Below, piece after piece: positions 1 to 64,000 of a DNA stretch of 64,000 nucleotides (positions are counted from its first letter, which is position 1; each line of letters begins with the position of its first letter). A program made the position numbers and the translations under genes. The stretch lies in NCBI GenBank assembly GCA_963797095.1, contig CAWCNY010000002.1:512001-576000 (forward strand), written 5' to 3'. The notes beneath the pieces are model-generated. The model was not told the origin of the DNA and made no database searches. It worked only from the letters and a program-made list of their open reading frames with translations. Source of the stretch: an uncultured Chloroflexia bacterium (GTDB lineage: Bacteria; Chloroflexota; Chloroflexia; QHBQ01; JADMIH01).

Positions 1-129
1 TGGGTAGCGTACTCCTCGTGGGTCTCGCAGATCTTCTATTGTGTGCAGTTTCTCTACAAGAGCTTGCAGACTGAAGGCGAATGGCTCGTTGGGCAGTTGC
101 ACGTCCAGGGGGAGCATGGTACATTTCAT
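1..129 (-). CDS. ISAs1-family transposase, N-terminal part (partial)
   Basis: Manual translation MKCTMLPLDVQLPNEPFAFSLQALVEKLHTIEDLRDPRGVRYP carries the D.R..RG.RY motif of the ISAs1-associated N-terminal domain; GAGAGG RBS upstream; not in ORF track because truncated. Confidence 0.75.
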   Translation of the reverse strand, partial: MKCTMLPLDVQLPNEPFAFSLQALVEKLHTIEDLRDPRGVRYP

Positions 130-236
130 CTCACATAGCACCTCTCTTGGGTTGATGGTTGTTGCAACTCGCATCTTATCCCAAGTGGGTGCTATTTGCT
201 TCTCTATCCTCTATTTCCGACTTTGCATCAGCCCTG
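1..236 (-). mobile_element. ISAs1-family insertion sequence, left end (continues beyond window start)
   Basis: Minus-strand terminus CAGGGCTGATGCAAAG (236-221) resembles ISAs1 IRs (CAGGG...), upstream of a transposase N-terminus. Confidence 0.75.
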
Positions 237-268
237 GTCAGATCCCAACTCCATGCTGGGATCTGACC
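236..268. terminator. 12-bp perfect hairpin, possible terminator
   Basis: GGTCAGATCCCA-N9-TGGGATCTGACC, downstream of the minus-strand ORF at 385-585. Confidence 0.45.
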
Positions 269-384
269 AAGGCGGTAATATAATCTGAGATTGTAGAGGA
301 GCCTGCTACATATCATAAACACGCACAATACTGCAGTCGTGAACTGCACGGGTGCCCGTGTGGTTACTCGTATGACATCGTAAC

Positions 385-585
385 TTAGACACGATTCTCC
401 TGCAGGCTGCGTTGGCGATACGCTCTAGTGCCACAACGGCCGGAGCATTGCTTCTTATCGCTGGGTCCTGTAAATGCAGCATCGCACATGTCACAATATC
501 TGGCGACCTGTCTGCGGTTGGTCTTCGCCCGATAACCTACGACTTCTTTAGTGAGGGTAAAGGTAAATGGTGCTGATTGCGCCAC
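385..585 (-). CDS. Small zinc-finger protein (CGNR-like C-x2-C...CS-x2-C)
   Basis: CDMC...QCSGRCGTRAYRQR; GGAG 5 nt before the GTG start; divergent from the XRE gene. Confidence 0.55.
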   Translation of the reverse strand: MAQSAPFTFTLTKEVVGYRAKTNRRQVARYCDMCDAAFTGPSDKKQCSGRCGTRAYRQRSLQENRV

Positions 586-642
586 ATCAGCTCCGACGGA
601 TATGAGACAATTTAGCGCTCAGACAAGAGCTAAGTAAGCTCA

Positions 643-671
643 TTGACATGAAAAATATTTCATGGTATATT
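643..671 (+). promoter_or_regulatory. Sigma70 promoter with overlapping palindromic operator
   Basis: TTGACA(643)-17 bp-TATATT(666) with extended TG; CATGAAA-N4-TTTCATG at 647-664. Confidence 0.7.
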
Positions 672-692
672 GGTCGTGAGGAGGAAGAAAAC

Positions 693-935
693 ATGGCTAC
701 TCTCAAAGGGTTGAGGACCGGCGCGAAACTGACACAGAAAGAGCTGGCGATGCGTGTAGGTGTCAGCGAACGCATCATCATCTTTTGGGAGATGGGTACT
801 GTGTTACCCTCCTTTGAGGCTCTCACGAAGTTATACGAGGTCTTAGGGCCCGAAGTGCATGGTGCTTTTGCAGCAAGTCGCCCGCACAAGAAACGCGGCA
901 GGAAACCTAAGGCAGAACAGGAGCAACCATCATGA
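693..935 (+). CDS. XRE/Cro-family HTH transcriptional regulator
   Basis: LKGLRTGAKLTQKELAMRVGVSERIIIFWEMG..P motif; GAGGAGG RBS before ATG 693. Confidence 0.85.
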   Translation: MATLKGLRTGAKLTQKELAMRVGVSERIIIFWEMGTVLPSFEALTKLYEVLGPEVHGAFAASRPHKKRGRKPKAEQEQPS

Positions 936-1090
936 AGCCAGCACCCATCTATGCGAGGGTAAGCACCAGCGCCCAGGCCATCAAAATCCTCACCCTCGCC
1001 CTCCAATGGCCCCTCCTCAATCCTCCCTCCCCCTCATTCCTCGATGTCCCTACCCACTCCACCTTCTATATCTATATAGAATCTATATAG
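932..1090 (+). pseudogene. Serine recombinase (resolvase/integrase) N-terminal remnant
   Basis: ATG overlaps XRE stop (ATGA); translates MKPAPIYARVSTSAQ, the catalytic YARVST..Q motif, then runs into unrelated sequence and stops at 1090. Confidence 0.6.
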
Positions 1091-1204
1091 AAACCGCCCT
1101 CTGGCATGGCATCATCCCAGGCTAGGGCGACTCCACCTTCCACCCCTCCGACCCCACCCTCCGAGGCCAGCTCTCCAAAATGCTCTACAACGCCCTCACC
1201 CAAC

Positions 1205-1327
1205 AGTGACGAGTAGCGAGTTCCGAGTTTTCGCCAGTCGGTCGTCGGTAGCGGTTCCGGTTGCTCGCTACTCGTCACTCGTCACTCGCCACTCGCCACT
1301 CGCCACTCGTCACTCGTCACTCATCAC
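1205..1327. repeat. Heptamer tandem array (CTCGTCA/CTCGCCA) with inverted partner
   Basis: About 9 heptamers at 1264-1327; AGTGACGAGTAGCGAG (1205-1220) is the reverse complement of 1264-1279. Confidence 0.85.
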
Positions 1328-1373
1328 TGCAAAAAGACATTTCTAATTTCTCACTTTCCACCCCCGGAATATA

Positions 1374-1403
1374 TTGACAAACCACTCTGCCCCCCACTAT
1401 AAT
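1374..1403 (+). promoter_or_regulatory. Consensus sigma70 promoter for the first surface-protein gene
   Basis: TTGACA(1374)-18 bp-TATAAT(1398). Confidence 0.7.
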
Positions 1404-1827
1404 GGGCAGGCTTACCGCTCCAATTCACATGCGCACCACTCACCCTACTCGGGTACCTTTCGATTTCGAGCCTTCGATTACCAGTGTTTCACCCCTACCA
1501 TTACCCAACCACCCTACCCCTACCCACTGGCCTCTCATCCTCCCCGTCCTTCCACCATCGCGCTCCCAAATCGGAATTCACAAGTGGTCGCTTCTTGTCA
1601 TGTCTAGAGTTGCTCTCAGACCAACATGAAAGGAGGCGTGCCGGAGCCAACTCCCCATTTCCGGATCGCAAATCAACACTCCACCTCTCACCTGTACGAA
1701 CACGAACCAGCAACTACCAACTACTACTCGCCCCACCACCCGCGATCCCTTCCCTCTGCGCTACTCCTCGCAGACCCAGTCTCAGACGTCAGGTCCCAGA
1801 CTTCAGAAATCAGGACAACCCACCCGT

Positions 1828-1887
1828 CCGACTACCGACTACCGACTACTAACCACTCGCTACTCGTCACTCGTCACTCGTCACTCC
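1828..1887. repeat. Heptamer tandem array (CGACTAC/TCGTCAC)
   Basis: Directly visible 7-bp periodicity. Confidence 0.8.
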
Positions 1888-1930
1888 CCAGTGGCCCTGA
1901 TTTCTCACACAAGAAAGGAACGAGAGAAAC

Positions 1931-4900
1931 ATGAACAGGCGTATATGGCTACTCATGGCCATGGCCTTCCTCGCCATAGCCATAATAGGTGCGGGTAGCG
2001 TGGCAAACGCCTCCTACCCAAGCGAGGCAGCAAACCAAACCAAAGGCGCAGATAACATCGATCTCCAACACGCCCAGGACAACGACGGCTTGAGCGCTCT
2101 GCCTGCAGGTCTCAAGGCCGTTTCCATGAACACACTTATTAGCATGGGCCTCGTCCACCCTCAGGACCTTCCTGACCTCCCAGCGCCCGTGCCCGATCAG
2201 CACAACTTCACTTCTAATCCTGATGTCACCATCACATGGGGAGCCGAGGCCAACACGTCTGGCGCAACCAGCGCCAACGAGCCATCTACAGTGGCCCACC
2301 CCTCCAACCCCAACTACGCCCTCGTCAGCGGTAACGTCCCCATTGATAATACCTCCAACGGCGGCACCTCCTGGCAGAGCCGCACACCGCCTAACCCCAA
2401 TGGTTACGGCGATGTCGTCGTCTCCTGGCTCCCTACTTCGCCAGGCCAGGCCTACGCCTACGATGCGGCCCTCAACCCCATGCACGGCGCGGGTATGACC
2501 TCCGGCCGCTCTACCGACTTCGGCGTCACATGGGCTAACTACCCCTCCAATATCGACGTCACATCCTATTTCGTCGACCGCGAGTATCTGTGGGCCAACC
2601 AGGATTCCACCAGCCCCAACTACGGTCGCGTCTTTGTATCCGGCACATTCTTCGATACAGCCGGTTCGGGCACCTTCAACGCTACCTGGAACAGGTACTC
2701 CGATGACCAGGGCCTAACCTGGTCCGCCCCTCAGACAGAAGACGCGGGCGCTCTCGGCGCTGTTCACGGTAACGCGCAGTTCAGTTCGATGGCCTTCGGC
2801 CCCGGCAACACCGTCTATCACGGCTGGATGGACGTGCGCTGCTGCGGCGACCCGCCCTCCTACGGCGACCACAACAAGTATTACTATGCCAAGTCCACCG
2901 ATGGCGGCGTATCGTTCCCCATCTCTGGGACCGCCGCTACCGATACGGCAGCTCGCTCGGTCAGCTTCAACAGCAACGGCCCTTCCGGCTTCCGCTGGAG
3001 CCCCCAGGCCACCATCGGTGCCGACCCCACCGATAACTATGTCTACATGATCTGGCTTGCTCGCCGTGTAGACAACAACAACGTCGGCGTGGCTGTCAAT
3101 ATCACCCGCTCGTCCGACGGCGGTGCCACATGGTCAGCCCCGTCCATCGTCTACAACGACCCCAACGCTAACGATACCCAGTATATGCCGTGGATAGCGG
3201 TCTCTCCGGACCACACAGTCCATGTGACATACACAAGCTCGGTCAACAATGGTAATAACCCTCTTGCACACTACTATGTGCAATCGACCGACCGGGGCGT
3301 AACCTGGAGCACGCCGTTCCAGTTGAGCGGCGCAACCTATAACGGTGCATCCTTCCACGGCGACTATCAGGCCGTCCACATAGGTAACCAGGCCAACTGC
3401 ACCAACACAACCATAATCGCGGCTTGGACCGACAATAGGTCCGGCGAGCATCACTACGCTCGCATGGGCACATTCGCCGGTTGCGGTGGCTCTCCTACCC
3501 CCACGGTGACAGGTACACCTCCAACCGCTACCAGGACCCCCACATCTACTGTGACCCCAACCGTCACGCCAACCGTGTGCGGATCCACCGCTAACTACAC
3601 CCTGACAACCTCCACAGGAGCCACCATAGTACCAGGTACCACCATGGTATCGGGGTCCAACTGCGATGACTGCGTCAATCCGGCAGCCATCCCATTCCCC
3701 TTCTCCTTCTACGGTAACTCCTACTCATCAGTGAACGTGGACTCCAATGGGACGCTGCAGTTCGTGTCGTCCACCTCCACCTTCACCAACGCATGCGAGC
3801 CGTACGCCTCGCACAACTACGTGATACACGCATACTGGGACGACCTGCTGCTGACGACGGCAGGAGACGGCATCTACACCTCGGTCTCGGGGAGTGCACC
3901 AAACCGCATCTTCAACGTAGAGTGGAGAGGGTGCTACTACTCAGGAGGAGTGTGTGGGACGAGGGTTAGCTTCGAGGCGAGGCTGTATGAAGGGACAGGA
4001 CAGATAGACGTCATCTACGCGACGGTAGGGAACGGGAACAGCTCGGCAACAGGAGGAGTGCAGAAGGACACAGGTTCGTTGTTCCTGCAAGCATTCTGCA
4101 ATGGGTCAGGGCAACCAGTGAGTGCAGGCTCCATGTTCACCTATACCCAGCCTACCTGTGCCACAGGCACACCGGCCACCGCCACCTCGACACCAACCAC
4201 AGGAGCAAGTACAGCCACACCTACATGCGTAGCGGGAGGAGGCACCCCAGGTCCATTCGCCACCGCTTCCCCCATCTCGATTGACCTGTACGGAGCTGCC
4301 ATCGACAACAACGGCACCTATGCCTACGCTGCCGGTGGGTACTCCTTCTCCGCTGCCAACACTGTCAACCAGTTCGCCCGCTTCGATCCTGCTACGGGCG
4401 CCTGGACCTCCCTCACACCCGTCCCCACAGGCCAGGAGGCTGCCGTGGCTCTGGGTGTGTACGCACCTAACGTCAACCGCTTCTATATGTTCGGTGGCGC
4501 TCAAGGTGCTTCCCTCACCACTATCCTCGACCTCAACAGGTACTACGACCTGGCCTCCAACACATGGGGTTCGGGGCTTGCGATGCCAGGAGTACGCTCG
4601 CAGTTGTCGGGAGGATACTACAACGGCAAGATCTACCTGGTAGGTGGGTATGACACCTCAGGAGTAACCCCACAGAACACAGTGTGGGAGTACGACCCTG
4701 TAGCCAACACCTACGCAACCAAGGCAACTATCCCGGAGGCATTGGGAGGTGCTGCATTCGGCATCATCAACGGCCACCTGATAATCGCGGGTGGGCGAGA
4801 CGCAGTCAATGTAGCACGCACCACAGTGTACGATTACAACATCGCTACAGACACGTGGACGACCAAAGCGAGTCTACCGACTGGAGTGAACGTACCGGCG

Positions 4901-7717
4901 AGCGCAGTATTCTCAGGCAAGCTGATGGCATCCGGTGGAGGCAACCCCTTCAACGGTTCTGCCGCCAGTTCCAACCCCTCCCTTCCTGCTATTAGCAAAT
5001 CAGTAGGCGTGGGGAGGCAGTCGCCCAACACGACAAACATAACGCAGATCTACGATGCAGCGACAGATACATGGAGCAGTGGCCCAACGCTGCTGTCGGT
5101 GCTGTCGTTCCCGACAGGGACGCAGGTAGGGAACAAGGTCATCGTGGTTGGAGGGTACAACGGTTCAAGCACCACCAACCAGGTTGAAGTATCGAGTGTA
5201 TCAGGGGGTTCGTGCGACACCTCCACCCCTACCCCCACATCGGGTGCGGCATCCCCGACACCAACGTGTGCGGCAGGAGGAGGACAACTGCTGCAGGATA
5301 CCTCGTTTGAAGCAGGCAGCCCCAACCCGTTCTGGGAAGAGGAGAGCCTCAACTTCGGCACACCACTGTGCGATGTAGCATCGTGCGGCAACGGAGGAGG
5401 CACCACAGGACCCAGGACTGGCGATTGGTGGGCCTGGTTCGGAGGCACAACATCTGTGGAGGAAGGGGCAGTCCAGCAGACTGTGACCATCCCATCAGGG
5501 AGTGCCACCCTACAGTTCTACCTGTGGATAGGATCACACTCAGGGAACGGCACAGCCGACTACATGAGAGTGCTGGTAGGTGGGACTGAAGTATTCAGAG
5601 CCACCGACGCCGACACAGGATACGACAGTGGATACACGTTAGTGAGCATCGACGTGAGTGCACAGTCGGGAGGAAGCAGAGTAGTAAGGATAGAGGAGCA
5701 CAACGATGCAGGAGCAGCGGTCTTCAATGCCTCTGTTGACGATGTTACCCTCGATGCCGGCGGTGGGTGTCCAACCCCTGGTACTCCTTCCCCCACCCCT
5801 ACGTGCATAGCAGGAGGAGCAAGCTGGGGTGCTGGGCCTGACTTCAATGACCCCCTTGGTAACATCAGAGGGCTTGGGGTCTACTTCCCCCCCACCGGTA
5901 AGTTCTATGTCATCGGTGGTCGAGACTCTGACAGCGCAGGCTCAGACTCCATCAACCCTCACATCTATGACCCTGTAGCCAACTCATGGTCCACCGCCTC
6001 CTCCACTGTTGTGCCTGACAACCAGGTCAACAACATGGGTGGTGGGGTGGTCACAGTGAGTGGCACACCCATGATAGTGGTGGTCGGTGGGAGTGCCGCC
6101 GGTGCTACCACAGGCACCAGTGCTGTCAGATACTACAACCCCTCAACCGACACATGGACCGACATAAGTTCCACAGATGCCTGGCCTGCCCCCACAGACA
6201 CCCTCCCAGGAGGGTATGCAGTGGTGAACAACAAGCTGTACATACTTGGAGGGTTCACCATCAACATCGGGATGACCCAGGAAGTGTGGGAGTTCGACCC
6301 CAACGGCACAGCAGGCTCACGATGGACCCTCAAAGGCTCAACGTTACTACCTCAGCCCCTTGGGTACATACCGACAGCAGCCATAGGAGGGATGATCTAC
6401 ACAGCAGGAGGGTCTGGGTGGGATGGCACCACCATCTTCGACACCGACTACTCGTACAAGTACGACCCCACAACCAACACCTTGACCACCATCACCTCAA
6501 TCCCAAGATTGACAGCGGAGACAAGAGCGCTGACGATGGGAGGGGAGATGTGGGTAATGGGAGGAGGGAGAGACGCGCCTAACCCATCGAATGAGGTAGA
6601 CGTGTACGACCCAGGCACAGACAGTTGGAGCGTGGGCACACCGTTCGTGACGGCCCGCCGTAACTTCGCGGTAGACACAGACGGGGGAGGCACGATCTGG
6701 TTGGTAGGAGGGTATGCACCGAGCACAGCGACGGCGAACATGGAGATCTACACGAGTGGAGGAGGGTGTGTCACCCCGACCGAGACCCCGACCACTCCAC
6801 CTTCAACCAACACCCCAACCGACACACCAGTAGCTCCCAGTGCAACCAACACACAAGTACCAGGAACAGCCACCGACACACCAGTGGTACCTCCAACCGA
6901 TACAGACACGCCGGTAGTGCCGCCCACAGACACCGATACACCAATCGTACCCCCAACCGATACGGCAGTAGTGCCACCGACTGACACAGCAGTAGTGCCA
7001 CCCACCTCCACCGACACACCAGGGGTACCAACAGCCACACCAACCTCGTGTCCAATGCAGTTCACAGATGTGCTGCCAGACAACACCTTCTACACCTACA
7101 TCAGGTGCCTGGCATGCAGAGGCATCATCAACGGCTATTCGACAGGGTGTGAGACTGGCAATCCATGCTTCCGCCCTGGTAACCTGGTCACAAGAGGTCA
7201 GCTATCCAAGATAGTGTCCAACTCGGCTGGCTTCAACGACGACCCAGGACTGCAGATGTTCCAGGATGTACCGGCAGGCTCAACGTTCTACGCGTTCATC
7301 AACAGGCTGGCAATCCGCAACATCGTGACAGGGTACCCATGTGGCTCCCCAGGAGAGCCGTGTGTAGGGCCGGATAACCTGCCGTACTTCAGACCGAACG
7401 CCAACATCACGAGAGGACAACTGTCGAAGATAGTGTCAGAGGCAGCAGGGTACAACACGACACCTGGAGCACAGCAGTTCGAGGACGTACTGCCAGGCTC
7501 GACGTTCTACGACTACATCTGGAGGCTGACAGACCTTGGCATCATGAACGGATACCCATGCGGCAGCCCGGGAGAGCCGTGTGTAGGCCCAGACAACCTG
7601 CCATACTTCAGGCCAGGCTCCAACGCGACGAGAGGACAAGCATCGAAGATAGTAGCGAACACCTTCTATCCCAACTGCTACACTCCTTCCAGGCCAGCAA
7701 GCCTGCTCAACCAGTAA
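1931..7717 (+). CDS. Giant secreted S-layer-homology protein: BNR/sialidase-like propeller, beta-sandwich-like modules, two Kelch propellers, Pro/Thr linkers, C-terminal SLH repeats
   Basis: Signal peptide; SxDGGxTW Asp-boxes; GG...YDP...W Kelch repeats; F.DV...FRP...TRGQ.SKIV SLH repeats; AAAGGA RBS. Confidence 0.9.
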   Translation: MNRRIWLLMAMAFLAIAIIGAGSVANASYPSEAANQTKGADNIDLQHAQDNDGLSALPAGLKAVSMNTLISMGLVHPQDLPDLPAPVPDQHNFTSNPDVTITWGAEANTSGATSANEPSTVAHPSNPNYALVSGNVPIDNTSNGGTSWQSRTPPNPNGYGDVVVSWLPTSPGQAYAYDAALNPMHGAGMTSGRSTDFGVTWANYPSNIDVTSYFVDREYLWANQDSTSPNYGRVFVSGTFFDTAGSGTFNATWNRYSDDQGLTWSAPQTEDAGALGAVHGNAQFSSMAFGPGNTVYHGWMDVRCCGDPPSYGDHNKYYYAKSTDGGVSFPISGTAATDTAARSVSFNSNGPSGFRWSPQATIGADPTDNYVYMIWLARRVDNNNVGVAVNITRSSDGGATWSAPSIVYNDPNANDTQYMPWIAVSPDHTVHVTYTSSVNNGNNPLAHYYVQSTDRGVTWSTPFQLSGATYNGASFHGDYQAVHIGNQANCTNTTIIAAWTDNRSGEHHYARMGTFAGCGGSPTPTVTGTPPTATRTPTSTVTPTVTPTVCGSTANYTLTTSTGATIVPGTTMVSGSNCDDCVNPAAIPFPFSFYGNSYSSVNVDSNGTLQFVSSTSTFTNACEPYASHNYVIHAYWDDLLLTTAGDGIYTSVSGSAPNRIFNVEWRGCYYSGGVCGTRVSFEARLYEGTGQIDVIYATVGNGNSSATGGVQKDTGSLFLQAFCNGSGQPVSAGSMFTYTQPTCATGTPATATSTPTTGASTATPTCVAGGGTPGPFATASPISIDLYGAAIDNNGTYAYAAGGYSFSAANTVNQFARFDPATGAWTSLTPVPTGQEAAVALGVYAPNVNRFYMFGGAQGASLTTILDLNRYYDLASNTWGSGLAMPGVRSQLSGGYYNGKIYLVGGYDTSGVTPQNTVWEYDPVANTYATKATIPEALGGAAFGIINGHLIIAGGRDAVNVARTTVYDYNIATDTWTTKASLPTGVNVPASAVFSGKLMASGGGNPFNGSAASSNPSLPAISKSVGVGRQSPNTTNITQIYDAATDTWSSGPTLLSVLSFPTGTQVGNKVIVVGGYNGSSTTNQVEVSSVSGGSCDTSTPTPTSGAASPTPTCAAGGGQLLQDTSFEAGSPNPFWEEESLNFGTPLCDVASCGNGGGTTGPRTGDWWAWFGGTTSVEEGAVQQTVTIPSGSATLQFYLWIGSHSGNGTADYMRVLVGGTEVFRATDADTGYDSGYTLVSIDVSAQSGGSRVVRIEEHNDAGAAVFNASVDDVTLDAGGGCPTPGTPSPTPTCIAGGASWGAGPDFNDPLGNIRGLGVYFPPTGKFYVIGGRDSDSAGSDSINPHIYDPVANSWSTASSTVVPDNQVNNMGGGVVTVSGTPMIVVVGGSAAGATTGTSAVRYYNPSTDTWTDISSTDAWPAPTDTLPGGYAVVNNKLYILGGFTINIGMTQEVWEFDPNGTAGSRWTLKGSTLLPQPLGYIPTAAIGGMIYTAGGSGWDGTTIFDTDYSYKYDPTTNTLTTITSIPRLTAETRALTMGGEMWVMGGGRDAPNPSNEVDVYDPGTDSWSVGTPFVTARRNFAVDTDGGGTIWLVGGYAPSTATANMEIYTSGGGCVTPTETPTTPPSTNTPTDTPVAPSATNTQVPGTATDTPVVPPTDTDTPVVPPTDTDTPIVPPTDTAVVPPTDTAVVPPTSTDTPGVPTATPTSCPMQFTDVLPDNTFYTYIRCLACRGIINGYSTGCETGNPCFRPGNLVTRGQLSKIVSNSAGFNDDPGLQMFQDVPAGSTFYAFINRLAIRNIVTGYPCGSPGEPCVGPDNLPYFRPNANITRGQLSKIVSEAAGYNTTPGAQQFEDVLPGSTFYDYIWRLTDLGIMNGYPCGSPGEPCVGPDNLPYFRPGSNATRGQASKIVANTFYPNCYTPSRPASLLNQ
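3617..4147 (+). repeat. 531-bp module near-identical to 9929-10459
   Basis: Side-by-side reading shows identity except one codon (GTG vs CTC). Confidence 0.9.
6953..7698 (+). repeat. 746-bp SLH-tail module apparently identical to 11624-12369
   Basis: No difference seen on reading; identical translated tails. Confidence 0.9.
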
Positions 7718-7780
7718 TAAAGGTAGTATAGAGGTAAGGAGGCGGAGTTGAACTCTCAACTCTTCCTCCTCCCTCCAACA

Positions 7781-7816
7781 CAAAAGACCCGGTCCCATTC
7801 GGAGCCGGGTCTTTTG
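7781..7816. terminator. Rho-independent terminator (bidirectional type)
   Basis: CAAAAGACCCGG...CCGGGTCTTTTG after the stop at 7717. Confidence 0.8.
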
Positions 7817-7874
7817 CTGTTCATAACACCTGATTTCCTCCAGTGAGGAAACTACAAAAGTATGTTTTTCCCCG

Positions 7875-7903
7875 TTGCTAAACACCTGGGTAGCAGGTAT
7901 AAT
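7875..7903 (+). promoter_or_regulatory. Sigma70 promoter for the second surface-protein gene
   Basis: TTGCTA-17 bp-TATAAT. Confidence 0.6.
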
Positions 7904-8026
7904 GCAAGCTATTGCGGTCAGCCGCGCTATGTGGCCGTACTCGCGCGATCACGTTTTTGCCACCGCGACAAGAAGATCGCCGGGTCATATTCGTGTCAGC
8001 ACGAGTAAGAGAAAGGAAGGAGAAGA

Positions 8027-11000
8027 ATGTACAGACGCAAACTATACGTCCTATCGTTTGCCATATTGCTAACAATCTTAGCAATATGTCTATTGGTGGG
8101 GGGAGGGCAGACAACCCAGGCCAGCCCTCCAATATCTGCCCCCGCCGCCGTTCCTCCTCAACAGGCTAACTCCAACGGCAACACCGGCGGCAAAACCAGC
8201 ATGGACAACTCGAGGGTGCTGCATGTGGAGAAGGTAACCACCGACTACCACCACGATATCTCCCCTCCCGTCCGCTCCCTCCCCATCGTCAAAGACGGCC
8301 AATATCCTGATACTCAGATTAGCGTCATACCTGAAGGTGGTCCCCTGGGCGGCATCACAGGCAAACCCAACGGCTTCACAGGCGACCCCGCTGCCCAGAC
8401 CCTGCTTGGACCTCTGGTGATCCCCACCCCACTTATCACCTTCGACGGCCTGACTGTGGCCCAGGGTTGTGGTGCCTGTTCACCCCCAGACCCCGACGGC
8501 GATGTTGGTCCCAATAACTACGTCCACATAGTCAACTCTTCCTTCGCCGTCTACGATAAGAGCGGCACCCTCATCGATGGCCCTCACCCCACCAACAGCC
8601 TGTGGGCCGGCTTCGGTGGTCCTTGCCAGACCCAGAACTCAGGCGACGGTATTGTGCTGCACGACCAGTTGGCTGACCGCTGGTTGATTACTCAATTCAC
8701 CTCCTCAGGACCAACCTACTACCAGTGTGCCGCCGTCTCCCAGACATCTGACCCCACAGGCTCCTACTACCGCTACGGCTTCAACATGGGCAACCAGTTC
8801 GGTGACTATCCCAAGTACGCCGTCTGGCCCACCGCCTACTACCTCAGCGAGCGTGACTTCACCAACGGTGCTACCCAGAACGGGCAGGGTGTGCACGCCC
8901 TTGAGCGAGCCCAGATGCTGGTAGGAGGCACTGCCCAGGATATCCTCATCAGAGTGCCTTTCACCACACCTTACCTCCCAGGAGATGGCCTGCTGGTTGC
9001 CGACATCGATGGCACTACCCTCCCACCAGGGGCTAATCCCGATGCCTACGTGCTGGGATTACAGGACAATGGTGGGGGGTATGGAGCGCCATCGGACGCC
9101 ATCAACATGTGGAAGTTCCATGTAGACTTCGCAGTGCCAGCCAACTCCACCCTCACAGGACCAACCGTAATCCCTGTGGACCCATTCAACTCGATATTCG
9201 ACCCATGTGGAGGAGGGAGGGCATGCATACCACAGCCAGGGACAGCGAACAAGATAGACATCTTGTCGTACAGGCAGCGGCTAACACAGCGACTGTCATA
9301 CCGCAACATGGGAGCATACGAGATGCTGCTAGGAGGCTCCTCGGTTGAAGGAGCACCCAACATAGCTGGCATGAGGTGGTACGAGATCCGCAACCTGAGC
9401 AGCACTCCCACAATCTACCAGCAAGGGACATATGTGCCAGGGACAGTAGACGGGATCCACAGGTGGATGGGCAGTCTGGCGATGGACGGGAGTGGGAACA
9501 TCGCATTGGGATACAGCGTATCAGATGGCAGTTCAACCTTCCCAGGGAGTGCATACACAGGGAGGCTGGCAGGAGACCCGTTAGGGCAGATGACGCAAGG
9601 GGAGGCGTACATCAAAGTAGGGACAGGGTCACAGACGGGGAGCCAGAGGTGGGGAGACTACACAGCGATGCACATCGACCCATCGGACGACTGCACATTC
9701 TGGTATGTGAACGAATACATCCCAACGACCAGTTCAGTAGGGTGGAGAGGCACGATTGGTGCCTTCAAGTTCCCCGGTTGCGGCGGCACTCCCACCCCCA
9801 CGGCAACGGGCACACCGCCTACTCCTACTAACACCCCCATCCCAACCAACACCCCCACTGCTACCAACACAGTTCCTCCTACTAATACTCCGATTTGCTC
9901 CAACAACTACACTCTATCAACCTCAGCGGGAGCCACCATAGTACCAGGTACCACCATGGTATCGGGGTCCAACTGCGATGACTGCGTCAATCCGGCAGCC
10001 ATCCCATTCCCCTTCTCCTTCTACGGTAACTCCTACTCATCAGTGAACCTCGACTCCAATGGGACGCTGCAGTTCGTGTCGTCCACCTCCACCTTCACCA
10101 ACGCATGCGAGCCGTACGCCTCGCACAACTACGTGATACACGCATACTGGGACGACCTGCTGCTGACGACGGCAGGAGACGGCATCTACACCTCGGTCTC
10201 GGGGAGTGCACCAAACCGCATCTTCAACGTAGAGTGGAGAGGGTGCTACTACTCAGGAGGAGTGTGTGGGACGAGGGTTAGCTTCGAGGCGAGGCTGTAT
10301 GAAGGGACAGGACAGATAGACGTCATCTACGCGACGGTAGGGAACGGGAACAGCTCGGCAACAGGAGGAGTGCAGAAGGACACAGGTTCGTTGTTCCTGC
10401 AAGCATTCTGCAATGGGTCAGGGCAACCAGTGAGTGCAGGCTCCATGTTCACCTATACCATCCCTCCGTGCCTTACCCCCACCCCCGCAGGCGCATCGCC
10501 TACGCCCACCTGTATAGCGGGAGGAGCAGGATGGGGGCCGGGCGCTACTCTTCCAGTACTTAATGTCAGGGCCTACGGAGCCTACTTCCCGCCCAATGGC
10601 AAATTCTACGCTATGGGTGGGCGTAGTTCCGATACCGCAGGTTTCGCTCAGCTCAACCCGCTTGAGTATTCCCCCACGACCGATACCTGGATCACAAAGA
10701 CCGCTGTCTTCTCCGACCAGCAAACATCAAACGTCCAGGGTGGCGTGGTCACAATGTCCGGCACGCCGGTCATATTAGTAGTTGGAGGCAGCGCCGGTGG
10801 CGGCTCGGGTGCTACCAATGAAACCAGGGTGTATGATCCTGCCGCCGATACCCTCACAACCCTCCTCACAGACCCGTGGCCTCCTGGTCTCACTACGGTG
10901 CCCGGAGGAGCGGCAGTAGTCAGCAATAAGCTGTACATTTTTGGTGGGTTTGTGGTGGGCATAGGTATGTCAGACGAGATCTGGGAGTTCGACCCCAATG

Positions 11001-12379
11001 CCTCGGCAGGCTCACGATGGACCCTCAAATCAACCGTCCTTCCTCAGGCCCTCGGCTACATACCGACAGCAGCCATAGGAGGGATGATCTACACAGCAGG
11101 AGGGTCTGGGTGGGATGGCACCACCATCTTCGACACCGACTACTCGTACAAGTACGACCCCACAACCGATACTATTACCACCATCACCTCAATCCCAAGA
11201 TTGACAGCGGAAACCAGGGCAGTGAATATGGGAGGGGAGATGTGGGTATTAGGCGGTGGCCGAGATGCCCCCAACCCATCGAATGAGGTAGATATCTACG
11301 ACCCAGGCACGGACAGTTGGAGTTTAGGCGACCCGTTCGTGACGGCCCGCCGTAACTTCGCGGCAGACGCAGACGGCGCGGGACATATCTACTTAGTCGG
11401 CGGATATGCTCCTAGCTCACCAATTGACAACATGGAGATCTACACGAGTGGAGGAGGGTGTGTCACCCCGACCGAGACCCCGACCACAGCCCCACCCACC
11501 AACACCCCAACAGACACACCGGTAGCTCCCACCGCCACAGACACACCGGTAGTGCCACCAACCGATACAGCTACCGACACACCGGTAGTGCCACCAACTG
11601 ATACGGATACACCAGTGGTGCCTCCAACCGATACGGCAGTAGTGCCACCGACTGACACAGCAGTAGTGCCACCCACCTCCACCGACACACCAGGGGTACC
11701 AACAGCCACACCAACCTCGTGTCCAATGCAGTTCACAGATGTGCTGCCAGACAACACCTTCTACACCTACATCAGGTGCCTGGCATGCAGAGGCATCATC
11801 AACGGCTATTCGACAGGGTGTGAGACTGGCAATCCATGCTTCCGCCCTGGTAACCTGGTCACAAGAGGTCAGCTATCCAAGATAGTGTCCAACTCGGCTG
11901 GCTTCAACGACGACCCAGGACTGCAGATGTTCCAGGATGTACCGGCAGGCTCAACGTTCTACGCGTTCATCAACAGGCTGGCAATCCGCAACATCGTGAC
12001 AGGGTACCCATGTGGCTCCCCAGGAGAGCCGTGTGTAGGGCCGGATAACCTGCCGTACTTCAGACCGAACGCCAACATCACGAGAGGACAACTGTCGAAG
12101 ATAGTGTCAGAGGCAGCAGGGTACAACACGACACCTGGAGCACAGCAGTTCGAGGACGTACTGCCAGGCTCGACGTTCTACGACTACATCTGGAGGCTGA
12201 CAGACCTTGGCATCATGAACGGATACCCATGCGGCAGCCCGGGAGAGCCGTGTGTAGGCCCAGACAACCTGCCATACTTCAGGCCAGGCTCCAACGCGAC
12301 GAGAGGACAAGCATCGAAGATAGTAGCGAACACCTTCTATCCCAACTGCTACACTCCTTCCAGGCCAGCGGACGAATAG
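8027..12379 (+). CDS. Secreted S-layer-homology protein: N-terminal PPD..GDVG...RWGDY domain, shared module, Kelch propeller, Pro/Thr linker, SLH repeats
   Basis: Signal peptide, AAGGAAGGAG RBS, Kelch repeats, SLH tail identical to that of gene 1. Confidence 0.9.
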   Translation: MYRRKLYVLSFAILLTILAICLLVGGGQTTQASPPISAPAAVPPQQANSNGNTGGKTSMDNSRVLHVEKVTTDYHHDISPPVRSLPIVKDGQYPDTQISVIPEGGPLGGITGKPNGFTGDPAAQTLLGPLVIPTPLITFDGLTVAQGCGACSPPDPDGDVGPNNYVHIVNSSFAVYDKSGTLIDGPHPTNSLWAGFGGPCQTQNSGDGIVLHDQLADRWLITQFTSSGPTYYQCAAVSQTSDPTGSYYRYGFNMGNQFGDYPKYAVWPTAYYLSERDFTNGATQNGQGVHALERAQMLVGGTAQDILIRVPFTTPYLPGDGLLVADIDGTTLPPGANPDAYVLGLQDNGGGYGAPSDAINMWKFHVDFAVPANSTLTGPTVIPVDPFNSIFDPCGGGRACIPQPGTANKIDILSYRQRLTQRLSYRNMGAYEMLLGGSSVEGAPNIAGMRWYEIRNLSSTPTIYQQGTYVPGTVDGIHRWMGSLAMDGSGNIALGYSVSDGSSTFPGSAYTGRLAGDPLGQMTQGEAYIKVGTGSQTGSQRWGDYTAMHIDPSDDCTFWYVNEYIPTTSSVGWRGTIGAFKFPGCGGTPTPTATGTPPTPTNTPIPTNTPTATNTVPPTNTPICSNNYTLSTSAGATIVPGTTMVSGSNCDDCVNPAAIPFPFSFYGNSYSSVNLDSNGTLQFVSSTSTFTNACEPYASHNYVIHAYWDDLLLTTAGDGIYTSVSGSAPNRIFNVEWRGCYYSGGVCGTRVSFEARLYEGTGQIDVIYATVGNGNSSATGGVQKDTGSLFLQAFCNGSGQPVSAGSMFTYTIPPCLTPTPAGASPTPTCIAGGAGWGPGATLPVLNVRAYGAYFPPNGKFYAMGGRSSDTAGFAQLNPLEYSPTTDTWITKTAVFSDQQTSNVQGGVVTMSGTPVILVVGGSAGGGSGATNETRVYDPAADTLTTLLTDPWPPGLTTVPGGAAVVSNKLYIFGGFVVGIGMSDEIWEFDPNASAGSRWTLKSTVLPQALGYIPTAAIGGMIYTAGGSGWDGTTIFDTDYSYKYDPTTDTITTITSIPRLTAETRAVNMGGEMWVLGGGRDAPNPSNEVDIYDPGTDSWSLGDPFVTARRNFAADADGAGHIYLVGGYAPSSPIDNMEIYTSGGGCVTPTETPTTAPPTNTPTDTPVAPTATDTPVVPPTDTATDTPVVPPTDTDTPVVPPTDTAVVPPTDTAVVPPTSTDTPGVPTATPTSCPMQFTDVLPDNTFYTYIRCLACRGIINGYSTGCETGNPCFRPGNLVTRGQLSKIVSNSAGFNDDPGLQMFQDVPAGSTFYAFINRLAIRNIVTGYPCGSPGEPCVGPDNLPYFRPNANITRGQLSKIVSEAAGYNTTPGAQQFEDVLPGSTFYDYIWRLTDLGIMNGYPCGSPGEPCVGPDNLPYFRPGSNATRGQASKIVANTFYPNCYTPSRPADE

Positions 12380-12403
12380 AAGAATATCGTAAGCCATCAG
12401 GCA

Positions 12404-12447
12404 TAGACAAGCAGAATGGGCGGCTCGCCGCCCATTCTGCTTGTCTA
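12404..12447. repeat. 21-bp perfect palindrome (GGCGGC-loop-GCCGCC family); REP-like or terminator
   Basis: TAGACAAGCAGAATGGGCGGC-TC-GCCGCCCATTCTGCTTGTCTA. Confidence 0.85.
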
Positions 12448-12557
12448 AAACCCGTTCCCTTCCACTGAGCCGAAGCCATCTATAGACCTCACACACTGTC
12501 GTATACCTCAAACGGGTTAAGATTCAATTAAGGAAAAGGAATTACTACGGAATGATC

Positions 12558-12586
12558 TTGACTTTATTCTAACTTACCTTTAAGAT
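12558..12586 (+). promoter_or_regulatory. Probable sigma70 promoter for the third surface-protein gene
   Basis: TTGACT-17 bp-TAAGAT in an AT-rich tract. Confidence 0.5.
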
Positions 12587-12803
12587 ATATATCAAAGTTG
12601 ACCCAACGCCAACGTCGTCTGCTGGGGCAGCATTCTGTCGGGTGTACTCTTCATATACCAACCCGGCTCTCCGTGCATCTTCATAGCCTTCCAGGGCCAT
12701 ATATAGGGCTGAGTGTATCCATTTAACTATACGGCAGCTTCGTTGGCGCTTGCCTTCAACTCAATATCTCAATATTAGAACGAGATCAGGAAAGGAGCTT
12801 AGG

Positions 12804-15800
12804 ATGGATCAAGGAACCTCCGGTTCCGGCTCTATTGGCCGGAAGCGTTTTGTCGTGCTCGCATTATTGATGTTGGTGATCGGAGGGTTGGCGACCCTGA
12901 TAACCTGGTCGCCTTTTTCAAAGCCCACTGCCACCAACCTCAGTTCCCCACCCGGTGTGAGCGGCGTCAGAGTGAACGAGGAGCAAGAGCAGTTCTCAGC
13001 CTCCATACAAGGGTTACCCAAAGGCGAGTCCGGCCAGCTTATGAGCCTGGAGGACTATTGGTATACCCGTGTCGGCTACCCCACTATGCAGTTCAATGGA
13101 AGTTGGCTCCTCCAGGCTGCCCAACAAGACAAGGTTGTTACCAGTAAGCTGCCTGCCGGTCGTATTACCTATGCGAATACCGCCGAGTTGGCTCTCACCC
13201 TCAACCCTACCGCCTGGACCGCTCTTGGTCCTCAGCCTCTGCAGATGAATGGCTGCTCAGGCTGTTACAACTACGGCAAGTCCTCGGGTCGCGTGAACGA
13301 CATCGAGGTTGACCCCGTATTTACCAACACGGCATACATCGCCGCCGTTGGTGGCGGCGTCTGGAAGACCACCAATTGCTGCTCCATCGACACCGTTTGG
13401 ACGGTCAAGACCGACGATCCCCTTATCTCAACTTCGTCCATCGATGATCTGTCTATCGACCCCAATAACCCCGCTATTATCTACGCGGGCACAGGCGACC
13501 TCAACTATGGCTCCTTCTCGATGGGCAGCATCGGCGTGCTTAAGAGCACCGATAGGGGCGAGACCTGGGCCGTCAAAGGCGCTGATGTCTTCACCCCTTA
13601 CTTCCCTGAGCCTGCGGGCCAGTTCCCTCAGTATCAATCCATCGGCAAGGTAGAAGCCGACCCTAACAACTCCAATACCGTGATTGCGGGCACCAAAACC
13701 GGTATCTACCTCTCATATAACGGCGGTGATGACTGGACCGGTCCCTGCTTTACCAATGTCTATACGGCAAGCCAGCGCCAGGATGTTACCGGCCTGATCC
13801 TCAGCGATGCGGGTGCGTTCACCGATATGTATGTAGCGGTTGGTACGCGCGGTTACAGCACCACCGTCCAGTACAACCTCTCGGAAAACGGCGCTAACGG
13901 CATCTACAAGGCGCAGGTCCCCACCGCCGGTTGCCCGACAGGCTGGAACCTCATCAGCCGCGCCGACAACGGCTGGCCCGCAGGCACCGGCTCCGGCATT
14001 CCGCAGTACCAGGCCGGTGGCGACCAGCTAGGCCGCATCGATATGGCTATTGCCCCTAGTGACCCCAACTACCTCTATGCAATCGTCCAGGCTATCAACC
14101 CCACCGCAAACCGTGGCGGTGTCCTAGGCGTCTGGCGCACAACCGATGCCGGTACTACATGGACCCAACAGGCAGGCGTCGGCTCGAGCGCGGCAGAGTG
14201 GCAGGGTTGCGACCGTGCGGGCACTCAAAGCTGGTACAACCAGCATATCGCGGTGGACCCCAACGATCCGAACACGGTCTACGCCGATACCATTGACATC
14301 TTCAAATCGACCGACGGGGCTGACACCTTCAGTAACGTCACCTGCGGTTACACGGGCGGTACCACCGAGCACGTAGACCAACACGCCCTTGAATACGTTC
14401 CAGGCCAGTCCAGCATGCTCCTGGCAGGTAGCGACGGCGGCGTCTACGTAACCGCCAACGCCGATAGCGCCAGCCCAACCTGGCAGCAGATGAACGAGAA
14501 CTCTCAACACCATCGAGTTCTACGCAGGCGACATCACCGCCAACTTCGCCAACTCCAGCAGCCCGGGCATCAATGGTGGTTCGCAGGACAACGGCTCCCC
14601 TGTGAACGTCTGGACGGCCTCCTCTCCAGGTGCTACAGTAGTCCCCGCCGCCACCCAGTGGCAGCTTCGCAACGGTGGCGACGGTATGTTCGCCCGTATC
14701 GAGCCTGTGCTCGGCCAGCGATGGTACCAGGAGAGCCAGAACGGCGCGCTTCGCGTCAGCCAGACCGGCCCCTATGGCAGCCTCAGCAACGCCGCAGCCC
14801 CCGGCTCCTGGGGTGGCGACCGCCTCAGCTTCGTATTCCCGTATGAAATCTTCAAGGGCGATCCCAACGGCCCTGCTTCTCAGGACTGTCCTCCCACAGG
14901 CTGCACCCACATGATCGGCGGCACTTATCGCGTGTGGGAGACCATCCAGGGCGCTATTCCAACCTCAAGCTGGTATATCAACAGCCCAGACCTGACCAAG
15001 AACACGCTGGCCGACCGCTCCATAATCAATCAGCTTGCATATTCGCCCAGCATCTCAACTACGGCCATCGTCGGCACCAACGACGGTAACGTACAGTACG
15101 GCTTCAACCTCGGGCAGGGTGTCGCCAACTCCGCTACCTGGGTCGACGTCACCGACAACAATAACCTGTTGCCTAACAGGCCGGTCCTCGACGTGGCAAT
15201 CGACCCCTCCAATCCTCTTGTTGGCTATGCGGCGTTGGGTGGCTTCGATCAGAACACCCCCTCTACCCCCGGCCACGTCTTCCGCGTGACCTGCTCGGCC
15301 AACTGCGGCTCCTTCTACTGGGAGAACAAGAGCGGCAACCTGCCTAACATCCCTGTAGATTCGATCATCGCCAACCCCAACTTCCCGCAGCAGGTCTTCC
15401 TCGGCACCGACTGGGGCTTCTACTACACCGATAACATCAACGCCGCTTCCCCCACATGGCACCGCTTCGACAACGGCATACCTCATGTCATGATCTGGGA
15501 CATGTCAATCGACCGTGGCGCTACTACTATTGCCGCCTTCACACGCGGTCGGGGTGCCTACGTATGGCCTCTGCCTGGCACCAACATCAGCCCGACCGAT
15601 ACCCCCACTCCTACCAATACTCCTACCAATACTCCTACCAATACCCCTACTCCTACCAACACTCGTACTCCTACCAACAGCCCGACTTCCACCAACACCC
15701 CCACCGCCACTCCCACCTGCCAGTCAGGCTACTCGAACCCCGTGCCCTGGGCGGTCGTCAGCCCGATAGCTGTTGACTCCTACGGCCTCGGAGGCGCGGG

Positions 15801-18507
15801 TAGTTCCACCGACTTCTATGCTGGCGCGGGCTACAGCTTCAGCACGTCCAACTACACCACTCAATTCGCTCGCTACAACCCCACCGCCAATTCGTGGACC
15901 GCTCTCGCGGGCGTGCCCAACACAGGCGAGGGCATAGGCTTCGTCTACTCGCCTCTCAATAACAAGATCTACGCCTTCGGCGGCGCTACTTGCGGCACCA
16001 ATACCGTCTACAGCGATACCCGCATCTACGACATCACTACCAACACCTGGTCTAGCGGCGCTCCCATGCCCGCCTCCAGGCAGCAGGCAGCGGTCGGCTA
16101 CCTCAACGGCAAGATCTACGTGGCAGGCGGCTTCGATAGCTGCATTATCAACAACACCGATGTCTTCAATACCCTCTACATCTACGATGTTGCCACCGAC
16201 ACCTGGACCACCGGTGCCAACCTGCCCGCTACCGAAGGCGGCGCGGCAGGCTCCGTAATGCAGAACAGGTTCTACGTAGCGGGCGGGCGCGACGCTAATC
16301 TATCCAATCGCACCACCCTCTACGAATACAACCCGGTCACCAACGCCTGGGCTACCCGCGCTGCCATGCCTACCGGCGTAAATGCGGCGGGCGCTGCGGC
16401 TGTCGGCACCAAGCTGTGGGTCATCGGCGGCGGCAATCCCTTCCTGGGTGCCAATTCCGGGCCACTAAGAGACAAGACTACGGCCCCTGAGACCGCCAAC
16501 TCAACCCAGGTATGGGACTTCACTACCAACACATGGTCCGCAGGCCCCAGCCTCAACGTTGGTCGCTCCTTCCTGGCTGCCGGTAATATCGGCGCGGTTG
16601 TCGTCGCTGTCGGTGGCTTCGATGGAGTTACTACCGTTGCCACCACCGAAACGGCTACCATAGGCTCCGTCTGCTTCGATGCGACCCTCACACCTACCAT
16701 TACCAACACACCTGCGTCCACCAACTCTCCAACCAACACCCCCACACGTACCGCCACGCGTACCTTCACAATCACCCGCACCCCTACCAACACCGTGGCC
16801 CCCACCAACACCTCCACGGTTACATCTACCCCCACCTGTAGTGCAGGCGCGGGCAACTGGACTGCCGCAGCGGTGTCGCCCAACAGTGTCGCACGCTACG
16901 GCTATGCACAGGTAGGCAACTCCTTCTATATCTTCGGCGGCGCGACCAGCGGCAGCCCGATTGTTAACGTAGACAGCTACGACTCGGTTACCAACTCCTG
17001 GACAATCCGCGCCAACATGCCGTTCGCCTCCGAGGGTGCTGCTTGCGCCTATATGGCAAGCAACAACAAGGTTTACTGCGCCCAGGGTGACACAGGTTCG
17101 GGCTTCGGCATCTACGATGTCACTACCGACACCTGGAGCCTCGGTCCTGCCGTTCCGGGCGGCGACCACTACGGCGCTGCTGCCGGTGCCTTCAGCGGTA
17201 AGGTCTATATCGTGGGTGGCGGCACCGCAGGCCCAAGCACCACCGTTCGTGTCTATGACATCGGCACGAACACATGGTCAACAGGCACAGCGGCCCCTTC
17301 CGCTTACGAGTTGGGTGGCTTCACCCAGGTTGGTCAATACCTCTATGCGGTTGGCTCCTTCGGGGCTTCCCCCTCAGGTATGCAGGATAGCTTGACGAGG
17401 AACGCTTCGACAACATCTCGCGCACTCGCGCCTAACGCCAACAGCACCAGCACTCTCAGGCTCGACCTGTCCACCGGCACCTGGAGCACAGGCCCTGCCT
17501 GGACCCCCGGCAGAGCCGACTTCGCCCTCGCTTACGATGCAGCCTTCAATAAGCTGTACGCAATAGGCGGCGACGCACCGGGCGGCACCTACTTCGACTC
17601 TACCAACTCGGTAGACGAGCTATCCCTGGCAAGCTGGCCTGCCGGCTCCTGGGCTTCCTCTGCACCTGTCTTGCCTTCAGTCAGGCAGGGCAACCCTGCC
17701 GGTACATACACTACAGGGCGCGTCTCCGGCGAGGTCTGGAGTGTAGGCGGTGTCGATGGAAGCACGTTCACATTCCTGAACGACAACCTCTATCGCCCGC
17801 ATGGCTATCCATGCCCGACTAACACCCCCACCGTCACCAACACACCAACCAACACACCGACCAGCACCCGCACCAATACCGCCACCGTCACACCCAGCCC
17901 TACCTGCGTAGTAAACCCCAACTACAGCGCGGTACGCACTACAGGAGCCACTATCATTCCTGCTGCAACGCTGGTAGCCGGTTCTCAGTGCTCGGCTTGC
18001 GTGGTCACGGTCAACCTCCCCTTCACCTACAACTTCTACGACCAAAACTACACAAGCGTCAACGTCTCCAACCAGGGCAACCTGCAGTTTGGGAGCAACA
18101 ACTCTGCTACAGGAGCATGTATCCCAACCACCTCAGCCAGCTACTTGATAGCACCATACTGGGGTAGCTTCGTATCCAACCTCACCCCGGCGATGGGAGT
18201 GTACACCACAGTAACAGGTACCTCACCAAACCGCACCTTCGTAATCGATTGGAAGCTAAAGAGGAGTGCAGACTCGAGGCTGACAACCAGTGAGTTCGAG
18301 GTAGTGCTATACGAAGGGATACCGAGGTTCGACTACATCTACGGGAACGTATCGGACCAGGGTATCAACGAGAGCATCGGAGCACAGGAGTTTACGGGAG
18401 TAGGGTTCCGTTCGGTGTCGTGGTCTTGCAACACTGCCTCTGTGCAGCAAGGAGACCGTCTCACCTTCGACCGGAGGGCCTGCTCCATCCTGACAGATCG
18501 GCCCTAG
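12804..18507 (+). CDS. Giant secreted BNR (VPS10/GH74-like) double propeller plus two Kelch propellers; one gene with a +1 frameshift at about 14499
   Basis: ORFs 12750-14846 and 14602-18507 join into ...QQMNE-TLNTIEFYAGDITANF...GGSQDNG if one A of GAGAACTC is removed; AAAGGAG RBS before ATG 12804. Confidence 0.85.
17914..18476 (+). repeat. 563-bp C-terminal module near-identical to 23413-23975
   Basis: One substitution seen (AAC vs AGC). Confidence 0.9.
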
Positions 18508-18558
18508 CTGCCCATAAGCTAGCTCCGTCTGTTACCCTCAACAATTCTTATTCTTTGA

Positions 18559-18600
18559 GATCTTCCAGAAGAGCAATATCAACAGCTCTTCTGGAAGATC
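18559..18600. terminator. 16-bp stem hairpin between genes 3 and 4
   Basis: GATCTTCCAGAAGAGC-N10-GCTCTTCTGGAAGATC. Confidence 0.6.
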
Positions 18601-18768
18601 GCCAGTTCACAAAACTCTTGGAGATGCTTCGCCGCTTTTGGCGTAGTTCTTTTCTGCTTGGTAGGGAGGATCTTGCCTATGTACTTCTAACCGGTTGATT
18701 GCGTTGTCGCTTACGCTCTACTAACCGTTCCCATTTGAATTACCGGAAAAGGAAAAGGAGCCGATTTT

Positions 18769-21700
18769 ATGAAGAATAGATTCGTTCAGCTAGGCCTGGC
18801 GTTCGCGGCTACCTTGCTGATCGTGGCCATTGCACTCTTTGTGCGCGATGGCCTTAACCCCGCGAACAACAATGCTGGCAAAAGCAGCGGCGCTGCCTCC
18901 GTACAAAACGTAAAGCCCGCTGCCCCTAACGCCGGGCCAAATATAGCCATCCCTCCCACCGGCGCGCAGCCTCAAGAGAAAACCTATCCCAACGGAGCAC
19001 GCGTGATAACCGATGTCAAGCACGACGTATCACCTCCGTTGCGCGACATCCCGCCTTCAGCCGTCGTAGACGTACAGGCGGAGAATGAAAACGAATCTCC
19101 GTTCCCTGTACCCCACACGAAGATCAAGGACCCCGTGGTCCAGAACTTCTTCGGCCCTCTCTCGATGCCAACCCCCATCATCACCTTCGAAGGCATCACC
19201 CAGGCTCAGGGCTGCGGTAGCTGTCTCCCTCCCGATACCAACGGCGATGTTGGCCCCAACCATTACGTACAAACCGTCAACTCGTCCTTTGGCGTGTGGG
19301 ACAAGAGCGGCAACATCGTGCTCTCTCCTCGCCCCATCAACACCCTCTTCGCCGGTTTTGGCGCGCCCTGCCAGACTACCAACGCGGGCGACCCCATCGA
19401 CCTCTATGACCCTATAGCTGACCGCTGGCTCATCAGCCAGTTCACATCTTCCAACCCCTTCGGGCAGTGTATAGCCATCTCCACTTCTCCCGACCCCACC
19501 GGCTCATACAACCGCTACTTCTTCCAGTTCGGCACAACCGAGCTTTATGACTATCCCAAGTTCGGTGTATGGCCCGACGGCTACTACATGACCGCCAACG
19601 TCTTCCTCAGCCAGAGCTTCCAGAGGCCGGCGGCCATGGTATTTGACCGTGCCAGCATGCTCGCGGGCCTCCCGGCCACCGTCCAGATATTCAACCCGGG
19701 CAACTTCTACGCCACCCTCCTGCCCGCCGACCTCGACGGCTCTAACCTCCCGCCGGCCGGTGCTCCCAACCCCTTCGTCAGCACCACGGGCAACATCAAC
19801 ACCATTCACCTGTGGCGCTTCCATGTTGACTGGACCACCCCCGCCAACTCCGTGCTCGCTGGCCCCGTCGATATACCTACAGCCCCATGGGACCCCGACC
19901 TCTGCGGCGGTGCCCTCTGTATTCCGCAGCCTGGCACCGTTCGTCGCCTCGATACCCTCGGCGACCATGCTATGTTCAGGCTGCAATATCGTAACTTCGG
20001 CGACCACGAGACCCTCGTATTCAACCAAAGCGTCGATGTTGATGGCACCGACCACGCCGGTATCCGCTGGTACGAATTGCGTGACCCCAACGGCACCCCA
20101 TCTGTCTACCAGCAGGGCACCTACGCGCCTGACGCTACCCATCGCTGGATGGGCAGCGCCGCTATGGACGGCGATGGCGACATAGCCATCGGCTATTCCG
20201 TCTCCTCAACCACCATCACCCCCTCCATTAGCTACGCCGGGCGTCTCTCAACCGACCCTCTCGGAGTGCTTGGGCAGGGTGAGACCATGATGTTCCAGGG
20301 CACCGGCTCTGAGACCAGCACCTCCGGGCGCTGGGGCGACTACAGCGCCATGAACGTCGACCCCTCGGACGACTGCACCTTCTGGTACACTAACGAATAC
20401 CTGCAGACCACGTCGAGCGCTTCCTGGAGGACCCGCATCGGCTCCTTCAAGTTCCCCGGCTGTGGCTCGACCACCCCCACCCCCACCGACACCGGCACTC
20501 CTCCCACCGCCACCGACACCCCTACTCCTGTTCCTACGGCCACCACAGTGCCTGCCAGTTGCGCCAACTACAATGTCGCCATTGACAGTGGCACATGGGT
20601 CTCGGCCACCACCCTCGTTGGCTTGCAGTGCGACGACTGTGCGGCCCCCATCAACCTCCCCTTCCCGGTCAAACTCTATGACCAGACCTACAATTCGGCT
20701 GTGGTAAGCTCTAACGGTGTGCTGGAGTTCGGCAGCGGCGACTATGCCTTCGGCAACGCCTGTCTCCCTGCCAGCATCTACGATCATGCCATAGCCGTCT
20801 TCTGGGACGACCTGATCTTTACCAACCCCGGTGAGGGTGTGTACAGTTCCACCTCAGGAACTGCCCCCAACCGCAGCTTCCTGCTCGAATGGCGCGGCAG
20901 GTCCATAGGCATATCGCCTAACGCATCGGTCGACTTCGCTATCATGATGCACGAAAACTCGGCCAACTTCGAGCTTCTATACACAGCTAGCACCGCTGGC
21001 CTAACGCGTAGCGCCACGATCGGTGTCCAGCGCAATATGCTGTACTACACGCAGTACTCCTGCAATGTCGCATTCGTGACGCCCCGCCTCAAACTGGACT
21101 TCACAATAGCGGATTGCCCAACTAATACCCCAACACCCACCAATACCCCTACCTCCACTTCCACTCGCACCCCTACCCTCACCCGTACCAGCACTAACAC
21201 CGCCACGGGCACGCCTCCAACCAGCACAGCTACTCAAACAGCTACCAACACTGCTACTGCCACCCCCACCTGTATCGGCGGCTACAGCACTCCTGTGCCG
21301 TGGGCCGTTGTCGCACCCGCTCCCGCTGATGTGCTCGGCGCAGGCGGAGCAGGCAGCGCCAGCAACTTCTACATGGGCGGCGGCTACAGCCTATCTTCTT
21401 TTAGCTACACCAATCAGTTCGGAAGCTACAACCCCACCGCCGACACCTGGACCGCGCTGGCTAACGTACCCAACACGGGCGAGGGTCTCTCCTTCGTCTA
21501 CTCACCTCTCAACAACAAGATCTACGCCTTCGGCGGGGCCAACTGCGATACCAGCACCGTCTACGCCACCACACGCATCTACGATATCGCTACCAACACC
21601 TGGACCACCGGCGCTCCCATGCCAACGGCCCTGCACGGTATGGACGCTGGCTACTATGACGGTAAGGTATACCTTGCAGGTGGCTTCACCTCCTGTGCTG

Positions 21701-23997
21701 TTACCCCCACCAATACCCTCTACATCTACGACCTCATGACCGACTCCTGGTCGGCGGGCGCTCCCGTCACCCAGGCTCTCGGTGGCGCGGGCGGCGGCGT
21801 GATCAACGGTAGGCTCTCTGTGACCGGCGGGCGCGATGCGAGTAGCAATGGTCGCACAACCAACTACGAGTACAACATCGCTACCAACACCTGGGCCACT
21901 CGCGCAGCGGTCCCGGCGGGCACCAATGCCCCCGGCAGCGCCGTCGCGGGCACCAAACTCTGGATCTTCGGCGGCGGCACGCCGTTCTCCGCCCAGTCCA
22001 GCAGTGTCAAATCAATGGTAGGCAAGGCTCGGGATCCAAAGGCTCCCGATGCCTTCACCACCACCCGTATCTGGGACTCCGAAACCAACACCTGGTCGGT
22101 GGGCCCATCCCTCAATGTTGGCCGCTCCTTTATGGCAAGCGGCAGTGTGCTTAGCTACATTGTCGCTGCGGGCGGCTTCGATGGCGTTACCACCACCAAC
22201 ACAACCGAGGTAGCGATTGCCGGTGGCGTCTGCTCAGGCCCCTCCCCCACTCCCACCTCAACCCTCACTCCTACCGCTTCGCCCACCTGCGTATCCAGCC
22301 CCGCCAACTGGCTTGCGGCTACCGTCTATCCAACCGATATTGAGCGCTATGGCTTCGCACGGGTAGGAACAGTCTTCTATGTGATCGGTGGTGTGTCTGG
22401 CGGCGTCAACGTTAGCAACGTGCGTCGCTACAACTCCGTTGCCAACACATGGACCTCAGTGGCTGCCATGCCGTTCACATCCGAAGCTCCCGCCTGCGCC
22501 TACATGGCAAGCGATCTCAGGATCTACTGCGCTCAAGGCGCTACCGGCACCGGCTTTGCAATCTACAACACCGCTAACAACACCTGGACCTCAGGCCCTG
22601 CCGTTCCGGGCGGCGACCACTACGGCGCTGCTGCCGGTGCCTACAATGGCAAGGTCTACATCGTGGGTGGCGGCACCGCAGGCCCAAGCAACACTGTGCA
22701 GGTGTACGACACAGCCACAGGCATATGGTCAACAGGCACGGCGGCCCCTTCCGCTTACGAGTTGGGTGGCTTCACCCAGGTTGGTCAATACCTGTACGCG
22801 GTTGGCTCCTTCGGGGCTTCCCCTTCAGGTATGCAGGACACCCTGGTGAGAAACGCTGCTGTCAAGTCCCGCACAATCGCGCCCAATGCCAACAGCACCG
22901 ACACTCTCAGGCTCGACCTGTCCACCGGCACCTGGAGCACAGGCCCTGCCTGGGTCCCAGGCAGAGCCGACTTCGCCCTTGCCTATGACCCGGCGGTGAA
23001 CAAACTGTACGCCATCGGCGGCGACGCACCGGGCGGCACCTACTTCGACTCTACCAACTCGGTAGACGAGCTATCCCTGGCAAGCTGGCCTGCCGGCTCC
23101 TGGGCTTCCTCTGCACCTATCCTGCCTTCGGCCAGGCAAGCCAACTCTGCTGGCTTCTACACGACCGGTAGGGGCGGCGGCGAGATCTGGAGTGTAGGCG
23201 GTGTGGACGCGACCACGTTCACTGCCCTTGCAGAAAACCTCTACAGGGTGAACGGCTATCTGTGCCCGACCAGCACACCTACCACCACCAACACGGCCGT
23301 TCCCACCAACACCTTCACTCCTACTAATACCCGCACCCTCACTCCTACTAATACCCGCACAAGCACGTCCACAGCCACAGCCACACCTAGCCCCACGGCC
23401 ACATGTGTTGTGAACCCCAACTACAGCGCGGTACGCACTACAGGAGCCACTATCATTCCTGCTGCAACGCTGGTAGCCGGTTCTCAGTGCTCGGCTTGCG
23501 TGGTCACGGTCAACCTCCCCTTCACCTACAACTTCTACGACCAAAACTACACAAGCGTCAACGTCTCCAACCAGGGCAACCTGCAGTTTGGGAGCAGCAA
23601 CTCTGCTACAGGAGCATGTATCCCAACCACCTCAGCCAGCTACTTGATAGCACCATACTGGGGTAGCTTCGTATCCAACCTCACCCCGGCGATGGGAGTG
23701 TACACCACAGTAACAGGTACCTCACCAAACCGCACCTTCGTAATCGATTGGAAGCTAAAGAGGAGTGCAGACTCGAGGCTGACAACCAGTGAGTTCGAGG
23801 TAGTGCTATACGAAGGGATACCGAGGTTCGACTACATCTACGGGAACGTATCGGACCAGGGTATCAACGAGAGCATCGGAGCACAGGAGTTTACGGGAGT
23901 AGGGTTCCGTTCGGTGTCGTGGTCTTGCAACACTGCCTCTGTGCAGCAAGGAGACCGTCTCACCTTCGACCGGAGAACCTGTTCCATCACACGCTAA
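18769..23997 (+). CDS. Giant secreted protein: RWGDY-type N-terminal domain (as gene 2), beta module, two Kelch propellers (as gene 3), shared C-terminal module
   Basis: Signal peptide, AAAAGGAG RBS, Kelch repeats, Pro/Thr linkers. Confidence 0.9.
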   Translation: MKNRFVQLGLAFAATLLIVAIALFVRDGLNPANNNAGKSSGAASVQNVKPAAPNAGPNIAIPPTGAQPQEKTYPNGARVITDVKHDVSPPLRDIPPSAVVDVQAENENESPFPVPHTKIKDPVVQNFFGPLSMPTPIITFEGITQAQGCGSCLPPDTNGDVGPNHYVQTVNSSFGVWDKSGNIVLSPRPINTLFAGFGAPCQTTNAGDPIDLYDPIADRWLISQFTSSNPFGQCIAISTSPDPTGSYNRYFFQFGTTELYDYPKFGVWPDGYYMTANVFLSQSFQRPAAMVFDRASMLAGLPATVQIFNPGNFYATLLPADLDGSNLPPAGAPNPFVSTTGNINTIHLWRFHVDWTTPANSVLAGPVDIPTAPWDPDLCGGALCIPQPGTVRRLDTLGDHAMFRLQYRNFGDHETLVFNQSVDVDGTDHAGIRWYELRDPNGTPSVYQQGTYAPDATHRWMGSAAMDGDGDIAIGYSVSSTTITPSISYAGRLSTDPLGVLGQGETMMFQGTGSETSTSGRWGDYSAMNVDPSDDCTFWYTNEYLQTTSSASWRTRIGSFKFPGCGSTTPTPTDTGTPPTATDTPTPVPTATTVPASCANYNVAIDSGTWVSATTLVGLQCDDCAAPINLPFPVKLYDQTYNSAVVSSNGVLEFGSGDYAFGNACLPASIYDHAIAVFWDDLIFTNPGEGVYSSTSGTAPNRSFLLEWRGRSIGISPNASVDFAIMMHENSANFELLYTASTAGLTRSATIGVQRNMLYYTQYSCNVAFVTPRLKLDFTIADCPTNTPTPTNTPTSTSTRTPTLTRTSTNTATGTPPTSTATQTATNTATATPTCIGGYSTPVPWAVVAPAPADVLGAGGAGSASNFYMGGGYSLSSFSYTNQFGSYNPTADTWTALANVPNTGEGLSFVYSPLNNKIYAFGGANCDTSTVYATTRIYDIATNTWTTGAPMPTALHGMDAGYYDGKVYLAGGFTSCAVTPTNTLYIYDLMTDSWSAGAPVTQALGGAGGGVINGRLSVTGGRDASSNGRTTNYEYNIATNTWATRAAVPAGTNAPGSAVAGTKLWIFGGGTPFSAQSSSVKSMVGKARDPKAPDAFTTTRIWDSETNTWSVGPSLNVGRSFMASGSVLSYIVAAGGFDGVTTTNTTEVAIAGGVCSGPSPTPTSTLTPTASPTCVSSPANWLAATVYPTDIERYGFARVGTVFYVIGGVSGGVNVSNVRRYNSVANTWTSVAAMPFTSEAPACAYMASDLRIYCAQGATGTGFAIYNTANNTWTSGPAVPGGDHYGAAAGAYNGKVYIVGGGTAGPSNTVQVYDTATGIWSTGTAAPSAYELGGFTQVGQYLYAVGSFGASPSGMQDTLVRNAAVKSRTIAPNANSTDTLRLDLSTGTWSTGPAWVPGRADFALAYDPAVNKLYAIGGDAPGGTYFDSTNSVDELSLASWPAGSWASSAPILPSARQANSAGFYTTGRGGGEIWSVGGVDATTFTALAENLYRVNGYLCPTSTPTTTNTAVPTNTFTPTNTRTLTPTNTRTSTSTATATPSPTATCVVNPNYSAVRTTGATIIPAATLVAGSQCSACVVTVNLPFTYNFYDQNYTSVNVSNQGNLQFGSSNSATGACIPTTSASYLIAPYWGSFVSNLTPAMGVYTTVTGTSPNRTFVIDWKLKRSADSRLTTSEFEVVLYEGIPRFDYIYGNVSDQGINESIGAQEFTGVGFRSVSWSCNTASVQQGDRLTFDRRTCSITR

Positions 23998-24026
23998 CAG
24001 GTGCTAGCGACTCTGGCCTTCGGGTA

Positions 24027-24220
24027 ACAAACATGGGTCATCCCGAATTTTAGATTCAGCTTTGCAGGCGTGCAATCTGGTTCTAAAACAAGCAAAATGG
24101 CGGCGAAGCCGCCATTTTGCTTGTTTTAGAAAGCCTCTCCCCAAATTTCGGGGAGGAGTCTTTGGTCGTTCCCAATCTGTTGTACGCACGAATCTAAAAT
24201 TCGGGATGACCCATGTTTGT
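24027..24220. mobile_element. 194-bp nested inverted-repeat element (MITE/REPIN-like)
   Basis: Perfect 31-bp terminal IRs (24027-24057, 24190-24220) enclosing a perfect 24-bp palindrome (24081-24131) and a small CTCCCC/GGGGAG hairpin. Confidence 0.6.
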
Positions 24221-24294
24221 CATCCTCCATCACCTCGGCGGCTTTTCGTTTATACTGAAGATCGCCACTCTCATCTCGAAGGCAAGGACTGAGC

Positions 24295-25941
24295 ATGGAC
24301 AACACACCCCCTCCATACCCCGATTTACTCCCCTCAATCGACTTCTCCGCCAACCCCTACAACACCCGCCGAAGCGTCCTGATGGCTCGCCGTGGCGTTG
24401 TTGCCACCAGCCAACCGCTCGCCGTCCAGGCCGGGATCGAAATGCTGCGGCGGGGTGGCAACGCGGTCGATGCCGCTATCGCCACCGCGGCGGCCCTTAC
24501 AGTCGTCGAGCCTACCTCCAATGGCATTGGTTCTGATGCCTTCGCCCTCGTATGGGACGGCAAGCACCTCCACGGTCTCAACGGCTCCGGTCGCGCTCCC
24601 CTGGCCCATTCCCTCTCGCGCCTCCTCGACGCCGGGCACAGCGAAATGCCCGCCTTCGGTTGGCTTCCCGTCACCGTTCCGGGCGCACCCGCTGCCTGGC
24701 GCGACCTCCACGCCCGCCTCGGCAAGCTCCCGTTCGCGACCCTCTTCGAGCCTGCCATCGACTACGCCGAGCGCGGCTACCCTCTATCCCCTGTACTCGC
24801 CGCTTCCTGGGCAGTGGCCGCCAGCCGCTACTCCCAAATGGACGGCCCTGAGTTCGCGGGCTGGATGCCCACCTTCGCCCCCGGTGGCCACGCCCCCCGC
24901 GCAGGCGAAATCTGGTCCAGCCCCGGCCATGCCGCCACTCTCCGACGCATCGCCCAAACTAACTCCGAAGACTTCTACCGGGGCGATACCGCCACCGCCG
25001 TCCTGCGATTCTCCGAAGCCACAGGCGGCCTCCTTGTAGCAGATGATCTCTCCAACCACACCAGCACCTGGGTAGACCCCATCTCCACGAATTACAGGGG
25101 CTATGATGTATGGGAGATACCGCCCAACGGCCAGGGCATCACCGCCCTCATCGCGCTCAACATCCTTGAAGGCTTCGACATCTCCACCCTCAAGCGCGAT
25201 AGCGCCCGATCCTTCCACCTCGGCATCGAGGCCATCAAGCTCGCCTTCGCCGACGCCCAACTCTATGTCGCCGATCCCGACCACGAAGATGTGCCTGTCT
25301 CTCGCCTCCTCGACAAATCCTACGCTGCCCGACGCCGCGCCCTCATCGGCGACCGCGCCCTCACCCCCGCCCCAGGCGACCCCAACTCAGGAGGCACCGT
25401 CTACCTTTGCACAGCCGACGGCGACGGCATGATGGTCTCCTTTATCCAATCCAACTACATGGGTTTCGGATCAGGCGTCGTAGTCCCCAATACCGGCATC
25501 TCCCTCCAGAACCGGGGTGCCAACTTCAGCCTCGACCCGGACCACCCCAACCGCCTCCACCCTGGCAAGCGCCCCTACCACACCATCATCCCCTCGTTCC
25601 TCACCCGCGAAGGCCAACCCGTCGGCCCCTTCGGCGTCATGGGCGGCTTCATGCAGCCCCAGGGCCATCTCCAGATGGTCGTCAACATCATCGACTATGC
25701 CATGAACCCCCAGGCCAGCCTCGATGCTCCCCGTTGGCAGTGGGCCTCCGGCAAAACGGTCCAGGTCGAGTCCGACGCAGATCCCCAGGTCATATCCAGC
25801 TTACGCGCTATGGGCCACGATATCCAGGTGCAGGAGCCGAGTGGCGGCTTCGGCAGAGGCCAGATCATCTGGCGTCTCCCCTCAGGGGCCTACGCGGCGG
25901 GCAGCGACAAACGCGCCGATGGTTACGCCGCCGGAATATAA
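24295..25941 (+). CDS. ggt: Gamma-glutamyltransferase family protein (Ntn hydrolase)
   Basis: GGNAVDAAIA, GGTVYL nucleophile Thr, LQNRG, PGKRPYHTIIP, GVMGGFMQPQGH, D.R.DG. Confidence 0.92.
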   Translation: MDNTPPPYPDLLPSIDFSANPYNTRRSVLMARRGVVATSQPLAVQAGIEMLRRGGNAVDAAIATAAALTVVEPTSNGIGSDAFALVWDGKHLHGLNGSGRAPLAHSLSRLLDAGHSEMPAFGWLPVTVPGAPAAWRDLHARLGKLPFATLFEPAIDYAERGYPLSPVLAASWAVAASRYSQMDGPEFAGWMPTFAPGGHAPRAGEIWSSPGHAATLRRIAQTNSEDFYRGDTATAVLRFSEATGGLLVADDLSNHTSTWVDPISTNYRGYDVWEIPPNGQGITALIALNILEGFDISTLKRDSARSFHLGIEAIKLAFADAQLYVADPDHEDVPVSRLLDKSYAARRRALIGDRALTPAPGDPNSGGTVYLCTADGDGMMVSFIQSNYMGFGSGVVVPNTGISLQNRGANFSLDPDHPNRLHPGKRPYHTIIPSFLTREGQPVGPFGVMGGFMQPQGHLQMVVNIIDYAMNPQASLDAPRWQWASGKTVQVESDADPQVISSLRAMGHDIQVQEPSGGFGRGQIIWRLPSGAYAAGSDKRADGYAAGI

Positions 25942-25962
25942 CTCACTTCAATAGGAGCAACC

Positions 25963-26559
25963 ATGCGCCAGCGCACAGTAGGTATCCTCATATTCGATGA
26001 CGTTGAAGTGCTGGACTTTTGTGGCCCGTTTGAGGTCTTTGCCACCACAACTTTGCCCGACAGTGACGACAAGCCCTTCCGCGTCCTCACCATAGCCGAG
26101 CGCTCCAACATCGTCACCTGCTGGGGCGGCCTTCTCGTCCAGCCCAACGGCACAATCGAAGACCACCCGCCCCTCGACATCCTCCTCGTCCCAGGCGGGC
26201 AAGGCACCCGTCGCGAAGTCAACAACCCGCGCCTCCTCGATTGGATTGCCGAGCAAGATCGCTCTACCGAGCTAACTACCTCGGTCTGCACTGGCGCATT
26301 CATGCTTGCTGCTCGCGGCCTCCTCGATGACCTTCCTGCCACCACCCACTGGGGCAGCGTAGATCGCCTGCGCGAAACCCACCGCTCCACCACCGTCTTT
26401 GACAATGTTCGCTACGTGGACAACGGCCATATCCTGACCTCGGCAGGCGTATCGGCGGGCATCGACATGTCCCTCCACATAATAGCCCGTCTCCTGGGCG
26501 ACGAAGTGGCCGCCAACACCGCCCGCCGCATGGAATACACCGGGCAGTGGCAATTATGA
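25963..26559 (+). CDS. DJ-1/PfpI family protein
   Basis: EVLDFCGPFEVF, VPGG, SVCTGA, ATTHW, TSAGVSAGID. Confidence 0.92.
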   Translation: MRQRTVGILIFDDVEVLDFCGPFEVFATTTLPDSDDKPFRVLTIAERSNIVTCWGGLLVQPNGTIEDHPPLDILLVPGGQGTRREVNNPRLLDWIAEQDRSTELTTSVCTGAFMLAARGLLDDLPATTHWGSVDRLRETHRSTTVFDNVRYVDNGHILTSAGVSAGIDMSLHIIARLLGDEVAANTARRMEYTGQWQL

Positions 26560-26666
26560 ACAAACGGTTAAGATTTGCGAACGTTTTCCTGAATTATCGG
26601 CAGCCGCTAATTATTACGTGGTATAATGTGCCATAGTCGCGCTACGCCGTGAAAGGAGAAAAGGCC

Positions 26667-26891
26667 ATGAATCTTGGGCCTACAGAACTAATCGTAATTC
26701 TAGTAATTGTATTGATCGTATTCGGAGCCGGTAGGCTCCCACAGGTGTTCAGCTCCCTGGGCAAAGGTGTCCGCGAGTTCCGCGAGGCATCCGAGGGCAA
26801 AGATACACCCGAAACACCCGCCTCCCCACCTCCAGCCCCCACCGTCACAAGCACGCCCCCTACCACCCAGGAACAAACCAAACAGCCCTAA
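26667..26891 (+). CDS. tatA: Twin-arginine translocase TatA/E subunit
   Basis: [23 protein letters not shown]...LGKGVREFR; AAAGGAG RBS; extended -10 TGgTATAAT at 26619-26627. Confidence 0.93.
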
Positions 26892-26951
26892 CAATCACAA
26901 GTAACGAGTGACGGGTGACAGTGCTCCCAGTTTCACCTACCAAACCAGGAA

Positions 26952-28031
26952 CTAAGAACTAGGAACTTCGTCCTTCCCCATCATCCCCAAACATGCCTCC
27001 AGCACCCGCTCCGGCCTGATAGCCGCTAGCGCTGGACACATCAGGCACATGATCCACTCGGCCAGCGTGATCCCCCCCACCAGGGGGAACCGGCAGGCAC
27101 ACACCAGCGGCGACCCCACCACCGCATAATCCACACCCTCTTTCCCACCTGGCACCCATGGGTGATAGCTGCGTGGGTCTGTAGGCCCATAGATCCCTAC
27201 CACCCTGGTGCCCGTAGCAGCCGCTATATGCAGCGGGCTTGAATCGTTTCCCACAAATAGCGCGCACTTCCTGATAAGTGCCGCCGTCTCCCCCAACGTC
27301 GTCTGCCCCGTAGCATTGATCACGTGGGCCTGCGTTCGTGCCGAGATCTGGGCTGCCAGGGGCGCATCCTCTTTTCCGCCCATCAGCAATATCCTGACCG
27401 CGCCCCCCATCCTCTCATGTAGCCCGCTGGCTACCTTCGCGAATCGCTCTGGCCCCCACTGCTTGTGCCCCCACAGCCCCTCGCCTCCTGGGTGTATCCC
27501 CACCAGCATCTCCCCAGGCTCAACTCTGTACCTATCCAGCCAGCTTTGGGCGCGCATCTCCTCTTCTTCCGTCGGGCAAATGCGCAGCCCCATCTCTCCC
27601 TCCCCGATCTCCACCCCCAGGCGGCGCACCGCGTCGTTGTAATGCTCGACCGCGTGCTTCTTTCGCCATTCCCTCCCCGCCCCAGGAATCAGCCACCACA
27701 TGCGCGGCAGATTCATCTCCGACCTGCGCCGGATGCCGCTCACCCATGTAACCCACCACGCGTAATTGCAGAACTCCACAGCCAGGTCGAACCGTGCCCT
27801 GCGTAGTGTCCAGAAGAGCTTTAGCACCTGCCTCAACCCCGGCCATGTCTGGCGGGTAGGCCAGTACATCAGATTATCTATATCGGAGTTAGAGCGCAAA
27901 ATACCCGCGTTCGTAGGATACACCAGCGCCGTTATCTCGGCGTGTGGGTAGCGCCCCCGAAGCGCACGTATTGCAGGCGTGGCAAATAATGTGTCCCCAA
28001 TAGGAAGGAGCAAAAGCAGCAAGATGCGCAT
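26952..28031 (-). CDS. Glycosyltransferase family 9 (heptosyltransferase-like)
   Basis: IGDTLFATPAIRALR, HPGG...KQW, GNDSSPLHIAAA, IYGPT. Confidence 0.9.
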   Translation of the reverse strand: MRILLLLLLPIGDTLFATPAIRALRGRYPHAEITALVYPTNAGILRSNSDIDNLMYWPTRQTWPGLRQVLKLFWTLRRARFDLAVEFCNYAWWVTWVSGIRRRSEMNLPRMWWLIPGAGREWRKKHAVEHYNDAVRRLGVEIGEGEMGLRICPTEEEEMRAQSWLDRYRVEPGEMLVGIHPGGEGLWGHKQWGPERFAKVASGLHERMGGAVRILLMGGKEDAPLAAQISARTQAHVINATGQTTLGETAALIRKCALFVGNDSSPLHIAAATGTRVVGIYGPTDPRSYHPWVPGGKEGVDYAVVGSPLVCACRFPLVGGITLAEWIMCLMCPALAAIRPERVLEACLGMMGKDEVPSS

Positions 28032-28106
28032 TTGCTCCTATCATACATGACCCCTGTTCAAATGCAAAACAACCTGTGTGTCTGTAGTCCGAACTCTGGA
28101 CTAATC

Positions 28107-28358
28107 TCACCGTTCTTCGCGGAAGAACTCAATAGCCTCGCTGCGTTCCGCTTCCGTCGTCATTACCTCCACGAACGACAGCCTGTGCCACGGGAACATA
28201 AACGACTTTGCGCCGATCGTTACATAAGGGATCGGTTTCCCATCCCGCCGTTTGGGGTTCGTGAACTCAAGGAACTGATCCGTAGGCTTCGGCAACTCCT
28301 CCACCTCCGCCAGGATCGGATCTTCGTTCATCACATGGATGATTACCAGCTTCGCCAT
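28107..28358 (-). CDS. Small hypothetical protein
   Basis: GGAG RBS; protein-like composition; co-oriented between kinase and GT9. Confidence 0.7.
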   Translation of the reverse strand: MAKLVIIHVMNEDPILAEVEELPKPTDQFLEFTNPKRRDGKPIPYVTIGAKSFMFPWHRLSFVEVMTTEAERSEAIEFFREER

Positions 28359-28430
28359 AATTCCTCCGCAATCAGCAAACGGTCCTCAACCGCTTCTTCC
28401 TGACCCCGTCCTTCAACCGGCCAACTCTCA

Positions 28431-30605
28431 CTATACCGCCAGCGCATACAGCTTCCTGTCCAACGATCCCACATACACAATCCCATCATCGATCACAGGC
28501 GACGACACCACAGGGCCTCGCGTCTTATACTTCCATCTTTCCTCTCCGGTGCTGATGTCCAGGCAATATACATAGTTATTCCCTGCCCCGAAGTACACAG
28601 AATCGTTTGCCAGCGACACTCGCGGCGATGACGTTACCTGGCTGCTTGTATCGAAGTTCCAGATCACGCGCCCGCTATGCCCATCAAGACAGTACAAAAA
28701 GCCGTCCGACGATCCGAAGATCACGCGCTCTCCTGCCATCGCGGGCGATGACGATACCGACCTTTGGCACTCGTAGCGCCACGAAGTAAAGCCCGTGTCC
28801 ACGTCCACTGCGTACACATAGTTATCCATCGACCCAACGATCACATTGTTACGCACCACCAGCGGCGTGCTGATGATCGCTCCCAGCGTGTGCAACTTCC
28901 ACCTCAATGTCCCGTTCACCACGTCCAGCGCGTACAGGTTGCCGTCCGACGATCCGATGAACGCCAGTCCCCTCGCGAAAGCCGCTGACGACCGCACGAA
29001 GTTCCATGTCCTGTACTTCCACGCCACCTGCCCGGTATCGGCCTGAATCGCGTAGATATACTGGTCGTCCGACCCGATGTACACCACGTCCTTGTGCACC
29101 TTCGGCGACGAGCGCACCGGGCCGCCGCTCCTGTATGACCACACCTGTGTGCCGCGTCGCGCATCGTAAGCATACATATAGTTGTCTTCCGACCCCACCA
29201 GCAGCAGCTCGCCATACAGCACAGGCGAAGAGCAAATACCCGCCTTCGTAGGCGCTTTCCACAGGAAGTCCCCGCTCTTGGCATTCAGCGCATACATGTT
29301 GGTATCATACGCCCCAAAGAACACCACTCCCCGCTCGCACAAAGGCGACGACCTGACCTCATCGTCGCAGGCAAAGGTCCACAAAAGCTGCGCGCCTGTG
29401 CTTTGCGCTGCGGGTATCGTCGACGATCGGGCAATTGGTGCCACTGCGGTCCCCCGCATATCGGCCGGGGCAACCAGCATCCCGCTCGGCGCGACGCTCA
29501 TCCTTGATGAACCCAGGTTCGGGTCAGATTGCAGGTCCGATAGTGAGCTTGACAGCTTGGGCACCTGTGACGACGGCAGCAGCGAGCTTGTATCGTCGTT
29601 CTCGTCTATCGGCCCCGACTGCCGCTTCCTAAGTTTGGGGTCAAATATGCTGCTCTGCACCAGCGCCTGCCTGAAGGCCATAGCGCTCGGCCACCGCCTG
29701 TCTAAGTCGTACTCGGTCGCCCTCAGAATGATCGACTCGATATACTCCGAAACACGCGAATTGAACTTCCGGATGGGGCGCTCGTGGAATGTGAACGGCG
29801 TTTGCGTGCGCGGATCGAAGTTTGTCAGCAGGTGGTGCATGGTCGCGCCCAGCGCGTAAATATCACCGCGCGGCTCTGCCAACCCCCGGTACTGCTCCGG
29901 TGGCGCATACCCTTCTGTCCCGATCATCGTGCCCCGCTTGTCCGACTGGAACATCTTCGCTATGCCGAAGTCGATCAGCGTCACCTTGCCATCTCCCGCC
30001 ACGATAATATTTGATGGCTTCATGTCGCGGAAAATGATCGGCTGCGGCTGGTGCCCGTGCAAATACTCGAGCACATCGCAAATCTGCACCGCCCACTTGA
30101 CTACCTCATCTTCCTGCATGGCAGCCTTGCGTATATCAAGTTGCGATTCCAGGTCCTTGCCCTCGATATACTCAAGCACAAGGTACACCCTACCGTTCGA
30201 CGGGAAGAAGTCGTATATCTTCGGTATCCCTGGGTGCGAAAGCGTTGCCAGCAGCGCCGCCTCGCGCTCGAACACCGCCAATCTCAACTGGCCTGTGCGT
30301 GGATCGGGCGATGTATCGGGCATCTCCTTGATGGCGCAGTACCGCGCCACCGAATTGAAGCGCAGGTCACGAGCCTTATACACCGTGCTCATGCCGCCTA
30401 TACCCAGCACACTCTCGATGTCATATCGCCCTTGCAGAATAGTATTGCGGGGCAGGGGTGCCGTTCCAGGCATAACCTCTGTATCTAGTGCCCCCTTCTC
30501 CGACTGTATAGGCGCTGGATCGATTGTTGGGGTTTGAGGCTGAACTGTGGGGTCCGTGGCACCTTGGGCTGCCTGCTGTACCCCTTGCAAACGTTTAATG
30601 AGCAT
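28431..30605 (-). CDS. Hanks-type Ser/Thr protein kinase with C-terminal PQQ-like (BamB-type) beta-propeller
   Basis: GIGGMSTVYKA, AIKE, FRDMKPSN, DFG, YAPPE; repeated SSP...GS.D..YA.D..G...W. Confidence 0.95.
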   Translation of the reverse strand: MLIKRLQGVQQAAQGATDPTVQPQTPTIDPAPIQSEKGALDTEVMPGTAPLPRNTILQGRYDIESVLGIGGMSTVYKARDLRFNSVARYCAIKEMPDTSPDPRTGQLRLAVFEREAALLATLSHPGIPKIYDFFPSNGRVYLVLEYIEGKDLESQLDIRKAAMQEDEVVKWAVQICDVLEYLHGHQPQPIIFRDMKPSNIIVAGDGKVTLIDFGIAKMFQSDKRGTMIGTEGYAPPEQYRGLAEPRGDIYALGATMHHLLTNFDPRTQTPFTFHERPIRKFNSRVSEYIESIILRATEYDLDRRWPSAMAFRQALVQSSIFDPKLRKRQSGPIDENDDTSSLLPSSQVPKLSSSLSDLQSDPNLGSSRMSVAPSGMLVAPADMRGTAVAPIARSSTIPAAQSTGAQLLWTFACDDEVRSSPLCERGVVFFGAYDTNMYALNAKSGDFLWKAPTKAGICSSPVLYGELLLVGSEDNYMYAYDARRGTQVWSYRSGGPVRSSPKVHKDVVYIGSDDQYIYAIQADTGQVAWKYRTWNFVRSSAAFARGLAFIGSSDGNLYALDVVNGTLRWKLHTLGAIISTPLVVRNNVIVGSMDNYVYAVDVDTGFTSWRYECQRSVSSSPAMAGERVIFGSSDGFLYCLDGHSGRVIWNFDTSSQVTSSPRVSLANDSVYFGAGNNYVYCLDISTGEERWKYKTRGPVVSSPVIDDGIVYVGSLDRKLYALAV

Positions 30606-30715
30606 GGCGTGGTTCTCCCGATAGAATTCTGGTACTACCTCGATTATAGGCGGGTAGTATTAGCCATTGGAATAGACCATTTGTACCGCCCCACACGATA
30701 CCTTTGGGCGACCTC

Positions 30716-30744
30716 TTGACCTCCCACCCAGCCTCTGGTAATAT
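30716..30744 (+). promoter_or_regulatory. Probable sigma70 promoter
   Basis: TTGACC-17 bp-TAATAT with extended TG. Confidence 0.5.
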
Positions 30745-30794
30745 TTACACAACGCAGGCGCCCGCACCCACCATTCCCAATCTTCCCAGGTAAG

Positions 30795-32723
30795 ATGCCG
30801 CGCTTCAATACCATCCCAAAGGCTGCCTTATTCAGGCGGCGCAGATTTCTTACACTTCTGCACTATCTCTTCATACTGGCCTTCTCCCTCTCTTTACCGT
30901 TGGGTCTGGCCCAGTCTGTCCTTGCCTCGCCATCTTCAGTCGCCCCCACCATTCCCCTACAACCCTACGCTTACGCCATCGCCAACTCCGCCACCGGCTA
31001 TGACCTCATGGTCGGTGATGGCGTGAACAAAGACAGGCGCATAGCCCGTGTGAAGGTGGATAGTATCTACTTCACCGACGTTACCGCCAAACTCTCCACC
31101 GATGGCACCCAGGCGATCTTCCGCGTCACAGGCGACCGCTATGGCGGCTCCAGCCTCTACAATGTGTCAGTAGCTACCGGCAAGTTCGTCCAGGTGGCCT
31201 CCGCCAAAACCGCCTCCGAGGGCATAGGTACTTACGCCTGGTCTCCCGCAGGCAACACTATGGCTTTCGTGCGTGCCGCCCCCGCCCTCGACCCAGCCCT
31301 CATGGACGATGCCTACGGCACTATCTACATCTATTCAGTTGGATTCCAGGCAGTCAAACTGAAATCCTCCAACGGCAACGACCACCTACTCGGCTTCGCC
31401 AGCGACGGCCTCGGCGTGTACGTCTCCCGCCGCGAGACCGCCGGCAACTTCACCCTGGAGCACCTGGTCTACCTGCCACTCACGGGCAACTCAGCCGCTG
31501 CCATGATCACGAGTACACCCGATCTGCGCTACACCGGCTACACTCTCCTGGCGCTCCCGAACACAACCCCCAGGGTAGCCTTCCTGGCCGAAGGCGATCT
31601 ATCTCTCGCCGCGCAAAACTCCAACGGTGGGCAAGCAACATCCGGCATCACGACCACACTCTCTATCTCTCCCAATGCAAAGGGCAGCGGCAGCCTGACT
31701 TCCCCCTCCGGCTTCGGCCTTGTCACCTCCGATATCCTTGGCCTTGACCCAACCCTCCTGCGCCGCGACGCCGAAGATTACGCCCACCTTTCATGGACCT
31801 CTGACGGCAGCGCTCTCCTAGTGGGCAGTACGCGCAATTCCTGGCGTATCGACCTTTCGGGCAATCGCGTCGCGCTCGGCACCTCGGTGGCCGCCCTCCG
31901 TCCTGCCGCCATCTCCCGCGACGGCACTTTCGTGGTCATGACCGACAACCCCACCACCCGCCTCGTCACCCTCGACTACTCCACCGGCAAAGTAAGCGCC
32001 ACCCGCTATGTCGGTGTCACCCCCAAGCCCACGGCGGCCACCCTCCAGATGAATGTCCCCTATATCCAACAGGTAAACGACACTGCGGGCAGCGCCGACG
32101 GTAATTGGGCCTGCGGTCCCACCTCCATAGCAATGGCCCTCGCCTACTACGGCAAGATCGAACCCTGGTCCGTCAACCAGAACGAGCGCGTAGCACGATT
32201 GGCAAGCCCACCTGCCCCTACACCCACACCCACCGGGGCCGATTACGCCCCCTACATCACCACCGAATATACCTACAACGGTCACACCTACAACGCCACC
32301 GCCCGCGACCCTAGCGGCAATCAGCTTGCCGGTCTCTACGGCACCATCTGCCCCACAGGCAATGCCAGTTGGCCTGTCATGGCCGATGTTCTGGCCTGGC
32401 ATGGCCTCAACAGCCAGCACATCTCCATCACCTGGGATGCCATAGTAGCCGCCCTCAAGCGCGGCCACCCCGTCCTCCTGGGCAACAAACTCACTTCCGA
32501 GGGCCATATCATCCTAGTCGTCGGCTATACCAGCGATGGCAACCTCATAGTGAACGATCCCTACGGCAACAAATTCGCCCCAGGCTACGGCACCAACGAT
32601 GGCCAAGACGTCCTCTACCCCTGGAAGCGCATCACCCCGCGCAACGCCCTCGAAGTAATAGGCGTCTACCCACCTCCCACTGCCACACCCGTACCAACCT
32701 CAACTTCCACACCCATTCCCTGA
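30795..32723 (+). CDS. Secreted protein: TolB-like propeller plus C39-like cysteine peptidase domain
   Basis: VPYIQQ...ACGPTSIAMALAYYG, GHIILVVGY, VNDPYG. Confidence 0.85.
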   Translation: MPRFNTIPKAALFRRRRFLTLLHYLFILAFSLSLPLGLAQSVLASPSSVAPTIPLQPYAYAIANSATGYDLMVGDGVNKDRRIARVKVDSIYFTDVTAKLSTDGTQAIFRVTGDRYGGSSLYNVSVATGKFVQVASAKTASEGIGTYAWSPAGNTMAFVRAAPALDPALMDDAYGTIYIYSVGFQAVKLKSSNGNDHLLGFASDGLGVYVSRRETAGNFTLEHLVYLPLTGNSAAAMITSTPDLRYTGYTLLALPNTTPRVAFLAEGDLSLAAQNSNGGQATSGITTTLSISPNAKGSGSLTSPSGFGLVTSDILGLDPTLLRRDAEDYAHLSWTSDGSALLVGSTRNSWRIDLSGNRVALGTSVAALRPAAISRDGTFVVMTDNPTTRLVTLDYSTGKVSATRYVGVTPKPTAATLQMNVPYIQQVNDTAGSADGNWACGPTSIAMALAYYGKIEPWSVNQNERVARLASPPAPTPTPTGADYAPYITTEYTYNGHTYNATARDPSGNQLAGLYGTICPTGNASWPVMADVLAWHGLNSQHISITWDAIVAALKRGHPVLLGNKLTSEGHIILVVGYTSDGNLIVNDPYGNKFAPGYGTNDGQDVLYPWKRITPRNALEVIGVYPPPTATPVPTSTSTPIP

Positions 32724-32774
32724 CCAACAATAAAGAGAATTGGCGGCTAAGCCGCCAATTCTCTTTATTGTTGG
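32724..32774. repeat. 24-bp perfect palindrome (GGCGGC-loop-GCCGCC family) between convergent genes
   Basis: CCAACAATAAAGAGAATTGGCGGC-TAA-GCCGCCAATTCTCTTTATTGTTGG. Confidence 0.85.
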
Positions 32775-32799
32775 ACTCTTCTATGCCTCGCCAGGGCTT

Positions 32800-34017
32800 T
32801 TAATAGTGCACCCACACAATCGTGCCGATCTTGTCCCACCCATAGAGCCATTCGGCCATCGGTGTGCTCAGGTTCACACAGCCGTGGCTGTGCGGCCTGC
32901 CAAAGTCATCATGCCAGTACGTACCGTGCAATGCTTCGCCCGAAGTGTGGAAGTACTGGGGGAAAGGCACGTCCTTCAAGTCGTAATAATCCCCGTTTTC
33001 AATGCTTCCGCCCTTCATCTCCTGCGACGGCAACCTGTAATAGATCTTCCAGACCCCGATCTCCGTCCTGTTGTCCTCTTTCGTACCGTTGGGCAGTGTC
33101 TTGACCGTGCCTGTCGAGGCCAGCGTCACCTTCACGGGCGTGCCATCCTCATAAGCAGTCATGATCTGCTGGGTAATATTCACCGCGATCCATTTCCCCT
33201 TATACTTCGGCCCGTCGAACACTACCGGGGCCACCTTCCTGACCAGGCTTGAGTGTACCCACTGGGGCGCTTCAGGCGGCTCTGACACCCTGTACCAGAG
33301 CTCTCCGTTCGCATCATAAGCCGACTCGTACAATAGCACGCGCCTGCCTACTCCCCAACCCTTAATCACCTTCTGGTCGCGCCCAGGCCCACTGCGTACA
33401 TTTCCGCTGTACGCCATCTCACCCAGCCAAAGGCCAGTATAATCTCCAGGCTTGCTGGGCGTGGGAATTACACCCGTCGGCACAGGTGTGGCCGTCGCAT
33501 CGGGTGGCGCTGTGGGCACAGATGGCTCGGTGGGTGTTCCCTCAGGCACCGGCTTCCAATTACCGTCTACCACCGTCAATTCTTTGCCGCTCACATAACC
33601 GGAAGTGCCCTTGTAATCGAGCCAGTAATAACCGCCATCGTTGAACGGCCCGCCCAACACAGTTGCCTTTGAATTAGCCGGCAGCGCAGTGATCACTGCT
33701 CCGCTTGCCAACGGCTGATCTATCAGGTTTGTATCAACCGTTGCCGCTACTATGCTACCCAATGCAAATCGCGGTACATCTTGTGCGCTGGCTGTGCCTC
33801 CCCACATCCCCAGTGTCGCCATAGCCAGCATCGATACCGTTGCCATTGCCCACATTGCGCTCTTTACTTTATGCCCGATGTCGGATATTCCATTCCTGCC
33901 CGAATTCACCCTATTCTCCTTTATATGCCACCCCGAACCATTCCCAGGGTATGCGCTATCTGATGTAAACCTTGAGAGGACTACGTTTACTATTATATCG
34001 TACAATCTTTTCCACAT
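32800..34017 (-). CDS. L,D-transpeptidase (YkuD) with SH3-like domains; start uncertain
   Basis: ALHGTYWHDDFGRPHSHGCVNL motif; NVRSGPG...WY SH3b. Confidence 0.9.
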   Translation of the reverse strand: MWKRLYDIIVNVVLSRFTSDSAYPGNGSGWHIKENRVNSGRNGISDIGHKVKSAMWAMATVSMLAMATLGMWGGTASAQDVPRFALGSIVAATVDTNLIDQPLASGAVITALPANSKATVLGGPFNDGGYYWLDYKGTSGYVSGKELTVVDGNWKPVPEGTPTEPSVPTAPPDATATPVPTGVIPTPSKPGDYTGLWLGEMAYSGNVRSGPGRDQKVIKGWGVGRRVLLYESAYDANGELWYRVSEPPEAPQWVHSSLVRKVAPVVFDGPKYKGKWIAVNITQQIMTAYEDGTPVKVTLASTGTVKTLPNGTKEDNRTEIGVWKIYYRLPSQEMKGGSIENGDYYDLKDVPFPQYFHTSGEALHGTYWHDDFGRPHSHGCVNLSTPMAEWLYGWDKIGTIVWVHY

Positions 34018-34239
34018 CTAGCCTTAAGGCCATAAACATGCCCAATTTGGACCTTTCAATATTAACAACGTTGCTCGAATATAGAAAGTTTCCTTCACTT
34101 CATAACGCAACGATCTCGAACCTGCCCCGATTAAGTTGGATGCAGAATCCATGCCGACAGGTCACACAACCGCCTCCCACTTATTCAAGGTGTTATAATT
34201 GCTCTCTGTACCCATCCAGTCACACAGGAGTCGCTACGG

Positions 34240-36654
34240 TTGGCAGTTGATAACAGGCGCACATTCCTTCCCTTCTGGTCCTCCCCATACCTTCTGCGCT
34301 CCTTACCTGTGCTCCCGGTTCTGCTCGTAACCCTCCTCATGGGTCTGCTGGCCTGGCGTGCCTCCGCCGACGAAACTATCCCATTCGGCACCGAAGCCGA
34401 CACAATCTACATCACCGATGGCTTTTACGCCCCCGAACAGAGCGCGCAACTCGGCACCTACATGTGGACCGAGCCTCTAGCCCAACTCCACCTTCCCAAC
34501 TGGGGCCCAGGCCGCATACACATCATCGTTGAGGGCGTTTCCGGTGCCGCTGGTCACATCGCTCTCAAGCTAGGCTCCGCCACCCTCGCTGAAGCCGATA
34601 CCCGGCAAGGCCAGCCCTGGCAGCTACAGGGTTGGGGCGACACCAACGACCGCACCCCCGCAGTCTTTCTCGAATCTCCCCCCTACAATCCCCCAGGCGA
34701 AGGGCGCGACCTCGGCTTATTAGTGCGACGGATGGAAATCTACGCCCCTGATGCCCGCCTCCGCGCCTGGATCGCCATAGCCCTCCTCGGCCTGGTGGGC
34801 ATCCTGCTCTACTTCTTCCTCTCGCTGCGCACGGGCCGCACTCTCTTTTCTGCCCTCGTAGCCGCATCGCTCCCCGCCCTTTATGGCCCCCTCGCCGCCT
34901 TCCGTGACCCCTGGATAGAAGTAACAGCCTGGGCCGCACCCCCCATCCTCCTCCTTGCCCTGTTTGCCGCCCACCGTTTCAAAGCGCCGACAGACAACCG
35001 AGCATCCCCAAATCCGAAATCTAAAATCCGAAATCTAAAATCCCCATTGGTTCTTCTCTCCCTATCCGCTGCCCTCCTCCTCCTTTATCTCGGCTACATG
35101 AACGCATTCGACTCCGACCGCATGTACCAGGTAACAGCAGGTCTAGCCGAGTACGCCCGCCCTACCCGCTACCCAGGCTTCGACACCTGGACCAAGTACG
35201 GCTTCGGCCAGCCCTTGATCGCCGTCCCTTTCTACTTCCTCGGCAAGCTCTTCGTCCCGTTCGGCGCAGACTACGAGCCTATCACCCGCCTCACCGTCTC
35301 CTTTACCAACCTCATCGTCACCGCCCTGACCCTCATCCTCCTATACAAAGCCGCCCGCCGCCTCGCCTCAGTGAATATGTCTCTGGCCGTTTCTGCTACC
35401 TATCTTCTGGCAGCTCCTGCTCTCAACTATGGCCGCACCTTCTTCTCCGAGCCTGCGGGTGGCCTCCTCCTTCTAGCCGCCATCCTACTAATCCTGCCGG
35501 AAAGGCTAATCCTGCCGGAAAGGCTAATCCTGCCGGAAAGGCGAACAACCAGCGACGAACTCCGCACCACCCCACTACAACCCAAACGCGCCCTGCTGGC
35601 CGGACTCTGCCTTGGCGCAATGATCCTCTTCAAACCCGCCTTCGCCATCTACTGGCTTCCCGTCGGTGTGGCAGTCCTCTGGCTCTCCCTACGAAAGACG
35701 AACGACGAAAGACGAACGACGAATAATGACATAAGCAATACGCAGTACGCAGTACGCAATAAACCATCGTCCATCCCTCGTCGTTCGTCTTTCGTCCTAA
35801 CTCTATCCTCCTTCGCCGCCGGTCCTCTACTCGCCCTCATAGTCCAGGGCTGGTACAACTATCTCCGCTATTCTCCTCTCCCCGACGCCCTCTTTCGTAC
35901 CGGCTACGAGAAAGAGGCGGGCTTCAGCACCCCCATCCTGGAAGGTCTTGGCGGTCTTCTGTTCAGTCCCGGCAAAAGCATCTTCCTCTACGCCCCGGTA
36001 GTCCTGCTGGCCCCCATCGGCCTCTGGCTGATGTTTCGGCGCTCAGGTAGCCCCGGCAGGCTAATCTCCCTTCTCATAATTTCCGAAGTAGCTCTAGGCT
36101 TCATATTCAATGCCCTCTGGTGGGCCTGGACGGGCAACTTCGCCTGGGGCCCACGCCTGGTAATGCCCATCCTCCCCCTCCTGATATGGCCTCTCGCCTC
36201 CCTTATACCTGCACCTCACTCCAAACAACCCCAAACCACTACCACCCTATCACCCACCAACCACCAACAGCCTTCCACTAACCTCCGACTACCAGCTACC
36301 GGCTACCGGCTACCAGTAACCCTCCCCTGGCTCCTCCTAGGCATCCTGGGTGCAATAGTCAACATTCCAGGCGCGATGGTAGACTTTCAAGTCTACTTCC
36401 GCAACTACGGCCTCCTCTTAGCGGGCGACCCCGGCGAAGCCATCACCCTCTATGACCCCGCCAACTCCCCCCTCCTGGTCGAGCCGCGCTACCTCCTCGA
36501 TGGCCTCACCGCCGCTGTCTACCGCCCATCCCTCGCCTCAGTAGGTATGCCCCCCATCTGGGACATCCTGATCCCCATCTCCCTGGTAGCCATAGCACTG
36601 CTGGCCATCTGGTTCGCTACCATCCCTAACCATGCCCCTGAAGACCGGCTGTAG
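34240..36654 (+). CDS. Polytopic membrane glycosyltransferase (GT-C/PMT-like) carrying repeat-derived insertions
   Basis: Many TM segments; KYG.GQ, FSEP, LLFSPGKSIFLYAP, WGPR motifs; extended -10 at 34191-34199. Confidence 0.75.
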   Translation: MAVDNRRTFLPFWSSPYLLRSLPVLPVLLVTLLMGLLAWRASADETIPFGTEADTIYITDGFYAPEQSAQLGTYMWTEPLAQLHLPNWGPGRIHIIVEGVSGAAGHIALKLGSATLAEADTRQGQPWQLQGWGDTNDRTPAVFLESPPYNPPGEGRDLGLLVRRMEIYAPDARLRAWIAIALLGLVGILLYFFLSLRTGRTLFSALVAASLPALYGPLAAFRDPWIEVTAWAAPPILLLALFAAHRFKAPTDNRASPNPKSKIRNLKSPLVLLSLSAALLLLYLGYMNAFDSDRMYQVTAGLAEYARPTRYPGFDTWTKYGFGQPLIAVPFYFLGKLFVPFGADYEPITRLTVSFTNLIVTALTLILLYKAARRLASVNMSLAVSATYLLAAPALNYGRTFFSEPAGGLLLLAAILLILPERLILPERLILPERRTTSDELRTTPLQPKRALLAGLCLGAMILFKPAFAIYWLPVGVAVLWLSLRKTNDERRTTNNDISNTQYAVRNKPSSIPRRSSFVLTLSSFAAGPLLALIVQGWYNYLRYSPLPDALFRTGYEKEAGFSTPILEGLGGLLFSPGKSIFLYAPVVLLAPIGLWLMFRRSGSPGRLISLLIISEVALGFIFNALWWAWTGNFAWGPRLVMPILPLLIWPLASLIPAPHSKQPQTTTTLSPTNHQQPSTNLRLPATGYRLPVTLPWLLLGILGAIVNIPGAMVDFQVYFRNYGLLLAGDPGEAITLYDPANSPLLVEPRYLLDGLTAAVYRPSLASVGMPPIWDILIPISLVAIALLAIWFATIPNHAPEDRL
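35488..35541 (+). repeat. 18-bp tandem repeat x3 (LILPER x3) inside CDS
   Basis: CTAATCCTGCCGGAAAGG three exact copies. Confidence 0.9.
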
Positions 36655-36806
36655 AGGCGAGGCAGGCTTAACGCCCTCTTTGGTCATGAACCATCTCATG
36701 CAACTCACCCTGAATCAAGGATGTCGATCACGCTATCCGTCTTGATTGTGTTGGCCCTCAAAAGCGTGCTATACTGCTGTTAATCTAGCTGAAAGGAATC
36801 TGTCCT

Positions 36807-38036
36807 ATGCGCAGAGTGTTCGCCCGTGTTCTCACTTGCCTGCTACTTCTCCCCGTGCTGGTATCCTTCATTTCGTCATCTTCCACCAAAGCACAATCCG
36901 ACGCGCGTACCTTCCCCGAAACAGGCAAAACCGTGCAGGGACGCTTCCTCCAGTATTGGGACACCCACGGCGGCCTCGCCCAGCAGGGCTATCCCATCTC
37001 CGAAGAGCTACAGGAAAAATCCGACACCGACGGCAAGACCTACACAGTCCAGTATTTCGAGCGCGCCGTCTTCGAGTATCACCCTGAGAACCCCATCCCC
37101 AACGATCTGCTCCTATCCCTGCTCGGCGTCTTCCTCTATACCCAGAAATACCCCGGTGGCGCCCCCAACCAGCAGGCCAACACTACCTCAGGCTCCCAGC
37201 TATTCAATGAAACAGGCAAGCACGTTGGCGGCGATTTCCTCCAATACTGGCAAACCCACGGCGGTCTAGCCCAGCAAGGCTACCCCATCTCCGAAGAATT
37301 CACCGAGGTCTCGGACCTCGATGGCAAGACCTACACAGTCCAATACTTCGAGCGCGCCGTTTTCGAAAAGCACCCCGAAAACGCCCAGCCCTTCAACGTC
37401 CTCCTATCTCAACTCGGCACCTTCCGCTATCGCGCGCTCTACCCTGCCGGGCCTTCCCCCATCATCCCCACGCCCGTAGCGGGCTGTTCCTCCCATCTGG
37501 CCCCCGGCACGTGGGCCGGCCCGTATGACTGGAGTTTCACCCTCACCTCCGATAACGGGTTGACGGGCAACGGCTCTCTTAGCGCCGATCTCTCCCTTGA
37601 CATAGCCTGCGACGGCACCTTCACAGGCACCGCCACCGCCACAAAATACAACGCCCAGGCCCACCTGGCAAGCGTGCAGGTGCTCACCTGCTCGATGACT
37701 ACTCCCCCCATAGCCGATTTCATGGGCCGCGTGGTTGTCCAGCCCTCCGGTCTGCACCTCCTCATAACCGGCGGGACCTGGCGTCAGGGCGCTACCGTCT
37801 GCAAAAGCTCCCTCTCCGCACCCCAAACCCAGGACCTTACGGGCTTCTCCGTCGCCCCCCTCGATGTCCAGATTGAAACCATATCAGAGAACAAAATAAC
37901 AGGCAGCCAGCTACTCTCCGACCCCGCCCTCAACATAATCAAAGAGAAAATAGCCTCCTTCTTCCCCAACGCCAACGTGACCATAACCACCCAGGGCCAT
38001 TGGGAGCTAACCTACAACCCCACGAACACTCCCTAG
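36807..38036 (+). CDS. Secreted protein with two FPETG..FL.YW..HGGL..GYPISEE..VQYFERA repeats and an unknown C-terminal domain
   Basis: Signal peptide, GAAAGGA RBS, tandem repeat typical of Chloroflexia surface proteins. Confidence 0.85.
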   Translation: MRRVFARVLTCLLLLPVLVSFISSSSTKAQSDARTFPETGKTVQGRFLQYWDTHGGLAQQGYPISEELQEKSDTDGKTYTVQYFERAVFEYHPENPIPNDLLLSLLGVFLYTQKYPGGAPNQQANTTSGSQLFNETGKHVGGDFLQYWQTHGGLAQQGYPISEEFTEVSDLDGKTYTVQYFERAVFEKHPENAQPFNVLLSQLGTFRYRALYPAGPSPIIPTPVAGCSSHLAPGTWAGPYDWSFTLTSDNGLTGNGSLSADLSLDIACDGTFTGTATATKYNAQAHLASVQVLTCSMTTPPIADFMGRVVVQPSGLHLLITGGTWRQGATVCKSSLSAPQTQDLTGFSVAPLDVQIETISENKITGSQLLSDPALNIIKEKIASFFPNANVTITTQGHWELTYNPTNTP

Positions 38037-38178
38037 ATTATTGCCTGGTATTTGACGGATGTTTTAGCTTATGATTTAACCGTCACGAAACCGGCAAGAG
38101 CTTGATCGACTTTTGCCGATACCTTAACAACCAACTACCAAACGCTCAAATTGCCACCGATGGCCCGCTCATGTACGC

Positions 38179-39740
38179 TCATGCAGCCTTTTTGATGGCT
38201 GGATAGCGTCGAGCGGGCCCTGAACGTCGTCCCTTGGGTCTGCCAGGCGAGCGTCCACACGGTTTTGGCAACTTCGCCGGAGTACCCACCTCTAGCAGAA
38301 GTGTCCAAAACCTCCGCCTCACTCGGTAAGGAGTCAGCTTGCCTGCCTCAAGTGGTCTCTCCCAGGGCAGACGTTGGTCAGTCACGCAGCTTCTGGCAAG
38401 ACGCAGTTGAGTGTAAGCGGCGATAATAAGCCAGCTCCAACGGTCGGCTTGCTGAGGTAGTCGAACGCGAGGCACCGTCCAGTTGAGGGTTTGTTTGATG
38501 AAGCGGAAGGTGTGTTCCAAGATGAAGATGAAGCGGAAGGTGTGTTCCAAGATGAAGATGAAGCGGAAGGTGTGTTCCAAGATGAAGATGAAGCGAAGGT
38601 GTGTTCCAAGACGAAGCGTCTGACATAGGAACGCCAGAGCATATCTAACAGATCCAAGCCTGGCTCATTTGCGTCAGGGCCTGAGTACCACAACCAAAGC
38701 ACCTGTGGCTCTCGCGTCTTTCTGGGCAGCCGAGAGACTTCAACCAGCACCAACATGCCCTTAGATATAGGTCGGGGTTGGCGGGGTTGGCGGGGTTGGC
38801 GGGTGCCATGAGTGGGGTGGTTTTGGGTCTTGGGGTGCAAGCCACACCACGCTCGCACCCTCACACTTCCGTATTGACTATCCTCGCATCAATGCTCAAG
38901 GGTGGGAGTGGGCCAGGTGGCCGGGTTGTAGCACTCGAACTTGCGACCATGCCGACGTGGGCGACCACCCAAAGTGCCCCGTCCAGTGCCACACTCAGCA
39001 GGGGAAAGGGGGTCTGCATAGAAGCAACGACCACAGCGCAACCTAACCAGGATAGAAACAGAAGCCGCCAAGTCAGGGTTATCAGAGTTGGCAAGCTCTT
39101 CAGCCAGTTGCACCGGATCGTACCCGGCATCAAATGCGAATAGAGGTGTTAGAGCGGTTGGAGAGGCAGCTTGTTGATCTGTGTCCAGCTCCGGACCGAG
39201 CGAAGCAAGCATTTGCCCGATCTGCTGTACAGCAACCACGTGGAGGTTCTCATTGGGGTGAACACGACGCACATCGAGAGGCGCAGTCCAGCTATCGCGG
39301 GTAAAACCGAGCTGAGCGATCCATTGATAAGCCCAACCAGCCACGATGGGCTGACCGGCCGAGTGGCGAGAGGGGTGGTAGTAGAAGCCTCGATCTGGGC
39401 TTGCTTCGGCATCACACCGCGGCCATACGCTGACATCTACTGCGTAGACTGTTCTAGAGTTTGAGTTATCCATGTCCAAAGGGTGCAGTGGGTGCTCAGC
39501 AAGCAGGGTTCTGAGGCGATCAACATCGATTTGACCTTCGGAGAGGGCCGCGTACAGGCTACCCCAGCCCCGCCGATGCACTGGCTCAAGGCTCAGTTGC
39601 ACCGGAGATGGCAGAGGCCCGCCCGTTATGATAGCATCGGTAAGCTCAAACAGAGCATCGGCTCGTTTGGAAAAACAAGCATAGAGGGAAGCGCGAAATG
39701 TAGCCAAAGCATCAAGAGAGTACAGAGCGTTGGATTCCAT
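38179..39740 (-). pseudogene. IS701-like DDE transposase, disrupted
   Basis: RADALFELTDA, AVDVSVWPR, FDAGYD, Y.RRF..EHTFRF.KQTL.W; in-frame TGA at 38889-38891 and 1-bp deletion near 38595. Confidence 0.85.
38497..38611. repeat. 30-bp tandem repeat (about 3.8 copies) within the transposase
   Basis: GATGAAGCGGAAGGTGTGTTCCAAGATGAA repeated without spacers. Confidence 0.9.
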
Positions 39741-39822
39741 AGCGAATCCAGTACGCTCCCTCTCTCGCAAAATGACCACCTTACCTGCCAATTGCCACCC
39801 TCCTGGTTAAATCATAAGCTTA

Positions 39823-39851
39823 GGGCCGGGTGCTCAGATCACACCCGGCCC
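39823..39851. terminator. Hairpin, probable terminator between convergent genes
   Basis: GGGCCGGGTG-N9-CACCCGGCCC. Confidence 0.55.
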
Positions 39852-39873
39852 ATGAATGATCCTATTTACACGC

Positions 39874-41469
39874 TTAGATCATATCGTCCGATATTACCCC
39901 TATCGGCTCTGCCAATACCTGTGGTAGAACCTTCGCCTTCTTGTCACCGGCAGTTCTGCTATTCAACAGGAAGATAATCGGAAGAACACCTTGAAGCGCA
40001 GCAATTGCAATCAGGATCAACCCTGAATTCTCGCGCTGGCTCAGGAACAAATACAATATCCCACCGGTGAGTACTAAGGGCGATAGAACCTGTGGCATCA
40101 GCCACAACGGATTCAGCGTCCCATCATGGCTCTTGGGAGTCGGACGGAAAGCCAGTGGCACTCTCAGCATCGCCATTATCCACGCGAGCAAATATATAGG
40201 CCATGTAGCATACATCAGCACCATAGCTCTCCATAACAAGCTTGCCTCCGCTGCTCGGTGTCTCCATGTTAGGAATGCCGCTTGCCTGACCAGCAACACC
40301 GAAATCGCCAAAGGGATGGCATGCAGCAGGTAGTTCTCCCACGCTATGTGTACTACACGATTCCCCCCGACCAGCACAGCGACCGTGAAAAACAGGTGTA
40401 GTGCTGCCACCGGACCGACCCAGTAGAAAGTGGAGCGTACCATATACGAAAGTCGCTGCCCCCATGTGAGCTTCCGGAACAGGCGAGGGTAAGCCTTTAT
40501 CAACACCTCGAACACCCCTCGTGCCCATTTTAGCTGCTGTGTGAACCACGCAAGCATCGTCGCCGGGGCCAGTCCAGGCGCGAGAGGCTCGGCCACATAC
40601 ACCGATTTCCACCCGGCCGCGTGTAATCTAATAGATGTCGCGAGGTCTTCGGCCAGCCCCGGTCTATATCCTCCGATCAATTCCAGGGCGCTTCGCCTGA
40701 TGAGGGCGTTGCTTCCCACAAGTGTGGCGCTCCCTATCCCATCCATTCCCATCGATGTCGGGTTATAATAATCGAGTGTGCTTTCCCCTGCGGCCCGTGC
40801 CACCCAACTCTCATCCCGGTTGCAGAAAGTAAGCATCACCTGCACAAACCCCACCTTCGGGTCGGCAAAATAACCGAGTGTGCGCTCCAGGAATTCAGGC
40901 ACCGGTGCGTGATCTATATCAAAGATCACCACGATCTCTCCATCTGTCCGCGCGAGGGCCGCGTTCACGTTCCCGGCTTTAGCGTCCTTGCGATCTGTGC
41001 GCGTCAAATACCCGGCCCCCAACCGCCTCGCCATTACTTCCAGTGCAGCGTCTTCCCCATCGTCCAGCAGCCAGGTCCGGTGCTCGCCTCGCATCGCACA
41101 GGCCGCCGCCAGTGCGCGCTCGATCAGACTATGTTCCTCCTTATACGCTGTCACAAAAACATCCACCGTTGGGGCTTTTCTCAACCTCGGTGGTCCTGTG
41201 CGCCGCTTAGCCCCCAGGTACAGTACCCAGTTGCCGACCAGTTGAGCCAGGTTGTATACCGCCGCAACCATCAGCGCCAGAGCCAGCCAGGGAGAAGTAA
41301 TACGTCCACCAACTTGCCACCAGCTAAAATAGTAAATGAGTGCAAATAGACCAAGCGTCACCAGTATCCTGATGGCCCATATACCTGCCTGCTCGCTCCG
41401 TTCTTCCGCCCTCTCCTTGCTGGCGATAGCAGGCTTTATCCCGGTCTGTCTACCAATCTCTATCTTCAT
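39874..41469 (-). CDS. Glycosyltransferase family 2, cellulose-synthase-like membrane enzyme
   Basis: DDG, KAGN, DID, AED, QQLKWARG motifs plus TM helices. Confidence 0.92.
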   Translation of the reverse strand: MKIEIGRQTGIKPAIASKERAEERSEQAGIWAIRILVTLGLFALIYYFSWWQVGGRITSPWLALALMVAAVYNLAQLVGNWVLYLGAKRRTGPPRLRKAPTVDVFVTAYKEEHSLIERALAAACAMRGEHRTWLLDDGEDAALEVMARRLGAGYLTRTDRKDAKAGNVNAALARTDGEIVVIFDIDHAPVPEFLERTLGYFADPKVGFVQVMLTFCNRDESWVARAAGESTLDYYNPTSMGMDGIGSATLVGSNALIRRSALELIGGYRPGLAEDLATSIRLHAAGWKSVYVAEPLAPGLAPATMLAWFTQQLKWARGVFEVLIKAYPRLFRKLTWGQRLSYMVRSTFYWVGPVAALHLFFTVAVLVGGNRVVHIAWENYLLHAIPLAISVLLVRQAAFLTWRHRAAEASLLWRAMVLMYATWPIYLLAWIMAMLRVPLAFRPTPKSHDGTLNPLWLMPQVLSPLVLTGGILYLFLSQRENSGLILIAIAALQGVLPIIFLLNSRTAGDKKAKVLPQVLAEPIGVISDDMI

Positions 41470-41484
41470 AATATACGCCCCATT

Positions 41485-42936
41485 CTACATTTTGGTCGTG
41501 GCAAGTATCCCCTTGCCCCAGTGCAGGATAGACGGACGAGCGACGATTAGCTCCTTGATATAAGGAACGCTCATCCAGAGTAACAGCAGGCACGCAGGCG
41601 CGTACCAGATTACTACGCTCACCTCAGTCGGCAGCCATACAAATGGCCCGGCAACTTCCACCAGCAAATAAATCAGTAAAGCGGAAGCGCTGAGGACGAG
41701 CGCCAACACAGTGATTTTGCGCGTGCTTACCAGGCTCACCGCGCCCAGCAGCGTTATCAGATACCAGGTGCGATCGATTGGCATAAACAAGAGCGTGAAT
41801 GCCACCATCACCACGGCCCAACCCCTGAGCATCTTCTCGACCCTTCCCTGGGCTTGCCATATAGCCCACAGGATCGCCAGCCCGAAGGCTGGAACGAAGA
41901 CCATACGGCGCAAAGTGAAGAGGTTGTCGGGCAGCAAAAGCAGCACGATCCCCCCCACCAAACCACTGACAAAGAGTGCGATCACCGGCACCTTACGAGG
42001 TGAAACAAGAAACAAATACATCACTAACAGAGGCGCTGTAACGAACTTGGTTGTGCTCGCTACGGCAATCGCCACCAAAGCAACCCACTTATGCCCCAGC
42101 AAATAAAGGTAGACCCCTCCCAGTAGGAAGAAGACTATCATTGGGTCAACGTGCCCCAGGCCCACCAGCACTACGATCGGGTTCCAGCAATAGAAAACCA
42201 GCCCGGTCAGCCGGTAATCCGGGTTCAGTCGTCCCAGGATCTTCCAGATCAGCGCGGCGTTGCCCAGGTTCAATGCCAGCAGCAACAGGCGGAAGGCGAA
42301 CAGGTTGGCCACCACCCCATCCCCTGCCACTGCTGTCATGATGATACTCATGGCCGTCCACGCCGGCCCATATAGCGATGGTACATACGTCCAGTCTGCG
42401 TATGTGTACTTCAACAGCGGATCACCAATGAAAGTGGCCGGTGCCACGGTCAGTGGATTTGCATGATAGACCGTGAACACCCGCCCTTGCGCTGCGTACA
42501 GGAAAAGGTCCGTGTTAGCAACATTCGGCAGTGCGATCAGAGAACTGAGCAACAAGAGGAGCGCGCCTCCACCTACCACTGCCACACTGACCCTGCTCAC
42601 TCCGACCCATCGGCTGATCACCAGTGCCAGCGTGTAACATATGATCAGCACCAGGGCGATAGCCGAGCACGTCAAAATAGCTGCCTCGGATGTTTGTGGG
42701 ATCGGTAGAGGAAGAGCAGCAATCCATGACCAGAAAGGTACCTGCTTGATCAACTCCGCCTGGGGAGCTGCCATGTACGGGTCGCTGAGTGGTATGAGAA
42801 GCTTAACCGCCAGGTAGCAGGGCAGCGCGAGACATGCTATCATGCCAAGCAGCCAAATAGCCCTTCCACTTTTTTCGCCGGAATATAGTCGCTCGGCGCC
42901 CTCAATATTGAGCAGACCTAAATAATCGGAAACCAT
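41485..42936 (-). CDS. GT-C membrane glycosyltransferase (MptA/MptB-like mannosyltransferase)
   Basis: D...Y..QGR, NP...P, YGP, WNP, GH.D motifs; many TM helices. Confidence 0.8.
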   Translation of the reverse strand: MVSDYLGLLNIEGAERLYSGEKSGRAIWLLGMIACLALPCYLAVKLLIPLSDPYMAAPQAELIKQVPFWSWIAALPLPIPQTSEAAILTCSAIALVLIICYTLALVISRWVGVSRVSVAVVGGGALLLLLSSLIALPNVANTDLFLYAAQGRVFTVYHANPLTVAPATFIGDPLLKYTYADWTYVPSLYGPAWTAMSIIMTAVAGDGVVANLFAFRLLLLALNLGNAALIWKILGRLNPDYRLTGLVFYCWNPIVVLVGLGHVDPMIVFFLLGGVYLYLLGHKWVALVAIAVASTTKFVTAPLLVMYLFLVSPRKVPVIALFVSGLVGGIVLLLLPDNLFTLRRMVFVPAFGLAILWAIWQAQGRVEKMLRGWAVVMVAFTLLFMPIDRTWYLITLLGAVSLVSTRKITVLALVLSASALLIYLLVEVAGPFVWLPTEVSVVIWYAPACLLLLWMSVPYIKELIVARPSILHWGKGILATTKM

Positions 42937-43207
42937 TGCGCGGGTCCTTCAAAACCCACCGGATACCAGGCTGATAGTGGCAGCAGTCGACTACCAATAT
43001 CTGCTAGAGACATGTACCGGTGCGTGGCGTGGAATGCAACCCCGTGCTGAGATCCTAGAGTTACGTTCGTCTTATTCTAGATTAGTATTCTTGCCAGGAG
43101 ATTTGTGTAGTGCTGAACAATTCTGTAAGGACTGTAAGAAGTCAACTATGTTGCTCCTTATGATCAATTCCTGTAAGATGGTGACTGCATGAATATCACG
43201 CCTGCAA

Positions 43208-45400
43208 GTGAACATGTCGAAAGAAGATCGAATGTTACAATTCGTCAAAGTCAAGCAATCGACCTCGAATCCTCTATTATCACAGGCACACGACGGCGTC
43301 CGCTCTGGCCTCCTGGCGAACGGTCTTCTGCTCCTTTTACTACTCCTTGTTATCATAGCGGGCACTACCGCGTATGTTTCCAGCGAGCACGCCTTCTATT
43401 CGTGGGACTACGCCTTCTACGAAGAATCAGCATACGGCACTGTAGACTACTTCCACGAATCACCTCTACAGGCTTTACGCGCCGTAGCCCATTCCATGTC
43501 GGACGACTACAATCTGGCTTTCACATTACCCATTTTGCCTGCCCTCCTTCTTGATCGCTCGCGCTTGACCTATGAACTGGCCCTTGCTCTCATCTACTTC
43601 TTTCCTTTCTCACTGGCGATTGGCGGCATAGCGGCCAACGTCGTGCCACCCCACTCACGCGCCGTATTCTGGTCGGCTGTAGGCTTGACCTTGCTCATCC
43701 CGATGGCATGGGTACCTATGCTTCGTGGGCTACCCGACGTCGGCGGCGCGCTGCTCCTCTCCCTGGCCCTCTGGCTCTATACGCGTGACCCGCAACTGAA
43801 GCGTGTCTACACCATGATTGGGATCGCCCTTCTCCTCACTGCTTCCATACTCTTTCGCCGCCACTTTGCCTATGCCGTTGTTGCCTTCTTCCTGGCCGCA
43901 GGTTTGGTACTTTTGATACAGGCCGCAGGGCGCATCAGACAGGGACGGACTGCGGCCCTGCAAGAATTGCGGTCCTCCATTCCACGTCTAACCTTGCTCG
44001 GAGTTGCCACGCTAATAGCGTTGATCGTTTTCGGCTTTGCCTTTGTGCAGCTTGTTCTCACCCATGATTACTCTTCACTCTATAGCTCGTTCGAGTTCAA
44101 CCCCTTCGTGGTCCTGACTTCCTATATCGACGCCTACAGTTGGGTGGTGATGCTCGCGGCGACAATAGGCTATCTTTTAGCCCTCGCAACGCACAGACTT
44201 CAGCAACAGGGTATCTTCCTCGGCATTTATGGGGTTTTGTTTCTGCTGCTTTGGTCGATAGTGGTGCGTCAGGTAGACTGGCACTATACTCTCCATTTCA
44301 CCCCTGTTGTTGTGGTGGGGCTGACCTCGCTCGCATGGACCGCCGTCCCCCGCCTTGTTCGCAGCACCCGTTTGCTCTTTGTCGCTGCCATGCTCCTCTA
44401 TCTCATCTGCTATATCGCTGCGGGACTGGGCAGGACGACTGTCGCCAACGGTCCCCTGCCGATTACCAGCTGGGGGCCTCTGCGCCGCGCCGATTACGGC
44501 CAGATGGCTAACCTGATTGCCTACCTGCGCACAATCGCTCCCAATCGGGAGCCAATAGAAATCGCCGCTGCCTCCCTGGTGATCAACGCCGACCTCGTCC
44601 GCGTTGCGGAGCAACAGTTATACGGCGTAGATGGCTCCATCCTGAACGTGCTACCCAACCCCGACGTTGACTCCAGAGGTTACTATCCCCTGGAGAACCT
44701 GATCCAGGCCCAATACATCGTTGTGGTCGATCCCTTCCAATACCACTTGAGGGTGGAAGAACAGGGTGTGGTTGCTGTCATGCACGATCTCTTCCAGGGA
44801 GAAACCGCTTTCGCCAACGACTTCACGCTCCTTGAACCATACTTCCAACTGGAAGATGGCGCAACCGCCCTCACATATCGGCGCACCCGGCCCACGAGCC
44901 TGCAAGTCGCCCTGAGCACGCTCGACTTGATCCGCCGGTACGTGCCGGCCCGCCCCGGCAATCAGCCGGAGTGGATAGGCGCGGAAATCCCATCGGACTA
45001 CGACTTCCTTTCCTATCGGGACGGCAGGCCCAGCGGCATAGGCTTCCAGGTGAGCCGCCCCGGCACTCTCTCGGCCTCGTACAACTCTGCCGTCACCCTG
45101 GCTTATCTCTCTCCCCTGCCCCAAAAGGCAACCATCACCGGTATCGCCACCTTCGAGGAGAGCACATGTGAAGATTGGACGGTCACATTCTCAACCACCT
45201 CTCCATCGGGCGCTCTCACAAACCTCGCCACTGCAGACTTAGCGCCCGACGAGAATGATCCCGACCGGTTTGAGGTTCCACTCTCGCTCCAAAACGTGGA
45301 CTACCTGCTGATGCGAGTGTCAAGCTCAGCCGGTGCAAGCCACACCACCGGCATCTGTACCCTGGAACTGCAAGTAGATCCCTTGCATGAAGAACATTAG
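43208..45400 (+). CDS. Polytopic membrane protein, probable GT-C glycosyltransferase; start uncertain
   Basis: WD..FY, about 11 TM helices, extracellular C-terminal domain. Confidence 0.65.
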   Translation: MNMSKEDRMLQFVKVKQSTSNPLLSQAHDGVRSGLLANGLLLLLLLLVIIAGTTAYVSSEHAFYSWDYAFYEESAYGTVDYFHESPLQALRAVAHSMSDDYNLAFTLPILPALLLDRSRLTYELALALIYFFPFSLAIGGIAANVVPPHSRAVFWSAVGLTLLIPMAWVPMLRGLPDVGGALLLSLALWLYTRDPQLKRVYTMIGIALLLTASILFRRHFAYAVVAFFLAAGLVLLIQAAGRIRQGRTAALQELRSSIPRLTLLGVATLIALIVFGFAFVQLVLTHDYSSLYSSFEFNPFVVLTSYIDAYSWVVMLAATIGYLLALATHRLQQQGIFLGIYGVLFLLLWSIVVRQVDWHYTLHFTPVVVVGLTSLAWTAVPRLVRSTRLLFVAAMLLYLICYIAAGLGRTTVANGPLPITSWGPLRRADYGQMANLIAYLRTIAPNREPIEIAAASLVINADLVRVAEQQLYGVDGSILNVLPNPDVDSRGYYPLENLIQAQYIVVVDPFQYHLRVEEQGVVAVMHDLFQGETAFANDFTLLEPYFQLEDGATALTYRRTRPTSLQVALSTLDLIRRYVPARPGNQPEWIGAEIPSDYDFLSYRDGRPSGIGFQVSRPGTLSASYNSAVTLAYLSPLPQKATITGIATFEESTCEDWTVTFSTTSPSGALTNLATADLAPDENDPDRFEVPLSLQNVDYLLMRVSSSAGASHTTGICTLELQVDPLHEEH

Positions 45401-45434
45401 AACTGCACATCGTTTCCCCAGGCCAATCTACTAA

Positions 45435-45463
45435 TTGACCCTTATCCCTCGACCTGCTATAAT
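45435..45463 (+). promoter_or_regulatory. Sigma70 promoter upstream of comM remnant
   Basis: TTGACC-17 bp-TATAAT with extended TG. Confidence 0.65.
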
Positions 45464-45534
45464 CGCGCATGCCAGCCTTCAAGGTTGGTCTCTTTGCCTG
45501 CTAAATTGATGACCATTTGTACAGGAGGACTCTG

Positions 45535-46000
45535 ATGGCCCTGGCCCGCGTCCTAAGTTGCGCCGTCGTCGGCCTTGAAGGCTCCCTCATCGAAGTCGAA
45601 GTAGACGTAAGCCGCGCAGGTATGCCTTCCATGGCGATCGTCGGCCTCCCGGACGCCGCCGTCAACGAGTCCAAAGAGCGCGTTCGTTCCGCCATCCGCA
45701 ACTCCGGCGGCACCCTCCCCCAGCCCTCCCGCATCGTCGTCAACCTCGCCCCCGCCAGCGCGACCGCTTCAAAGACGCCCAGAGTATCTCTACCAACGCC
45801 GAAATGCGCCCCGCCGAAATCCGCCAATACTGCGACCTGGATGCCGCGGGCCAATCCCTCATCAAAGCCGCCATGCGCCAGCTACACCTCTCAGCCCGTG
45901 CCTACCATCGCATACTAAAACTCTCCCGCACCATAGCCGACCTTGCAGGAAGCGACAGGATCGAGGCCGCCCACCTGGCCGAGGCTGTGCAGTACAGGCG
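45535..46000 (+). pseudogene. comM: comM/yifB Mg-chelatase-like ATPase with the central AAA+ region deleted
   Basis: N-term ([24 protein letters not shown]...VNLAPA) joined out of frame at about 45756 to C-term (QRDRF...NAEM...[19 protein letters not shown]...HLAEAVQYR). Confidence 0.88.
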
Positions 46001-46052
46001 GTGTAGCGTACCGCACATCTCAGGTTTCAGGTCGGACGGAGGATGGATTGCA

Positions 46053-46763
46053 ATGCCCACTTTGAAGGTCAACAACATAAATATCTATTACGAAACGCAG
46101 GGTGATGGGGATACGCTCGTCCTTATCCCTGGCCTTTCAAACGATATTTCAGAATACAAGGGTGTTATTGCCGGGCTTTCCAGCAGATATAAGGTCGTGG
46201 CGGCCGATAACCGAGGCGCAGGGCGCACGGATAAGCCTGAAATACCATATTCAATCGAGATGATGTCCGATGATACAGCGGGGCTTCTGACAGCCCTTGG
46301 CATAAGTAGCGTGCATGTTCTGGGCGTTTCTCTGGGTGGGCGCATTGCCGCGGATCTCACTCTGCGACACCCTGAACATGTCAGGAGTCTGATTTTGGTC
46401 TCGACTGTTGTTAAGCGGCAAGGTCAACGTAACTGGTCTAATCGCCTACTCAACGTCGCGCTCAGAGTACCTATCTGGAGAGGAACAGGAAGCAGGTATG
46501 CACAACCATATTACGCGCTTGCTCGGCAACGTGAAGCGGCAAGGAATTATGACTGTATGGACTTGCTGCCCGAGATACAGGTGCCAACCCTGATTCTGCA
46601 CGGAAGGGAAGATAGGATTGCCCCTTACAGCGTGGCGGAAGAGATGCATGCCCCGATAAAGGGCTCGCAGATGATTACGGTTGACGGCGGCCATTTATTT
46701 CTGTTTTTCCATCCCAGGCAGTTCGTTGGCGCAATTCTGGAGTTTTTGGCTGGCGTTTCCTGA
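46053..46763 (+). CDS. Alpha/beta hydrolase (3-oxoadipate enol-lactonase-like)
   Basis: DNRGAGRT, GVSLGG nucleophile, HGRED, GGH; GGAGG RBS before ATG 46053. Confidence 0.85.
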   Translation: MPTLKVNNINIYYETQGDGDTLVLIPGLSNDISEYKGVIAGLSSRYKVVAADNRGAGRTDKPEIPYSIEMMSDDTAGLLTALGISSVHVLGVSLGGRIAADLTLRHPEHVRSLILVSTVVKRQGQRNWSNRLLNVALRVPIWRGTGSRYAQPYYALARQREAARNYDCMDLLPEIQVPTLILHGREDRIAPYSVAEEMHAPIKGSQMITVDGGHLFLFFHPRQFVGAILEFLAGVS

Positions 46764-46910
46764 AGGGGAGAAGAGTAGTCCCATAATCAAGGGACATGCC
46801 CCCCGCCCCGGAACCGGATATGCTGGTATTACCCAGTTTGAGGTTGCCGGACCATCCCACGGACCCGCCGCGCTTGGCCTGTGCCTAACTCATGGGCTAG
46901 GAGGCAGTTC

Positions 46911-48776
46911 ATGTACGAACAATTCGTTCCCGTAGAAATCGATGATACCGGCCAGGTAGACTTCAAACTATTCCTGCCCGACGACACCCTTGCTTCATCT
47001 CAATATGATGGCGGCGGCCTGCCCCACATCCGCGAAATCTATGTAGTTGGCGACTTTCAGTCTTTCATGGGCGATCCGAATTGGACCCCCGTACCTGCAA
47101 CTCTCATGTCCAAATCTCAGTTTCAGGATACTGATGGCTCCGTCAAAGGTTGGCTCTATACCCTGCGCACTCCTAAATTGGACAAAGGCTTCTACCAGTA
47201 CAAATACTACGTCCTCTTCGAAGACCAAACTGAAGCCCCGCGCTACGTTGGCGACCCCTGCTCGCGCTACGGGGGCCGTTCAGACCAAAACTCGGGGTTC
47301 GTGATCGGCGGGCATAAGATCAAGCATGTGCGAGCACATGCTGACCGCACCCCATACAAGGACCTGATCGTCTACGAGTTGATGATCGACGACTTCACCC
47401 ACCAGTTCCTCAACGGTCGCGCACCCCTCGACGCCCTCAAGGATAAACTCGACTATCTCGTTGACCTCGGCGTCAATGCCATCGAATTCATGCCCTGGAC
47501 AGCATGGCCCAGTGATGATTTTAGCTGGGGCTACAACCCCTTTCAGTACTTCTCCGTAGCCCACCCCTACACTCTTGACCCCCAGAATCCCGCCGATAAA
47601 ATCTACTACCTGAAGCGATTGATCGGGCTTTGCCACCAAAGAAATATCAACGTAATCATGGACGGCGTCTTCAACCACGTAAAGTCCGAGCCTCCCCATA
47701 GAGGCTTCGGCTACTACTGGCTCTACGACACCCCCTCCGACTCTCCCTATGTCGGAAACTTCGCCGATCATGCCTTCTTCCGCGATCTGGATTACGCCAA
47801 CCAGTGCACCTTCGAATTGATGCGCGATGTTTGCCTCTACTGGATGGATATTTACAAGATCGACGGCATCCGCTTCGACAACACGCTCGGCTACTACAAA
47901 GCCGACGACCGCGCTCATGGCCTGCCCAAGCTCCTGACCGAGTTGCGCTCCCACCTGGCAGATACCGGAAGCTCTGACTTCGCGACCATACTGGAGCATA
48001 GCTGGGACTATGGTGCCATTGCCGTAACCAATCAGGTCGGCGCTACCAGTTGTTGGTACGATATGTTCCGCTCTCTATCCAGGCGCTATATGCAAGACCA
48101 TCAGATCGACACCAAAATCATGCGGATGCTCAATTCCAGCAGAGATTTCGGCAAGGACAGCACTCCCACCATTTGCATCCAGAACCACGATCATGAACCG
48201 CTCATCCAGAACGCAGGAGGCCGCCAGGCCTGGTGGAGAACCCAACCCTACATGATCGCACTCTTCACCTGTCCGGGTGCTGTACTGATCTACAACGGGC
48301 AAGAGTTCGGTGAAAACTACCCGATGCCGGAACCGGGTGCTGCCGATGCTGATCAGCGCGTGCAACCCCGCCCCCTCCATTGGGAGAATCTGGATGATGA
48401 GCCGGGCCAACGACTACATGCCCTCTATAAGCAGCTAATTCATCTGCGCAAAGATCACCCCGCCCTGCGCTCTCCTAACTTCTATCCGCCCGATTGGGAC
48501 GAGCAAAATCAGACGCTTGATGGCAATGGCTTCGGTCTCGACGTTTCTAAGCAGGTAGTGGTCTACCACCGCTGGCAAACCGCAGATGATGGCAACACAG
48601 AGCGTTATTACATTGTGCTGAATTTCTCCGACTTCTCCCAGCCCGTCGAAGTCCAGTTCGCCGAAAACGGCCCTTGGAAAGACCTTCTCAGCGACTGGCA
48701 GCCCCATGTACAAAACAACCGCCTACAATTTCAAGTCGGCTCAAACTGGGGGCATATCTTCTACAAAAAATCCTGA
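46911..48776 (+). CDS. GH13 alpha-amylase/branching-enzyme-like glycoside hydrolase
   Basis: IVYEL, GVNAIEFMP, WGYNP, DGVFNH, DGIRFD, QNHD; AGGAGG RBS. Confidence 0.92.
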   Translation: MYEQFVPVEIDDTGQVDFKLFLPDDTLASSQYDGGGLPHIREIYVVGDFQSFMGDPNWTPVPATLMSKSQFQDTDGSVKGWLYTLRTPKLDKGFYQYKYYVLFEDQTEAPRYVGDPCSRYGGRSDQNSGFVIGGHKIKHVRAHADRTPYKDLIVYELMIDDFTHQFLNGRAPLDALKDKLDYLVDLGVNAIEFMPWTAWPSDDFSWGYNPFQYFSVAHPYTLDPQNPADKIYYLKRLIGLCHQRNINVIMDGVFNHVKSEPPHRGFGYYWLYDTPSDSPYVGNFADHAFFRDLDYANQCTFELMRDVCLYWMDIYKIDGIRFDNTLGYYKADDRAHGLPKLLTELRSHLADTGSSDFATILEHSWDYGAIAVTNQVGATSCWYDMFRSLSRRYMQDHQIDTKIMRMLNSSRDFGKDSTPTICIQNHDHEPLIQNAGGRQAWWRTQPYMIALFTCPGAVLIYNGQEFGENYPMPEPGAADADQRVQPRPLHWENLDDEPGQRLHALYKQLIHLRKDHPALRSPNFYPPDWDEQNQTLDGNGFGLDVSKQVVVYHRWQTADDGNTERYYIVLNFSDFSQPVEVQFAENGPWKDLLSDWQPHVQNNRLQFQVGSNWGHIFYKKS

Positions 48777-48843
48777 CCTTGCTCAACACCTGCTCACATA
48801 CCTTCCCCGCCCATCGAAACCTACGAGTATAATGACAATGACA

Positions 48844-48971
48844 CCACGCGCCAGCTACACCTCTCAGCCCGCGCCTACCATCGCATACTAAAACTCTCCA
48901 GCACCATAGCCGACCTCGCCTCCAGCGACCGCATAGAAGCCGCCCACCTTGCAGAGGCGGTTGCAGTACAG
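48844..48971 (+). pseudogene. comM: Second copy of the comM 3' end (direct repeat of 45871-45997)
   Basis: [37 protein letters not shown]; first about 70 bp near-identical to the upstream copy. Confidence 0.88.
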
Positions 48972-49037
48972 ACCACGACAATCAGCTTAGTTACGTGTAC
49001 ACAGGTTTCGATTTCTTGGCAAGCACAAAACACCGAC

Positions 49038-49066
49038 TTGATTTGTACGGCATATTGCCGTACAAT
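49038..49066 (+). promoter_or_regulatory. TA promoter with palindromic operator
   Basis: TTGATT-17 bp-TACAAT overlapped by TTGTACGGCA-TAT-TGCCGTACAA (49043-49065). Confidence 0.8.
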
Positions 49067-49120
49067 AAGAGAGATACTGATCGACATATATTGAATATCT
49101 TCAACATCAGGAGGTTTTCA

Positions 49121-49429
49121 ATGGCTCTAAGAAAGCGAAAAGAGGCTTCGGTTACTTCGAAGATAGAACGTTTGGAAGCTCGTGTTACCTCACAACAGAA
49201 GAGTATCATACAGCGTGCAGCGCAACTATCAGGTCTGTCCGTAACCGACTTCCTTGTTACAAGCGCACAGAACAAAGCCGAAGATGTTATTCGCGAGCAT
49301 AACGTTATAACTTTGACAGCACGAGATAGCGTACTTTTCGCCACAGCGCTGCTCAACCCTCGCGAACCCAGTGCAGCCCTACGCGATGCGTTTGCGCAGC
49401 ATGATGCGGAGGTCATAGAAAGAGATTAG
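49121..49429 (+). CDS. DUF1778 (TacA/AtaR-like RHH) antitoxin
   Basis: ERLEARVT..QK..I.RAA.L.G.SVTDF...A...A...I; AGGAGG RBS. Confidence 0.9.
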   Translation: MALRKRKEASVTSKIERLEARVTSQQKSIIQRAAQLSGLSVTDFLVTSAQNKAEDVIREHNVITLTARDSVLFATALLNPREPSAALRDAFAQHDAEVIERD

Positions 49430-49934
49430 CGCCTACATAGTCGAGCGGCTCGATACCAACAAGCATAATCGGACGGCCGTCTCCTGTGGCGTGCTCCCGC
49501 TCGATGCTTATCTCAAAACAAGAGCAAATCAGGAAGCAAAGAGAGGAATTGCGGTGGTCTATGTCCTCTGTCCAGAGGATTCAGGCACAATTCTCGGCTA
49601 CTATTCCCTCAGCACGGCGTCGATAGAGATCACCCAACTACCCGAAGAAATGCGAAGTCGGCTACCACGCTATCAAGCTATGCCTACCTTTCTAATCGGC
49701 AGACTTGCAACTGACGAGAAATACCAGGGTCAGGGAATTGGCAAGTTACTTATCGCCTCCGCGCTCAAACGCTGCCTGAAGCTCTCTGAAGATGTAGGGG
49801 CAATAGCAGTCCAGGTTGATGCAAAAAATGACCAAGCTGCTACCTTCTATCAGCACTACGGATTCATTCCCCTCGTTAATGCTCCGCTCAGACTCTTCAT
49901 GCCCATGTCAGAAATCGCGAAACTTGTACCATGA
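49425..49934 (+). CDS. GNAT acetyltransferase toxin (TacT/AtaT-like); start probably non-canonical
   Basis: H.R...SCG..LD.YL, LIGRLA.D..YQGQGIG, VDAKN..A..FY; conserved N-term extends upstream of the GTG at 49491. Confidence 0.88.
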   Translation: MSAYIVERLDTNKHNRTAVSCGVLPLDAYLKTRANQEAKRGIAVVYVLCPEDSGTILGYYSLSTASIEITQLPEEMRSRLPRYQAMPTFLIGRLATDEKYQGQGIGKLLIASALKRCLKLSEDVGAIAVQVDAKNDQAATFYQHYGFIPLVNAPLRLFMPMSEIAKLVP

Positions 49935-50830
49935 GTGATCCTTCTACCCCTTCTGAATTCCTGACCACCCCCAACACTAACATCCACCTCAACCACCGCA
50001 CCTGGGGCGACCCCTCCTCTCCCCCATTACTCCTCATTCACGGCCTCGCCTCCACCCTCCGCATCTGGGACTTCGTAGCCCCCATCCTCGCCGAGCGCTA
50101 CTTCGTAGCCGCCTACGACCAGCGCGGCCACGCCCTCAGCGACAAGCCCGACGACGGCTACGACCTCCCCACCATGCTCTCCGATCTCCTCGGCTTCCTC
50201 AACTCCCTCCACTTAGATAAGCTCATCATCGTCGGCCACTCCTGGGGCGCTAACCTCGCCCTCGCCTTCGCCGCCGGCCACCCCCACAGGTGCTCCGGCC
50301 TCGCCCTCATCGATGGCGGCATCTCCGACTTCCAGGACATCCCAGGCACCACCTGGGAAACCATCAAGCGCGACCTCACGCCCCCCGACCTCAGCCGCTA
50401 CACCCTCTCCGACCTCACCGCCCGTATGCGCGGCGGCGTCCTCTCCAATCTCCCCCCATCCTTCATCGAAGACTACGCCTCCTCCATAATGAACGTCCAA
50501 CCCGATGGCACCATTCGTGCTCGCCTCACCCTGAACCATCACCTAACCATCTTGCGTATTATGTACGACATGCATACCCCCGACCTCCTGCCCCGCATCA
50601 AATGCCCTCTACTCATAGTCCAGGCCGTAGATGGCGACCCCACCAACGAGCGCGCAGCCCAATTCCTGCGCATGAAGCAGCAAGGGGCCGAACGCGTACA
50701 AACCCTGCTCCCAGGTGCAAAGGTCGTCTGGATGCAAGACACCATCCACGACATCCCACTCCAAAGACCCGAACAACTGGCCCGCGAAATACTCGACTTC
50801 TTCGCGGGCAAGGCTGCAACCACTCCATGA
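49931..50830 (+). CDS. Alpha/beta hydrolase
   Basis: HGL, DQRGHALS, GHSWGA, terminal His motif. Confidence 0.9.
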   Translation: MSDPSTPSEFLTTPNTNIHLNHRTWGDPSSPPLLLIHGLASTLRIWDFVAPILAERYFVAAYDQRGHALSDKPDDGYDLPTMLSDLLGFLNSLHLDKLIIVGHSWGANLALAFAAGHPHRCSGLALIDGGISDFQDIPGTTWETIKRDLTPPDLSRYTLSDLTARMRGGVLSNLPPSFIEDYASSIMNVQPDGTIRARLTLNHHLTILRIMYDMHTPDLLPRIKCPLLIVQAVDGDPTNERAAQFLRMKQQGAERVQTLLPGAKVVWMQDTIHDIPLQRPEQLAREILDFFAGKAATTP

Positions 50831-50857
50831 CCCCATATTCCCCACAGGAGAACCTTC

Positions 50858-51667
50858 GTGACTTCCGGTACTCTCGCCCTCCTCGGTTCGGGCGAAACCT
50901 CTTCCCAGGGCCGTAAAATCCACGACTACCTAATGTCCCGCGTTGGCACAGTCCCCGTCCGCGTCACCCTGCTCGAAACCCCCGCCGGGTTCCAGCCCAA
51001 CGCCCACACCGTCTACCGCAAGATCGGCGATTTCATGCAGAAAAGCCTCCAAAACTTCCGCCCTGAGATCGAATACGTCCAGGCCCACCGTAAATCCATC
51101 CCCACAACCACCGCCTCCGACCGCCTCCTGCTCGATGCCCACTACATCTTCTCCGGGCCGGGCAGCCCCACCTATGCCGCCCGCAACCTCCAATCCACCC
51201 GTACCCTCGACCTCCTCACCGAAGCCCACAAACACGGTGCCACCCTCGTCCTATCCAGCGCCGCCGCCATAGCCGCGGGAAGCTCCGTAATCCGCGTCTA
51301 CGAGATCTTCAAGGCTGGGGCCGACCTCGGTTGGGACAACGGCCTCCACCTCCTCCCCTCCCTCGGCCTCGGCATAGACCCGGTAATCGTCACCCACTGG
51401 AACAACACCGAGGGCGGAGCCGACCTCGACACCTCCCGCTGCTACATGGGCCGGCACCGCTTCAGCAGCCTGGTAGAAATGCTCCCCATTCCCACCTCCA
51501 TCCTCGGCATCGACGAGCACACCGCCTGCATATTCGAGCACGACGCCGCCTCAATCCGGGTAATGGGCGCGGGCACTGCCACCATAATCAACAACGGCAC
51601 CACCACCGTAGTACCCGCAGGCCAATCCTTCCTCATCTCCCTCCTTCGTACCCCCAAAGCCGCTTGA
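50858..51667 (+). CDS. Cyanophycinase/peptidase S51-like (class I glutamine amidotransferase fold)
   Basis: LLGSGE, SGPGSPTY, SSAAA, THWNN, GIDEHT. Confidence 0.8.
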   Translation: MTSGTLALLGSGETSSQGRKIHDYLMSRVGTVPVRVTLLETPAGFQPNAHTVYRKIGDFMQKSLQNFRPEIEYVQAHRKSIPTTTASDRLLLDAHYIFSGPGSPTYAARNLQSTRTLDLLTEAHKHGATLVLSSAAAIAAGSSVIRVYEIFKAGADLGWDNGLHLLPSLGLGIDPVIVTHWNNTEGGADLDTSRCYMGRHRFSSLVEMLPIPTSILGIDEHTACIFEHDAASIRVMGAGTATIINNGTTTVVPAGQSFLISLLRTPKAA

Positions 51668-51714
51668 CCATATAGCCTGGTCGGATATACAATCGCAATG
51701 CGAACAATAGTTCG
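51664..51714 (+). promoter_or_regulatory. Promoter followed by a LexA (Cheo-type) SOS box
   Basis: TTGACC-18 bp-TACAAT then CGAAC-AATA-GTTCG (51701-51714). Confidence 0.55.
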
Positions 51715-51792
51715 CAACGTGAACCGGCTGCGTCTCGATCCGCGTGTATCGGATCGCTATCTTCAGAATAAATCGCAGGAGAGACAACACCA

Positions 51793-52281
51793 ATGCAACG
51801 CCCCACCAATAGCCCCCATTCAATTGACGAGTATATCACCACCTTCCCACCGGATATACAGGCCCTTCTTGAAACAGTGCGCGCCACCATCAAAGCCTCA
51901 GCACCCGGCGCAGAAGAGCGCATAAGCTATCAGATGCCGGCATTCGCGCTCCACGGGAATCTCGTCTATTTTGCCGCCCTCAAGAACCACATCGGGCTTT
52001 ATCCAACAGGAAGCGGGATTGAGGCATTTAAGGACGAATTATCCGGCTATAAGAGCACAAAAGGCTCGGTAAAGTTCCCCATCAATCAGCCCCTGCCGCT
52101 GGACCTGATAAGCAGAATTGTTCAATTTAGAGTTACCGAGAATCTCAACAAAGCCGAGGCAAAACACGCAAGAAGGCATAACTCACCCCAACATCTACCC
52201 GGAAAGCAAACACCCAGCGACAGCCCACCTCAGCTTTACCCTGTCTATAGTGCTGTTTCGCCTCCTAACACATCAAAATAA
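51793..52281 (+). CDS. DUF1801/YdhG-like protein
   Basis: IDEYI...R.TI..SAP.AEE.ISYQMPAF, HIGLYP, KGSV.FP...PLP.DLI. Confidence 0.88.
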   Translation: MQRPTNSPHSIDEYITTFPPDIQALLETVRATIKASAPGAEERISYQMPAFALHGNLVYFAALKNHIGLYPTGSGIEAFKDELSGYKSTKGSVKFPINQPLPLDLISRIVQFRVTENLNKAEAKHARRHNSPQHLPGKQTPSDSPPQLYPVYSAVSPPNTSK

Positions 52282-52476
52282 CCCCAAAATCGCCAAAAAA
52301 CTACCCATTTGGCCGTATCCAAATACAAACAAATGTGCTAAGATCAAGAGTGAAATAGCTAATTCACCTCCGAGCCGCGCAGCAAGGAGGACATAGAGAA
52401 CCGGCTGGTGTCCCTATGTACCTGGCAACCAAAAATCGCCGGTTGCCATCCTGCGTTCTAGCCTCACAACCAAACA

Positions 52477-52771
52477 CACTCAGTACTCGGCACTCAGTAC
52501 TCGGTACTGACCACAGTACTGACCAAAGCACTTTCACATAGGGGCTAGACAAAATAACACGAGCGTGATAAGCACAGGCCAAACTACATGCCACGTGTCA
52601 CGACCACCCCGGCTTGCCCTACCCAGAAAGCAATAAGGGTAGCACCTTCCCCCTTCCAACCTACACCTGAGCAGGAAGCAATAACCACTACCCCCACTCC
52701 CCACTCCCCACCCCAAACCAGGAACCAGGAACTTGGAACCAGGAACTTGGAACTTGGAACTAGCAACCGGA
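52477..52771. repeat. Heptamer arrays (ACTCAGT/ACTCGG. at 52477-52524; AACCAGG/AACTTGG at 52716-52771)
   Basis: Directly visible 7-bp periodicity. Confidence 0.8.
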
Positions 52772-52892
52772 ATAGTCCCCTGCTGCCCACGCGGAACACG
52801 GACCAGTTGCGCCACAGGGACACCATCCCGTAAGCCAACCATCCACCGCTCAACTAGCGATGATCCACAAGCAAACGAACCAACAAGGTCCT

Positions 52893-52920
52893 TGTCATCC
52901 TGAGCGAAGCGAAGGATCTC
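52893..52920. repeat. REP-like half element TGTCATCCTGAGCGAAGCGAAGGATCTC
   Basis: Matches a widespread intergenic palindromic repeat type from memory; single copy in window. Confidence 0.5.
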
Positions 52921-53331
52921 GCTCTCCAAGATCACACTTTGGCAACCAACCAACCCACAGAGTGCCCACAACGAGCAAGATCCCCACAACGCAAAAGATC
53001 AAGATGCGTTTCCAGCAAGATCCCAACCGTTAGCAGAGCACAATAACCAACAACCAAATAGAACAGGATAAGGGTGCATGAAGACCCAACCAAAACAAAA
53101 CCAACCCTCATGCACCCTTTTCCCCATACCCACTACCACCAATACGAAATACGCAGTACGCAGTACCAACAATCCTTCGTGCCCTTCGCTCTCCTTCGTA
53201 TCTTCGTGTACAAGAATCCAATCAAGAAGCCATACACAACACTAACAACCCAAACATGCGTTATAATAGTCACCACTTCAGCGCCCATCCACAGGCGCAT
53301 CTGGCACCACACACCAACCAGGAGAAACACC

Positions 53332-53640
53332 ATGAAGTTCCTTATCATGTGGGAATTAGACGTTGCCCGCCTATCCATGGATGTAGTTCACTCAGTAATG
53401 CGCATGCCCGCCTATGCCGACAAGCTCACCGCCCAGGGTAAACTCGAAAAGCGCTGGCACATAGTCGGCAAGCACGGCGGGGCCTGGGTCTACGATGTCG
53501 CCTCCAACGAAGAGTTGGAGCGCCTGCTAGCCATGGCCCCCGTCTACAACTTCGCCCACTACGATGTCTATCCCCTCGCCGAAATGGAATCTCCGGCCAA
53601 CATCCTCCAACCACCCGACCAGCAACCCGACGCTAAATAA
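53332..53640 (+). CDS. Muconolactone delta-isomerase (CatC)-like protein
   Basis: MKFL...G.L...W.IVG..GGAW.YDV.SNEEL..LL...P.Y; AGGAG RBS. Confidence 0.75.
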   Translation: MKFLIMWELDVARLSMDVVHSVMRMPAYADKLTAQGKLEKRWHIVGKHGGAWVYDVASNEELERLLAMAPVYNFAHYDVYPLAEMESPANILQPPDQQPDAK

Positions 53641-53743
53641 GAGCTACTAGACTACTCCCCATCTTCCCCAATCTTCATACCCTTTTCAGAAAGGATTGTT
53701 ATCATAAAATAACCACAAGCGACTGAACAGAAGGAGGAACCAA

Positions 53744-54592
53744 ATGGATACGAACATCTCAAGGCTAGCGAACGCTTTCCTGGTAGTAGCCGCTCTGTTG
53801 ATCCTTATCGGCCTCGCCCTCTTCGTCTTCGCCAACTCCGTCGCCACCCTCCCGGCCAACCTCCGCTCAGGCAACATCTGGCCCTGGGCAATCGGTCCCC
53901 TCGCCCTACGCTTCGTGGCCTCCTTCTTCGTCGCCGCGGGCTTTACCTTCTACCTCGTAAGCCGCCGCCCCGATTACCCGACCCTCACCGCCTTCTCCTC
54001 CATCGCCACCGGCTTCACCATCATGCTTCTCCTCCATCTCCTCCTCAACCTCGGCAGCCTCGATTGGTCCAAGCCCCTCGCTTACGCCTGGCTTATCGCC
54101 CTCCTCGTCGGCTTCGTCTGCTCTCTACTCCTCCTTCTGCGCTCGCGCCCGAAGGCCGTTCTCACAGTCCCTCCCCTCCCTCCGACACCTTCCACCGCTC
54201 GCTTCGTAGCCTACTTCATCCTCGTGCTCACCGTCATCGTCGGCGGCGTAATGTTCCTCTTCCCTGACTTCGGCAGAGAGCGCTGGCCCTGGGACCTCAG
54301 CAACCCCACTAACGTGCAGCTCCTGGGAGCCATCTTCCTCTCCGCTGCCATAAGCTCCACCCTCACCGTCTCGCAACCTAGCTGGTACGGCTACGACCTC
54401 TTCTACCCCAGCGCAGGCATCTTCATCATCCTCGCTCTCCTGGCAACCTTCATGCACTGGAGCCTCTTCGACAAGCCTCTCACCAGTTGGGTATTCGTAG
54501 CCATCTACGCAGTAAGCGGCATTCTGGCCTTCTACACCTACTTCCGCTACGCTTTCAACCGGCAAAGCACAGCCCAGCTACAGACCTCCTGA
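53744..54592 (+). CDS. Integral membrane protein (duplicated 4-TM unit, WPW motifs)
   Basis: AAGGAGG RBS; about 8 hydrophobic helices. Confidence 0.8.
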   Translation: MDTNISRLANAFLVVAALLILIGLALFVFANSVATLPANLRSGNIWPWAIGPLALRFVASFFVAAGFTFYLVSRRPDYPTLTAFSSIATGFTIMLLLHLLLNLGSLDWSKPLAYAWLIALLVGFVCSLLLLLRSRPKAVLTVPPLPPTPSTARFVAYFILVLTVIVGGVMFLFPDFGRERWPWDLSNPTNVQLLGAIFLSAAISSTLTVSQPSWYGYDLFYPSAGIFIILALLATFMHWSLFDKPLTSWVFVAIYAVSGILAFYTYFRYAFNRQSTAQLQTS

Positions 54593-54761
54593 AACCCAAA
54601 AGGGGCGTGCGGGGCTACTCCCCCGGCAGGGAGTTTGGGGAGTGTCCCCCAGCACTTCCCCTGCTTACCCGACTAAAAGGGGGCGCAGTGGTACTCCCCT
54701 GACAGAGGGAGTGATGGGGGGCAGTGGGGTGTCCCCTAACTCTACTTCTTCTTTAATTAAA

Positions 54762-54803
54762 CTCCCCTCTCCCTATCAGGGGAGAGGGGCAGGGGGTGAG
54801 GGG
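54762..54803. repeat. REP-like element CTCCCCTCTCCC...GGGAGAGGGG.AGGGGGTGAGGG
   Basis: Hairpin plus GGGGGTGAGGG tail between convergent genes. Confidence 0.6.
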
Positions 54804-54847
54804 TGTTCGCATTCACTACCCTGAGGGTTCCAACAAAAGGCCAATCC

Positions 54848-55270
54848 TTAAGAGCCTTCACCCGCACGCCTGAAGGTGTAGCACCATGCCTCCCCTTCCA
54901 GCACCACCTCCCCATCCTGCCGCCTCACGGTCATCTTCAACTGCGTAACCGGCTTGCTGGCATGCATCGACAGCACCTCCGCTTCCCCTGTAATCGTATC
55001 CCCAATGAACACAGGAGCCGTAAACTTCCAGTCCTGGCTCAAGAACACAGTCCCAGGACCCGGCATATCCATCGCCACCAGCGCATGCAACACCCCGGTC
55101 GTCAGCCCGCCCTGCACCACCAGCCGCCCGAACTGTGTCCCCGCCGCGAACTCCTCATCGAAATGCAATGGATTGTAATCCCCGGTCATCTCAGCGTAAG
55201 CCCGCACATGCTCCGCCGTCAAAGTAAGGTTGCGGCGAGCCTTCTGCCCAATCGAAACCGTCAATCCCAT
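54848..55270 (-). CDS. MaoC-family (R)-hydratase/dehydratase
   Basis: YAEMTGDYNPLHFD, FG..VVQGGL, F.APVFIGD. Confidence 0.9.
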   Translation of the reverse strand: MGLTVSIGQKARRNLTLTAEHVRAYAEMTGDYNPLHFDEEFAAGTQFGRLVVQGGLTTGVLHALVAMDMPGPGTVFLSQDWKFTAPVFIGDTITGEAEVLSMHASKPVTQLKMTVRRQDGEVVLEGEAWCYTFRRAGEGS

Positions 55271-55328
55271 GCCGTCCTCCTCTCCATTCCACAACCAACA
55301 GTCAAGCACCTCACGACACGAACCAATC

Positions 55329-55444
55329 AGGAACCAGGAACCAGGAACCAGGAGCCAGGAGCCGGGAACCAGGAACCAGGAGCCGGGAACCAGGAACCAG
55401 GAACCAGGAGCCAGAAACTACCGACTACCGACTACCGACTACCC
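55329..55444. repeat. Long heptamer array (AGGAACC/AGGAGCC then CTACCGA) in a divergent promoter region
   Basis: About 16 heptamers directly upstream of extended -10 TGgTATAAT (55455-55463). Confidence 0.9.
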
Positions 55445-55507
55445 ACCCCCCAAGTGGTATAATGATATCCCACAGTTTACAGCATATGCTGAGGAACTAC
55501 ATTATCT

Positions 55508-58294
55508 ATGGCTGACTTCACTACCGGTACAGTTACCTTCCTGTTCACCGACATAGAAGGGAGCACCCTCCTCTGGGAGCAACACCCTGAGGCAGCCAAT
55601 GCTGCCCTCGTGCGCCACGATGCCATCATAGAGAATCTTGTGGTCGAGCACCTGGGCATAGTAGTGCGCCCGCGTGGCGAAGGCGACAGCAGGTTCGCCG
55701 TTTTCCCCCGCGCCACCGACGCCGTCACCGCCGCCGCCTCCATCCAGAAAGCGCTCTACGCCGAACCGTGGCCCACGCCCCGCCCCCTCCGGGTGCGCAT
55801 GGCCCTCCATACCGGCGAGGCCGAGCTGCGCGACGGCGACTATTACGGTAGTGCCGTCAACCGCTGCGCCCGCCTTCGCTCCGCCGCTCATGGCGGGCAA
55901 ACCCTCATTTCTCAGGCCACCTTCAACCTGGTCAGCGATGCCCTCGCCCCAACCCTCAGTTTCCTCGACCTGGGCGAGCACCGCCTCAAAGACCTGGAAC
56001 GTCCTGAGCATATCTTCCAACTGGTGATCCCCGACCTCCCGGCTGATTTCCCTCCCCTCAACACACTCGACAGGCGACCTCACAACCTGCCCATACAGCG
56101 CACCCCCATAATCGGGCGCGAGAAAGAGGTCGAAGCCATCAGCGAGATACTCCTGCGCGACCGCACCGGGCTGCTCACCCTCACCGGCCCCGGTGGCACC
56201 GGCAAGACTCGCCTCGGCCTGCAAGTATCCGCCGAGCTTGCCGATCAATTCGACGCCGGGGCCTTCATGGTCGCCCTGGCCCCCATCGACGATCCTTCCC
56301 TTGTGGTTTCTACTATAGCCCGCACCCTGGAGATCCCTGACACGGGCGGACGCACTCAACTCGATGCCCTCAAAGATTACCTGCGCCCCAAACACTTCCT
56401 CCTCTTCCTCGACAACTTCGAGCAAGTCCTTCCCGCAGGCCCGGTCGTAACTGAGCTACTCGCTGCCGCCCCCCGTCTGAAAGTGCTGGTGACCAGCCGC
56501 GAGGCGTTGCACCTCTACGGAGAGTACGAATATCCGGTCTCCCCCCTTACTGTCCCCGACCTTGAAGATACCCATCTCCCACCTCAGCAGCTCAGCCAGT
56601 ACGAAGCGGTGCGTCTCTTCATCGAGCGCGCCAAAGCCATCAAGCCCGATTTCAGCATCAACGATGACAACGCACCTGCCGTGGCCGAGATTTGCTTCCG
56701 GCTCGATGGCCTCCCCCTCGCCATCGAGCTTGCTGCCGCCCGCATCCGCCTTCTCCCACCCCAGGCCATGCTCCCCCGCCTGCAAGGTAAATTGCAGGCG
56801 CGTCTGCAACTTCTCACAGGTGGGGCAAGAGACCTCCCCGCTCGCCAGCAGACCTTGCGTGGCGCTATCGAGTGGAGCTACGACCTCCTCACCGCCGACG
56901 AACAGAAGCTCTTCAACATGCTCTCCATCTTCATGGGTGGATGCACCCTCGAAGCAGCCGAGGCGGTCTGCGATGTCACCCACCTTGCGGTCGATCTTCT
57001 CAATGGGCTCGAGTCCCTCGTCTCCAAGAGCCTTGTGCGACAGTCGGAAACCAGCAGTGGCGAGCCTCGTTTCTGGATGCTCGAAACCATCCGCGAATAT
57101 GGCCTTGAGCAGCTTGCGGCGAGCGGTGAGCTAGATAACCTGCGCCGTAGGCATGCCGACTATTTTGTGGCGCTTGCCGAAGAGGGCGAGAAGGGCATTG
57201 TCGGCCCTCAGATCGTAGAGTGGTTGGATCGTCTTGAAGCCGAACACGACAACTTCCAATCCGTGCTCGAATGGGCAGTCGGACGCGAAGATGGCGATTG
57301 GGGGTTACGCCTGATCGGCTCTCTCTGGCACTTCTGGCAGGCCCACGGTTACATGAGAGAGGTGATCGGGTGGGTGGAAGAAAGCATCAACGCTGCCGGC
57401 ACACCCACCAACTCCCTTGTCTGGGTCAAGGTTTTGATGGCCCATCGTTTCATCAAGTGGAACCAGGGCGATATCTACGCTACCGATAATACCATGGAGC
57501 GTGCAGTAGCAATCGCACGCAGGATCGGGGCACGCGAGTATGAGGCCTGGGGACTCTCAGTGCTTCATACGCTACGCATACTCAGCAACGATCACATATC
57601 TGATCGTGCTGCTATACTCTCCACCTTACAAAAAGTGCTGGTGTTGGATCGCCAGCTTGGAAACACCTGGTATGGTGCCTTTTCCATAATGATCCTTGGG
57701 CTCGCTCACAATGGGCTTGGCGATTTCGATGAGGGGCGCGCCCTTTGCGAAGAGGCACTCATCCTGTACCGCAAACTCGGCGACCTGTGGGGTGTTTCTC
57801 AAGCTGTAAACATACTGGGCGACCTGGCCCGTATACGAGGCGATTACGCTGAGGCGCAGCGCCTCTACGAAGAGAGCCTGGCTCTCTACCGTAAATTGGG
57901 TAACAAAGCCGATGTGCCTGCCTCCCTTCATAACCTGGCCTATGTTGCCCTCCACCAAAATGACCTTGAACGCGCTACACTGTTGTTCAAGGAAAGCATA
58001 GACTTACAGCTTGATAGAGGCAACCGGCTCGGCGTGATCGAGTGTCTTTTTGGCTTCGCAGGTACCGCTCTGGCTGCGCAACAGATCGAGCGGGCAACCC
58101 GCCTTTTTGTAGCCGCGACCAGGTTGCAGGATGAGCAAAGGGCCCAGGTTTGGCCCGCCGAACGCGCCGAGCATGAGCGCAGCCTGGCTCAGTTGCATGC
58201 CCTCATGGACGATGCTGCCTGGCAGGCTGCCTGGGCAAAAGGCCAGTCATTGACCCTGGATCAGGCCGTCGATTACGCTCTACAGGAGAATTAG
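55508..58294 (+). CDS. Class III adenylate/guanylate cyclase - STAND NTPase - TPR protein
   Basis: TFLFTDIEGST, GDS, RMALHTGE; GPGGTGKT, LDNFE, LDGLPLAIELAAAR; C-terminal TPRs. Confidence 0.95.
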   Translation: MADFTTGTVTFLFTDIEGSTLLWEQHPEAANAALVRHDAIIENLVVEHLGIVVRPRGEGDSRFAVFPRATDAVTAAASIQKALYAEPWPTPRPLRVRMALHTGEAELRDGDYYGSAVNRCARLRSAAHGGQTLISQATFNLVSDALAPTLSFLDLGEHRLKDLERPEHIFQLVIPDLPADFPPLNTLDRRPHNLPIQRTPIIGREKEVEAISEILLRDRTGLLTLTGPGGTGKTRLGLQVSAELADQFDAGAFMVALAPIDDPSLVVSTIARTLEIPDTGGRTQLDALKDYLRPKHFLLFLDNFEQVLPAGPVVTELLAAAPRLKVLVTSREALHLYGEYEYPVSPLTVPDLEDTHLPPQQLSQYEAVRLFIERAKAIKPDFSINDDNAPAVAEICFRLDGLPLAIELAAARIRLLPPQAMLPRLQGKLQARLQLLTGGARDLPARQQTLRGAIEWSYDLLTADEQKLFNMLSIFMGGCTLEAAEAVCDVTHLAVDLLNGLESLVSKSLVRQSETSSGEPRFWMLETIREYGLEQLAASGELDNLRRRHADYFVALAEEGEKGIVGPQIVEWLDRLEAEHDNFQSVLEWAVGREDGDWGLRLIGSLWHFWQAHGYMREVIGWVEESINAAGTPTNSLVWVKVLMAHRFIKWNQGDIYATDNTMERAVAIARRIGAREYEAWGLSVLHTLRILSNDHISDRAAILSTLQKVLVLDRQLGNTWYGAFSIMILGLAHNGLGDFDEGRALCEEALILYRKLGDLWGVSQAVNILGDLARIRGDYAEAQRLYEESLALYRKLGNKADVPASLHNLAYVALHQNDLERATLLFKESIDLQLDRGNRLGVIECLFGFAGTALAAQQIERATRLFVAATRLQDEQRAQVWPAERAEHERSLAQLHALMDDAAWQAAWAKGQSLTLDQAVDYALQEN

Positions 58295-58456
58295 CGCGAC
58301 ATCGCAGCACACACAGGCAAGTTTGGCTAGCTATCCGTTATATCCGGAGTTTATGGTTTGTGGGTCATTAACCAAGAAACCCGAATCGCTCCTTCGCCGT
58401 ATATAGTCCCGAACTTGGCGAATCGACATGCTACAACTACTGAGAAAGGCTATTCT

Positions 58457-58855
58457 ATGAGCATATTCAACCCGGCAGAAATCGACTATCTGCAAAGCCT
58501 CCGTATAGGACGGGTCGCCACCGTCAGCCCCAACGGTGATCCTCATGTGGTGCCCCTCCGCTTCAAGTACAACCCGCAAGAGGATGCAATCGACCTGCTT
58601 GGTAGCGACCTCAGTAGTAGCAAGAAATACCGTGATGCCCAGGCCACGGGGCGCATCGCCTTCGTTGTAGATGATATCGCCGACGGCAAACCCCGCGGCA
58701 TCGAGATTCGCGGTAGGGCCGAAATCCACCCAACCGGCGGCGAGTCCCTGATGAAGAACGTTGGCACCGCTTTTATCCGCCTGATACCCACCCGCATCGC
58801 TGTGTGGGGCATAAACTCAAACTCCTACCACCCGGTCAGCCGCAAAGTTGGTTAG
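58457..58855 (+). CDS. PPOX-class (F420-dependent-like) oxidoreductase
   Basis: YL...RIGRVATV...G.PHVVP, S.KYR, AFVVDD, RGIEIRGRAE. Confidence 0.85.
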   Translation: MSIFNPAEIDYLQSLRIGRVATVSPNGDPHVVPLRFKYNPQEDAIDLLGSDLSSSKKYRDAQATGRIAFVVDDIADGKPRGIEIRGRAEIHPTGGESLMKNVGTAFIRLIPTRIAVWGINSNSYHPVSRKVG

Positions 58856-58887
58856 CAGTCTGTATAGAAGAAAGTAGATGGCAGCAA

Positions 58888-60222
58888 ATGGCTAAACCAT
58901 TCTCCGAAATCCCGCTTGTAGATGTCACACCATTTGATGAAGCCTTTTGGCGAGGCGACCTGTGCGCCACTATGGCCCAGGCCGCGCACGAATATGGCCC
59001 CGTATTCCGCTGGATCCCAACTTCACCCGAAGAGGCCGGGCAAATGCGCCTCTCTATGGTCGGCCCCGAAGCCAATCGCTTCGTTATGAACTCCCATCGC
59101 CAGCACTTCAGCCATGAGATCGGCTGGTCGCCCCTCATCAATGAAACCATGGGTCGTGGCCTCCTAACCATGGACGACCCCGAACACGCTATCCATCGCA
59201 AGATGTGGAATCCCGCCTTCGCCGCCTCATATATGGGCACCTACCTCCCAATTATGCAAAGAGTGGTTGAAGAGCGCACCGCTCGATGGCCCCAGTTAGG
59301 TGAGATCGACCTCTATTCCGAAGCGCGCGAGATCACATTCGATATCGCGGCGGCGGCCCTTGCGGGCTTTGATAGAGGTGAGCAGGTGGACAACCTTCGC
59401 ACCCTCTTCTATGGCCTCCTCCATGGCTTCGACGAGAGCGTACCGTTTGAGGAGTATGTGGCGGGCTTCTATGCATCCCGCGACAAACTATTCCACATAC
59501 TCACAGATATGATCGCAGAGCGCCGCGCCGCCGCGCCCGAAGAAAGGCCACGCGATGTCCTTAGCCTGATCGTCCACGCTCGCGATGACCAGGGGCAACC
59601 CCTCACCGATATGCAGGTGCTCGGCCACCTCAATATCCTCCTGGTAGCCGGCCACGAGACTACCACCACTCTCAGTACCTGGGCGCTCTACCTCCTCTCC
59701 ACTATGCCCGAACATCGCGACCGCATCCTGGCCGAGCTTTCGGCTTCAATGAATGGCAATGATGAGCCATCCATCGAAGCCATCAGGAGCCTCAAGCACC
59801 TGGACAACTTTGTGCGCGAGACAGGCAGGATGTACCCGCCTGTCATCAATGTCCCGCGTGGTGTCGTTGATGACGTCGAGTTCGCGGGCTATACCATCCC
59901 CAGGGGCACGGTTGTGCGCCTGAGTCTCGGCGCTTGCCACTATCTCCCTTCTGTCTGGACCGACCCACAGACTTTTGACCCCGACCGATTGGCCCCGCCC
60001 CGCGAGGAAGATAAAAGCACCCCTTATTCCCTCGTCACATTCGGTGGCGGTCCCCGAGTCTGCATAGGCCAGCATTTTGCCCTGATAGAAACGAAAGCTC
60101 TCGTCGCCCATGTCCTGCGCAACTACCTCCTTGAGCCTGTAACATCCACCAGGCCGGTGCTTGCCGGGTTTTTCAACTCGTTCATACCAGGCGGTGTGCC
60201 TATGCGTGTTCGTTCTCTCTGA
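58888..60222 (+). CDS. Cytochrome P450
   Basis: AGHETT, ETGR (ExxR), FDPDR, FGGGPRVCIG heme ligand. Confidence 0.95.
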   Translation: MAKPFSEIPLVDVTPFDEAFWRGDLCATMAQAAHEYGPVFRWIPTSPEEAGQMRLSMVGPEANRFVMNSHRQHFSHEIGWSPLINETMGRGLLTMDDPEHAIHRKMWNPAFAASYMGTYLPIMQRVVEERTARWPQLGEIDLYSEAREITFDIAAAALAGFDRGEQVDNLRTLFYGLLHGFDESVPFEEYVAGFYASRDKLFHILTDMIAERRAAAPEERPRDVLSLIVHARDDQGQPLTDMQVLGHLNILLVAGHETTTTLSTWALYLLSTMPEHRDRILAELSASMNGNDEPSIEAIRSLKHLDNFVRETGRMYPPVINVPRGVVDDVEFAGYTIPRGTVVRLSLGACHYLPSVWTDPQTFDPDRLAPPREEDKSTPYSLVTFGGGPRVCIGQHFALIETKALVAHVLRNYLLEPVTSTRPVLAGFFNSFIPGGVPMRVRSL

Positions 60223-60266
60223 CCATTAATAGCCAGATCAGCGGTTGGATCACTGGAGGTGTAGCT

Positions 60267-60962
60267 TTGACCGGCATATCTGATGATACTACCCTGGATC
60301 GCCAGGTTCGGACTCACATTTACGACATACTCTTATCAGGTGGCAAGATGCCTTTGGCTGCCGATGTGGCCCGGCATCTCGCCATAGATTTAGACCGTCT
60401 GCACTCCTCTTTCCGGCGCTTGAAAGATGCCCACATCCTTGTGCTCCAGGAAGGCGATCAAGAAATACTGATGGCTAATCCCTTCTCGGCTGTGCCGACA
60501 CCCTTCCTGGTGGAATCCGGCTCTAGCTCGTGGTGGGGCAACTGCATCTGGGATTCTCTTGGTATCGCCGCTATGATCAAGCGGGATGCCCGCATCACCA
60601 CCGGCTGTGGCGATTGCAACGATTCTATGGCCCTTCTCGTTCAGGATGGCTCGTTGCGACTGGAGAATGGCGACGGCATAATACACTTCTCCGTCCCTGC
60701 CCGGCGTTGGTGGGACAATATCAAGTTCACCTGAAAAACAATGTTGCTCTTCAGGTCGGAAGAGCACATCGACCGGTGGTGCGCGGCCTGGGGTCAGCCT
60801 CGCGGCGGCACACTCAGCCTCGATCAGGTCTGGCAACTCGCCGTTGCCTGGTATGGTCAGGATCGCAGGGACGAGGATTGGCGTCGGAAGACCCTCGAAG
60901 AAGCTACAGCCGTCTTCGAAGACATCGGCATGACGGGACCGTTCTGGCAACTATCGGGCTAG
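60267..60962 (+). CDS. MerB-like organomercurial lyase family protein, probable selenoprotein (UGA at 60732-60734 read as Sec)
   Basis: wHTH, ANPFSAVPTP, NCIWD (Cys-x2-Asp), CGDC; ORFs 60267-60734 and 60741-60962 are in one frame across TGA (WDNIKFT-U-KTMLLFRSEEH); GGAGG RBS before TTG. Confidence 0.8.
60741..60769 (+). promoter_or_regulatory. Candidate bacterial SECIS element
   Basis: TGCTCTTC-AGGTCG-GAAGAGCA hairpin; loop starts 18 nt after the UGA with G at loop position 2. Confidence 0.7.
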
Positions 60963-60983
60963 AATACCCCTCCGGAGAGCAGT

Positions 60984-61980
60984 ATGAGATATTTCATCAC
61001 AGGGGCCACCGGCTTCATTGGTGGCACTATCGCTCGGCAACTTATAGAGGCGGGCCACCAGGTAATAGCCCTCGTCCGTACCCCTTCCAAATCGACTGAG
61101 CTAGCCAAACTGGGAGCCGAACTCCACCCAGGCGACATCACGGACAAGGAAAGCATGCGCGCACCCATGAATGGTGCAGATGGTGTTTTCCATATTGCCG
61201 CCTGGTACAAGATCGGCCTGCGCGATAGCAGCATGGCCGAACACCTGAACGTGGACGGTACGCGCAACGTCCTTGAGTTGATGCGCGACCTGAATATACC
61301 CAAAGGCGTGTACACAAGCACCCTCGCGGTCTTCGGCGATACGCACGGCAAGATGGCGGATGAAGTCATATTATGACGGCGGCCCCTGGCTCAGCGAATA
61401 CGACCGTACAAAATGGATGGCGCATTACAAGGTGGCCTTGCCAATGATCAATGATGGCCTGCCCCTTGTCATTGTGCAGCCCGGTCTGGTCTATGGTCCG
61501 GGCGATACAAGCTCATTCCACGATATGTGGGTTCAATATCTGAAGCGTCGCCTCCCGGCTTCGCCCAAACGTGTAACTTACTGCCCGGCTTACGTGGAAG
61601 ATATAGCCCACGGCCATATCCTGGCGATGGAGCGCGGCAAGGTAGGCGAGAGCTATATCATAGCCGGGCCATGCCACACCCTGATCGATATATTGGCCCG
61701 CGCCCAGCGGATCACAGGAGTGCCCGCGCCGCGTCTTCATCCATCGCCCGGTTCCATGCGTACATTGGCGGGTGTTATGGGTGCGGTAGGTAAAATAGCT
61801 CCTTTACCACCCAATTTGAGCGCTGAGTATCTACGCATTAGTTCGGGTGTTACGTATCTTGGCTCTAATGAGAAAGCGCGGCGAGAACTGGGTTACAACC
61901 CGCGCTCGCTGGACGAAGGCCTTCCCGAAACCCTTGAATACGAGATGAGCCTCCTTGGCATGAAACCCCACCCAAAATGA
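60984..61980 (+). CDS. NAD-dependent epimerase/dehydratase (extended SDR), split by a +1 frameshift at about 61363
   Basis: TGATGFIG, YxxxK (YDRTK); removing one A of GATGAAGTCA gives continuous ADESYYDGG. Confidence 0.85.
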
Positions 61981-62109
61981 GTAGAAACTGAGCAGAATCC
62001 GGCATGGATCATGAGCAATCCCCTCCCGTATCCTCTTACCGGTGAGAAGTGGCTTCTCCTGATAAGCAGCACACAAATGGAGTGCAATACACCATAAGAG
62101 GGGATAACT

Positions 62110-62565
62110 ATGATAGCTCAAAGACAAATCCCGCAGGGTTTGCGGATCGCTTTTCTGTCCTACTCTATCTTCACATTGATATTCGGGCTGGCGGGTACAT
62201 TCGCTGCTAAGTTGGTCGGTGATGTTGCCGGGCACCAGGTGCGCGATGCAGATGTAAACTCCATGCTGGGTGTCGTTTCGCTGGCCCTCGCCATCGGCTC
62301 ATGGTTGGCCTACAGGGCCTCCTCCTGGGAGCAAATTCGCATCCTTACCATCATGGTCACGTTCAACAACCTTTTCGGGGGCATAGGAGGCATGATCGCC
62401 TTCTTCTTCCCCTCAATCTTTGGGCTGGCAGAACCCTTCCCACCTGTGCAGCTAATCGTATCTATCGCCCTCTCCCTCTTCGGGGTTGCCTTTGCCTATT
62501 ACTACTTCTCAGTTGCACCTGAAACTCGATCTGCGCGCAACGAAGCTCCCGCCGCTGCAAAGTAA
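62110..62565 (+). CDS. Small 4-TM membrane protein
   Basis: GAGGG RBS; hydrophobic helices. Confidence 0.7.
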   Translation: MIAQRQIPQGLRIAFLSYSIFTLIFGLAGTFAAKLVGDVAGHQVRDADVNSMLGVVSLALAIGSWLAYRASSWEQIRILTIMVTFNNLFGGIGGMIAFFFPSIFGLAEPFPPVQLIVSIALSLFGVAFAYYYFSVAPETRSARNEAPAAAK

Positions 62566-62626
62566 TCCACGTTGGAAGCAATGATAGGGCAGATTATCCT
62601 GCCCCATCACAAACAAGATCGGCCCC

Positions 62627-64000
62627 TTATTTGCCCTGCTGCTTCAGCCTCTCTTCCAGGGCGCGCTTAGCCATCTCCTCATACTCTGGCGTTCCCGGCT
62701 TGGGCTTTTGCCCCGAAGGTGGCGTTGCCGGTTGGTCAGAAGGAGTGCTCTGGGCCGAAGTCTCCGGTGAGTAAAGCGGTCCGGATGAGGTTTGCGCCGT
62801 TCCAAATGGCGAGGTATCCAAAGGTGCGGTCCCACTACTGGGTCCCCTGCGCTGTTCTATGGCGCGTCTTGCCATCTCCTCGTACTCTGGAGTCCCCGGT
62901 TGCGGTCTCTGCCCCGGGGGCGGTATCGCAGGTTGCACAGGAGGAGGCGGGCCAGGCTTCGGCACAGGTTCAGCACCATAGCCATAAGGCGGGGTCGGAT
63001 TGGAATACGACGGAGTGCTCAGAGGCGATGTAGCAGGCTGGCTTGCAGTCGCTGCCTGCCCCATGCTCTGCTCCATAACCCGCCGAGCCATCTCTTCGTA
63101 TTCTGGCGTCCCCGGTTTGGGCCGCTGACCGGGAGGTGGCATTACAGGCCCCGGTTGCGTCGTAGGCGCAGTCGCCCCCGCAGACGAGCTTTGTGTGTAT
63201 GATTGGAATACCGGGTTGGATGGTGGCTCCAGCCTGTTTCCCTGGCTTGCTGACGAGCCTTGTGTCGCAACCGCAGGTGTGTCGTCGCCTGGCTTCCACG
63301 ATGGGACTTCACCTGCGTGTTGCTCGTCTTCGTGTGACGTGGAATTGTCAAACGTATAGACTGTGGTAGCAAACTCCTCGTTATCCGGCTCCTGCGCATC
63401 CGTTGTGGCTGACTCGCTGCCAGGGGCCGTATCAGCTTGCCCCCAGGTCGGCGCAGTATAAGTATCACTCTGTCCTTCTTCGGACGCTGGCTGCTCCTGT
63501 ACGCTCTCAAACGTTGGGGTAAAGCTTGGGCTGTTATCGCCCCCATCGCTCGTGCCCTGCCAGGAGAAAAGCTCGCTGAAAGAGATCACCTCCGGCTGTG
63601 ATTGCATTCCACTAGGTTCCGGCTGAACCCGCATCTGAACGGCTTCTGCTTCGGCAGATGGCGGCTCGGCTGCCTCCAATTCTGCTCCCGTTGCCTTATA
63701 CGGTTCATCTACACCCATTGCTGCCATAGCCTGTCCAGCCCCATCATCCGGCGAGCCACTTTGCTCCTCTACTCCAGTTTCTCCTTGTAATGCAATTATC
63801 GGGATGGGCGTATCAGATACTTCGCTATCATCCTCCACTACAGCTACAGCATCTTCCTGTGTTAGCAAATCTTCCCTGGGCGCTTCGGAGGTGTCTTCTG
63901 CCGCTTGCGCGTCCGTATCGTTCTCATCTGGTGCTGAACTTACGGCATCCTCAGTTTCCTCACTCTGGTCCGGCAGGTCAGGCATTTGAGGGAGTGGCCC
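62627..64000 (-). CDS. C-terminal part of a large acidic/Pro-rich protein with three PPxGQ(R/K)PxPGTPEYEEMA(R/K)R repeats (partial)
   Basis: Reading frame open to the window edge; triplicated motif. Confidence 0.75.
   Translation of the reverse strand, partial: GPLPQMPDLPDQSEETEDAVSSAPDENDTDAQAAEDTSEAPREDLLTQEDAVAVVEDDSEVSDTPIPIIALQGETGVEEQSGSPDDGAGQAMAAMGVDEPYKATGAELEAAEPPSAEAEAVQMRVQPEPSGMQSQPEVISFSELFSWQGTSDGGDNSPSFTPTFESVQEQPASEEGQSDTYTAPTWGQADTAPGSESATTDAQEPDNEEFATTVYTFDNSTSHEDEQHAGEVPSWKPGDDTPAVATQGSSASQGNRLEPPSNPVFQSYTQSSSAGATAPTTQPGPVMPPPGQRPKPGTPEYEEMARRVMEQSMGQAATASQPATSPLSTPSYSNPTPPYGYGAEPVPKPGPPPPVQPAIPPPGQRPQPGTPEYEEMARRAIEQRRGPSSGTAPLDTSPFGTAQTSSGPLYSPETSAQSTPSDQPATPPSGQKPKPGTPEYEEMAKRALEERLKQQGK

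Follow-up and report, generated by a model that had tools for sequence, protein, structure and literature searches.

Positions 60267 to 60962 of the window very probably hold one intact gene, and its sequence predicts a selenoprotein of the MerB fold (alkylmercury lyase, PF03243). Here, the window is the whole stretch of 64,000 nucleotides that was analysed. The gene contains an in-frame TGA, which would be translated as selenocysteine (Sec). A sequence-only reading of this DNA had proposed a selenoprotein, and the results support it. The column of the TGA holds Sec or Cys in the homologues. A hairpin is linked to the TGA, the genome encodes the Sec machinery, and the MerB match extends across the TGA. 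From these comparisons, we regard the gene with high confidence as a genuine selenocysteine-coding gene. Its features are listed in Table 1.

Table 1. Features of the MerB-family gene, with positions counted from the first letter of the window.
Feature	Position	Strand	Description
Whole MerB-family gene	60267..60962	+	231 codons: TTG start, predicted Sec codon 156, TAG stop
Shine-Dalgarno-like GGAGG	60255..60259	+	Seen in the sequence, 7 nt 5' of the TTG; putative role
Cys93-Ile-Trp-Asp96 (CIWD) codons	60543..60554	+	TGC 60543-60545 (Cys93), GAT 60552-60554 (Asp96); counterpart of MerB Cys96...Asp99
In-frame TGA, predicted Sec residue 156	60732..60734	+	Counterpart of MerB Cys159
SECIS-like hairpin	60741..60769	+	Fold, covariation, codon skew; missing from the Cys forms examined
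True terminator TAG	60960..60962	+	From the ORF listing and the read-through translation

Gene structure and the MerB catalytic column

Standard ORF calling yields two pieces on the plus strand, as the sequence-only reading had said of gene callers. The upstream ORF (60267-60734) starts with TTG and encodes 155 amino acids, ending in KFT before the TGA. The downstream ORF (60741-60962) encodes 73 amino acids. It begins with MLLFRSEEH at the ATG and closes with the TAG. Both ORFs lie in the same frame, and the spacer consists of TGA-AAA-ACA alone. This arrangement was also described correctly, and reading through it gives a protein of 231 residues. The genome search found the gene in a single copy in its own genome.

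The Pfam MerB profile spans the TGA. The read-through protein scores 111 bits against a gathering threshold of 27, and covers positions 1-126 of the 126 in the profile. Taken separately, the halves score 64.9 bits (profile 1-81) and 25.2 bits (profile 88-126). The AlphaFold2 model of the read-through protein, built on the family alignment, has a mean pLDDT of 95.6 and a pTM of 0.91. Foldseek against the PDB gave 11 matches with E <= 0.001, every one of them MerB or MerB2. The next match has an E value of 0.14. Identity to the solved MerB and MerB2 structures is 15-19%.

We searched the PDB with a family profile of 44 aligned members. The nearest solved relative is MerB2 (5c17), matched at E 5.8e-22. 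The TGA column stands there opposite the Cys in GTCKQIHYFSS. Canonical MerB (1s6l, 3f0o/p and others) is matched at E 3.5e-8. More precisely, the C..D and Sec columns of the profile align to the active-site Cys/Asp/Cys of 5c17 and of 1s6l/3f0p. Haft & Gwadz (bioRxiv, 10.1101/2022.07.06.499078) give the active-site residues of MerB as Cys96, Asp99 and Cys159. C93, D96 and U156 of the window protein correspond to this triad, with Sec standing for Cys159. These three residues are invariant in 44/44 aligned proteins, and P72, W148, W171, W195, G221 and W227 are likewise invariant. So both catalytic assignments made earlier stood up: the CIWD motif supplies the Cys/Asp pair, and the UGA lies at the Cys159-equivalent site, aligned with the second catalytic Cys of MerB2 and of canonical MerB.

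Conservation of the TGA codon and of the hairpin

Among 40 related genomes, all 17 non-fragment matches (40-78% identity) carry exactly one TGA. An 18th match, a fragment of 35 residues, is outside this count. A scan of species-representative genomes returned 94 relatives. The best 80 were kept, and the TGA is present in 80/80. The window locus and both scans together give 98 loci, some of their genomes having been reached by two routes. The TGA occurs in 98/98 of them, all at one column, and these counts overstate the statistical weight because of the kinship among the genomes. The loci comprise 89 distinct proteins and 84 distinct stretches of 51 nt around the TGA. Two loci from unpublished genomes (L030 and L031, in G021 and G022) are within the 98 and were left out of the alignment and its derivatives.

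The motif around the TGA in the 98 loci is WW..I.[FY][TAN]-U-x-T-[MI]-L-L-F-R-x-E-E-H. According to the record titles, the holders belong to seven phyla: Chloroflexota, Acidobacteriota, Actinomycetota, Gemmatimonadota, Myxococcota, Calditrichia and Eisenbacteria. The frame 3' of the TGA is open to the end of homology in 89/89 genes, against 143 and 146 stops in the other two frames of these stretches. Entropy at codon positions 1-3 is 1.04, 0.90 and 1.46 downstream, and 1.12, 0.97 and 1.47 upstream. It means that a coding pattern is present on both sides.

The database search returned 1650 proteins at E <= 1e-5. Among the best 120, which were listed, 115 cover 67% or less of the query and thus end at the TGA. 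They are named 'hypothetical protein' or '(truncated) alkylmercury/organomercurial lyase'. The other five cover at least 90%. At the column, Cys stands in four of these (P0043, P0068, P0084 and P0117) and Trp in P0023. P0023, a protein of 216 residues, reads ..FSWNTMLLFRSEEH.. at this place, and its C-terminus is divergent too. Either its codon is truly TGG, or the depositor's gene caller applied another code and turned a TGA into Trp.

We also made an even draw of 400 genomes from the phylum. It gave 38 matches outside the own genome, of which 36 were read. Sec is at the column in 25 loci (L121-127, L129, L130, L141-147 and L156-164), and Cys in 11 (L128 and L131-L140). The remainder consists of a fragment in G400 that stops short of the column and of one match in the unpublished genome G311. 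In two of the Cys forms, L139 and L140, the single TGA is the terminator only. The homologues were thus found to hold Sec (TGA) or Cys at the column, which is the check that the sequence-only reading had proposed.

A divergent MerB-like subfamily appeared in the same draw. Its members L141 (G346:C176) and L142 (G395:C23) have TGA at both the Cys96- and the Cys159-equivalent positions. The contexts are ..QUGFE/QUGLE.. at the first site and ..RUSGMHLFRSEEH / RUAQMNLFRSEEH at the second. A third member, L164 (G282:C73), combines Cys at the first of these sites with TGA at the other.

The hairpin had been described as an 8-bp stem with the loop AGGTCG, the loop starting 18 nt past the TGA. All of this is present. 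The upper stem TGCTCTTC (60745-60752) pairs with GAAGAGCA (60759-60766), and the loop occupies 60753-60758. The spacing from the TGA to the loop is exactly 18 nt (60735-60752). Below a bulged T60744, three extra pairs (60741-43 with 60767-69) prolong the stem. The bSECISearch criteria are a hairpin just downstream of the UGA and an apical loop with G. The window gene has its hairpin just 3' of the UGA, and a G in the apical loop. On the other hand, the Rfam scan of 60600-60900 at E <= 10 gave no match to a SECIS family. Its sole hits were at chance level: Atu_C4 (minus strand, 20 bits against 80) and Prion_pknot.

The 35-nt hairpin folds at -13.2 kcal/mol, compared with -5.6 +/- 2.1 for shuffles (z -3.62), and 1/200 shuffles is as good. 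The folding energy of the 76-nt context is ordinary (z -0.48). So, folding energy alone is insufficient for the case, and it is conservation that carries it. We analysed the pairing in the 84 distinct sequences with a 12-pair structure, which makes 1008 cells. In total, 88.1% of the cells are paired. Sliding the 3' partners by 1-3 columns lowers this share to 37-60%. Neither the pairing score nor the covariation score was reached in any of 500 shuffles. Five pairs vary on both sides and are compensatory, for example CUGUUC/GAACAG and CUCCUC/GAGGAG. The CUGUUC/GAACAG variant costs a Glu-to-Gln change. The loop is closed by C-G in 61 rows and by A-U in 5, and the loop G at alignment column 26 is invariant (84/84 rows). 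The structure is not equally firm throughout. RNAalifold unaided keeps just a 5-bp core, and the stem pair at columns 18/37 is formed in just 30/84 rows. The copy in the window is among the better-paired ones of the 84.

The MLLFRSEEH peptide encoded by the hairpin is itself conserved, so the constraints on protein and RNA are partly confounded. Synonymous sites and Cys forms served as controls for this. The codon skew was measured in 89 genes, by comparing the hairpin with the rest of those genes. The skew is strong. Arg +7, for example, is CGG in 70, CGT in 10, AGG in 8 and CGC in 0 of 88 genes, whereas CGC makes 45% elsewhere. Likewise, Phe +6 is TTC in 88/88 (73% elsewhere), Ser +8 is TCG in 66/72 (28%), Glu +9 is GAA in 76/89 (40%), and Leu +5 is CTC in 69/76 (35%).

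The second control compares nt +4 to +48 in Sec and Cys forms. The fold energy is -13.7 +/- 3.3 kcal/mol in 101 distinct Sec forms and -8.2 +/- 3.1 in 9 Cys forms, of which 8 come from a single divergent family that carries an extra residue; the only close controls are L128 and L131. The stem-loop motif with G occurs in 92/101 Sec forms and in 0/9 Cys forms. L131, L132, L141 and L142 are outside these energy and motif counts. Within a single genus, L127 (Sec) and L128 (Cys) both encode TMLLFRS, and the hairpin is in L127 only. The codons of L128 are CTG TTC CGC TCT GAC, and they form no hairpin. Because one genus holds both forms, this MerB-like family offers a clean natural experiment on the evolution of a SECIS inside a coding sequence. 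The claim of a SECIS hairpin is borne out to this extent: it is conserved across the family and tied to the TGA form.

Selenocysteine machinery and the reading of the TGA

The own genome spans 6.0 Mb in 8 contigs, is 93% complete, and comes from an organism known from this assembly alone. Among the sequencing runs listed, none is an RNA run that contains the stretch, and two soil-metagenome DNA runs contain small shares (0.12 and 0.11). A search for the Sec machinery had been suggested together with the selenoprotein reading. It found selA (567 bits), selB (323 bits, plus a C-terminal piece), selD (325 bits) and the tRNA-Sec (selC; 69 bits, anticodon TCA), all above the curated cut-offs.

The selD gene itself (G000:C2:243079-243930, L010) has one in-frame TGA, in CAGUAGK. 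A hairpin follows it, with the loop CUGGU at +20 to +24. A gene for a formate-dehydrogenase-like molybdoenzyme (G000:C3:1031074-1033992, L167) has a TGA in ENQARIUHS. The position of its hairpin is ambiguous, so it was left out as a SECIS comparison. With them, the genome has two more candidates for selenoproteins.

In the phylum draw, selA is present in 308/401 genomes overall. It was detected in 21/23 genomes with a verified Sec form, and in 1/10 genomes with a Cys form. No selA was detected in two Sec-form genomes, G367 and G395 (93% and 96% complete), whose Sec-form genes keep the hairpin. It may have been missed in assembly or binning, or the genes of the Sec pathway may lie elsewhere.

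These data suggest how the gene would be decoded. The ribosome would read the UGA as selenocysteine. SelB, with Sec-tRNA(Sec), would bind the hairpin that starts 7 nt past the UGA and deliver Sec there. The putative SelB target is the apical (A/C)GGUC(G/U) loop, 18 nt downstream of the UGA.

A hairpin could also act without SelB, by stimulating near-cognate decoding of the UGA as, for instance, Trp or Cys and not Sec. The Trp at this column in P0023 agrees with such a read-through. However, the column is that of the family's metal-binding Cys, which Trp could not replace. The distribution of selA, which goes with the Sec form and is mostly missing with the Cys forms, also speaks against it. 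Moreover, the invariant loop G and the exclusion of CGC from 88/88 Arg codons suit a sequence-specific binder better than a roadblock. We consider this read-through very unlikely.

The gene could instead be truly split. The UGA would then terminate, and a second polypeptide would start at the ATG 60741, giving a two-chain MerB-like fold without the second catalytic residue. The ATG lies two codons past the TGA, it encodes Met in 76/89 genes, and the 155-residue piece is what is annotated in most of the listed database proteins. Nevertheless, the codon is ATC or ATT (Ile) in the other 13/89 genes, and is no start there. The ATG also belongs to the lower stem of the hairpin. Besides, the split would remove precisely the residue that is Cys in uninterrupted homologues, and it leaves the Sec machinery and the TGA-linked hairpin unexplained. 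The probability of a split gene is therefore very small.

A nonsense pseudogene, that is, a MerB-like gene killed by a TGA mutation or an assembly error, would also be called as two pieces. The neighbouring epimerase gene is frameshifted in the same assembly, which means that broken genes or errors do occur in it. Against this, the same TGA stands at the same column in all the loci at 40-78% identity, the open frame and the coding pattern persist downstream in 89/89 genes, and the catalytic residues are invariant. We give it hardly any weight. A genome-wide reassignment of TGA to an amino acid, favoured only by the frame that such a code would leave open, is just as improbable, since TGA closes the neighbouring P450 gene on the upstream side, it is the real terminator in 46/89 family genes, and the tRNA found with anticodon TCA is the tRNA-Sec. 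Decoding as selenocysteine is the reading that we keep in what follows.

Neighbourhood, proposed chemistry and known relatives

The window neighbours of the gene encode an F420-type PPOX-class protein, a cytochrome P450, a frameshifted HpnA-like epimerase and a small membrane protein. Further neighbours are a zinc-ribbon protein and Opp-type permeases. Across 81 loci, there is no conserved neighbourhood, and the largest neighbour cluster, an ABC ATPase, is present in 7/81. With nothing conserved across the loci, we rejected the neighbourhood as a clue to function. No mer genes (merA, merR, merT/P) lie near the window gene. The search of the genome for MerA gave nothing above the cut-off (best 355 bits against 454), and the sub-threshold matches are flavoprotein disulfide reductases.

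Some neighbours deserve a description of their own. The HpnA-like NAD-dependent epimerase (60984-61980, plus strand) lies directly downstream. It is broken into two ORFs that overlap and differ in frame. The first (60984-61376) corresponds to profile positions 2-128 and the second (61360-61980) to positions 139-319, of 327. The apparent frameshift near 61360-61376 is either real or an assembly error. On the upstream side, 55508-58294 (plus strand; L120:5509-8295) encodes a protein of 928 residues, with an adenylate/guanylate cyclase domain, an NB-ARC/AAA ATPase and TPR repeats. It is a STAND-type signalling protein. The gene for the F420-dependent PPOX-class oxidoreductase (58358-58855, plus strand) matches TIGR04023 with 100.5 bits (cut-off 85.6). 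It overlaps by about 50 nt with the P450 gene (58804-60222, plus strand) as called from a GTG start. The true start of the P450 may be further downstream than this GTG.

By analogy with MerB, the selenoprotein is plausibly an organometal lyase. We tentatively suggest that it might bind an organometal, with methylmercury or another organomercurial as the obvious candidate. Cys93, Asp96 and Sec156 would occupy the places of MerB Cys96, Asp99 and Cys159. Cys93 and Sec156, as chalcogen ligands, would hold the metal. Asp96 would protonate the leaving carbon, and the metal-carbon bond would be cleaved as in MerB. With Sec in place of Cys, a lower pKa and a tighter binding of the metal would be expected. 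Hg-Se bonds are very strong, and product release without MerA would thus be a problem. Also, the lack of mer genes, of conserved neighbours and of a MerA above the cut-off makes mercury a default guess, and the substrate may be other than mercury.

A bolder proposal is that the Sec-containing clade is a high-affinity organometal lyase independent of mer operons. It could even be the enzyme with which ordinary soil bacteria (Chloroflexota, Acidobacteriota, Actinomycetota and Gemmatimonadota) demethylate methylmercury. We regard this as rather unlikely. If it were true, selenocysteine would let the clade capture trace organomercurials, or organometals of tin or lead, without MerA. In any case, the sequences predict an enzyme of the MerB fold that carries Se at the metal site, has no link to mer operons and is common among soil bacteria. 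The family is a testable candidate for the turnover of organometals, possibly methylmercury, outside classical mercury resistance. With a curated model that covers the Sec site, many annotations would be put right, and the bacterial selenoproteome known from soil phyla would grow.

The SECIS of E. coli fdhF is a hairpin right after the UGA, within the coding sequence, with a G-rich GGU loop about 20 nt downstream. The window hairpin is alike. It lies directly 3' of the UGA, and its GGU apical loop is about 20 nt away. The GGU loop of the own-genome selD, at +20 to +24, has a comparable placement. Unlike the fdhF type, the stem sequence in the window is specific to the family and is unmatched by Rfam. 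SelB is the predicted binder of the hairpin.

A MerB-like family with Sec is already known. It is SaoL, the 'selenocysteine-assisted organometallic lyase' of the model NF040728 in NCBIfam, as its preprint presents it (10.1101/2022.07.06.499078). According to the preprint, SaoL is characterised by a CU dipeptide and is the marker of an SAO locus of nine genes, which occurs in anaerobes. SaoL was the only MerB-like selenoprotein that our literature search found. The search took in this preprint and the reviews PMC9312934 and PMC13188914, whose supplements may list further families. The search found no printed description of the window family.

SaoL shares with the window protein the MerB fold PF03243 and a UGA-encoded Sec at the Cys159-equivalent position. 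SaoL and the window family also have in common the Cys/Asp at the Cys96/Asp99 positions, and database entries that end at the UGA. They differ in the residue that precedes Sec. It is C in SaoL and T, A or N in the window family (98 loci), with TU in the window protein itself. The holders differ too: the preprint places SaoL in anaerobes, whereas the window family occurs, by record titles, in Chloroflexota, Acidobacteriota, Actinomycetota, Gemmatimonadota and others. With NF040728, whose cut-off is 140 bits, the window protein reaches 36.4. All 44 family members match this model weakly (best E 1.2e-15). None of the 13 neighbour proteins scanned against NCBIfam matched a Sao or Mer model. With 36 bits against 140, TU and not CU, and no SAO locus, the identity with SaoL was rejected. 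The sequence-only reading was thus right that a Sec-containing MerB-like family has been reported, namely SaoL, but the window gene is not a member of it.

Canonical MerB (plasmid R831b; 1S6L, 3F0O, 3F0P) and MerB2 (5C17) have the same fold and the same active-site C..D ... C as the window protein. Compared with canonical MerB, the window protein has Sec for the second Cys and sits outside a mer operon. The second Cys of the CC pair of MerB is missing from it. With the NCBIfam models for the organomercurial lyase MerB (EC 4.99.1.2), the window protein stays below the cut-offs (NF033555, 17 bits against 200; NF009710, 26.2 against 193). NF033555 is matched weakly by 43/44 members (best E 4.8e-15), and NF009710 by 44/44 (1.5e-16). 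Since there is no conserved neighbourhood and no MerA above the cut-off, canonical mer-operon MerB was rejected for the window gene. The family is a distinct clade of the MerB fold, neither SaoL nor mer-operon MerB.
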